64,000 nt of DNA from Auanema rhodensis (taxonomy: Eukaryota > Animalia > Nematoda), in NCBI GenBank assembly GCA_964057225.1, contig OZ059898.1:4588001-4652000 (forward strand), in the 5' to 3' direction. Numbering within the stretch: the stretch's first letter is position 1; every line of letters begins with the position of its first letter. Made by a program: the position numbers and the translations under genes. The notes below the pieces were generated by a model. It made no database searches. It worked only from the letters and a program-made list of their open reading frames with translations, and was not told the DNA's origin. Below are positions 1 through 64,000 of the stretch, one piece after another.

Positions 1-3000
1 GAGCACAACACCTTCTACGACCACCAGCACAACGTCTACGACGACTCCATTTACGACAACCAGCACAACGTCTACGACAACTCCATCAACGACAACGAGC
101 ACAACGTCTACGACAACTCCATCAACGACCACGAGCACATCGTCTACGACAACTCCATCAACGACAACAAGCACAACATCTACGACGACTCCATCTACGA
201 CAACGAGCACAACACCATCAACGACAACGAGCACAACGTCAACGACAACACCTTCTACGACCACCAGCACAACGTCTACGACGACTCCATCTACGACAAC
301 GAGCACAACTCCATCAACGACAACCAGCACAACGTCTACAACGACTCCATCAACGACGACAAGCACAACACCATCTACGACCACCAGCACAACGTCTACG
401 ACAACACCTTCTACGACCACCAGCACAACGTCTACGACGACTCCATCTACGACAACAAGCACAACTCCATCAACGACAACCAGCACAACGTCTACAACGA
501 CTCCATCTACGACAACAAGCACAACACCATCTACGACCACCAGCACAACGTCTACGACCACTCCATCTACGACAACAAGCACAACTTCATCAACGACAAC
601 CAGCACAACGTCTACAACGACTCCATCAACGACGACAAGCACAACACCATCAACGACAACGAGCACAACGTCTACGACAACTCCATCAACGACCACCAGC
701 ACAACGTCTACGACCACTCCATCTACGACCACCAGCACAACACCATCAACGACAACGAGCACAACGTCTACGACAACTCCATCTACGACAACCAGCACAA
801 CGTCTACAACGACTCCATCTACGACCACCAGCACAACGTCTACAACGACTCCATCTACGACCACCAGCACAACGTCTACAACGACTCCATCTACGACCAC
901 CAGCACAACGTCTACGACAACTACTTCCACGACGACAAGCAGGACGACTTTATCGACACCATCTTCAGCATTGTTTACAACAACAGAATACCATGAAGAT
1001 GTATCAACTACCCCTAGTATGTTCAGAAATAGTTTTTTTCATTTATCAAATAGTTGTTTGAATACGTTTACATTATTATAGGAAGTGATTGCTGTCCATC
1101 CGGAGGGCTATGGTCAGAATGGACAACTAGTATGAACTGTTCTGATACATGTGGATCGTGTGCACAACGTTATTATACAAGAACATGCCTTTCTGATAGC
1201 TTAACATGTCCTTGCACGTAAGAACTTCAAGAATTGTGCTCACAGTTATTTCTCATTCTAGTGGTGTATCAGGAAAATGGAAGAATTGTAATATTAATAT
1301 ATGTTATTATCCGCGTTTAACATGTTGCAATGGATATAAATTAACCGTTATTAATGGTAAACATACATGTGGACCTCAGGTTATCAAAGTTTGAAATTGA
1401 TCAAGTTTTTCTTGAATTTCAGCCAACGGAAGATGAAGGTAATGATATGGAGAGTTGTTGTCCATTAAATGGTTATTGGGCTCCATGGAAGGAATGGAGT
1501 GCGTGTACTGGTGGAGATTGTGGCAGAGTATTCATAATCAATCAGAGTTTCTTTCATTCAATAATTTCTTTTGCAGTGTGGTAAAGCTGTGCGTTCACGT
1601 ATATGCTTATCTACCTCATACAACTGCCCATGTCAAGGTGATGCAACTGAAGAACGTACTTGCCGTACATTGGCTACATGGTCCAATTGGAAAGTATGTT
1701 TAGCGTGTTCATCTAACTGCCAAACTCATTTTATTTGTTTCTAGGAATCAGAAGCTTGTCCTTCTGGATCATGTGGATCATGCCATATGAGAACATTGAC
1801 ACGAACTTGTAATAAAGAAAATGGGTGTGCATGCCTGTAAGTGAAAATGATGTGTTTCTTTTTCAATTTTTCTGAATTTTTCAAGCGGTTCCTCAGAAAA
1901 ACAAGAAATATGTAATCCTGCACCATGTAGTGGCAATGCTACGACAAACAGTACATACGAATGTTGTAAAGATTTTAATATAACTGTAATAGATGGTTTC
2001 AGAACATGTGGGCCATTGGTATATTATACTTCATTATTTGTTTTTTATATATAAATATTATAGATTACACCTCAATCTGATCCTGAATTGGCTATGTGTG
2101 GAGAAGCAAATCCAGATTGTTGTGTAATTGGTGGAGTATGGACTGAATGGTCTTCTGGAGATTCTTGCTCTGATACATGTGGTTTTTGTGGAAATACAAC
2201 AAGAACACGCTACTGCATTTCAGAAGATTGGAATTGTCCATGCAGGTAGAACAGAGCTGTATATCAAATATAATTTCAAATTTTCATATAATTTAGTGGC
2301 CCATCAACAAAAGTGGGAGAATGTAATTCAGCTATATGTTTATTCCCACGTCCATCATGTTGTGGCAACCGCAAAAAAGTTATTATCAATAATTATCCCC
2401 AATGCTCACCAGCTGTAAGTTTGTTTGTTTTTTGTTTGAATTGATAATTTTGAATAATTTGATAGGATGATACTGATCCCCTACCATCAGACCTATGTTG
2501 GACAGGATGTTGTCCAGCTGCTGGAGGATATTGGTCTGAATGGTCATCAGGCACAGCCTGTTCGGATACTTGTGGATCATGCGGCAAAACAAATCAATAT
2601 AGAACATGCTTGACAGAGCAGTATAACTGCTCATGTAGGTACGTAAACTTATTGCTCTTTTCTAATTAAATTACTAATTTTACTTATTTCAAGAGGAGCT
2701 TCTACTCGTGAAATCAATTGTAACATTGGAGTATGCTATTATCCAAGATTAACATGCTGTGAGCCCTACACTAATGCTGTAATTAATGGAAAACATGCTT
2801 GTGGACCCCAGGTTTATCATATATATTTTAATTTTTAAAATATATTTATATATTTAAGCCTAATTATACAACAGTATATTCACCATATGATCCATATTGT
2901 AATATAACATGTTGTCCACAAAATGGTTTATGGTCAGAATGGATAAGTACACCAAATCAATGTTCTGATTACTGTGGATCATGTGGTAATATAACCAAAA

Positions 3001-4446
3001 CAAGAACATGCCTATCAGAATCAGATGGGTGTCCATGCATGTAAATATTATTTTTATTTTAATTAAATAATATTAATTATTTATATTTTAGTGGACATTC
3101 TCAAGAGATCAGTCAATGTAATACAGGTGTATGTTATTATCCTCGATTATCATGTTGTCCAGGATATTCAGCAATGGTGATCGATGGAGTTCATTCATGT
3201 GGGCCATTAGTAAGTTTCATTTTAAAGATAATTAACTATATAAAATATGATTAAAGCCAAAGAAACTGGAAATAGAGCCATATATAAACAGTTGTGGAGT
3301 TAGCTGTTGTCCAACAGATGGTAATTTTATTTATAAATAAATAAATATTTATTTAATTATTAAAATAATAAGGTATATGGGGTGAATGGACAGTTAAAAT
3401 ACCATGTAATGATACATGTGGAGCTTGTGGAATAGAAGTTCGAACACGTAAATGTTTATCATTACAATATGGATGTGATTGCACGTTAGTATAATATTTT
3501 ATTATTTATTATTATTAATAATAATATATAATTTAAGTGGAGATAATACTATAAATGAAATATGTGCAATTGAAATATGCTTATTCCCTAAACCATCTTG
3601 CTGTCCTGGTTATACTAAAGTATAAAATTGTTTTTATTTGTAATTTACTCATTTTTTTATTTAGAAACTCGACACTGTTAATAGAGTATTTACATGTGGA
3701 CCACTACCGGTTACAAAAAAAATTGACCCTCAGCCAACAACTTGTTGTGATCCAGGTTTTGCTCTACATTATTCGATTTTAATCCAATGGTATTAATTTC
3801 AGAAGGAAATGGTTTATGGAACGAATGGAAGCCTTGGACTACATGTACAGCATCTTGTGGATTGTGTGGAACACAGACTAGAAACAGAACTTGTGCATCT
3901 GAAGCTTACGGTTGTCCCTGCGTGTAAGTAAAAATCATATTTAATTTAAAATTCATATATTTTATTTGAAATTTTTTTATTTTAGCGGTAAAAAGATTGA
4001 ATCAATGCCATGTGGAAAGCCTATATGTTCTTCTGGTGCAAAATGTTGTGGATCTTATCATGTAGATATAGGATATGATGGCATAGAATTCTGTCAAATT
4101 AATCCAGTAAATTATAAAAATAATTATATATAATATTAATAAAATTGAAGCCATCAACATGTGTTGGCACTTGGACAACATGGGAATCTCATACTGGAGC
4201 TGTATGTAATGATACTTGTGGACTCTGTGGTGCAATACCTCAATATCGTTATTGTTGGCCATCGGGATGTAAATGCAGGTAATAATATATATTTATTTAA
4301 TCATTTATATATGATAATAATAATAATTTAGTGGACCATTTCAACAACATTCACCATGTGCTGAAATAATTTGTACATCCCCTAGACTATCTTGTTGCCC
4401 TCCATATACAAGGAAAGTTGTTAATAAGAAGATAGTATGCGCTTAA
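1..4446 (+). CDS. Mucin-like (Ser/Thr-rich) protein with 9 C-terminal thrombospondin type-1 (TSP1) repeats; 5' end lies outside the window
   Basis: The frame starting at nt 2 reads STTPSTTTSTTSTTTP... to 1016 and splices (gt 1017, ag 1081) into RSDCCPSGGLWSEWTTSMNCSDTCGSCAQRYYTRTC. The WxxW...CxxxCGxC...R.R.C motif recurs near 1090, 1455, 1675/1745, 2118, 2508, 2909, 3305, 3742 and 4160, across many short introns. Stop TAA at 4444-4446. Confidence 0.9.
2..940 (+). repeat. Coding minisatellite of interspersed 36-bp (STTSTTTPSTTT) and 24-bp (STTPSTTT) units
   Basis: Repeated agcacaacgtctacgacNactccatcWacgacMacS units; much more GC-rich than the flanking DNA. Confidence 0.95.
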
Positions 4447-5187
4447 AGAATGAAGCTAGTTTAGCAAAATCTAAGCGAGACCAATTTAACATAATTTTCT
4501 CAAATAATAGAAGCTTAGATGCTTCTTCGTTTAATAAAATACTACGTGTATATTTAGTTTTTCCACAAAACAAATGAAATTTTTATTTTATTTAATTAAA
4601 AATAAAAACAATACTAACAAAAATAATAATACTAATAATAATATTAATAATAATAATAAAATCATTGACGATAAATAAACAATTATTTTAAAAAAATTTT
4701 ATTTTAAGACAAATTAATAATAATAAAGAAATAAAAGAATATTATCATATATTATAATTTTAAAGTTTCAAAAAAAAAAACATTTTGTGATGGTCATCAT
4801 CATTTAAAGACTAAAATAAATGAACACTTCTATGACAATGTTTCGTGTCAATTATCTTTTTTTTTAAATGAAGTGGATGAACAAATAATATTTATATTCA
4901 TTATTCAAGTATTTGGTAATTATCAGCGTTAAACGAATCTGAAGTACAGCGAACATAGCTGAACATGATGTGCACGTTTCCAATGATGTTCATAGAATTT
5001 AAATCATTCACCAAAATAAACAAATAGACTTTAACACAAAAAAAAATTTGGTCAATGGGTACCTACTCAAATTTGAAAAGGACATACATAGAGTTCTCAA
5101 TTCAGTTCGTTTAGAGTTGCTTCAGGTGTCTGGTGATTATCGTTCTTCGCAGATCATCTATCTAAATCGTTGTTCTTCAAGACAATC

Positions 5188-6377
5188 ATGCTGTTCAGAG
5201 TTATCGTGCTTCTTTTCGCTATATTTCATCTCATCGGTATATTTCGCTTTTCCTTTTTTTCTAATTAATTGAACAATAATTTAATGGGAAAAAAATCGCC
5301 GGATATACTAATATTACAATGTGTTTCTATAAATATCAAATTATATTCATTTTTATCATGAAATATCATTGAACTTCGATTGATAGATCAAAGTGTTATG
5401 GACGATTCACTTTGAAATTGCTGTCAGTGAATATAAGAAGAGTATAATATATGAATATAATTATATAACTATATATAAATATAATCACATATATATATAT
5501 ATATATATATAATTAATATATATATATATATTATCGATTAATTATTTTTAATATTTATAGAAGGAGGATGTTATCCATCTGGTTCACGTTGTGTACCTGA
5601 GCGTCCATTTCAAACAGCTATAGCTTGGAATTCTTGTCAACAGTACTGTAATAAGTGTAAAGGAGTAACTGTAGGAGATTGTGAACGTGTCTTTACACCA
5701 TTATGTGATGGAAAATATCAGTGCAAGTCAGTCTATATCATTAATTTTCTAAAATATTTTGAGTTTTTTCTGCAACAAAATTGATAAAATTCTGATTAAA
5801 ATGAGGATAACGAAAGACTAACTATATACAAATAATAATGAAAATGCTATATTTTTAAATAAACAAATAAAGTTTGTTTGAGTGAGTGAATGAAAGAGTA
5901 AGATAGTAAATAGTAAAAAAAAAACTTTAAAAGTGAAACATATCTTCATTAAAGAAATTTGAAATGTACACATATTTATACATATATATATATATATATA
6001 TATATATTATGATTATTTAAAATATATTATTAATTATATTTTTCAATAAAAGAATATAATAACTTAAGAAAATTCTTATTTACATATATATATATATATG
6101 TATATTGTACTCTAAACAAACTATATAAAGTTTATATATACTTAAGTATTAAAAAAAACTAAAAATACAATAAAATTGATAACTTTGCAAATGGAAATTT
6201 GTTATTTTATTCTTCTTCAAATTTCCTCATTGTATATATTACTATTAATAATAATACCAATAAATATATTTTCTTTTTATATATTTTGTAAAAAAAATAT
6301 GTTTTAGATGTTCCGGAGAAAAAATTCCCGTAAGCGCTAATATCATTGAACGAGCAACTTGTCAATTAGGCGTTTGA
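5188..6377 (+). CDS. Secreted macin-family (theromacin-like) cysteine-rich peptide, 94-aa precursor
   Basis: Exons 5188-5236, 5561-5726 and 6308-6377 join in frame (285 nt): MLFRVIVLLFAIFHLIEG/GCYPSGSRCVPERPFQTAIAWNSCQQYCNKCKGVTVGDCERVFTPLCDGKYQCKCSGEKIPVSANIIERATCQLGV*. It has a hydrophobic signal peptide and 10 Cys with theromacin-like spacing (GC...SRC...W.xC..YC..C...G.C...C...QC.C...TC). Confidence 0.85.
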
Positions 6378-6677
6378 TTATATTGTTTTGATAATGTTAT
6401 TGATATTGTTTATTTATTTATTTATAAATTATAATTATAAAAATAAATTATTGTTATTTTTTAAATTTATTTTTAAGATATATATATATCTCTCTTTAAA
6501 GCATAATAGATATAGGGAAACAGCACTTTTCGCTTTTTCTGAAAAAAAAATCAAGTTAGCTATGATAGTTGTCACAGATGTCACAATTGTCTTATTCTAT
6601 TTATAGAACTTTTGTCTTATAATTTGATAATTTCTGTCTGATATTTTCTTCAATTGGAACAGACAAAATACCATTCC

Positions 6678-6680
<3 letters not shown>

Positions 6681-6742
<62 letters not shown>
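6681..6742. repeat. (CT)n microsatellite
   Basis: About 30 uninterrupted CT units. Confidence 0.95.
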
Positions 6743-6746
<4 letters not shown>

Positions 6747-8169
6747 TTTATTATACTGATTAGAATGTTTTTTTTTTGAAAATTTTGATATTGTACCAGG
6801 AAACTCTATTAAGACTTGATTTCAATTATTCAATTAAACAATTGTCTTAATTTATATTTTAAATGTTTCACTATTATTAAGTTGTAAAATAATGTTTTTA
6901 AAGTATGAAAAGTTCATTTCTCAGTGTTTCCGTCATGAATTGAACCAAACTAACTGGTTTCAAATGTTTCACTTAAAAAGTTAATTATAACTTGATATAT
7001 TTCATGAAATATAATTCAAATAACATTACAATATACATTTTTCCTCGATTTCCATGTATTTAATATGAAATGAACTGAAACATTTTCTTTTAAACTTAAA
7101 AGAGATCAACAAATAATATTTTCCAGCAAATTGACATCTATAAACTTTCATTTTTAATGGAAAATGATATACTATAATAGATGAAATGTCTCATTAGATT
7201 AGATTGTTGAATAGATCCAAATGATTTTTAAAATCATTTAATGATATTGATAAAATCTTTATTTAAAATGTAAAAGATTTATAAAACATCTTTTTATTTT
7301 TATTAGAAAACATAATAAACTTTTATTTAATTCTGCAATTAGCGTTTCAAAACATATTTTTCTAAACTTAAATCATGTTCTAATACTTGTTGAGAAAACA
7401 GGCGAAGAATTGGGGAAAAGGGGGGGGGGGGTGGAGGAGTGGGGATTTCCCTTCAGTTACTACAACACTGAAATCTTTTTGTTATCCTGTTTATTGTTTT
7501 TGTTTTCTTATATATATATATCTTCCTTTTTTTTATTATTAGTATTAAAACTACTATAGTATTATAGATTTCAAGATTTATATATATATTTAAATCTTTA
7601 AATCTATGATTTCAATTCTAATAATAGAAAAAGCAAAAGAATAGATATATATTGAATAAAAGACTAAATATGATACGATAGATAATAGAAAATGAACTTT
7701 GAATTGTCTAGAAAACAATCAAAGATTTCTGACGCCTTCGTACATGCACCATATTTCTTAGTCCGGAAGAAATGAATATCATGATAACCTTAAGGTCTGT
7801 TATATTTCCACATGATCTTTACTTCTTATACTTTGATATACTAAGAACATTCTTGTGAAAAACGTAAATAATAAGTTATGAATCACATTATTATGATAAT
7901 GGCGCTTAAGATTTTATTTACATTGGTTTGGAAGAAAAAAAATTGATTCATTTCGTCGTCAATCCTACAGAATCTATGTGTGGGTGGCTGAATTCGACGA
8001 ATCATTAGTCAATCATGCAGCCTCGTCATAATATCATTTATTTCTCTCGTTATTCTGATCGCTCACAGTTTTCCGATCATTTCTTCGCAAGACTTTTAAA
8101 AGTCGAATGTCATCTCTTTCAAGTTGATTATCTTTCATTTCAATGATTTCTATGTTCTCTCTGCTTATC

Positions 8170-8200
<31 letters not shown>

Positions 8201-9057
8201 TCTCTTTCTTTTCTTTCCATTTATCTTATACCCTCATCCTTCTACTATTACTCTAACTTTTTCTATTTATCTTTTAATCTGTTTTCGTTGTTTGATGTAA
8301 TAGGATTTACAGCTGTATGTGAATGGTTCATGTGTGTGCCATCCCTCCCTCTATCTTTAAAAATCATTCTTTTCATTTTCATCTTCTTCTTTCTAAAGAT
8401 TATGTTGCTTTCAAAAATCATTCAATCAAGTTGTCTTTAACATATACACTTATTACTAATATTAATATTTCAACATTTCCATAAGCATCACCAAGTTCGC
8501 TTAAGACCAATTGCATGGCCGAGTTTTCATTATTCGAACTCTTCCGGTCCTATTATCTTTGACGCCATTTCCGGTAATCAGTTCGCCATCTGCTTTTGTG
8601 ACTCCGCCCAATTCTTGTTGGCCATCTCTGTCTATATATATATATATATATATATGTAATACATATTTGTATATATATACATATATACATATATAAACTG
8701 TCATATGCTGAATATGCTGACTCGACTCGTGCTGCACGTAAAGTACCGTAACCCTCTACGACCCCCCAACCCTATACAATTTTAATTATTACAATGAACT
8801 AGTTTCACTTTTTCTTGTGAAACTTGGACATAGACCCCCTCGTACATAATGTCAGTTTAGCTACTTATATGTCCCATTCTAACACTTTCTTCTATTGATG
8901 ATAAAACCATCCTCTTCTAAGATTAGATTATAGATCTTCATCTTTTCTTAATTAATAATGTATTTCTGTTTTCTCGTTCTTCCCATCTTCAAATTTAAAT
9001 TTAAATGATATCATATGTCTATGTTTCAGTTCTATACACCCTGGAGACTATCTGAAA

Positions 9058-11696
9058 ATGGTTGTCAGCGTACCTCCAACCCATCCTTCTGCCCCAAAAA
9101 CTTCTGAACTTCGTACAGAGTCTGGCTGCGTAATTCGCTACGTTGCTCCTGCTGGCATGAATCTACCATCTTCTACCTACGAGAATAATGTAAGTAATTT
9201 ACCTCATTTGAAACATTGAAGTCATTATAATTACTGAATATTCGCTTTTCTAGGACATCTACTTTGCTGGTAACACAGGAAAACGTCGCGTTCACGCTGA
9301 CGGTAAGTTCTTGTAGAATTTTCTGCCTACAACATGTTTGTTCTGGAAAATTCTACAGAATTTTAATCTCATTCTACCGTATACTTCAGTTTTTTAGTCT
9401 AAACACACTTTCTTAGAACGCCTGCCAGCTTATTATACACTACTTTTCTACTTTTCCTAGAATAGTAGTTAAATAGAATTGATTGTTCTAAGATCATTCT
9501 TATTTACTTGATTCTTAAACATTTCCTCAAGCGCTTTTCTCTCTTTCCTTCTTGTTTTCCGTGTTTTCTCTTACCGAAAACTATATCATGGGTTTCTATA
9601 TTATCTATAGCATCTTTAAGTGTTTGTCAACAATCTTTAAAGATTTTCTGTTGTTACACCGGTTTCTCTCATTATTCGCTTTGTGTCTTCCACTCCTCCT
9701 ATTTTCTTTTCATCCATCATTCCATCGTTTTTAACTTATCCAGACTTTGTAATCAAAAAAATCAAGAAATACAATAATATAAGAACTAGATGAAATATCT
9801 TTATTCATCACACATCTTAAAGACCAGAAGTAATGGAAATAAAATGAAAATTTGTTTGTTCTATTGATAATATTTCAAAAAATAATATTATGAAAAGAAT
9901 TTGTTCCTCCTTTTTCTAAACTATTTCATTTATTTTCATTTTTATGTTGGTCTTACCTTTGTCAATTTTTTTCATCCAAAGCATTCGAAAGAATTCACTT
10001 CTACTTTCTTTCCTCTCTCTCTATCTCTCTATCTCTCTATCTATTTCCCTTTCTCTCTGAACTTCATATCTATTTCCTTTGATATTAGTTTATTTTAAAA
10101 ATTAATTTTATTATCAGCATTTATAGATGAAGGATCCGATTCTGAACAATGGGGAAGCCTCATATGTTTGGTTCAAACAATTGATGCCATCGTTGGAATG
10201 GAAATGGAAACTCATATTTTTGTAGGCAAAAATATTTTGGAGGTAATTGATTTGAGTAATTTAAAAACAAAAAAAAATTCTTAGATTGGAGCTCCTACTG
10301 GATTAATTTCTGTCTATGCATGGCAAAATGGTGCTTCAGAATTATCAGTTCATAATATGGTTTGTTGTATTTTTCATCTATGAAAATATCTTTCTTTCTT
10401 AATCAAATAAGTTTTTTTTTTCAAAAGAAATATTTTTAGAGAAATAGTAAACTTGCAAATGAATATGATAAATGATTATAAGAATATATTTGACAGATAA
10501 CTAACTATAAATAGAATATTTTTAAGATGAAGAATAAGGTTTAAAAAATGTTGGATAGGTTTGTGTAATTAATCTTTGATCAATTTAATCATTTTTGTAT
10601 CTATTTTAAAGTTTCGTGAGGTCTTAATCTATTTAAACTCTTTTAAAATCAAATTGATTGCTTCTGCTTTTGTGTAAAGCTAATGAAACAATATTTCCTT
10701 GTTATGTTTCTATGATAGAATATTCTATTTTTCGAAATTGCTGGTTAGAAACAAGCTAAAGGTCATACATCATGTTGTTTCTAATGTGTTGTTCACGTGA
10801 AACACACAATTATCTTAGAACATTAAAACATCTTAATCTCTTAAGCTTATAATATTTCAAATGAAAATTTTAAAAAAGATTTAAATAATATTTTTCTTAC
10901 AGGATTCATCGAACTATAATTACTACACCAAATTAACTTTGCAACAGAATAATATTCCTATGAATAAGTGCAAATTCAGTAATGGTGATCTCAAGGCTCT
11001 AAAGAAAGCGTTAGGCGGGAAAAAGTAAGTTTATCCTTATTTAACTTTCAACTAGCAAGTGATTGATTAGTGAACTATTGTGTGATAATTACTAAAATTC
11101 TTTAATTTTGTAAAAATGGCCACGATTTAAGAAAAACATAAACATATTTTTATTTTCATGTTGTATATCTTGTAGGTTTGATGTAATTTTGGCTTCTGAC
11201 TGGCTAAACTGCGACAAAACTGATTTCCAGATGATTCATGATATCATTGATGAGGCCTTGGACGACAATGGCATTTGGTTTGTTTCTTTTTTCGCTTTAC
11301 AATTGCTATTTTCATTATTTCAGTCTTATTTCTACTCAATTACATTATTTTTTCCACACTGACAGCTCTTTGCCTGATTTTCTTTCCATCGTGAAGCACA
11401 ACAAGAAGCTCGATTACATTGAACGATTTTCGTCTCCACGTACGGATATCAACCAAAGAAAGGTTCGTTGATTCAATAAGATTCATTTTATTGATTAAAT
11501 TAAAATATAAACATCTTTAAAAAGACATTAAATGTCTATTTTACTTATGATGAAATAACACACCAATTTGACCTTCTTCATATAGAATAACTTTATTTTG
11601 GAAAATTGTCAGCTATTCAACTAAGACTTGTCAATCTAATAATCTAACATGATTTTACTTTTTTAGGTCATTCAATTGACGCGATCTCTTTTCTAA
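9058..11696 (+). CDS. METTL18/Hpm1-like seven-beta-strand methyltransferase-fold protein with degenerate motifs
   Basis: Eight exons: 9058-9189, 9254-9302, 10127-10242, 10285-10359, 10903-11024, 11176-11277, 11324-11462, 11667-11696. Translation includes FVGKNILEIGAPTGLISVYAWQNGASELSVHNMD, KCKFSNGD, KFDVILASDWLN and IIDEALDDNGICLISTQLHYF, collinear with the METTL18 family. A TTTCAG acceptor at 9024-9029 lies upstream of the ATG. Confidence 0.75.
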
Positions 11697-14600
11697 ACGA
11701 CGAAGACAATAATTTCAATTTGTCATATCTGTAAATACTCAAAGTCCAGATATCGTATCTTCTCTATCTCTCTCAGTACGTAGGTGTTCTTTGTATGGCA
11801 CTTTGGGCTGCATCAGCTTACTTTTTCGATGATTTCTTTATGAATTCTCTCTCACTTCACGATTCTCTATCGGTTTCCTCATTTTGAATTTTCCGTTGTC
11901 AATCTGCTTTCTGTAATATCCGATATATTATCGGCTCATTCATTTTGCAAGAGTCATAAATCATTGTAAACAATAATAATATTAATTATTGTAAAAGTAA
12001 TTTTATAGATAGTGACACTGTACCGTATCGGTAAGGTATGTCTTGTAAATTTTTAACTGGAATTTCTTTTTATAGAATTGCTTGTGTATTTGATACAGGT
12101 CTTAATTTCGACGTTTGTGCTAAGACTCAATAATAATAAATATTTTTATAATTTATACTATATTCTGTTTCTGTTTAAAGGATAATACTAAGTAATTTTA
12201 ATTCATAAATAATAATAAGAATAGAATTTAGTCGTTATCTTTTGAAAATCTAAATAAAATTGAGCCTTCATAAGCCTTCAACCAACTATTGAATATGCTA
12301 TATTTCTTTTTTCAAGCAAGAATTTCGAAATCAATATTTGTATATAACTTGTGCCATACTTTATTTTTATTTTTAATTCATCAAAGTAATATATATTTTA
12401 ATTATCTTCTTCTCAAATTATTATTTTTTGGATGGAGTCTGTTTTATGTTCATGTTAGAAACCACTGATATCAGAATAATAGCGGAAATGACCGTAGGAC
12501 TTAGTCTTATTACATCATTATTTGTAATAGATTTTTGACATTTTTACTCGAACTTTTTGAACCCACAAGTCCTAATTCTTACATTCTTACGTTCACTAAA
12601 CATTAAATGTTATATTATTTCTATATTCTTTGTACAACCATTTTTATACTGCATACCTATGTCATTTTCTTTGTTCTTGATGTTGTATTTCTCTCTGTCA
12701 GTCATCTCACTTGTTTTCAAATGCTTTCAATTAAATCGGTATAAGAACATTTCAAAGTTCGGGAAAAAATGCTTATTTCCTCCCAAATTAGCGATGTAAC
12801 GTTTACTCGTTCCAAAAATTTCCGTGCAGCATGTTATGTAGTCTAGTTGTTTACTATTGCGTCATTTTAACGTGAACATCATTATTCATCGGTTGTATAT
12901 GCTGTTTAAATATAGCTGTGAGAGTTTTTTTTATTTCGAACAAGAATTTGTTTGATGTTCCCTTATTTCATTTGGTTTATGTCTTAAAAGCTCTTCAACT
13001 TGTCTAGTTATTATGTTAGGTAAGATTGTAGTTTTTCAATATTTTTTTATCATTGCAAATTGACAATATCATGTACTATACTGATCTTGTTAACGTTCTT
13101 CTTTCATAACAAATTGTCATCTAACTGCCATTTTGTTCGTTGATTTCCTACTTTCTTTATTACATTATTTAAGATTGCTGTAGTTATGCGCATAACTGTC
13201 AAGTGAACCCAATTTGCACCCAGATCAATTTTATAGCCTATTGCCATACTTGGCCAGTCACATGTTAATCACGTGATGCCCTTCTTACTCTCGTGTCTGT
13301 GGCGTCCTGTTCTCTGTTGTACTGGCTAGGCTGACTCCCTCACCCTTTTTGCATTTCTCACATCTCTCTTTTTCTCTATTATTCTCCCTTGTTTTCTCTT
13401 CTCTATTACTTTCTATAATTCCATTTTGAATAACGTAAAACATTGTAGATATTGAAACAATGCTAGAAGATGTTTCTTTTCTCTGTTCATCAAGTATTTT
13501 TCATATATGAAAGAAATACATGGACCTTATAAGTCGATATTTCTTCGTGTAGCGAAAAAAAACAGAAACAAACTCGTGGCATTTCATGACGCGTTCAGCT
13601 AAAAATATGTCTGTGTATTCTAGCATAATGCTGTTTTTTAAGCATTTTTGCTCCATTCCTCTGTTTTGTTCATAAACTTTACTATACTATTTTTAAATCC
13701 ACAATATTAATATGTTGCAAAATCATATGTTTAGTATCAAGCAAATCTTAATAGTTTTTCAACCCTCACTTTCCAACCCTCTGCCACATCGTGTTTTGTT
13801 TGTTGTTTTGCAGGATTGCTCCTTGTTTCCTCCATCCCCGCTTCGTTATTTCTTTGTCCAACATTATATTTCTTTCTTTGGAATCGAAATGAAATTGGCA
13901 GGGAATTGCTGAAAAAGATTAAAAGAGATGACATGAAAAAGCCAGCGTAGTTTACCACATTAATTTGTACGAAGTGATTACGATGGTTTTACGTGTTTAA
14001 CTAAGATTGTCTTGCGTATTTTTTAACAGTTGTATCTTCACTTTTAAACTATGTGTTCTTACAGCTAGTTCTGTCTACACCAAAAGTTTAGAGGTCAATA
14101 TCTTGTTAAATGTGAAGAGGCATATTCTGTAAACTTTGCATGCTTAGCAAAAAAAGATTTATGAAATACTTCAAGATGTAAGCTCCAGCTATTTAGCAAC
14201 TTCTTTTTTCAATCTTTTTTAACCAGTTATATCGGTCTCGCATTTTATACCCGTCTATTACTTCTCTCATGTTTCGTTTCTTTGTTAGTTATTGACAACT
14301 TTGTTTATCAGACATATAGCTAGGAAGGCCAAAACTATTCCCTTGTTGTCTTTTTGCTTTTGTATACTTTTTGATTTCAATATGTGTTTTTTGAGTGAGA
14401 CTAATCCTTTCATGAGTTTCAATACATAGTGTTTCCATCAAAAAGTTTTCCATACTGGCAATTGAATTTTAAGTATTTTTTAATATTACTTCTATTTCAA
14501 ATTGATTTATATACTTTCTAGTGTTTTAAAACACTTTTATTGGATATCGAACGATTACAAGTTTAAAAATCGATCAAGTTTATGATACACTTATTTAGCT

Positions 14601-14927
14601 TTCTATGATAGTATTGCTTCGTTCAAACGCTTTTGTTTTTCTTTATTCTGCTACAATGTTTTCAATGCAACATTATAAAATAATTTTCTCAAAACTAGAT
14701 AAGCCGAGTTAATATGAAGGTTGTTTGCTTTTATCATTTTCACCACAACAACTGTTGCCAATATGCTTCTACTGAAATGCTTATATCATGCTGGATGATG
14801 CCACTGTTTCTGGATTTTTGTTGATATGCATAGTTTCCTTTTTTTCAATCTTTACTTTTGTGTGTTCTATGTTCATTTTATCGTCACTTGGTTCTGTGGT
14901 TAGACTGAAATGATAATATTTTCTAGG

Positions 14928-16033
14928 ATGACGGGTAATGCCTTACCGCCGACTACGTCAGACCTCACTAATAAGTAAGCTTTCTTTTAATTTATTAGCT
15001 TATTTGTTAATTTTCAGTAATGATGTCTGTAAGGAAATTTTCCATGTCCCAGGATTTTGTAAATATTGCGGGGAGAAAGAATTAGAGAAACAGGAAACTG
15101 ACAAGTCTTCTACTAGAAAAATAGATAACGGGTACGAATACATGAAAATGAGATGAGTTCCCATGATACCTCTTAGGTTTTATCTTAATATCATTATTGG
15201 AAATTCGATTGATCTTCAAATGAATAGCTCTCAAAGGTATATATCGTTTCCGATTTTTACAGATGAAGCGTACTCATTTACAGGTTAAATTTCAAAAAGG
15301 ATTATGAGAATTTTAAACTCAGGGTCACTCTTGTCAATCTGGTGTTACTCACTATAACTCTAGTTTTTCCATCCAGGTTTTGAAATATATATGCATATCA
15401 GTTTTCTCAATATAGTTTTAAAGACCAATGGATGCTATATGTCATTTCTTAATGGTGTGGTACTACTGTACGTTAACTATTAGAGAGAATATTCTAATCA
15501 TCAATGGATCAAAGTAAATTTTTTTTCTTCTATACTTTAATAATATTTCTATTTAGAATACATTGGTGGTGGGTAGCGCATCATTATCTAGCTTGTGTCG
15601 TGGGAGGTGTAGCTTTGACTTGGCCAGATGACGAAGCTTATCATGTATATTCATTAAGCTTTTATTTTAGTATATCTAGGGAATTTACAGGAATTTCGTC
15701 CACAATTTATCATGTTCACGGGATATATTTGTCTGGTGCAACAGTTGCAATACCAATATCAAAAGGGTTGTATAAGACGATTGCATGCTTTGGGTCAAGG
15801 AGATACCATGGATATTACATTAGGTGAGTTCTACGTTGAACTATTTTCAATTTCAATTTTTTTCAGAAGGCTTTGCAAGCTGGATGTTCCAAGGTCTCAC
15901 ATTCTTGTTACCGTTTCTCATGCTTGCTTATATCTTTGAAATTTACAATGCCTATTGTTTGTTAGTCATTTGGCAACGGCAACAATGTGTTTGGCAGGTG
16001 AATTGTTTATCTTTTCTTACAAAACTGTCGAAC

Positions 16034-16065
<32 letters not shown>

Positions 16066-16298
16066 AGTATTGATAGGTTGACAAATAGAACTTATATTAA
16101 TCTCTATTGTACCAACTTTTTTAATTCCAGGTTCTAGCATTAGCTATTTTATTCGTTCTTGTGGGAACAGGCAATATATTCTTCGTTGCAATGGTTTTAG
16201 CACGAAGAATGTCTGAAACTGCAAAGAACCGAATAGATTCTATCATTAGGAAGCATCCTTCTTTGGAGAAGTTATTACTTGAACGGAAGGATGAATAA
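14928..16298 (+). CDS. tmem-120: TMEM120 (TACAN/TMPIT) family membrane protein
   Basis: Spliced translation contains [69 protein letters not shown] and [23 protein letters not shown]. Stop TAA at 16296-16298. It may be a paralog rather than the 1:1 ortholog. Confidence 0.9.
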
Positions 16299-16470
16299 GA
16301 AATTTTGCTTTGAGCACGGTGTAAATATCTGTATAATAGTATTGAGATGTCTATAAACTTTTTTTATTGAACATTAAACAATATAAATTTTCTTGATTGG
16401 ATCTTATGATCTGTTCTAAAACATCAGACCATACAAAATTTTAAAAAATTGAAAAGGAAAATTTAAAATT

Positions 16471-17351
16471 TTAAGATGTTGCATTATAACCTTGCGTTAG
16501 AAACAAGGTATGAGAAGCAAGAAGCTGTTGCGTTGTAGAAGCATTTGGGTAAATATATGAAGGATAATCTAATAACGTTTGAACGTTAACGTAAGGTTGA
16601 AAACTAGGATTATTCAACAGCTGGCTTTCACCTATAATTATAAAAGTATGACTATATGATTGTATAACGAAGAAACTTACACATTGAAAAGGATGGCACA
16701 GATTTGGACACAAATGGTTGAGAATAGTGAGTAACAGAATCTTCAGCCTGCAGTATCGAATTAGCATCAAATATCAGAAATAAATCGGAACCTTTAACTT
16801 TCGAACGAGGAAATCAATGTGGTTTATCGCTGCTCGCAATATTTTAAGTTTAGAAACTCGTTTTGTATGTGATCTTATTTCCGGTATATGTGTTTTCAAA
16901 ACCATAAATGCCTTTAAAACTAAAGATGGAAAAGTCTTGAATAGCCATTTACCTGGTTTACTGTATGAACACGGGTTCGTTCTCTGGCATTCCTTTTGGC
17001 TACTACATTTACGATATTTCCATTTGAAGCAGGCACAATTAAACGATCAGAGTTATTAAAAAGCCCTGAAAACGCGTTTTACGGAAAACGTATTACAAAA
17101 ACGAGTGAAAGACAAATGAGGAGATTATATCCATATATGATATATGGCACATGCTATATCTAGGGATGGATACCTGTTTCTTGAGGTGGACAGTGAGAAG
17201 TCGCTCCAGATGATGAAGGTGTACATGCTTTTGATATACTTTGTTGTTCACTATCTTGATCACAATTCTGATGATAAAGTAAATGAAATTGGGAACTCCG
17301 TTGGCAATCTAGATCAACGTGAATCTGGGACACAGGTATATCTTCAAACAT
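16471..17351 (-). CDS. hlh-4: Achaete-scute class bHLH transcription factor, HLH-4-like
   Basis: Exons 17351-17174, 17065-16953, 16911-16792 plus two 3' exons. The bHLH reads VVAKRNARERTRVHTVNQ|AFMVLKTHIPEIRSHTKRVSKLKILRAAINHIDFL, matching the C. elegans HLH-4 basic region as I recall it. Stop at 16471-16473. Confidence 0.85.
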
Positions 17352-17663
17352 TGAAATACAGTGCTGATATAATATCAGAGAAATGGCTCGATAATAAATA
17401 TAAGCCTTCACACAGATTAGTTGTTGCTCGAGTCAGAACCGAATTGGTTTACCGTATGAGGTAGCAGAATAGCTTAATGCGACAGGTGCTTTTTGGATTT
17501 GCTCTCAGATAATAGAATAAATAATGTGCTCTTCAAGAGATCACCTATTACAGCAACTTTATTTTGACAGAACAAGTTGTGAAGAAACGTAATACAACAG
17601 AATTTTTTTCGGCATTTTAATAAAACGACAAAGAAATTATTATATAACACAAATATATATATA

Positions 17664-18644
17664 TTAGAACAAGGAATCCATATTTCCTCGGGTAGATTTG
17701 AAAGAAAATTGGTTACTTCTTGAAGAGACGGTTTCGAACTTTTTAGCAACTGAAATTTATATATAACCTAGATTCTTAATTTAAATGAACACCTGTATCT
17801 TGAGATGATCCAGACATACTAATTCGCTTAAAACCTTGTAATCCCTTCTTAGCAGCCTTGTTATTAAATTTTTGCCAACTACTCTTTTCGGCTTCCTAAA
17901 ATAATAAAAATGAGCTCGTAATTAACAAAAACCCTCACCTTAGCCGATTCCATTTCTTTCTTTTTAATTTCCTTTTTCTGGGCTTTCAGCCTTCTTTTTT
18001 CTCTTTCCATCTAAAAAACCTCAACATTTCAGAATAACATAAGTTAACACACCTGCCATTCTTTCTTATTTTGAGCATTCACTCTTTGCTTCTCTTTATC
18101 GAAAACATATTTCTTTCCACCATCGGGAGCTACACCCAAATCAGAAGGATCGACAATAGTTTTCTGCCCACTGTCTGTAATGTTTTTGACAATGATGAAA
18201 ACATAACACTATCCCACTCACTGATAAATGTTATAGCATATCCTGCGGATGTTATGCTGTTTACAACAGCTACAGCTTTGTTTCCTGTAGGTAAAGGAGC
18301 CATTACACGATCTCCTAACTAAAAAAGCTAGTTTAAAATTATTTTATTATCTAGGACATACTTCAAATGTCCTAACTGGAGCCGCAAGCATCGCAGTTGA
18401 TGTAGGTTTATCTCCTTCTATTAATTCTTCCTAAGAAAACACAATTAAGATAAATTTACGTATTGAGCAAACCTGCAGTGATATTATCTCATTTAAGTCT
18501 ACTTTCAATTTCAGCAATTCGTCATTCTGAGGGTCACCTAGAAGAGCAGCCTCAACCTAAAATAACCAAATTGAAAATACATCATTTATAAATACATCAT
18601 ACCTGTTGCAATTGAAGCTTGAAATTTGCTAATTCATCAGCCAT
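17664..18644 (-). CDS. smr-1: SPF30/SMNDC1 splicing factor (SMN-related, Tudor domain)
   Basis: MADELANFKLQLQQ|VEAALLGDPQNDELLKLKVDLNEIISLQ..., Tudor-like LGDRVMAP...AITF, a lysine-rich coil, SSWQKFNNKA, and C-terminus FKSTRGNMDSLF*. Confidence 0.9.
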
Positions 18645-20161
18645 TGTGAGAACTAAAAACAAACAAAAATCTTTAAAACCTTATATGTAATAATTCAATA
18701 ATATTAATTTATAAAGACAAAAACGAAATAGACAAACAATTTGATTCCGCCAATTATTAGGGACAAGAGATTAAATACTTTTTTACTGATGCTATGATTC
18801 ATTGATGTAGCTCTAATATGAATATGCGATTCATGAAAATAACTACTTCACAATAAACTTTTGAATGAATTTCGAATAAACGATATGCTGAAAAAATTCT
18901 TAAAGAGAAATTTAATTTTTTTCCAATGGTTTTAATATACTAATTATTGTTTTGAAGAAAATTAAGAATAATTCATAGTGAAATTATATACTCTACCTGA
19001 TTAACTATTTTATTTCAAATAAATAATGAAATATATGCATAAAAGGGATATATAAAAATTTTAATTCCAAAAAGACGCTTTGTTACGTATATTTATTTCC
19101 TTTATCAGAAACCAACCACATATATTGCGTACATACATAATTGGCGAACTACTCATCGCAATGTGTTCGTGGAACAAAACCTTTGTTGTATAAGTGTTTG
19201 GATGTTCTTTCTTCTTTTCCCAATTTGTATTCCATTATTTATGCTTAATCAATATGAAGAGCCATCATGCTTACGTATTGATTCTATTTGAATCATAACG
19301 TTAATTTTTGATTTTGAATTTTAAGTTAAAACTTAACTGGCATTATACATTAACTCCTAATAACTCTAAACTTTGTTTATTGCGCTATAAGATATTATCC
19401 TCATAATTGGTTTTTTCTATAGAGTCTCCTATATCTTGTTTATATTCTGCACTTTTAGTTTATAGTTTTGTCCCTGTGTCTTCAAGATGATAAGTTTTTC
19501 TTCAGTCTGATTTGCTTTACGCTAGTCAATAATTGCACTCAATTCTCTTTTGGCTTCTATTGGTCTGTTCTATATTTGAAAGAATTGTCGCCCCTTTAAG
19601 AAATGGTGCCCAATTTAAAAATGTTCGTCCGTTGAAACACTCGCTTCTTCTGATCACCGCTCCTCATTCTCTTCATGTTTCACAATATTAAATTCGACGT
19701 TTCTTTTCCATGATGTTTTGTTATACGCCAAGCAATTGAAACATGTGATAGGCTTTGCTTTTTCACTCCCCTCCTTAAAACTTGTTCTTGTTTCATATAG
19801 TACGCATGTAAACTATCACAAATTTTCATTAGATTTTTTTAAAGCCTCAATGTTGTAAACTCCTTGTGTCACACGAACGTCCCCTTTGCTCTGTAGATTT
19901 TGTGTACCCTTCGCATTGAATAGTATTTGTCCGTATTCTACTAAGGTCTTGTGTCCGGCGGTTTCCGTTTGCCTTTCCTTGGTTTTTCTCCGCCTTTCCT
20001 CCTCCTACAAATGAACGATCATATTTGAAGGTCATTCCTTGCTCACATTTACCTTAATTTGACACATGTATATATTGCTTTCATAGAATTGTTGTTTGAA
20101 CTAAAGTCAATGTTATTCTTTGAAATGTTTTTTTTTCAAATGGAATGTTCCAGTTGTGTTG

Positions 20162-23100
20162 ATGGTGGCTGGGGCCCGTACGGGTGTTCCCCTGCTGGCA
20201 GGTCTCATTGCGGGACTTTGCACGTCTTTCCTTCTCCTTTCACCTGTAGATGAACCCATATCAACTTGTCCTCCGCAACAGGAGAGACAATTTGTTGATG
20301 TTAGTGAACACTGGAAAGTTCATGTAGATGCGAAACCAGCTTCTAACATATCGTCAACTTCGAATGACCAAGGACAGAAGGTGATTCAATTTTGAATTCC
20401 TATGTTATGTCTTACGTGTTAGGTGGTCCGTGCGAGATTTGCTGCTACGGAACTAGGAATGAGGGACCGATTAGTTGTTGCTGTATTAGCAGAGTCATCG
20501 TTAGCAGTAGCCTTAAATGCTTCTGTTGGGAAACATGTACCAAGGTACCACTTATGAAATTATGATTAAGGTTTATTGCTTTTCATAGAATTCATTTATT
20601 CGCCGACAGTGCTCGTATTGATAGTGATATGGCTCAATTGACCAATTTAAGCCCATATCCTCTCAGGTATTTTGCTTATTCTTGACCATATCTATGTACG
20701 TTCTTGTTCAGTGATAGTAGAAATATTGGTCAAAAATCGCATTATTTCGTGTTGGGGTTAATGTTCAATATGGTATGTTTTTGTTTTAACTATTTAAAAA
20801 ACACATTAATAGACTAAACATCTTACAGTTAAAAAACAATTAAGTGAGTTCAATGTTGTTTATTGACGTTGTTTTGTGAAATTTGTACTGAAAGAATATC
20901 TTTGTACAATTTTTTATTTGTTCCGAATTTATAGAGTATGCACGATAACTATGACTGGTTTTTGTTGGTGAAGGATTCTACTTATGTGAATCCTTTTGAG
21001 CTAAAGCGATATGTGGACAGTGTATGTTGCTTTTTTATATTTATCAGGTTGCATCTCCTCTTCAGATCAACTGGAATAAACCAGTTCTGATCGGTCAACC
21101 TGACACTGATGGAAGATGTGTTATGGAATCGGGAATTTTACTCAGTAATCCTGCATTGCAGTTACTCATCAAGTATGCTTTTAGCTTTTTCAGTTAATTA
21201 TCTTCTTAATTTAGAAACCGTCATATATGTAATGAAATGACGGCTGGAATTGATTCAGACCAACTTTCTTTTGAAAAATGTATTATGTTTGCTACCAATT
21301 TAACCTGTACAAACTCTTATCAGGTTTGTTGTTTTGCTGAATCTTCAATTTCCATGATTGTTCAGAATGTTGATTTCAATATTTGGAAAGTTGAAGGACA
21401 TGCAGCTCACGATAATATCAATAATTGGAAAAACCATCCTCTTTTTAATAAATCAGTTACTGTCACCAAGCTTTTATCAGAAGCTGATGCTGCAGCGTTA
21501 CATGATCATTTTATTAGAGTTGAAATGGCTGAGTACTGCTTCGAAACCAATAATGTTAGTAATTCGGTATTCTTAGGTTGGATAAGTCGATTAGTGAAAT
21601 GGAAAAAGAAGTTTCTGAACTGATGAGTCAAACTAAAGAAGGACCTACTTGGCCAGCTGCAATGCCAAGTTACAGTAAACCACCTAATAGATACCAAGTA
21701 AGTTACAAAAAAAAACAATGGCTTTTATTTTTCTAGGTGTCCACATGGGAATTTTTCACTATGAGAGATATTTTCCGCAACGAACAAAATCAGAACGTCA
21801 GGCCTCTCCAAGGGAAAGATCTCGATGATGTCATTGAGGTTAATCACACTTTTTATCTAAATATTAATATGAATGATTCAGGTTTTTCAAGCTGCTAGGC
21901 GACATGCAGAAAGCGAAGAGCCTGATTTGGAATTCGTTCAAATGAGAAATGGATATAGGTAGTGCGCCAAGTTTTATGATTTTCCTTCATTTATTATTCT
22001 TTAGACTTTTTGACCCACAAAGGGGAATGGATTATATGATTGACTTAGTATACAAAAAAGCAAATGGTGATATTGTAGATCGTCGAGTTCATCTTTGCCG
22101 TATGATTGCTTCTACCCAACTTTTAAATCAGGTTCCTTATGTAAAAGAAGACACTGATATTACTATTGTTGTTCCACTTAATCTTGGTACAGTTTACGTT
22201 TACCAATTAATTTGATTGTTTTGATGTTTTCAGAAACTGAAGTATATCCTGCACGAAGATTATTAGCTCATCAAGCACGGCTTTGTCTCGCAGCAGTGGA
22301 AGAAACAAGAAAAACGCGAGTAGTTATCGCCGTTTCTCAGGAAATAGACCCTAGATCAGTATCAAATATTAGAAATGATCTTGTTGAACTCAAGAAAAGG
22401 TGAGTGCTTTGATTCCCGAATATAATTTTAGTTTTCAATAATTAGATGTCATCGATCCGCATTAGAAGCTGATATTATATCCGTGAGGGCTGCTGAAAAT
22501 TCCAGCCCAGTAAGCGCAGCTTTAGACGAATCAATCGATCGTTATGGACCAAATACCATTTTCGTTATTTTATCTCCCCATGCAGATATTCAAAGAGAAT
22601 TTCTGGATAGAGTTCGTATCAATACAATCCGGAAGTATCAAGTAAGATCTAACTAATACATACCTTATACAAAAATATTTTTAAAGGTGTTTTTCCCTCT
22701 ACCATTTGTTGAATACCACCCTACTATTTCTGGAATGGATGTTAATGAAAATGAAGTACTATACCTTTTAATTTATTTCTGAAAACAAATAGTTTTCAGG
22801 TTCCTTCTGATCCTCAAGAGGCGAGAGATCAGGCATTAAATCGTTTAAGAGAACTTGGATCTTTTAAACGTAAAAGAGCTTTATTAGTTCAAAAGGTTTT
22901 TTTTGTTTTTATGTACTTTTTTATACAAAAAAATACTCAGGATCATGGCCGTTTCGATAGCCTTGATTTCACATGTGCTGCCATGTATGGTTCCGACTAC
23001 GTTGCACTACGACATAAACTAGCCGGAAAACGACTTGATTTGATTTCTGTCTTTTTGGGTCAAGAGGACATTCATGTGTTACGGGCAGTAGAACCAACTT

Positions 23101-23276
23101 TACGAATTAGGTAAGAAGATAACACGCTTTATAATAAAAAAAATGTTCTTAGATACTATCAGAGATCTTGTGATGCAGAATTAGCTGAAGAAGACTATGG
23201 TCGGTGTACCGCAAGTAAACGTGAAAATGTTGCTGCCAAGGATCAGCTAGCTAAACTGTTATATCAAGAACAATGA
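20162..23276 (+). CDS. mig-22: Chondroitin polymerizing factor (CHPF / chondroitin synthase 2)
   Basis: Type II signal anchor MVAGARTGVPLLAGLIAG; RARFAATELG; HVPRIHLFADSARID; YDWFLLVKDSTYVNPF; FDPQRGMDYMIDL; FLDRVRINTIRKYQVFFPLPFVEYHP; HGRFD. Stop TGA at 23274-23276. Confidence 0.93.
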
Positions 23277-25316
23277 GCTTCCTTTACGAAAATCTCAACT
23301 TAATCTTATATTAACAAGATTGATTTCCAACAAAACAGAAGGGTAACTAGGATATATTAATTCTCGGCAACTATCTCTGCATATGAATATTTCTACGAGT
23401 TACCGAACAATTAATACTTTTCCAATGACATTCTACATATTACTATGTAAAGTTTTATTTTTTGTCTTTCTTTTAATTTGCCATGTCACAGAGTTTTACA
23501 TAGCATAATATTCATTAATTAGTGCATTTAAAAATCTCCTTTGCATAATCTTGTCAATATTCACTCATCTTGCCTGGATTAACTATTACATGTGATTTGA
23601 TGCCTTATATTCTCGCAATTCTCTCATTTTGCATTTTATATGTATTATTTTTTGATTTCTATGTTTTAGATTTAATAAATAGAATTTTATTTGGCTCTTA
23701 TTCCTTTGAATAATTTGGAAAATTAGATTGGAAACACGTATTCGGTTTCAAACGATCAGACTGATTAATAACAGATTATTAAAATTCGTTGACGTGAGAG
23801 GTATTCCATCTCGATCTTGCATTTTTTAAAGATTTGACTTATTATGAAAGCTATTTACAAGTAGTTTTCAACAATATCTATTAATTAATTACTTATTTAT
23901 CATATATTTCAAAGATCATGTTGATGTACTTGATTTAATGTTTTCATATATTGTTCTGAATAATATATAAAAAGTGTAACTAATAAAATAAGTTATATTT
24001 GAGATGGCTCTTATGCTTTTGTACTTCATATTCTCCTGGATTTGAAAGAAAATATTTAAATTTGAATTTGATCGCCCTTCTACTGTTTTTTGATTTTAAA
24101 GTTGATCGTTGTTAAAGTTGTAATGGAAATTTTGTTATAACATAGTTATATACAAATATGAAAAACAATAAAAGAACATATAATCTATAACGGCTATTAT
24201 TCTTATATAACAACTATATAATATAAGAATCTAGAAGTTATGATCATAGACAAATTTGAATGATTTTGATGTTGTATGATATATGCAAAATTCATTTTTC
24301 ATTTTCAGTTATGACAAAAAATGTATATATTACTATCTCTAATCAATAAATATCTCATTCTTATTTAATAATTTATGAATATCTAAATGTCTCTATCTAT
24401 CTATATTTTTATTCTTTAATTTAAGCACCAAAACCTCTTTGATTCTATCAGTAAAATCTTATTGTTGTAGATCTTTTTAAAATCATTTCCTAGTTATACG
24501 TGACTATGTGACTAAATTAAAACTATTTCAGTTATTAATAATACTAAATTCATTCATTCATTCATATTAATAATATACATACTGATATATATATATATAT
24601 AAAGATGTATTCGAGCGTTAATTTTAAAATCATTATACCACCCCCTCTATCTCTCTCTCTCTATCTCTCTCTCTCTATCTCTCTCTCTCTATCTTGTATA
24701 TATGTATATGAGAAATGTGAATTTGATAATTAATACAAATCAATTGAGATGAATGCAACCAGTTCATAGTTAGAATAAATTTAAAAATAAATTAAATTAA
24801 ATCAAAAGTTATAATACACGTGTATATAATCTTAATATATGATATAGTTAATGTAATATAAGAGTGGACATCATTTCAATTTTGAATATCTAAGTAGAAT
24901 ATTTTGCAGAAATATAATAAGAATGCTAAAAATCTGTAAAATTTCCGTTTTTGCTAAGATATTTTTTTCAAATATACTGTAATGTGTTTTTTAGTAATTT
25001 TAAATATTTGTTTTTTATGTAATTATTTTGTATAAATTAGAGAAGTTGTTTGAAATATAACAGAAAAAATAAAGATAAGATGCCTTATCTGACGCATGGG
25101 AATATGGGGATATACAGCTTCATACTTAACAAATGAATTGCAAATTTGTTTTGTTGATTTCAATTGCATATAAGATCACACGAAGTATTCTCCACAATCA
25201 ACGAAATTCTCATGACGTGTTCATAGGTCCCTTTATCTCTGAATTGTCTTAGTATATATCTTTCCCTCTGTTTGTCATTTATATGTTTGAAATAATATTT
25301 TTGTAATTCAAGGTTG

Positions 25317-27187
25317 ATGAATAGCCTGCAGCTTACAAAATGCTTGAAAGAATCTCAGTTTAATGATGAATCAACACGTTTATTAATAGCTCTCTGTACA
25401 ATAATATTTTCTTCAGTATCTACAGTTTTGAATATTATCCTATTTTTTTCTATTATTAAACATTGGGATATGTTCAAAAAACAGGTATTTATATACTTTT
25501 ATACACATATTTAACTTAATATATTAATTTGCCCCCTTCTTTGTGATATAGCTCCCTTTTCGTTATCATTATCCCTCAACTATTTTTAAAAATTAAATAA
25601 TAATAAAATATATGCACTATATTAATATATTTATCTTTTCAGCGATTCAGTTATTTTGTTATTTCCATGACCATATCGGGTTTTTTTTATTCAACTACAA
25701 ATCTTATTGTTTCTGGACCATGTATAATTTCCTCATACTGTTATATAACGTAATATTTTTAGAAGAAAATAAAAAAGTTTCCAAATATAGTAATAATACG
25801 TCTAAAAAAGACATTCAAGTAAATAGATCTTTAAATCAAACCACAAATCTAATGTTGATACATCAAAACATGTGTATTAGATCTCAATTAGATTTTATAT
25901 ATCTTTACAAAATTAAATATTATAGACTATTATTCTATTTTTATTATATATAAATATATATTTTTATAGAAATGACAATCTAATGATTATTTTAACTACA
26001 CCAAATACATTATCTCATTGGGGATATCTTATTACAGCATTTTCATTTTCATTATATCGATTCTCAATTTTTATTACCATTCGAAATAAAAATAATTCTA
26101 AAACTTTAGCTTTGGTAATATAAAAATTAATAAGAAATTATTTGAAATATTCTTTTTATTTTAGGCATATGTAATTATTCCATGGATAATAACTTTTGCA
26201 TTAACTTTTGGAACAATGTTTACTGGATGTTATAAACGTTTTAATAGTTATGCTCTTCAATATACTTATAATTGCTCAGACTGCAATATGTTTTGTAAGC
26301 ATTTCTTTTAATAAAAAGAAATTATAAATATTTAATTTTATAATTAAAAACAATTTAGAAATTAAATATTGTATAAAACGAAATTTTATTGAATTTATAT
26401 TCTTTTGTGTCAAAAATTTGGATGATGAATCATAGAAAACAAAAGTATTCAGAAAAATAATATTTAATTAATCATTTTACAGTTGGATTGACTACATTTC
26501 AAAGTGTTAATTTCTGGGGTGGACAGATTTTACCTCTAACTATGCTTTCACTTTATACAATTATTATTTTAAGAATTCAACAAAAACAACAAAGTCAAGC
26601 AAATAAACGAGAGTTAGGATTGGTTAGTTATATTTAATCTTTTTAATAATTAAATAAAAACAAAAAAAAATATTTTATTTGTATTATATGATATAATATT
26701 TTTTGTACAAAATTATAATAAAAAATAAAAAGTTCATGGAACTTACCTTAGAGCTTGTCTAGCAAACTGACAAAATTAGGATACTGTATATTAGAGCTTA
26801 ACTAAAAATATTTTTTGAACTTTTCTTATAAAATTCGTTTAATTCAATATCTTTGCATATTACTCTCATTACTGATTCTCGTATTTAATAATGAATATCT
26901 AATATATGGATATTCAATTTCTGTAACCTCAAATACATATATCCCAGCAGATAACATAGACAAAAAGATTTTATTTTGAAATATATGAGCATATACATTG
27001 TCTATAGAAATCAGATGATAGAAATGCTAATAAGAAGGCACAGTAGATTCTCAGATCAATCAGACTGAAAATTATCAAATTATTTTTATGCTTACTTAGT
27101 GACCATTCTTATTTTCATAGCTAATAAATTTATTTTATAATAATAAACATGACAAAACTAACATTTATAATAATAATAATATGAATA

Positions 27188-27229
<42 letters not shown>

Positions 27230-27771
27230 GAAAAATAATAATAATATTGTTATTATTATAATATTTGTTATTCGAAAATGAAAAGATAGTAGGCGTTGCA
27301 TCCTTCTGGAAAAAAAAATTAAAATATTAGTACTATTGATTACAATATAATAAATATATATTAAAGTTTTAATAATATAATTAACTTATTTATATAATTT
27401 TTATTTCAGACATTACAATATTTTGTTATTTGTATATTTCAATATTTGGCTTCTTTTTTATTTTATATTATACCAAAAGTAGGAGGTGGTTCAGTAATAT
27501 CAATAATTCTAATGAATTCCATAGGTATAATTATATAAATTTATTTTATTTTTATAATATTGATTTAGGCGTCTTTAATGTAGCTGTTAATCCAATTGTT
27601 CTTTTCTGTTTTAATAATCAAATAAAACATGCAATACTTAACATATTTGTTAAAACAAAAATTACATCTCTTAATAATCTGAGTACACATCCTGTTACAA
27701 GTATTCCTTTAAGAAATAATACAGTTCGTCCTACTCTTGTAGCAAGAGCAAAAATTAATTTCAATGAATAA
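25317..27771 (+). CDS. Nematode 7TM serpentine chemoreceptor (Srx/Srsx-like)
   Basis: Seven short exons give seven hydrophobic segments with LNIILF (TM1), SLYRF (TM3 end), IIPW, GCYKRFNSYALQYTYNC (ECL2), KRELGLTLQYFVIC (TM6) and VNPIVLFCFNNQIK (TM7/helix 8). Confidence 0.8.
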
Positions 27772-28015
27772 AATGAAATTTTTATATAGGAAAATAAATA
27801 ATTATATAATAATAATAATAATATATATAAATTGTTTTTTTTTCAAATTTTACTTTGTTATGTATAGTAAAATATGTGCCTTTATATATTAAATTTAAAA
27901 TATAATAGAATAAATATTGTTTTTTTCTCATTGCTGCTTCCTCTTTATTCCAAAAAAAAAAGATTTTTTTCTCAATTTTATAAAGAAAATATAAAACACA
28001 GATATTATTCGTCCC

Positions 28016-28046
<31 letters not shown>

Positions 28047-28242
28047 CTTGAGCAATAAATAAAATTTGATATAAAGAAAGAAAACGAATAATTTACTTGA
28101 GCCAAATGTCTCCTTCTCAGTCTGTCGTCTACTTGTCTATTCTGTTTCTGCTTCTAATTATTAATAAAATTCATGTATCGTTGACGTCCTCATCGATGTC
28201 GCCATCTTCTTGATCTAAGGTTCTCTAATTTTTCTACTTCAT

Positions 28243-28287
<45 letters not shown>

Positions 28288-29589
28288 CATTCCTTGTGTT
28301 TCCATCTATGTATCTGCCTTAAAGATAGGGTCATCTGGCTGGTTCTTAGGTTTAAAAACTAATTGATTCTTTGTACATATGACTAAAATACGAAGAAGTA
28401 ACACTAGCAGACGGTGGAAATAAAAACAAGTAGGACCAGAAGGCTATTTTCTATACGACAGACGGTATAAGGGTTAATCATTATATTAGTTACTTGAGCT
28501 TATACTATACAATATATATCATAATAAATATCTGAAAATTAAAATATACTAATGAAATTAATAAAAAAAAAAAAGAACTGAATTGAAAAACTGAAAATTT
28601 ATATAATATATTTATAAATAATACAATGTTCCCTCTGTTCTTTTTTTTTTGTAGTTGGTTGTTCAATCCTCATCTTTCTCACTCACTAAATACTTAATTA
28701 TAACCCTTATTCATCTAATACGCTGATCTTATATACAATTCTAATTATGGACAGGACCCAATGAAAATGAACAATACAAAGAAGTGAGTCAAGTTCTAGT
28801 GCAATACCCATGATTAGCATTTAATAAACCTTATAGAAGAATCACCGAAAGTTCATTAAGTTTACTTAGAATTGCTAATTATATATTGATATTTTGCTAA
28901 TCGTTTAAGGAGAGAGGCTTAATATTTTCTAACAATATCTAAGTTTATTCGGTTATTGGCAAATGCTCCTTGCGTAATTGAGCAAACGCAATTCAGCAGC
29001 TGACCCTCCAATATTCTGCTTTGTTTATTTGATTATATACAAAAATAACCTATATATTTATAAAATTATAAATTTTTATAACTTCTTATAAACTATAAAT
29101 TACGTAGATTGAATGAATATACATATATAAAATTCTTTGATTATATGTCATACCAAGCACACAAATCAAAGAAAATCCCTTACACCTTAGTTTCGTAAAA
29201 AAAAATAATATGAGAACTACTTCCTGCATGGAATAATAATTTTTTATTTCACTTGACAATAGTGGGCAAACATACATATATTCAAAAAAGATTGAGAAAG
29301 AACTGAGTTAATAGAGAAAAAATATGAAAAGCACTAGTAGTATAGAAATTAGAAGTGTACATATTACAATGATTGTTTGTTCGGTATGATGACGCTCGTG
29401 ATGATAATGATGAGGTTAAAGAGAAAAAAACAAAAAAAGCTTGTTAAGCTATTAATTGTCTATAATGATAAAGACTAGTCTAATAAACAAAATATTATAC
29501 ACATTATGCGTGTACTAATCCCGCTGTGGCCCTGAGCTTCAGAGTCTATAATTTAAAATAGTTAACGCAAAAAATAAAAAATACAAAAA

Positions 29590-29621
<32 letters not shown>

Positions 29622-30340
29622 TATATATATATTACTATTATTATTATCATTACTATTAATATTTACGATAATAAATTGGACAGATGCTCAGCATTGCTTG
29701 TTCAATATTAATGAATATTGGTAGTTTAAGCATTATGTGCGAGAATAAATAAGTGGTCAAAGAAGCTCCTCTTAAACCGAGACAAAAGATATCATAAAAA
29801 GAAAAATTGGCAATGATATCTCGATATCTTTATCTTTCGAGAGTACATTTAGCCTTAAATATAATACTTAAATATCAATAAAAAATACGTTACATTACAA
29901 AAGATCAAACGAATTAGCGCACACAACTAAGAGCACAATGGGTAACAATTATCAATATTAGTGTGATTGAAGTAGCACATAACAAGATCATAAGAACAAA
30001 GATTCACGCGATAAGGGTACGAACACCCAACGTTATGGAATAGAGCCAAACTTCAGAATACCAGCATTATTCATGGAGAACGTTGAGTTAGGATAAAGTG
30101 AAGATTCAGAAAAAAAAATAAACATAACTTGGTCAATTTGATTAATAAAACCCGTAAAGTTAGTTAAACAAAGTGTATAAGAAAAGACGATTTTGAGAGA
30201 AATCAAGAGAAAAAAGCACAAACTTCCACCTCAGATCATCAAGGAAATGTTGGGAGTTGAATTGTTGTAAAAAAAACAATGATAGAAAATCATCAACAAA
30301 CAACCTAATACAAATATAACAGATTTTCCAACATGCAAAT

Positions 30341-33178
30341 TCAAGCTCTGGAACTAATAGTCATGTCTTCGCCAGGTGTTTCATCTCTCTTTGTCATTTC
30401 ATTTTCATCATTAAAAGGAATTTCTCCTTCTGTAATACCACTCATATCATCAGCCATTCCTCCATTTTCAAACAGGCTTTTAAGGAACTTCAAATTCAAT
30501 TCTTTCACATTCACAATTTCTGGAGCTCCTATAAGAACATTAAATTAATTTATTTAAAAAAATTAAACAAAACCTGAATTATCATCCATGTCTCCAGATC
30601 CTACAGATTTTTCGTCTTTTAATTGAGTGGAGTTGTTAGATCCGTTAGAATTCTGACCGCCTAAGTTTCCGATCATCATATGTTGAGACAAAATATTTTG
30701 AGCCATGATATCAGCCATAAGATTTCCGCCAGGGAGATTGTTAAGCTGTTGACGTCCTAGATTAGATAGAGTTCCGGCTGGTAATCCCAATTCCATTTCT
30801 TTTTGTCGTTCGGAAATTCGAGAAACCAGTTTCATAGCCCATGTCAGTTTAAGCTTAACATGACCACCATGTTCTTCTAATAAGCCAGGAGCCTACAATC
30901 ATAAAAATAGCAAACAACAATTAAACAAAAAGACTTACCCTATCAAGAATATATTGCTTAGCAATAGAGAGTGCTTGAGAAGCTGTTAAATGTCCACTAG
31001 GATCAGCTTGTTTCACAGAAACCATATAATCTACTAAATCAGCATCCAACTCGTCTCCTATAAGTTTCGGCCGGCCTCGGCCTCTTCCTCTTAAAAATCC
31101 AGGTGATCCAGTAGAATGGGCAGCATTCATCTTCATCATTGCTGACATATCCATCATTCCAGTTGGGAACATGGGAGAAGATGGCACAGAATTAGTAGCA
31201 GTGCTATTTTGTCTTGCAGGATTAGGTTGTTGTTGACTTAATTGGGTGTTCTGTCCGTTATTAGAAACGGTCTAAAAAAATAATTGATATGGGTTTAATA
31301 TGAAAGCAAAACCTGAGATGGTTGAAGAACTGGCATAGCACTAATGTTGTCTCCATTTTCCTCTCCCTCTGATGATGGTCCTGGCGAAGTATTCGCAGTG
31401 CCTCCAATCGTCTGGCTGCTGTCTTTTCTCTGATAATAACTGGAAACAGGAGGTACAACACCAAACCTATAAAGCACCATATGAAACATATGTGCACCAC
31501 AAGTTTTATAACATACTTTTTGGCAGCAGCTAAGCCTCCGTGAACTTTTGCATAATCAGCTACTATACGCTTATCAGAACCAACTACTATTTTCCCTCCT
31601 CCATTCAAACCAGCATAATCTATATTGAAAATTTACAAAAAGATTTGAAATGAAACACTTACTTTGACCTATTTGTGATATAAATTGATGATTCTGCTGA
31701 GCCGGTACTTTTGAAGCTAATGTGGCTAATGAACTCAACTGCTCTGAGGTAGCTGTGGGAAAAAGTGCTTTTAGAACAGGTGTAGGATCATCCTAAAAAT
31801 ATTGTTTTTAACTATTAAACTATATTCTGTCATCTTACTAATGGTCTAGCCCCGCTAGCTTGGATGTGACGAATTGAGCAAACCTCGCACATACATGGTG
31901 CAACATGTAAAGCTTTCATAATACGTGACATCTACAAAATATTAAATGAATGCAAACTTTATAAAACAGTTTACGACTAGAAAATTTTTTTTATTATCAT
32001 ATCAATATATATAATACTATAACCTTGCATCATGTTTCATCTACCTCAAGGCCACAAGATTATTCCTTGCTTTGCTGAATTATTTTTGGCAAACATATAA
32101 AAATATTATTATTCGAAAAAAAAATGAATGAGATTATACTACAACTAACAAAGCTTCTAATAAAGTAATTTATGGCATTTGGAATATAAATGTCTTAATT
32201 AGTTTGTCCTCATTCTATCTGCCCTTGATACATTAGAAATTGGTTAACGTACAAAAATAAAATATTTCGTAACTGTACATATCCTTTGATGTGTGGCCTC
32301 GTGAACCTTATGATTATTTCAAATATCTATATGTACATATGCGAAACAACTGTTGTACAGTTACAAACGACAGCAGTCTAGTAGCTAGAAGAATACTAGG
32401 GTTTCATTTCAAATCAAGGTCATTTATATAAAATTTCTTTCTTACACTATCTTTATTAGAACTCCCAATGTTTTTTTATTCCTTATTCTTTTTTTGGAAA
32501 CACTAAATCAAAATCAAGAAAGATTAGATACGCTAGAATTTCAAATTCACTGAAAATTTAAAAAGAACTAACTTAATATTCAAATTATGGAAAAAAGATT
32601 ATAAATGACTGTATGTAATGTGTTAAAGACTTAACCTTTAACAGGTTGTCAGCTCAACAGATTTCCAAAAATGTCATTGAATCAGTTTTTTCCAATTATT
32701 CGACTTTGGACAAACAGCAAAGTGAGGACATACAGTATACAATCCCTCTTTCATCTATATTTCATTCGAATATTTACACTCGACTACTTCAAATACAAAA
32801 TAGAGGGCAAAGGAAAACGGACCATCGAAAGAAGGCTAAACGTAAACATCTCAACCGTTATAATAACACGGGATTAATAGCTATCACCTCCTATTGGTCA
32901 TTGATATCAAAACTCATTTCTAGGGTACATTTTTCTTTTAATCAAAACTTCCTTTGACAAGATCACGGAAGAAAACATAATAGTTGGCTATTTAAATATG
33001 AAAGCAAAAAATACCTGATGACTCATGAAGATAAGACCCTTCTGAAGCTCATGAATGTCTCGCTGTACGGAATCACTACTAGAATCTTCAATTTCCATTC
33101 TACTCGAATCATCACCCAAAACTAAAGGATTGTTATCTTCTTCCAGTTCCTGAAATACTAGGTTATGTTGTTTATACT

Positions 33179-33213
<35 letters not shown>

Positions 33214-33803
33214 TATATAATTTACTTTTCTAAGATTTTGATAAAATGAAATTATATATAGAATTTTATTGATTTTGCAGAGAAAGTTCATAATTTTAAT
33301 CTTAACAAAGCTGATAATGCATACATTTATGCCGGCACCCCCAATAAAATTGTAGGCACCTAAGTTATTCATGCCACATTTAGGGAAGGTCATGTGAATG
33401 GTAGGAATACACAAACATTTTTCAAAACTTCTTACAGAACTATTTCTCGAAAAAAAATTGTAAGAAATAATTCTTTGTTTCTCCATTTATGAGAGAATAT
33501 CGTCATTTTCATTTTGATATGACATAAGCATTTTAAGCTCACTGACCAATATGGTGAAACATTCGTGCTTTCATGCAGCTTTTTAAGCTTATTCGGATGT
33601 GCACTACCTGGTATCAGTAATAAAAATTTATTTTCCAAGAAGAATGAGAACAATTTCCAGAGATTATAGGTTCAGAGTATACCAAACGCGAAATCCAATA
33701 AACGAAGACTCTCATTTTCACATATAGGAACTCATAAAGCGAACAACATCCAAAATACGAAAGATATGTGCCTAGTTCCGAAAGATTATTATGCTATACA
33801 GAA

Positions 33804-33893
<90 letters not shown>

Positions 33894-33964
33894 ATATGTA
33901 TATATATACACAAAGTGAACGAATATGTATATATATATTATATTTCCCCTCATTTTTTCTTTCC

Positions 33965-34010
<46 letters not shown>

Positions 34011-34885
34011 CATATAATTTATATGGCGATCGATATATAAAAGGCGAACAACTTAGTGTATCGCAGCCCAGTCATAAATAAACAATGATTTTGCAATATT
34101 TGCGAGCGACTTAGAGCTGGGCGAAATAAAAAAAACATCATAATAAAGTCTTTCGCTCTCCTGCATCTACATTTAGTCACTGGGAATTTCAATTTAAAAT
34201 CTAATGATTAAAAAGCCTATTACTAAGCTAGACTACGTCTCTAAGAAAAAGAGAAGAGAAGATAGCAAAACAGTGGTGAGCAACAAGAGATGGTCGGTTG
34301 GAATCGCCATAAACTTTTTGTACTCTTGAATTACATCTACACATATACAGCAAATTTATTACTAATACTGAATTCTTTTATATTATAGAGCAGTAGAAAG
34401 GAAGAAAGTCAAACTGATAAATGGTAAATACAGAAAAACCATTTTTTAAAATGTTATAACTTCCTTCTTAATATTTAAACAGAATAGTCTAGATCGTAGT
34501 TTTTTTGTGAAATCGAATTATTATTTGGGGGGGGGGGGGGGGGAGAGGGAGAGAGAGAGATAGAGTGAGAGAGAATGAGAGAAAAATAGAGAGCAATGAT
34601 TCGCTAGCAATAATTTCGTGAAAAATTTCTTATCAGACAAAACAATAAGACTAGGAACATAAGAAAATTTTAATAAAAAATGAATGAAGTACTACCACTG
34701 ACCTCAGTATGATGATCATTGTCATCCCCATTCTGACTAGGAGTTCCTGATATACTTCTCTCAACACTGGAATGTCGATCCTCACTACAGACCATGCTAT
34801 CTGTTGAAATAATTCCATTTCCATTCATAAGCTGGTGGGGCGACGGCCTATGGCTCACAAGTTTTAATTCTTCTTCACCAAACAT
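30341..34885 (-). CDS. AT-hook plus tandem HTH (Brinker/psq-like and CENP-B-like) DNA-binding protein resembling a pogo-type transposase N-terminus
   Basis: In-frame exons from MFGEEELK (34885) to ...SSRA* (30341). Contains [45 protein letters not shown], and [42 protein letters not shown]. The true start may be further upstream (e.g. ATG at 35158). Confidence 0.8.
33809..34010. repeat. Compound (AT)n microsatellite (intronic)
   Basis: Two long TA tracts; these produce the spurious YIYIY ORFs in the track. Confidence 0.95.
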
Positions 34886-35399
34886 CTGAAATAAATCGTT
34901 TTCAATTTTTTCTCATGACCATTTTTTGTGCGAAAAGTGAAGATTTAGAATAAATTGCAACAGTTAAGATAACAATCTTTGGTTATAACATAAAAATCTT
35001 GATATTTCGTGATTCGAGAAAGTTCTTTTGACCGTCACTCATTAACAGTAACAATAAAGTCAGTTTAAACTGTTTTTTGAAAACATTTTACAGTTTGATT
35101 TGAATATTAAAGTTATTAATATTAAGAAGATATCAAATTCGGAGACATTAGATGCCATATGAGCAAAAATGAGGAAGTGGAGGAACAGAGAATATGAGTG
35201 AGATTGAGAAAGTGGAATAGAGGGAGAGTTAGAGAGGGAAAGAAGAGATGAAAAATGATAGAAGAAAATATATGCAATAGGAGAGGAGAGATGAATAGGA
35301 GATAGAGTGAGTGTGACAAGAGAGTTCGACCAAGGGATTGGATCGAGGGGGAGTGCAAATGGGCAAGGTTTGCGCGGCAAACGAACAACTGATTTGGAA

Positions 35400-35600
35400 A
35401 TGGTTGAAAGAGCGCGCCAAGTTTCGTATGTGGTAGATAGTCCAGCAATCACAGAAAACTAGAGAGACGCCAGCCGCGCATTTGACGTTTTCAGCAAAAG
35501 AGAAATAGTCGCTATGGCCCGAGTTTTCGGCAAAATAAAGGGTACTTGTATGTGTGTGCGTGTGGTAGGGTTGACGCGCGTTGCGACCGCCCCGCGCCAT
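35400..35600 (-). promoter_or_regulatory. CpG/GC-rich proximal regulatory island upstream of the AT-hook/HTH gene
   Basis: Cluster of CGCG motifs (gagcgcgcc, gccgcgca, gacgcgcg, cccgcgcc) in an otherwise AT-rich background, just 5' of a pyrimidine-rich leader on the minus strand. Confidence 0.4.
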
Positions 35601-38600
35601 CTTTTCTACAGCCTGAGGATTGAGGTTTTAATAATAATTCATAAAAAATTATAGTTAAGACGTCAGTGTGCCCCATAGTGTTCAAAATGTGGAAGGGGTG
35701 TTTCCGTTAACGCGGCAACAGAAGTCGGGTGGTCAAGAGTCCAATTGCGCTTAGAGAGCTTAACGTCCCAGTCATGTTCGGAATGACCCTATTGGTCTAC
35801 AAGGACAAGGAAGGAACCACGTTCCCTCTACTCTGGTCAAGTTTACCATTGATAAAATCAAAATTACAGATAAAGAGAGGGTAAAAAAAATAATATAGCT
35901 ACATCAATTCACAAATAATAGAATAGCTAGGGAAACGAAAATTAGTTAAACCAGTTTCATAATGAATGTACAAATCGGATAAGAATACGATGTGCTGAAA
36001 AATACACTGAACGCTAGGACAATGGTGAATTATAAGAAAATCTTCTGGAAAAATTCAAAAAATAATAAGAGTTAGTTTTTTTTATTTCAACTCAATGTCT
36101 TTGTGTATATAGAAACAGCAATAATAAATCCCCTGCGCATTGTAATTTAATCGAACTGCGTCCTTTTGATTAATAATGAAAACCAATTCACCACTATGTG
36201 ACATTGCACGAGTTACATTAACAATGAGAGAAAATGAAAAAAATCGAAGTCGAATATGAAAATTTAAAACAAGAAATTAAAGGGCAACTAAAAAGAACAG
36301 GAAGCGAGATTTTTAAGAGAACTAGGAGGACCTAAATTTGATAGAGAATTGCGCAGACATTCAATAAAGAAATGAAATAAAGTTGGTTACGAATATATTT
36401 TGTGCTTAAAGTCTAATACGCACACACTTCATGCATATATAATGAACTACGAGATCATTTTGAATTGGATAGTAAAATGACAACCTTCATTTTCTTATAT
36501 ATTATATTATAAGTATATATTTGTTCATTTATTTAAGCAGATTAAGTTTATGCAATATATAACTATATAATTATTGGAATTGAAGACGAATGTTCATTCT
36601 AAGGAAGAAATTCTTAAATCGAAGAAAAAAATATGACTGCCCAATACACAAGACTCCATCACAACTTGATTTAAGGAAATATTATGAATGATTTAAGGAG
36701 ATTCAAAAGAATGTGATGACAGCAGAGAGACAGGAGGCTGAAGAAGACTGAGCTCTGGTCAACAAAGAAAACACCAGATGGACGCGCTACGCTCACACTC
36801 TCTATCTTAAAATATGAAATTCATTCTATTGCTCTTGTCCTGCTCTCACAAATAAGCAGATGGCTTAAAATAACTGTAAACAAAAAGAGACAGATTAATA
36901 TTACCACAATTAAAATCAGTTTAAGTAAAGACTTGAAAAAACGTCGAACTAAAAATATTAAAAAAAAAGATAGGGAAATTGTGAAGGAAAAATAGAAATA
37001 TAAATAGTCTACGAAACAGGTTAAATAATACCTCACACAGGACTTCGCTACCAGCTAGACCTGCCAGTACTAAGATAAGAAATTTCAAATGGGCAAACAT
37101 TAATAAGGGAAGACACCACTTTGCCATATACGTTTTATACGATAACACAAACATTAAGATTGATTGAAAGACAAGCGGTGATCCTACAGTGGGAGTATGA
37201 GCATAGGAACAGTATAAGGATAAATTAATAATCTGAACAACGAACTTCAATATTGTCAGATACAAATCGCGATAGTCAAAGCAGCTTGACAGGAGAGCCA
37301 GGTCAATGACATGCGTGTGGTCAAAGAAGTGCAAACCCGATGAACGATGGCAGTCTGGCAAATTGCGGAAAGGCTAACACACTAATGAGATTTGACCACA
37401 ACCGTTAAAGAATGAAGATATCAAGTCCAAAATAAAAAGATCCAAGACTAAATTCCAGCTGTTGACTATACCAAATATAAAATAGAGCGGAGCAAGGCAA
37501 AATAAAATTTATTATGCCGCACACACACACGGCCTCCTCTTCTAAACGATATTGCCATCGATTTTAGCGAAATTGCGCTTTTTGTGAAAATAAATGAAAG
37601 CTAACAGAAAATAGCAAAAAAAAGGAAAATGACATCGGACTCTGAAAAACACAGACATTTTCGAACAAAAGATGTCTAATGTGTAATATGCTCCAATAGC
37701 CATCAGGCAATTGCTACACAAACAGTGATTTTGTTCACAAGCCAATTTTATCACAAGAATGAATGATTGTCTTATCAATTAAATGAAAGAAGCATATATA
37801 CTTTCTTTTAACATTAAGGATTGCAACACACTCGGCAAAAATGAACTTATTATGAATTATAGATGATGGAGGAGAAATCAAGGATAGTACTTAAAATCTA
37901 AACAGTGATTAAATTGAAAGACAAACAGACAAATAAAAAATCAGACAGCAAATTAAGTTAGAGGTGTTGATCTTTTTTTCCGGAAGGAAATATAAGTTGG
38001 CTAAAGTCCGTACCTCTTGGTTGAGGGCAATAATGCAAATAAAAGGTGGCCGTTGTGCCCTCGTCCCTTCCTTCACTCTCTCATTCTTTCTTATTATTTC
38101 TCTATATGTCCATTCTCTGCTATTCTGACTCACATTGATCAATATTCGGGTATTATATTATAAATACTAAGGGTCAACAGACAAAGGCCGAAGAAACCAT
38201 AGTTAAAATGGACGAATGGTCCGTTACTTCTGTTTAATAGATTACAATCCCATTTTCCTCATCAAAAGCATGAGTTACGTAACTTCGTATCAACATGAAC
38301 TGTGGTAGCTACGTATGAAACCTGTGTTGACAAAACTATGAAACTTGAATAGATATAAACAAGAACAGTTACATACAACTAATATCTGCTACATAGAGGA
38401 AATCAAAATTTGTTGAACTAATCTAAGTCATGATGGTTAGATGTTATACATTGAAAGTAAATACATTAAAAGAGGACATTAAAGATAATAAAGCAAATAA
38501 AAGGTACAGCGATCAAATGCAGCGAATCATAACGAATAATTATAGAATATTAAATGACTAAAGCAAGTAATTTAAAATCGAATAGAAAATGAGGGAGCGA

Positions 38601-38639
38601 TAAAGTCCAAAATGATTTAGAGTTTATTTTAAAAATTCT

Positions 38640-38730
38640 TATAATATACACATATATATATATATATATATGTATAATATAATATAATATATATAATATA
38701 ATATACGTATATAAATAATTAAATATCTCT

Positions 38731-38772
<42 letters not shown>

Positions 38773-38781
38773 TTAATCTCT

Positions 38782-38821
<40 letters not shown>

Positions 38822-38950
38822 ATATATATATATATATAATATATAATATACACATATATATATATATATATGTGTGTATATATAATATGTGTATATAATA
38901 TATATATATATATGAATCTATTTATGTATGTATATAGATGTATATATATA
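38640..38950. repeat. Long degenerate (AT)n low-complexity tract
   Basis: About 300 nt made almost entirely of TA/ATA repeats. Confidence 0.9.
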
Positions 38951-41900
38951 CTTGAACAGACTGAGAGATATATAGGGAAGAGAGAAGAGGACGAGAGAAG
39001 GAAGAGAGAGAATTAAGAGAGCAGGAAGAGAGAAACAGAATAATATAGAATGTGTTCAAATTATAAATATGCCAAGAAAAATGTTATAGAAATGAAATCC
39101 GAGAGAAAACAAAACACATTTTAATGATTAGGAAAATTTAAGCGGGGTAAGCAAGGTATGCAAACGTCACGAGCCTACCTAATTTTTTTATGTTCTCTCA
39201 ATACTTTCTCGGACAAACCCAAAATATAAACAACAAACATCAAACCAAAACACCTATCACGAAATTCTATTAGGTAGTAAACAATCATTAGAAGTTAAAT
39301 AGAAGGACTCAAAAATTCTTTTCATAAAATAGATAAACAGAAAAGTAAAGTTCCTCAATTTAACGCTGATTCACGATATTAGCTTTAGAAACTAAAGATC
39401 AGAATTAAGTATTAAAAAAAACTGATGGATCGTTTTGTTTCTCAAAATAACGAGATATGTTGTAGATTTTGATTTTTTATCTGTTATAACCGAGGGTGAC
39501 GATACCAGGGCTGGGAAAAGAAAATAAGGATTCTAAGTAAGGGCATAAATTGATTTCTTACAATTATTCTATTAGAAAGTAATGAATGCATGTCCCATGG
39601 TGGCGACAAGAGGGTGGTAGAAGGCCCAGATGGTGCAATGAATAATGGACAATGACCCCCTTCGAGCCAACCAAATATTAAACCGGATTTTCGAAAATTG
39701 TCTGCCAATGAATCGACAGATGTCCCCCTGTATCTCCAAAACGATGGACAGAATCAAATTACTTTGAATTAGAATGAAAGCATAAATTAGATAATTGATT
39801 GTCAAGTAATAGAAAGCCAAGAAAGACAGGATCTAACCTCATAAAGATATCATCCTCCTCAGTTCAGAAATAGTACTTACAGGGTGAGCATAGCAAAAAA
39901 TGCACAGTATTCAATAAATATTAAATTTTATAAAATTAATAAACTAAATAATTTAAAAAGAGATGAGTTCATATTCATATGAATAGCAATATAATATCAC
40001 ATTTCATCATATTTGCCATTTTCACAATGCGGTTTTATATTTACATTAGAAATTCTGATCATTCGCAAACAGCCCCATCAATTGGGTGAACCCTATTCCT
40101 GGGAAAAAGTAATGGGTTATACCAACCCTCTCGTTTTTATTTCCAATAAGCCTATCTCTCTAAGTATGAAATGTGAACTGGACACAAAATCAACTCAGTC
40201 ACTCACACACAGTGAATTAGACGAATGAGAGAAATAGTATATATTAGAATTAATGTCATATAGGGGATCTGCGCGGAATACACATAAATTATATTGGGCA
40301 AAGTAGAGGCTGGGCCATTGGTATTTACAGAGGCTATAACCCCGAACAGAGCCAACCCCTTTCTCTGTTGAAAGGTCGAATAAAGAATATAAGAGTATTG
40401 ATTGATATAACATAATATATATATATATATGTTATATATTAAATATCCATAGGTTGCGCTACCTCTGCGAGAGGTTCAAGGTTGCAAAATAATATTGCTA
40501 TCATTTAATTTAGAATGAACATCTGCTATCGCGAACGAGGAAAAGAGAGAAAGGGTATACGAACAATCTTACAAAAATAATATTTCACATTAATAAAAAA
40601 ACTGAAAAAAAGAACATTTCCGATGTTTTGTGATAGACAGGGATTCGTACAAAATAGAGGAATATGGAGATGCAGGATAGATAACAAACAACTCGGGTTC
40701 TCATAAACTCGACAGTTCAGTGGCAGAATGCTGAACTTATTAAACGAGTTTTGTACCACAACACATATTTCGGTTCTAGAAAAATCTGATTAGCCCCTTC
40801 ATACTGACCACGGCAATAGTACATGACGTAAAACTCTAAAAATCGGCCATGATGTATTATTATAATGGCAGTCATTATGCAAGTTTTCATATGAAGCGTT
40901 GCAGTTCAGAGAATGAAGCGCACAATAAGAAATGTGTGTCTCAATGGGGTAATTTTATTTTAGCGTTCTTTCTCTCCTCTTTTCTCTCGCTTTAAACAAA
41001 ACTATTGATCAAGCAAGCGGCCCACAACTGGAAGACTAAAAGAAATTTTGAAATATATTTAAAAGAAAGGACAAGGGATTAATGAAAACTGCGTAGATAA
41101 AGAGCTGAGCAGTTGCAATGATGATGGTTGGTGTAGAATTATTGAATAGAACGCACTCGCTTATGATATGATTAAGATACACCGCAACAACATTAAAATC
41201 AACCATAATCAACTAGGAAAAAAACTTACGCTCCATATTGTTTAATATCTCATGCAAAATTGAAGCTGTTAGACAAAAATTTGTGAATTGAAGTTTACGA
41301 TTAATAATTTCGATCAAAGGTGAACAAATAAAATCATAAATATTCATAATAACAAAACAATAGTGGACAGGAATATATCTAGTTTTTTTGGATCAAGTTT
41401 TATCTACCCAACCCTTCAGATCAAATATGGCTTCATCTAAAGCCGAAAATCATTATTTCTGATATCTTGCACAAGTCTTTACAATATTACCACTTAACCA
41501 TTTTCTGAATTGTGGTATCAATCAACTTTTGCTATTATTCTCTCAAAATTAACGACATAAGCATTAAGATAAAAAACATATATTCCAAGATAAACTATTT
41601 AATGGAGCGATATCAATAAAGACCGCACAACAATTTCAAAAAGCATTGAGAAAAAAAGACACAATATGCCAAAGATCCAAATTTCAGGATTAGCAATTTG
41701 AATACAATCAATAAATTTTTAAAAATTTTTAGTAAATAAACGCGTTTATTTATTGTGGTAAGACCAATAAAATTTGAACAATATATTAGAATATAAATAA
41801 AATGCTAATTTATTGTGAATTGAGTTACACTATGAAGGATAGCTAGAAGATGCTCAATCTAAGATATTCATATCTATAATATATTTTGCATGTATAGTAA

Positions 41901-42740
41901 TTAAATGAACATGAACCCTTGAAAAGTACGTAAAATGTGACTAAAGCCAAACTGATACAGTTAATAGCTGATAGATAGTTTTATTTTTTACAGGAAGCAT
42001 TTTGCGCTAACGGTTTGCCTAAACGACTTTTGTCGTCCCATCGTTTTCTTTTTATCATCTTGACATTTCTTCTTCTTGTAGCCATTGAAGTCTGCTGATG
42101 TTCTATCCTTAAATAGTCAGAGATACAAAATCATGGCAGAGTCCGCTGATGATTATTTTCAGCGTCGTGTCTTCTTCTTCTTCGATGTCGTGATATAGAT
42201 CACTACATAACCGGTATCATTTCTTTTCGCTTTCTTCATACCTTCTTCATTCAATATAAACATCACTTCATGGCTATTTAGTCATTATTGTTCCATCATT
42301 ACTTTAGTTCATTTTTTCTAAGACCACATAACTAACCCCAATTCATCTATTATCAATCATCTTTTCTTTTACGTTTCATCTTGAACCCAAGCGATCTACA
42401 GCTGTCACCTTGGCAGCTTGAACAAGCTTATCTGTCTCTTACTCTTCCAACCTGATTTCACTGACAAATAAAATGGCAATTAATGAAATCAGCAGAATAC
42501 CTTCACAAAATAATTTAGTGATATCCTGTTGAAAACCTATGTAGTGCTCACGTTAGTTGTCCAACTGAAGCTGCAAATTTCAATGTAAAATCTTGAAAGA
42601 ATGCAGTGTCATCTGACCACGCCATTTACTTAATACCTTCCCATATCATACAAGCGACGTCAAAAGCTCATTCTCTTATTTTATGTTTTCGTCTGTAGCA
42701 TCAGTAGGCAATTTAAAGAAGCATTTATAGTTAAAACGAT

Positions 42741-45700
42741 ATGGACTCCTGGCCTTTGATACCTAGTACAATAGCTGCTGGAACATGTCTTGGAGCTTTT
42801 CTACTTTCCAAATACTGGAACACATCCCCAGATCACATTGGAGGAGTCTACAGTCGTCATCGTCAAGCGGTGGAAGTTGAAGTATGTTTAAAGATTTATA
42901 CAAGTATAGAGATCAAATATTTTTAATATACATACATATGTAAATAAGCATTAATCAAATATAATATATACATTTATAGATAGATAAATATATATATATA
43001 AAATTAATAACTCTATCATCTAGAAAACTCTTAATTTCCTGAATCAAAAATATAATTGAAAATTATTGTATAATAACTTGACTAAATAATTTTTAACTTC
43101 AATAATATTAAGGGAAAACCCGGTGTTTATAAATCGGCTCTGTTAGAATCTTCTAAAGAGGAATATATAGAGAATTATTTTCCTGAAGTTCAAACTCTGT
43201 ATGATGTTTTCACTAGAGGGGTTAAAGTGAGTTTCACTGATATGTGTGTCGTACATAAAATATTAATTTAAAGGAGAGCAATAATGGACCCTGTTTGGGT
43301 ACACGTGATAAGGATGGTTCTTATAACTTTATTACATATAAAGACGTAGAAGAAAGAGCTACTTCTCTATCAGCTACTTTTATATCGAAATGTGGATTGG
43401 AAGGGGGTGAGTTACACTTTAGAAATAAGTCTGTTATAAAAATCTCAAATTACAGGAAATGCTCATATCGGAGTTTTTGCCAAAAATCGACCAGAATGGT
43501 TAATAACTGCTTTGGCTTGCATTCATCAATCTTTTGTTGTTGTTCCACTTTATGATACATTGGGAGCAGATTCTGCTGCTTATATAATTAACCAGACAGA
43601 AATGAAGTGAGCTAATCTCCATAATCACAAAGCTAATTCAATCTTAGGGTGCTAGTGGTTGAAGATGCTAAAAAAGTTCGCGACTTATTAAGCAAAAAAG
43701 CTGAAATACCAACTCTGAAAACAATTATTGTTATGGATTCAAAAGGAGATGATGTGAAAAACTTTGAAGTTGTAAATGTTTGTTTTTCTTAGATTGAAAC
43801 ATACTAGTAGAATTCACTTTATAATTTTACAACTTTCTTTTTAAAGTAAATTTTTAGTCGGCTGATAGTAGCATTACTATTATGACTTTTGATGATGCCA
43901 TAACTTATGGAACTGGTCGGCCACAATCGTTTAATTTACCCTCCAAAGATGATACTTACATCATATGGTTATTTTATAATAATGATTTGAGCAAAAACAT
44001 AAGTGTTCAGCTATACCTCCGGAACTACAGGAACCCCAAAGGGTGTTATGCTTACTCATCAGAATATGGTAGCCAACTTGAGTGGTTGGTCTCTATTACT
44101 AGAAAAATTCCATCCACAACTACTACGAAGTGATCAAGTATGAATTCTTATATTTACAAATAATATATTCAGTTTTTAGATTCATATTTCATATCTACCT
44201 TTGTCACATATGATGGAACAAATGACTCACTGGAGTATGCTTGTTGTTGGCGCCCGTATAGGATATATAAGTAAAGGAATAATGGTTGGAAATATATAAT
44301 ATAGAGAATATAATTATAATTTAGGAACTTATGGATGATATCTCTAGCTTAAAGCCAACTGTATTCACTGTAGTTCCCCGATTAATGAATAGACTGTGCA
44401 TTGGAATTCGGGTAAATATTCCTTATCATTTCATAAGCTCAGATTATCATCCCTAAATTTGTTTTCTTGAACGAAAGAGAGGATAAATTAGAACAGTCAC
44501 GTATGATTAATGTTGAATGCACTAAAAGGACTTTGTACCCGTAGTGTATGAGGGAGAGAGAAAACATGGACAGATGAGAGAAACAAGAAAACCACAACAA
44601 GGGCAGGAACGAGTTCTTAATGAAATCAGTAGAATCATTTCTGAGACAGTGAAGATAATATGGCCGTCTAAACTATTTATCATTCATTAAATAAAAAAAC
44701 AACTAAACCAATCTGACAACTTTAGGCCAAAGTAGACGAATCTGGATGGCTCAAACGTTTAGTTTATCGTTTTGCCTATTGGAGAAAATTAGCTCTTTTA
44801 CAACAAGGTGTAATCACAAGAGAAAGTTTTTGGGATAGACTGGTTTTCAATAAAATTCAAGTAAGATCAAAAAGATCATTTTCATTTAATATATAATTTC
44901 TAAGAATAAGCTTGGAGGACAAGTGCACAGTATGGCAACGGGATCTGCTCCCGTTGCACCAGAAATATTGGAAATGTGTCGTGTAAATTTTGGAGCAGCT
45001 ATTGTAGAAGGTAAGATACAGTAATTATGCGAATGCAATTTTAATCTTACAGGATATGGTCAAACTGAATGTACTGTATTAGTCACGTGTACATGGCCTG
45101 GAGATTGGGAAGGCGGACATTGTGGTGCTCCTATACCTAGTGCAACAGTAAAACTTGCGGATGTCCCAGAACTAAACTATTTTGCTAAGGATGGAACAGG
45201 AGAAGTAGTTATAGGGATAATATAATTTTATATTAAAATGTGTTCCAGTTATTAGTAAAAGGACCAACGGTTACAAAGGGATACTTCAAAGATCCCGAAA
45301 AGACCGTTGAACTTATTGATGAGGATGGCTTCTTGCATACCGGAGATGTTGCTAGAATATTACCAAATGGATGCATAACTATTATTGATCGTAAGAAACA
45401 TATTTTCAAACTTGCTCAAGTAAGAAAACAAAGTTGGTATTAATATCTAACCTGTTTAAAGGGTGAATATGTGGCACCCGAAAAGATAGAAAATGTTTAT
45501 ATTCAATGTTCAGTCGTACAACAAATTTTTGTTGACGGAAGTAGTCTGGAACGGTAATATATTATCTTTTACTATCATTCAACTTCTTTAAGATGGTTGA
45601 TTGCAATTGTTGTGCCTGATTCGGAAGCTTTGTCGGCTTGGAATGAAGAACATGGAGTAAAAGGAAGAACTTTAGAAGAAATATGTGAAGATCCTAAGGT

Positions 45701-45998
45701 AAGTACATCTATTAGAAATTATGGACTGAAAAACATTTAGGCTCAACAATTCGTATTATCATCTTTGGTGGCAACAGGAAAAGAACACAAATTAAATTCG
45801 CTTGAACAGGTACTTAATTCGATCAAATATAGGTTTTAATTAAACGTTGTTTAGGTCAAAAAAGTTTATTTAACTACGGACGCTTTCACAGTAGAAAATG
45901 GATTATTAACGCCAACATTAAAGGCTAAACGACCCCAACTTCGTGAAAAATATACGGAAATAATGAACAAACTTTATAAAGAAAATCCAAATTTGTAA
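42741..45998 (+). CDS. Long-chain fatty acyl-CoA synthetase (ACSL; acs-5/acs-13-like)
   Basis: N-terminal membrane anchor; [10 protein letters not shown]; ATP-binding loop [16 protein letters not shown]; SYLPLSH; GYGQTE; FLHTGD; [26 protein letters not shown]; [12 protein letters not shown]. Stop TAA at 45996-45998. Confidence 0.95.
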
Positions 45999-46203
45999 AT
46001 ACCAAATAATTTAGTAAGATGTTTTAATATTTTAAATAAATGTAAATTGTAATTTTATATTTAATACTAAATACAATTACAACAATATATTATAGCAGAT
46101 AAACGAAAAATTCATTCAAACTATATGTAGAGATAGATCAACTTTTGTATTTTTATCTTTAATCATTTATAATTTTTTACAAACTATATGATCTACATAA
46201 GGA

Positions 46204-46211
46204 TATATAAG
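46204..46211 (+). promoter_or_regulatory. Probable TATA box of the transthyretin-like gene
   Basis: TATATAAG in ggatatataagggc, about 90 nt upstream of ATG 46295. Confidence 0.45.
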
Positions 46212-46294
46212 GGCAAAAAAACTTACTATTATCATCGGTTTTCTTATTATTCTTATATTAACAATTATTTTATATAATATTGCTATCTAGAGGG

Positions 46295-46904
46295 ATGAAG
46301 GTTTTGGCTATTTTAACAATCTTGGCTGTTGCTGTATATGCCCAAAGAGATAGACACCATAAGCCTAGCAAGCCTAATAGACCTAACAGACCTAACCATC
46401 ACAACGTTATTGTAAGTTTTTAAAAATTTCACATATTCAATGAGCAATATATTATAGGAGGGACGTGGTCAAATATGGTGTGGACAATTCCCAGCTTCAG
46501 GAGTCATGGTTCAATTGTGGGCTGAAAACACTCAATCTGGACGTACGACAGTCTAAGAGTTAATTGGTCTCACTCTTAGTTCTTTCAGCTTTCGGATCTG
46601 ACAGCTTCTTGGGATCTACTCGTACTAGCTCTTCTGGAAATTTCATCATTCGTACTAACAAGCGCCCAACTAGGTTCCAAAACCGTTACATCATCATTCA
46701 GCATACTTGCGGAAGCCGTCATGTACAGTTATATTTAAATTCATTATTTATCTCTAAATACTTCAGATTCAAATGGCCCGCTTCCCAATGTTCCCTGATC
46801 AGATGATCCGTGTGCAACTTAAAGTTTCTTCAACCCATCCACCAAGACCTCAGCCACCCTTCTTCCCTGTTCCTGTAGCTACTGCTGCTGCTGGATCTAA
46901 CTGA
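46295..46904 (+). CDS. Secreted transthyretin-like (TTR-52/DUF290) family protein, divergent
   Basis: Four exons: MKVLAILTILAVAVYA-QRDRHHKPSKPNRPNRPNHHNVI|EGRGQIWCGQFPASGVMVQLWAENTQSG|PFGSDSFLGSTRTSSSGNFIIRTNKRPTRFQNRYIIIQHTCGSRH|IQMARF...GSN*. This matches the TTR pattern G.L.CG..PA..V.V.LW...D..L....T...G.F....I.H.C. Confidence 0.75.
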
Positions 46905-47218
46905 GTATTTGATAATTTTGCTCTAATACTATCTAACCGAATGCCTGTATAGTTTTAAAGTTTTGTGTACACTTTTCAAGTTTTATCCGAATAAAAATTT
47001 TGCCTTTTATTCCTGTCAAGAAGTCAAATAGTAGTTTTAACGATACCTAACCTTTTGTTGAATATACTTAAAAGATAACATAGCAAATTGAGAAATGTTT
47101 CAGCTTATGAAGAAGAGACACTGAAAGAATATAGATTCCTGCAGGAAACTCGGTTGATTCAGGATTAGCTAAATATTTGAAGTTTTGATAAATATTTGTA
47201 TTGTTGCAAAGTGAAAGA

Positions 47219-48208
47219 ATGGATAACACTAACGAATTTGAGGATAGACTAAGTTCTTCGAAAGACTTCAATTTAGTTCGAATACAACATGACGTAGGTT
47301 AATTGTTGCACAAACCTTTTTTGCATAATAAGTATTCAGAGTGAAGTATCTATAGTTTATGAGCAAGTTGAAAATGATCCTGACACTATACCTGATGAGC
47401 CGACATGCCAAAAGTTTCCACTAGTTGATGCCCATGAATATTTAAACTTAGCTAGAATTAACAGATTAGAGCTTATTGATGTATGATAGCTTATTTTGCA
47501 ATTTTCAAAATATATTTCAGTGTACCTTTTCATCTAGTTTTCTCGATTACTTTTTGAAAGTTTTTAAGGATGAGTGTATCTCTGTTAAGAAGTTATGTAT
47601 AATTCGATGTTGGTTTCCAGCTGGGTCATCAAAGTTTAATTGGGATATTATTCATTTTTCAAAAAGTTAGTTTAGAATGGAGAATCTGTTATCCAGTATA
47701 GCTGCGGAACAATGGAATTTCAAAGAGAGTATTAACACATATGATAATGATTTTTGGAACCATAATATAATTCGGGAGGTAGAATATAATAAAAATACTT
47801 TCAATGATATTTTGTAAAACTTTAGAGTTCTTGTCTACGACTGGATGTTTCAGTCGAGATATCTGACAATCAACTGGCTCGTCTACAAGCAAAAATAATA
47901 GTTTTGAAAAAAGCTCACAATATATCAAGTGCAGGTTTAAATATTTTACTTAAGGTTTGCTTAGGAATATTTAGTTTAAATGTTTTATTACTGTATTTAA
48001 GGCTTTCATAGAAGGAAGTAGATCTATACAATATTATTCAATTAAAGGACTTTCACGACGTTTGCATACAAAGTTAATATTAGATGGTATTGAACACAAA
48101 AAGCTATCAAATAGTTCACGTAGATTCATAGTACAGAATAAAAAAGGTCATAAACTAGCTATACATGTTTTACAGTACTCATTTCTTTGCTATAAAGAAT
48201 CAAAGTAA
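47219..48208 (+). CDS. F-box-associated (FBA_2-like) domain protein; N-terminus unresolved
   Basis: Six short exons join in frame and end in ISDNQLARLQAKIIVLKKAHNISSAGLNILLK|AFIEGSRSIQYYSI...LILDGIEH...FIVQNKKGHKLAIHV...*, resembling the nematode FBA_2 consensus (IS.xDLN.FLK.W..G....L....I). A further upstream exon at 47104-47151 is possible. Confidence 0.6.
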
Positions 48209-48794
48209 GGAATGATTTCTTCGATTATAAGATATATTAAGAATCAGATTCTTTTTTTGAATATTTATGAAATTGTTTGACTTGACATGGTATTTGTATT
48301 ATTTATTTGATTGGTAGCTTAAGAATAATAAATTGTATAAAAGTTCACAATGAGTCGCAATAAAATGTTTTCTTCTGTATATAATTAGCTTTAATATTAA
48401 TATTGTATTCATCAAAAGAAAAGAACTTAATATTAATACACAGTTTTGGTACTTGTACTTCAATCAACACTTCGCAGCTACCAGTGTTAGTGCTATATGT
48501 GTGATATATTGTTTTTTTAAATAATAATACTATGCAGACACATATTAAAGTATATATTATCTAGAAAAAAACATCGAAACAATATCACACTACAAATTCA
48601 AATGAATGAGCAACTTTATATAAATTTATAAAAATGAGACTCAATAATCGGTTGTTTCCAAGAGGAACTGAATCCTAGTGTTCGTAAGTAATGCGAAGTT
48701 TTTTTAATTAGACGAGAAAGTGAATAATTGCATTAAATAGGTCTTCATGAGTTATATCTTCTTCTTTCATGTAAATTGTGAAATTTTTGAATAA

Positions 48795-51230
48795 TTATTT
48801 AGAATGATTGGCTCGATGAACAGCTACACATGTGGTTGAGCATAAGTTAACATCCATATATTGGAAAGGTACTTTAGGTAATGCATTACCGCACTGAAAT
48901 AAACTCAATCTCAAACCGAACACTAATGTAATCTCACATTCACACAACGAGGTGCACTGTCTAACCGTGATAATCTAGCTTCTGCTGCAAGAGCTCGTTT
49001 TTCCCGTTCGGATAAAGCTAAGTAGGCATCACGAGCTGCCTATAATAATAGATATTCATAAGAGACTATTGAATAAAAAAAACTTTTTCTTCTGCTTCCT
49101 TTTTAAGGGTATCTTTTTTCTCTTTCAACTTTTCTTTCTGCTTCAACTTCTTAGCTTTTTTTTTCGCCTCTTGTTCAGCAAGTTGCTCTTCATTCAGCTC
49201 AATGGGTTCAGGAATCAAAGTTCTAAAACTTCAGGTAAGTCTAGAGAAGAAATTTTTTTTCACCGTGTCCACTCCCATCTCGAAGAATTAGTTTTACGGA
49301 AATCCATAAAAACTTTCTTCATGTTTTTACTTGAAGAAGCATAAGGAACTTTCCCTTCCATGTTTTTCTTGCTTGGGTCACAACCAAAGTCAAGCAAAAA
49401 CTAAAATTTCTTAATGTAATTTTTTTCTTAAAAGTAAAAACAACCTTCAACGAGTTTTCTAAATTAAAAGACACCACAACATGTAGAAAAGTTAACTCAT
49501 CAGAGCTAAATGTTCTTTCGTTCAAATAAGATAGAATCTAAAAATCGGTTCATTTTATCTCAGATCAAAAACTTTTCAAGACATCTCCTTTCGAATTTCC
49601 CGAATTTTCAATCAAAGCTTCAATTTCTTCAGCTGAATTGTTTCGGATTGCTTCATAAAGTTCTTGACGAAATTGATTAGACAATAGAGGCCATTTGTCT
49701 TCCTCTTTCTTCGGAGGTTCAACAACTTTGATATGATCTGTTTTCTATAAATTAAATAATAACTCACGTCGACTTCTAGCAAAATACCTTCTCAGTAGCT
49801 TCTATTTTCTCTTTTTTTCGTTTTTCGCTCATAATTTCATATGAACTATCATCTTTTTTCTTTTTTTGAAGACCAGTTTTTTTTTTGTTTTTTTCATTCA
49901 ATTTTCGAACATCATCAAAGAAATTTTCTCTAGAATGTTAAAACAATTGAATAACTATTGCATAGTTTATAAAATCATCGATTACCTTAGGCCATGTTGA
50001 AATACAGATGTTAACCTTTTCCAAGTTCTTTGTACTTCTTCAAGATTGGGTCGTCTAGTTTCAAATGGAATTGATCTGAAAATTCAAATTTGTTATTTCA
50101 AGTTCGGTGAATGATATAACCGTATTCTTGAATCTTCTTTATCAATTAGTCCTTCTCCATGAAATACCTTTTTATTGAAAGAAGCGCTTCGAATGAAAAT
50201 TAAAGGCGTTTCTAATAAATCTGGAGCCCATAATTTAAGTAATTGAACTATTTCCTGTTGAAGAGTCTTTTCATTATATCTTAAAAAAGGAACAGTATAT
50301 ATACATATGGTTAATCAAACCTTCTTAAATTAGCTCCGGCACTATGAGCAGGACCACTAGCATTATCATTCGCGGATTGAGCACCCCCTTGCTTGGCTCG
50401 TACAACATAACGATGTATTGTTTTGTGTTTCAGAACTCTATCACTAAAAAAAAACAAAAATGAAAAAATATATTATATTATTTACTTTTTAAAAATAGCA
50501 GCGGCAAAATGACCACCAGCCAAAAGAAAAATAGCGCAATCTAGAGGTTTTAAGAATAATTCTGGAAAAACCATTGTGTCATTTTCATTAAGAAGAACCC
50601 TAAAATCCAGTTAGTAATGTATAATACAAATTTAAAAACACCTATAAATACTGAAAACCATATTGTCTTGTACGAAATAAGATCTCGACGATGAGTTCAA
50701 GGAGAGAAAAGCATCTTCCTCATCATCACTTTCTTCTGTTTCTGAAGTTGATTCGCCCACGTCATGCTCTTCAAATTCTTCTTCCGTGATGAATGATCTA
50801 CCTTTTTGAGTTTGCTTTACATTGTATCTTTAAGAAATGAGAAATGAATGTTTTTTTAATTTTGCTCACTTATGCCAAGGACTCTGATAATGAGCTATAA
50901 CTTGTTTTCTATCATCAGGGTCAAGGATAAACTGGCAACTGGTGCAAGTGTGAACATTTGATTCTAAAAAGAGATTTAAAAAAGAATTCCACAAAGTGCA
51001 CACCTGCATAACCCTTAAAAGGATCAAATTCTTCAATTTCTTCAATGTCATTCGAATTTCCCCCCGAAAACAATGGCTCAATCGGTTTCAACCATCTTGT
51101 GTCGTACAACGAGAGAATAATTTCCTATCATTTATTATACCATTATATTCAATGTAGAATAAAACAAAAACAAGTGAGTACTTTTCGATTGAATTGGATA
51201 TAGTATACTAACCTTCTGGCCTCCAGGCAT
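48795..51230 (-). CDS. vms-1: Vms1/ANKZF1 tRNA endonuclease (ribosome quality control; p97 cofactor)
   Basis: Zinc finger CTSC...HYQSPWH(R)YNVK; AIFLLAGGHFAAAIF; catalytic loop HKTIHRYVVRAKQGGAQSAND...SAGANLRRYNE; ankyrin-like TFLH...FLLDFGCDP; VIM motif REKRALAAEARL; C-terminal treble clef CVNCG...CSTTC. Confidence 0.95.
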
Positions 51231-51888
51231 TTTGGAAAAATTTTCTGAAACGCTAAGTCGACATGACTTTATGTATTCATAACTTTAAGATATACGGGCG
51301 TAAACGTATATTTCGTAAAACAGTTCTTCTTCAATTATTTTTATTAGCAAAAGTAATACATGTATAAAAAACTGCTGAAGTGTTCAATGTCATATTAACT
51401 GCTCATACTGAGCTTTTAAAACTTTCAGTAAAATTTAAAAAGCTTATTTCAAGCAATAAAAAATATATAAACCATAATTATTCAATGTTGAACTTTGGAT
51501 TCCTGTATTCAAAGAAGTAAACCTGTATACAACTAGATTGAAAAAATGAATGCCCAAGATTTCGTTTCAAGAGGCAAGCTCGATTCAAACCTAATGGTGT
51601 GAAGTGAACGTAGATGGAAATATTTCCTATCAACTTTTTTATTATTAAGTTATTCTGTATATATAATACAAGGCATAGATTGTGTTTACCACACATAAAT
51701 GCTAACTGTCGGTTTCCAAGTGAATTCGGTTTAACACCAGTTGCAAAATTATCCAAATTATTATACAGCTACTTCGAAACTCGTGTTTACAAGTAGAGCC
51801 GCTGCTTGTTATACTAAGTATAAATAAATAAGAGATGCACATAAGGAGAGAACAAGGCCTAATAAAGACTATCACATTATGAAACTAA

Positions 51889-53520
51889 TTAGTGAGTACT
51901 TCGAGGACGAATAGGATAATGTGTAACCGCTCCCGCTATTGCCTCAATCCATGCCTAAACGTTCACAAAAAAGACTAAATAAGTGAAAACAATTGAATAC
52001 CCGTAAATCTTCCTGATTTGCTGCACATATACGGTAGACGGAATGCGTTCCTTCAACCATACGGCCATCCTGCTCTGTTTTACAAGCTTTAATACGATCA
52101 TCAGATAAAGAAAATATCTGAAATTTAAAAAATAGTAAATATAATAAGTAGGATCCTTACTTCAAACATATGGGGTCTGCTTCCAGCTTCTACACGGCGA
52201 ATACCAACATTTTGTAACGGAATAATTCCACGAGGTTCACGATCAGTAGAATTTTCAAAATAATACAAACATTGTTCACTCAACACAAACCTACATAAGA
52301 AAACCATAATTTAATTTCAAAATGAGACTATTACCATCGTTTTTTCCAAGCAAGAGGACCTGCCATAAACTGTCCGCTACTTTGTTTATAAAGCCAACCC
52401 TCCCTAAATTTAATAGAGATTAACACCTATGTTTTAAAACAAATTTTATTAAAATAATTACCTATCTGCGTTCAAATGTATTTCAGCAGATCCAGTTTCA
52501 TCTTGGGGCATTGCGAACTCTGCACTTCTTAGGGAATCATATATAGCTGTCAGAATTGCTATTGTAACCATTTTTTTTGTTAAATATTCCTAATATCAAA
52601 AATACATAACCAATGAACAAAATGTATTATATAAACATACCTTGCACATATCTATATACCCTTCGAGAGTTATTCTATCTTTTACATTAGGATTATATAG
52701 CAAGGTGTTCAGCATTATACATGAAAATGAAATTGAATGGCATGCATCAGCTGATTCAAAAGACTGAGGATTAGCAGAAACATACTGCAAATAATGATGA
52801 TTAAAACTCTGAAATCAGAATCAACATACTTTTCTTGAAAAGCTATCCATTATGCGATCAATTTTTTGGGCTTCTCCTGGTAATCGAAAACTCTTTAAAA
52901 ACAATCTAAAACGAAGTATAAAACAACAATATCAAAAACACAACTAACCTAATAGCATCTACCAAAAATAAATTGTTGAAATCAAAACATTTTACGTATT
53001 CTTCCAAAACTCTGATAGGTAACTCGTCGTGGAGTCCAAGATAATCTCCAATAGCACTCTTCGATAAACCTTCAGTCTATATCAATTTTTTAAAATATGA
53101 AAACAAACAAAAAAACTAACCTCAAAAAGCCACTGTGCTATTGATCGTTCACCGTTTAATAAGCCTCTGTCGAGTAAATATTGAATACCATTAGCTGGAT
53201 CTTTATTAAATCTTTTTCGACCTATCAAAATGAGTACATAAATAAAAATACTATTATTATTAAATAATTACCATTTGCGATTACTTTCATTCGTGATTTA
53301 CCACTCTCATCTACATAGTACATTGATTCAAGTTCGTTATCAACTTCTTTCAACTGTTAAATGAAAGTATTATAAAAAAATTGCTTCATATCTTTACCTC
53401 ATTTTTTATATGTTCAATTTCATCCAATAATTCCATTTTTCTTTTTCTCAAACCCCTGAGTTGTCCACGATCCAACTCGGTCAAATCTGACCGGTTGTAA
53501 ACGCAGTTGGGACGACTCAT
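51889..53520 (-). CDS. grp-1: Cytohesin ARF-GEF (coiled coil, Sec7, PH domain)
   Basis: GRKRFNKDP; [12 protein letters not shown]; [14 protein letters not shown] (catalytic Glu); [14 protein letters not shown]; EGWLYKQ...WKKRWFVL; [21 protein letters not shown]. Confidence 0.96.
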
Positions 53521-53649
53521 TTTCGATTTAATCACCACAACTCAGCATATGTATTTTCTTCAAAAAATATTATGAATATACAAATTATCAACGATATATA
53601 AAATTAACTAAAGCATTAAAATAAAGCAATCATATAACAGTAATTATGC

Positions 53650-53915
53650 ACAAAGCAGTCACGGAACCGCGACAATGACGCCTTTAGCACACATGAAAAA
53701 CGTCATTGCCGCCTGGCCCCTTGAAGGTGTGGTGTCTAACAGGCTAAAGCAATGGAAGTAAACATAAGAGAATCAAGTAAACAACTGTTTTCCAAAAATT
53801 GAGTACTTCTTATAATCAGAGTTGTGTCTCTGTGGGCTACCTCGCTTGGAATAGCGATATATTCGGTTCAATTTAGCTGTTCGTGTAGTACTAAAGCCTT
53901 ATGGCCACAAGATAT
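53650..53915 (-). ncRNA. Candidate structured non-coding RNA between apc-2 and grp-1
   Basis: GC-enriched block downstream of the apc-2 AATAAA (53957-53962). It has several hairpins, an Sm-type AATTTTTGGA (53791-53800), and a 17-bp stem that pairs fully only on the minus strand. Confidence 0.4.
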
Positions 53916-54014
53916 AAAAACATCAACACGTAAAATTAACAAAATTATAAATTATTTTTATTTGTAAAAAAACATGAGAATGAAAGATCAGTGAGTACGC
54001 GTTTTTATGTACAA

Positions 54015-57000
54015 TTATGGAGCTGCCGGTTCCTTCACAACTTTGAATTGACCATTATTATATTCCAAAAGATTAGCTTTAACCTTTCGGAAAAGAAAAG
54101 CAGTGACTGTTTCCAGACTGGGGCACTAATATCGTAATGTTGAATTGTTATAAAGATGAATTTCAAGTACCTGAGAGCTCGGAGACCCGAATAATCTATA
54201 CATCCGATGAATTCTTTCGGCTTTGACATTGTCGTTTTGTGCCTAAATGTTAAAATATGTATTACGGACATTCATCATGCGTTTACAATGAAATTTTTCG
54301 TATACATCCAATACACTTCTAAAGCATCGATAGCATCAGCTGCGTCATCCAAAGCTGTTTCATCTTCGTCTTCAGATTCGTCACCTTGCTTGCTATTATC
54401 TAACGCAGTAGCATTTGATACAAGTTTCCAAACTTCACAAGTTCCGCCTCGTGGTAATTCCTAAAAAAATAGGTAAATATTCCAAATAATTTATACCTGA
54501 TTAAGTAATCCTTGAGCAGTCCACCATTCCAGTCGGCGCTTTGCTACTGATTTGGTGATTTTTAAAGCTTCTGACACTTCAACAGCGGTCCAATCTTCTA
54601 AAAAAATTATCGAAGTATTAGATCATATAAATTTGTAATTTTTAACCTTTCTGACAGTACAAATAAAGTACTGCTGCATGAGCGTTCGATACGATTTTTT
54701 CCGCTGTTACTCCACCAATTTCAAGTGTAATATCGACAAATCTTCAAATAATATAAATATAGCAATATAGCTCGCAAAGGCAAACCCTCGAGCACGAAGC
54801 CAGTTAAGTTTCCTTGACGTTTTCATTTCACAATATCTGGTTTCATATAAAGCCAATGCTTTTTCTAATTCAACAGGGAGAGCCTTAAATTAAAAAATTA
54901 GGAATAACTATAATGAAGTTCACTGACATTAACTTCGTCTTGATCAGTAGCTGGCCAAAAATGAGAAGAAATTATACAACCATTAATGGGTACAGCCTAA
55001 ACTTTCAAATTATCAATATACTTCACATACAACATACTGGATTTGCAGAAGCAGCTATGTCAAATCTGATACTGTCTTCTACATCTCTCAGCATTACTTC
55101 ACATTGTTGAAGTTCACCATCATTAAAGCGTAACTTGAGAACATCCAGATAACGCTTTTCAAATCCAGGCTGAAATTCATTTGATATTCAAGTAGAAAGA
55201 TAAACTGTTTACATCCTTAGTAGAAGAAGACATAAGCCTTTCAGCCAGAAGTTTTCTGTATTCTTTCACAAATAATTCTTTACTGCCGTACACAGATATA
55301 AGCATATTGAATACATCTGCAGATTGTCTGGCATGTCCACTTTGTCCTAAGATTTCTAGAGTAAAATCAGTATGTAACATATTTCGATACCAGGTGCTGC
55401 ATCAGGTGGATCTGGTTTCCAACTTTTCCAAGTCATGCATTCCATTGCTTCAGGTAAGAAATCATCATTCGTTCCCGCAAATAATTCTTCATCCAATATC
55501 GTTCCCTTTTTTGAGATCTATAGAATAAGATCAGTTAGTAAAATATAAAATCAGAAAAGGAGGACACACACCAGTTGTTTAGATAATTGATCACGCTTTT
55601 CGGACGTGATATAGTTAATAATTTTCCGTACAGTATCGGGCCTCCTCCTATATAACAGAACATCTATTCAGTAAACAAAAATAGTTTTAATTACTTCAAA
55701 TACTCCTTGATAACTGAGCAAACTCTGTGCATAATGGCACAAGAAGGATCCAATTCTCGAAGAGATTCCACACAAGAAGCATAACCATCAAGCATTATCG
55801 TTGTATCCTCAGCTTAAAATGTATGCTTACAGAATATGGAATTTGAAAAGCTTACCAACATTCAGCAATTTTTCAGATACGTCATTAATTAATTGTTGAA
55901 CGAGGCGATCTCTTCCATAATTACTGCTTTGATCCATGCAATTCCTCAAAACAAGAAGAGTCTTCATTGATTTCGGAAAATCAGTCACTGCTAATCTGTA
56001 TATCTAATATAACCTAATTGATTACATACAAAACATTAGAAATTTTCTTGCCTTCTTAATTAAATAATCTATGATGATCATCTCATATGTTAACGGACTT
56101 TGTACGGGGATTTTTCCAACTTCAGGGTACGGCTTATCAGAAATTTCAGGGAGAGCACCACTCCATGATTCCAGTAAAGTTAAAACCTATAAAACAAAAT
56201 ATCATATCGTTATAAGATTTTTTATTACAGCATCAACGCTTTTTTGTTCGAGGTTGCCAGTAGATGAATAAATATGGTCAATTAATGCATAAGTGATTGT
56301 ATGATGAGCACGCATAAATGCAATGTTGATTATGCTTCTAATTCCCAGATTACCAAATATTCCAAACAATCTGAATATTTTGAATTCCTGTATATAAAAT
56401 CGAATAAACTAACAAATTATGAACAATATTCCGTTGAATATCTAAGTATCTACCGTACTGACTTTCATTCTTATATGCATCTTGAAGTTCGCTTTTAATT
56501 TTGTCGCAATACAAATAATGGTCTATTTTATGATGAGGCAATGATATAACTAAAAAGATGTTTTGCTATGTATAATTTTATAAATACCTTGATAAATTCT
56601 AAAATTGAGCATAAAAAATGGCATGAACTGTTTTCCCATTGTAACAACTTCATAATCACAAAACATACAAGTCGGCACTAGTTGTTTCGCTTGTTCTGTA
56701 GCAGCCGGGGATGCTTTCAACTGTACTAGAACCTAAATTTTCAAAAAGATTCAAGTGCACATGTTATTTCAGCGTACATGTTTGATAAGATTTTGAAAGC
56801 CCTTGACAATATCTTCACAACTGGTCATATTTTCAAGATCTTCAAACCGAATACATGACAAACTAACAAGCCATTTCGCTACCATATTGCGAAGTGACTT
56901 TCCTATGAACAATCTAAACAACCTTGATTGGCAAATATAATTGTGCAAACAGCCAACTTGAAAGTATGAAGTAGCCATTGGTCCGGGTAGAATCCAGAGT

Positions 57001-57112
57001 TAGTATCAACACTGGAAGGGTCAGGAAGCTTGTATTCAAATCGAATCGAATTTTTAGAAACAGGATCAATTAGGCTAAGGAACGCCTTCCCTGTGGTGTT
57101 ATGGCTAAGCAT
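54015..57112 (-). CDS. apc-2: Anaphase-promoting complex subunit 2 (cullin homology plus APC2 winged helix)
   Basis: AVTDFPKS; KLLNV; SLRELDPS; YLKRRPDTVRKII; WEKLETRS-region cullin block; DVFNMLISVYGSKELFVKEYRKLLAERL; LKLRFNDGELQQCEVMLRDV; RKLNWLRARG; KRRLEWW; YWMYTKNFI. The start codon is tentative (ttgtag acceptor just upstream). Confidence 0.92.
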
Positions 57113-60100
57113 AGGGAGCTACAATGCACAAAGACGATCCACTAAGCTTAGTAAAGTGCAAGTACTGGATTTTTTGAAAAAATACGCAATACAGCGTATA
57201 AAATTAGAATTTATTACGTACAATTCTTATTGAAAAAGTAACACACGAGATATACATGCCTTTACTAGAAAAAAATGTTATATGGTATAATGAAACATGA
57301 AATTACTCTCTTAAAAATATTAATTGTTTTAAACAGGGAAAGATTGAGATTGTAATTCTCAGCGAAAAGATTAGGAGTTTCTAAAAAAAGTTTTCTTGGG
57401 AAACATCTTCATTTTAATAAAAATAAGATTAGGAAATAGCGCTACATTTTGTAATTTGAAAACCTCAAAAATACCCCGGAAATAGCTTTAGTATTCTTCA
57501 CCTGTTAAAGTTTTTTTAGGAAAAAGAACTTGTAACAGTATGTTTTTTCTATGATCATTTTTCAGATAAAGCAAATGTTATATTTTTATTTTAGCACTGA
57601 TGTTCTTTAGACTTGGATGTTTGAATTTTAATAAAGGAAAACCTCATTTCCAAAGTGAAAAGCTTATTTTTTTCTCCTCTGCGTCACTGATGTAGAGGGC
57701 TCTGCAAAAAGCTATAGAAGGAATAAGAGTAGAATCGATGCTTTCGGCCAGCTTCATTGGCGCGACTCGGCTCTTGCTTTTAGACTAACTAGTGGCTACC
57801 TTCAAACGTAGGCATAACGTCAAGACATAGGTTGGTTGTACATATTTGTCTACAATATTTTTTTCGCCTTTCCATTTTTAACTATTTTGCTTATAAATTA
57901 TTTCAAATCATAAGGTCATGTATCTCGGAACCATTACATGATTTCAAATGAATTGCTATTTATTATTTTATGTCTCATATTTATAGGGTATCATCTGTTG
58001 TTGCTAAAATGCTGTTCTGCTCCGAAAGACATTAGCACATTCAACTTACATGGAATAGTACTTTATGAGAAATATATCATTTTAAAAAACTGGTTAAAAC
58101 TCATTGGAGGTTAGTTTTTTTTACAAATTTATCTTTACCACATAATGTTCTCTTTTCTTCTTTCACTTTGCTAGCATTTTTGGCAGATGTTTTGGATTAT
58201 TTCATTCAACACCTGCATATCTGTTCTATCATTAAATACTTAGGTGATACGAAAAATATATATTAATTACCTTTCCTTTTATATATCTTTCACGATCTCT
58301 TTGTTTTTTTTTTCGCGAATCTATAACTCTTAAATGAAGATAATTTTGATTTGCTCTCAAAGTGTAACTTTTGATAGCCAATGATGACATAAGCGACTTT
58401 TGCCGATTTAGGTAACCATTCCCAGCAATTGACACTTTTTAACCTTTAGTATCATTTTGAAAAATAATAGACCAGTTTATTTGCTCATCGGTCAGTTACC
58501 TTTGTTATTGACTTTTCGTATTTTCTACACTTTATCATTAAGCTGCTTGGGCATTGATGATGACCTCTACCAACTAGTTCAAATCAAAGATTCGGTTTTA
58601 TTCTTTCAGTCATATTTCATCAATGAAAATTCTTTGCATAAATCTGTTAATAACAAAATGCTTGTTAGGTCAAAAACCGCCCTCTTCATGCTCCCCGACC
58701 CTCTCACAGATGGCGACTATAGCTAAATCTCGACAAGTACGATCGGTCGCGATTGTTAATAGGAAAAAACCAAAAGGGTTTTAGACCTTCTTCATTAGTA
58801 CTTCAATGCAAGAGCTCATTGGGTATTCATGGCTCTACAACCAGGCTTACCATATGTGGTTAGAGCTTTTTCGTTAATGTTACTAGCTGTCATTGCTTGA
58901 TCATGTCAAATCAGCATTGTTAATAGAATTACTTTTCTCGATTACTTCAATGTATTGCAGACTACATTCATTTTCGTCGATATTTTCAGTGTCTCCCATT
59001 AAGAAATTTGTTTATTTGATTTGTATGCCACAAGATGGGAGAAAGTGTCTGAAATACGAGGTGGATATTCAATCAACCTTGACCATTCTCTCTCATTCAT
59101 AATTCTCGTTCTGTCCTCATCATTGGACTAAGTTTGATTCTGCTCTTATTTTCTGGTTTTCATATCTTTTGTACCGTTTCCTTTCTTCCCATTTTAACTG
59201 TTCCCAATATTATGTGCTGAACACCCAATATTGCTGGCTGCACTGTCTGTCAGGTCCACTTTCTTTAGTCTGACCTGTCGACATCTGCTATCATTTCAAC
59301 ATGTATCATCGTCTTCATCAACCATTAGAACATTCTCACACTTTCTTATTGTTGGAATTTATTTGAAACACGTTCCAATATTATTAGTTTTAATCTTGGT
59401 TATGAAATGAATAAACTATGTGAGTTTTCACAGCAAATAACTCAACTAGTTGACACATGCTTTGTTTATATCGTTGTTTCCTCCAAGTTTTAAGTTTCAA
59501 AATTGAGTAACCTTCAGAGCTAACTGCTATGCGTGCTGTTTTACTCTCATCTCACAATATGTATCTCAAATTTTTATTGTTGTGGATCTATATTTCTAAT
59601 TTACATTGATGTTGCTATGAATATAATGATCGCATGGTGAAATAGATGAATTGGTGCACGCATCTACATAATTTAGTCTTCAATTGTAACAGTGATCATA
59701 ATCAAGGTCTCTCCAAAAATGCTAATACATGATCATGAGTACCACTTCAGCAATATTTACATGAGAATTAAAAACACTAAATGAACCACCAAGTTAGTTC
59801 GATGATGGTTCTATAGGGACTTTGTCCATATACCCATATACATAATTGACAATGGCTGTAACCAAGTATAATAAAGATCTTGGGTGTTCAATGATATGTT
59901 TGTACACTTCTGTCTGTCTATCATTTACCCTTCCTTATATATCCTATTTGTTCTCAATATCATTAACCGTATGCCCAACAAATCTGACACTGCATTCGAC
60001 AGAGCTTCAACTTCACTGTAAATTTATCTATTTTATTTAGCTAGCATTTTCGAACGAAATGCTCTAACTATCTTTTGTAACGTTTAAGTTGTATGTCTTC

Positions 60101-62274
60101 ACTTCTATCTTCTCTTATAAACTATCTTGTCATTTGTCGGTTAACTCTTTTGGTTAACATTTTATTAATATTTTATTATCGTGCTACTGATAAAGTTAAG
60201 TGGCATCGTGTGCCGTTCGGAATCGTTAAATCTGTGTATGCATGAACTACTAGAATGCTTCGTCCAACCCACTGCTTAATTTTGTTTACATATATATATA
60301 TGCGCTGTATTGTGTTCTCCGTTCTCAAACTCTAGTGTTTTATCGACATCTTCTGTTCATATACAATAAGTTACGTCAGTCATCATCTTTTCATTAAAAA
60401 TTAATTTTGGCGATTTCGTGTAATGGTTGTCTCTAGACCCGTAATTTGGAATTACAATTCTTTTTGTTGTTTAATATCATATATTTTGTGTCGCTCAAGT
60501 TTTCTTCCTCTATTTCTATTGTCTCATCGGGTTGGGATGTCGTTTATGTTTTTGCCGGTATATGGGTTTCTGACAGCCTGAACATCATTTTCAGTCTCCG
60601 TCTATATTCAGTAAGAAAGCCAGGCCATGACCTCGATTGATGGCGGTAACAATCGTCGAACACAGCACACGGCACTTAAGACTGAATGAACTATCAATTT
60701 TATTTTTTGTCTCACACACTACCCTATATTTCTGAAATTTTACCAAAACTTGTCACGAAGTGCCTTATTTTTTTTCTTAAAAAAAAACTATTTGATCGTA
60801 ATCTTTGACGTTGTGATTGTGTAAGCATCTGCTTTCCAATTCGTTTTAGAGTTTCCTCATAGGATATTTTTGAGTGAAAGAGTTTTCTGTTTTTAGAGTT
60901 CTGAGAGTTGCATGACGCCAGTACGATGTTTTTTTAGTCTCTTCTCGTATATATAATATAGAATTTTCATTTGTATTGCTAAACTTTCACCACTTCTAAC
61001 TGCGCTTTTGATTTATATAGACTTTGTATATATGTACATTGTGAACTTTAGTTCCAGCTGTAACATGCTCCCTAATATGATGACTGAATTTCCCAGCTCT
61101 TTGATGAAATTTGATTATTGCTCTTTTAAGTCTGCTTAGAATCTCTTGTAATGCCTCGTTGGGCTGCCTGGCCTATTAGTTGTATTATGATGACATGACT
61201 TGTTCGATTTCTAATTACTTGAAAGCTTTTCGTCACTTGTAGTCACCCGTCTTTTATTCATATTTCGGACATGGAAGTGAACGCATTTCTAATTTTGGTT
61301 GATATTTATGACTAGAAAACATGATTTACGTAAAGATTATTATGCTTGATAAGTGTGTCATGTTGGTTGAAAGTGACATGTATGACCGTCTTCTTCAATA
61401 CTGTCTTGGCACAGTTTCAGCGATGAGCCTACAAGATAAAGCGACAATTATTTGTTATTGATTCTTTGATACACTTTAGCTCAAGTCTAATTGAAATATG
61501 GACATGCTTCTATTTCATTTTACCTTAACTTTCAATGTTATTCCTTATTTTTGAATAAATTTGTATTCATTAAGATATTCATCGTTATTTCATTCTTTTT
61601 AAAAAGCATGAAAACTTTCAACTATGTGATGTAGCATTTGTACTTTCCTTGAATGTTTTCTCTCGTATATCTTGCCTCAAAATCTAAATATATGACAAGG
61701 TAATATAATTTGAACATTAAGTTATAAAGGTGTTCATATTTTTTCCCATATCTTGTGCTCATATATCAATTTTGTTCTCAAGCACAGCTCGAAACTTTTT
61801 AGGCTTGCTCGCTTTTCGCCTATTGTATCAGTTTGTTGCGTGAATTATTTCTATACTTTGGTAGCACTTTCCCATTATATATTATCTGTTTTTTTTTTAA
61901 ATAGTTTCACTAAGTTTTACGAAAATGTGTAGTATTATATATATGGTTATTCTTCTAGTTGTTCGTTTATGATATATTATGCCCCAAGGATATCTAATGA
62001 TGTGGCATCTCAATCTTTGAATTTTGCCCACTTGGCCATCATCTTGAATATTATTGACATACGCGCTAACAATTCATATTCGTTTTCATTGTCATTAATT
62101 CTTGAACTATTTCAATATCTTGTATTTCTTTTCTTTTCAAATAGCCATACACTAGATTAATTTTCATTGTCCACTTTCGCTCTTCTTCCATTCCATGTTT
62201 ATTTACTGAGTACTTAGCATTTGTAAAAATTTATTATGTTCTTCCAGGTAGAATGAGTGAGCATAAACAATAAG

Positions 62275-64000
62275 ATGAAACCTCGGATAATAGGATTGCA
62301 GTTTTTACTGTCAACTTACATTATATCGTCCCTGGATATATTGGTTGATGCCGTTCCATGCTCATACAAAGTAAGGATTTTTTATATTAAGTAACATGTG
62401 CTACATATTCATATTCAATTTACTTATTTGAAAACTTTATTCTTGTTTGGATTAATTCTTTTTCTTGCAATCTTTCCTATGATTTTGGTTAAGTGTTAAT
62501 CTGTAAAGTAAATAAAACCTGTCGGGCTACCAAAGCTGAATCACACAAGGATGAACCGGCGAACTGTGCTTATATGGAAGGAGAAGTGAAGCGTTCATTA
62601 CTAATCTATTTAATCTGTTTCCTTCTACTATTGTACTTACTGATTAACCGCGAAGTTATGATTTCAGACACCACGAGTAGAAAATGTTTTGCTTGAAGTA
62701 CCATTGGGAGTGGAAGATGAACACGACGAATATGAATCTTCTTCGAGAGCTCGTCGATCGACAGAAGATGTCTTCCTACCTTTACGCATAAGACTTCATT
62801 TTGATGATTCAATACGTAATTTGACGCAAGAAAAGCAACTTTATGTTAACGTAATATAAATTTAAGTTTTTGATGATTATATTGACCTTTCAGAGCTCTT
62901 TGCTACCGGAAGCTGCAGGCTTTTGGGAGCGAGCGTTACGAGTTAAACGAACATCTGAAGCTCCTATTCGGCTACGAAGGTATGTCATCATTTTTTTGTA
63001 GTAATTATCTTCTTGTTTGCAGAAAATGCATATCGTCTTTTTATTATTATCGCAAAGATAAACGAGCTTTAGCTTGTGATATTGGCTGTCGTGATATAAC
63101 AAAATGTGGAGAAGCTATAATTCCTCAAGATCATCTTCTCGTATGTTAATACTCTTAATTTTTTTAAAATCAAAGTTGTTTTAGGACTGCTCTTATTGCA
63201 CGTCTTCGGATGACTGTTTCAATAGTGGAATAAATGGGCCTGGTATACAAGATGCTGATTTTGCACTATATGTTACAGCAATAGCCACTCAAAGGTTATT
63301 CTTTTGTTTTTTTTTACTATGTTTTCTAACTGTTTATTTTGTTGTTTTATACCTTGTTTTTCTAATTCTTGAAATTGTAGATGTGAGATGCCTGATACTC
63401 TAGCTTACGCAGCTCATTGTCAACAAGAAGCAGAACTAGACAGGTGCGTTTTGTTGATATGGTTCCAAATTAATTTCAAAACTATTTTTAGGCCTATTGC
63501 TGGTCATGTAAACCTCTGTCCACAGGCTATTTCTACTCATAAACATGATAGAGAAATTCTTGTTTCGACTGTTAAGCATGAATTACTGCATGCCTTAGGC
63601 TTTTCTGTTGGCCTGTTTGCTTTTTTTAGAGATGAAAACGGGAAACCTAGAACTAAGAGGCTTGTTTATTGAGTTTTTCTGCTTTTAATTTGTGGAAGTG
63701 TATTTTAGAAACAGCTACGGAAAGCCACTGACTCTTAACAAAGAAAAAGGAATTTACTTATGGGATTCCAATACTATTGACACTATTCTTCGTTTAGATT
63801 GGTGGACTGGAAAGGGAAAAGTAGGAATCCCTCATTGATATTGATATTATTTTTTGTTTTTAGACTGTTCATCCGGTACGAATGATGGTTACTCCAAAAG
63901 TACGAGAAGAAGCTAGAAAACATTTTGGTTGTGATAATCTGGAAGGTGCTGAATTAGAGAACCAAGGAGGTGATGGTACTGCTTTAACACATTGGGAAAA
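62275..64000 (+). CDS. Leishmanolysin-like / invadolysin M8 metallopeptidase; 3' end lies outside the window
   Basis: Signal peptide [12 protein letters not shown]...DAVPC; furin-like RARR; PLRIRLHFD; [13 protein letters not shown]; DADFALYV; [24 protein letters not shown]; zinc motif [10 protein letters not shown] (63577 onward); [32 protein letters not shown]. Confidence 0.95.

Follow-up and report, generated by a model that had tools for sequence, protein, structure and literature searches.

A small three-exon gene of the macin family in the nematode Auanema rhodensis

The window, by which we mean the whole 64-kb stretch of DNA that was analysed (contig C6, positions 4588001–4652000), carries on its forward strand a gene of three small exons spanning positions 5188–6377 (Table 1). 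Its structure was read straight from the sequence over an inspected interval of 4900–6700. The exons add up to 285 nt (49, 166 and 70), that is 94 codons and a stop, with GAA and AAA as the two split codons and intron phases that match across each junction. All four splice sites are canonical and the reading frame across the three exons is intact. GTATAT directly follows position 5236 and TTATAG directly precedes 5561, and the second intron is likewise bounded by GTCAGT directly after 5726 and TTTTAG directly before 6308. The layout and the junctions 5236/5561 and 5726/6308 had been proposed by an earlier reading of this DNA made without database searches (the sequence-only reading), and the GT..AG introns and fitting phases found here confirm it. 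That reading also described the gene as hidden and absent from the ORF track. None of the exons is represented by a usefully long frame in the program-made list of ORFs, and as the exons are simply too small for such a track the description is fair.

Table 1. Coordinates of the macin gene in the window, of a putative downstream signal and of the second macin gene in the genome, with the per-exon comparison to the orthologue of Auanema sp. JU1783
Feature	Position	Strand	Description	Comparison with JU1783 (identical residues; pN; pS)
Exon 1	5188..5236	+	49 nt; first in-frame ATG at 5188; 16 codons and first base of split GAA	Leader, 5/16; 0.367; 0.881
Intron 1	5237..5560	+	Phase 1; GT..AG; 19% GC; (TA)n microsatellite 5443-5531	
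Exon 2	5561..5726	+	166 nt; leader end, probable cleavage site I-E-G / G-C, Cys 1-8, CxxxCxxC helix motif	49/54; 0.040; 0.726
Intron 2	5727..6307	+	Phase 2; GT..AG; 16% GC; (AT)n tract 5972-6007	
Exon 3	6308..6377	+	70 nt; last base of split AAA, Cys 9 (second Cys of CxC strand motif), C-terminal tail with Cys 10, TGA 6375-6377	18/22; 0.090; about 1
AATAAA hexamer	6442..6447	+	65 nt past the stop; candidate poly(A) signal	
Macin paralogue	contig C7:~15093775-15094162 (L016 1340-1727)	+	Three exons, ten Cys	

The AATAAA hexamer is a weak candidate for a poly(A) signal, given how AT-rich the DNA is. An AG lies a few bases 5′ of the start codon both here (ttcttcaag/acaatcATG; the bases before the ATG are window 5173–5187) and in the related Auanema sp. 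JU1783 (cctaag/ATG, L013 5990–6000), and its position would be right for a spliced-leader acceptor. A perfect (CT)32 tract occupies window positions 6680–6743, some 300 bp 3′ of the gene. An Rfam scan over the whole 64-kb window gave zero matches. A scan of 4600–6800 for bacterial promoters and terminators returned the same counts as shuffled sequence and is in any case irrelevant to a eukaryote.

The predicted product opens with a leader, most of it encoded by exon 1, in which Arg at position 4 is followed by a hydrophobic stretch of about 12 residues and then by I-E-G, which places small residues at −1 and −3. By inspection, these features suggest a signal peptide of about 18 residues that would be cut after I-E-G. 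A hydrophobic N-terminus is found in all of the relatives described below, and in a structural model of the orthologue this region has a pLDDT of ~50. The mature part that would remain is 76 residues long, starts with GC and contains 10 Cys, 9 K/R and 6 D/E, for a net charge of +3, when the counts are summed over the exon pieces. All of the counts given for it by the sequence-only reading, including a charge of about +3, were reproduced. Exon 2 carries G-G-C-Y-P-S-G-S-R-C and eight of the cysteines in total; the second intron splits the second strand of the predicted fold and leaves Cys 9 outside this exon.

The cysteines form the array of a macin. The defining pattern of the family is one of 8–12 Cys comprising a cysteine-stabilised alpha-beta (CS-alpha-beta) motif and an extra N-terminal Cys that makes a fourth bond (PMC5116183). 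Here the CxxxC and CxC of the CS-alpha-beta motif and the extra N-terminal Cys are all present, as is the further Cys pair for a fifth disulfide of theromacin type, within CQQYCNKC in exon 2 and ATC in exon 3. The two conserved sequence motifs of macins, WSRC and TGxLW, do not appear in their usual form. They read GSRC and TAIAW, with Gly in place of the Trp of WSRC and Ala in place of the Gly of TGxxW, and only the second Trp and the SRC are retained. The same substitutions had been pointed out before (WSRC to GSRC, GxLW to AIAW) and the reading was correct. The altered state is common to the JU1783 orthologue and, approximately, to a relative in Caenorhabditis auriculariae. Because several other nematode members vary at these positions too, the motifs are to be regarded as typical of macins rather than strictly defining. 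Net charge also varies among the nematode relatives, from −3 to +12.

Assignment to the family was examined with the exons singly, with the orthologue and with a profile of the relatives. Exon 2 alone matches Pfam Macin (PF14865) over model positions 1–40 of 60 with an E-value of 2.1e-5 and 25.4 bits, 1.6 bits short of the gathering cut-off of 27 bits; exon 3 is not long enough to give a score. Macin is the top match for exon 2 and the sole Pfam family at a meaningful E-value. The full-length orthologue from JU1783 (P0001) scores 16.9 bits against the same model, and the Auanema sub-clade is divergent, at or below the Pfam threshold for single sequences. Among sequences in the PDB, exon 2 is matched best by theromacin (2LN8, E 1.1e-4). 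Between the orthologue and theromacin the alignment spans Cys 1 to Cys 9 and needs a single gap of 4 residues; that with hydramacin-1 is weaker and lacks the Cys following CxxxCxx.

An exhaustive HMMER search with the orthologue returned 34 cluster representatives at E ≤ 1e-3. Those looked up by name all belong to Rhabditina, namely C. auriculariae, Cylicocyclus nassatus (several), Ancylostoma ceylanicum, Diploscapter pachys and Pristionchus pacificus. Twenty-one nematode relatives were brought together in an alignment (A2) from which a family profile was made; the longer macin-containing models P0003, P0017, P0023 and P0025 were left out of use as they may be fused gene models. P0009, a protein of 2,671 aa with 14 matched stretches, was also kept out of the alignments, being an unrelated protein of 47-residue repeats that multiply a weak resemblance to the macin tail. 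The mature part is 76 residues long in 14 of the 21 rows of A2, ten Cys are found in 17, and 19 match Pfam Macin (best E 7.8e-14). Searched against the whole PDB, the A2 profile recovers theromacin (5.5e-12) and hydramacin-1 (1.2e-10) and nothing else. Searched in six frames against the whole 181-Mb genome (112 contigs, ~31% GC), it recovers exon 2 at 75.9 bits with an E-value of 3.2e-19, a score well outside the reach of chance. The ten cysteines of exons 2 and 3 stand in register, column for column, with the Cys columns of the 76-residue, ten-Cys relatives, and exon 3 is in register with the family tail, whose consensus is ATCxLG. The proposal of a macin with the ten-Cys layout of theromacin is thereby backed by HMM, profile and orthologue evidence, to which the fold described below can be added. 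There is very little doubt that this is a real macin-family gene, and its place within a nematode macin clade that is itself homologous to the characterised macins is, as judged from sequence, solid.

The six-frame search of the genome with Pfam Macin gave about 20 further matches at 18–19 bits. These were judged spurious; the frames that hold them are long, reaching ~2,900 aa, and are most likely repeated, retroelement-like copies. A repeat family with open frames of up to ~2,930 aa occurs at many places on contigs C3, C5, C6, C7 and C8 (e.g. L002, L007, L011), and a Cys-rich stretch within it weakly mimics Pfam Macin positions 13–51 at 18–19 bits. The repeat family is most likely retroelement-like, and it is a source of false positives for this model. 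One match, on C4 (L006), runs antisense to a CCCH zinc-finger exon and was likewise judged spurious.

The nearest protein in a set of 5.8 billion is a 94-aa ‘unnamed protein product’ from Auanema sp. JU1783, 91% identical over exon 2. In searches of that set with exon 2 (length windows of 30–94 and 44–140 aa) this orthologue was the only match, and no A. rhodensis protein or transcript-derived ORF was found. The gene had been predicted to be one that annotation would miss. This holds for A. rhodensis, from which the set contains no such protein, but not for JU1783, where an annotation pipeline called the orthologue. The JU1783 locus (L013) also has three exons, the first again of 49 nt, with identical intron positions and phases and GT..AG ends. 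The flanking genes are syntenic by blastn, with a TSP_1-containing gene on the upstream side and one further gene on the downstream side, the matching flanks being window 1–4280 and 8537–11749. The TSP_1 gene is built of internally repeated units and gives many staggered blastn matches at 65–67% identity.

Divergence between the two species was measured from per-exon Nei–Gojobori counts (Table 1). Synonymous sites are saturated, yet 67 of the 76 mature-part codons compared are identical, and pN/pS for the mature peptide is ~0.05–0.09. Of the leader, only the hydrophobic character is retained. The introns resemble those of JU1783 no better than shuffled sequence does. This is the signature expected of a functional coding gene kept by purifying selection, and the combination of saturated synonymous sites, a nearly unchanged mature peptide and introns that cannot be aligned argues strongly against a pseudogene or a chance arrangement of frames.

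The fold was approached through an AlphaFold2 model of the JU1783 orthologue, rather than of the window product, computed with the A2 alignment. The mean pLDDT is 74.6, the blocks covering residues 41–90 score 81–91 and the core scores 86–91. The model contains a helix (42–50), two strands (52–60 and 68–77) and a C-terminal helix (84–91). The CxxxC pair lies in helix 42–50 and the CxC pair in strand 68–77, which is the cysteine-stabilised alpha-beta arrangement. Foldseek places hydramacin-1 first (E 0.23), with the nematode defensin ABF-2 (rank 2), brazzein, theromacin and plant defensins close behind. An exhaustive comparison with 48,161 solved chains, independent of Foldseek, also finds hydramacin-1 best, but weakly (Z 3.4); in the VIA-align superposition 51 of 60 residues are aligned with an rmsd of 3.1 Å. 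Only nine of the 48,161 chains reach Z 2, and six of the nine are hydramacin-1, plant defensins or brazzein. Low absolute scores are to be expected of a disulfide-rich peptide of 76 residues. The modelled fold is consistent with, and supportive of, a CS-alpha-beta core without being decisive.

Exactly two loci in the genome are detectable in the six-frame search with the family profile. The second is a paralogue on contig C7 that is 49% identical to the window gene in exon 2 and 55% in exon 3. Its last intron lies at the same place as that of the window gene, but its first interrupts the mature peptide between Cys 2 and Cys 3, where the first intron of the window gene falls at the leader's end. 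The representatives nearest to it (P0010, P0020 and P0007) are different from those nearest to the window gene, and this suggests that the duplication giving rise to the pair is old. The C7 locus also shows a 327-bp tandem duplication, with 99% identity between its two 300-nt copies (L016 1625–1924 and 1952–2251). What is repeated is the final exon and 3′ end of the paralogue and, on the minus strand, the 3′ end of a convergent, cyclophilin-like gene; this could be either a recent duplication or an artefact of assembly.

Taken as a whole, the observations are in our judgement explained best by an intact, selectively maintained three-exon gene for a 94-codon precursor of a secreted, antibacterial macin of theromacin type, an explanation we hold with some confidence. 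The leader would be removed after I-E-G and the peptide secreted. It would then fold into the CS-alpha-beta core, with the CxxxC of the helix bonded to the CxC of the last strand, and would be held by three CS-alpha-beta disulfides, the fourth disulfide specific to macins and the fifth of theromacin type. Leech and Hydra macins act by aggregating bacteria and permeabilising their membranes, the ‘barnacle model’ (PMC6780910, PMC5116183). By analogy, the mildly cationic (+3) peptide would clump bacteria outside the cell and then permeabilise their membranes. We lean, by a little, towards antimicrobial defence as the main role, and the charge of only +3 and the altered WSRC and TGxxW motifs count against it.

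The same features can be read differently. The gene could be a macin whose main role lies in signalling, as a neurotrophic, wound-repair or other extracellular ligand, with the antimicrobial surface relaxed. The low charge is compatible with this, as is the loss of the WSRC Trp and the TGxxW Gly in the window gene, the JU1783 orthologue and the C. auriculariae relative alike. So is the very strong purifying selection on the mature peptide, since ligands show constraint of this degree more typically than do immune effectors, which tend to evolve fast. Leech macins do promote nerve repair (PMC6780910). Every characterised macin is nevertheless antibacterial (PMC5116183, PMC6780910), a receptor or signalling role is known for none of them, the theromacin framework is fully retained in this peptide, and other nematode relatives likewise vary at the two motifs. 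A mainly signalling role therefore seems unlikely to us, and the remaining odds go to other or mixed roles. A more particular version has the Auanema/C. auriculariae sub-clade retuned to a non-bactericidal extracellular role, either repair or neurotrophic signalling or the tolerance of a specific microbe, with the C7 paralogue keeping the defensive one. It is suggested by the loss of the Trp and the Gly under selection that is nonetheless very tight, and we regard it as improbable.

Two further explanations dispute the identity of the gene rather than its role, and we give very little credence to either. The peptide might belong to another CS-alpha-beta subfamily (ABF/ASABF, drosomycin-type or a toxin-like channel blocker) and look like a macin without being one. 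The Foldseek and VIA lists do include ABF-2, plant defensins, brazzein and scorpion toxins with similarly weak scores, and the assassin-bug toxin 1LMR appears in sequence searches at E 0.13–0.21. Against these stand the isolation of Macin among Pfam families, the profile search of the PDB that gave macins only, the match to theromacin spacing from Cys 1 to Cys 9 with its single gap, and the presence of the extra N-terminal Cys pair and the long loops that separate macins from ABFs. As for a silent relic, or small ORFs arranged by chance and making no peptide, the want of any transcript-derived or annotated A. rhodensis protein in the 5.8-billion-protein set and exons below the size of the ORF track are what it would lead one to expect. 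It fits badly with an intact frame over three exons and four canonical splice sites, with exon structure, synteny and mature-part codons kept in JU1783 despite saturated synonymous sites, and with the genome-wide profile E-value for exon 2.

A cleanly delimited and apparently unannotated macin gene, with a paralogue, is thus added to the Auanema genome, and the case confirms that a reading of raw sequence without tools can recover tiny multi-exon peptide genes. Auanema is culturable and genetically tractable, and the pair of macin genes is a reasonable entry point to the function of nematode macins.

Within the nematodes the gene is a fresh member of a family that is already catalogued. The sequence-only reading had supposed a lineage-restricted effector, and this novelty does not stand. 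Nematode macins were reported by Gerdol 2012, as cited in a 2023 survey (Irvine et al., PMC10506718), which places them in clades 6/C and 9/V and, in clade 9/V, in all species examined except Caenorhabditis, Dictyocaulus viviparus and Angiostrongylus. A macin in a clade V nematode outside Caenorhabditis is, biologically, an expected family member. According to the survey, which makes no mention of Auanema, nematode macins resemble theromacin in having ten cysteines, and the function of none had been characterised (PMC10506718). The window gene shares with them the ten-Cys array, a mature part of 76 residues and a clade V (Rhabditina) host, and its leader is a probable signal peptide like theirs. 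It falls inside their set, at 91% identity over exon 2 to JU1783 and 60% to the C. auriculariae protein, with relatives in Cylicocyclus, Ancylostoma, Diploscapter and Pristionchus. The Auanema sub-clade is set apart by GSRC and TAIAW where most nematode members have WSRC and TGxxW. The C. auriculariae protein (P0002, CAD6187876.1) is itself a ten-Cys macin. Its presence in a genus in which the survey found none among the species it covered suggests that macins may have been lost within Caenorhabditis rather than at its base.

Among characterised peptides, theromacin (Theromyzon tessulatum/Hirudo medicinalis; 2LN8), which is antibacterial and promotes nerve repair, is the best sequence match in the PDB. 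The two peptides have in common the ten Cys, including the fifth-disulfide pair, the GC start and an identical spacing from Cys 1 to Cys 7. Their identity is only ~30%, the window peptide has 4 residues fewer in the loop from Cys 7 to Cys 8, the alignment extends to Cys 9 and leaves the C-terminal tail beyond it unaligned, and the Trp of WSRC is Gly in the window peptide. Hydramacin-1 (Hydra; 2K35) comes closest in structure to the orthologue's model and has in common with the window peptide the positions of the fourth macin disulfide and, as predicted, the CS-alpha-beta core. It differs from the window peptide in having eight Cys, with neither the fifth pair nor the C-terminal tail, and is much more cationic. 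The ABF/ASABF defensins (C. elegans ABF-2, 5IX5) are, as is predicted for the window peptide, secreted nematode CS-alpha-beta peptides. They differ from it in their Cys, which number eight and form another array, and in lacking the N-terminal extension of macins, and Pfam searches with exon 2 and the orthologue and the profile search of the PDB gave no sequence-level match to these families.
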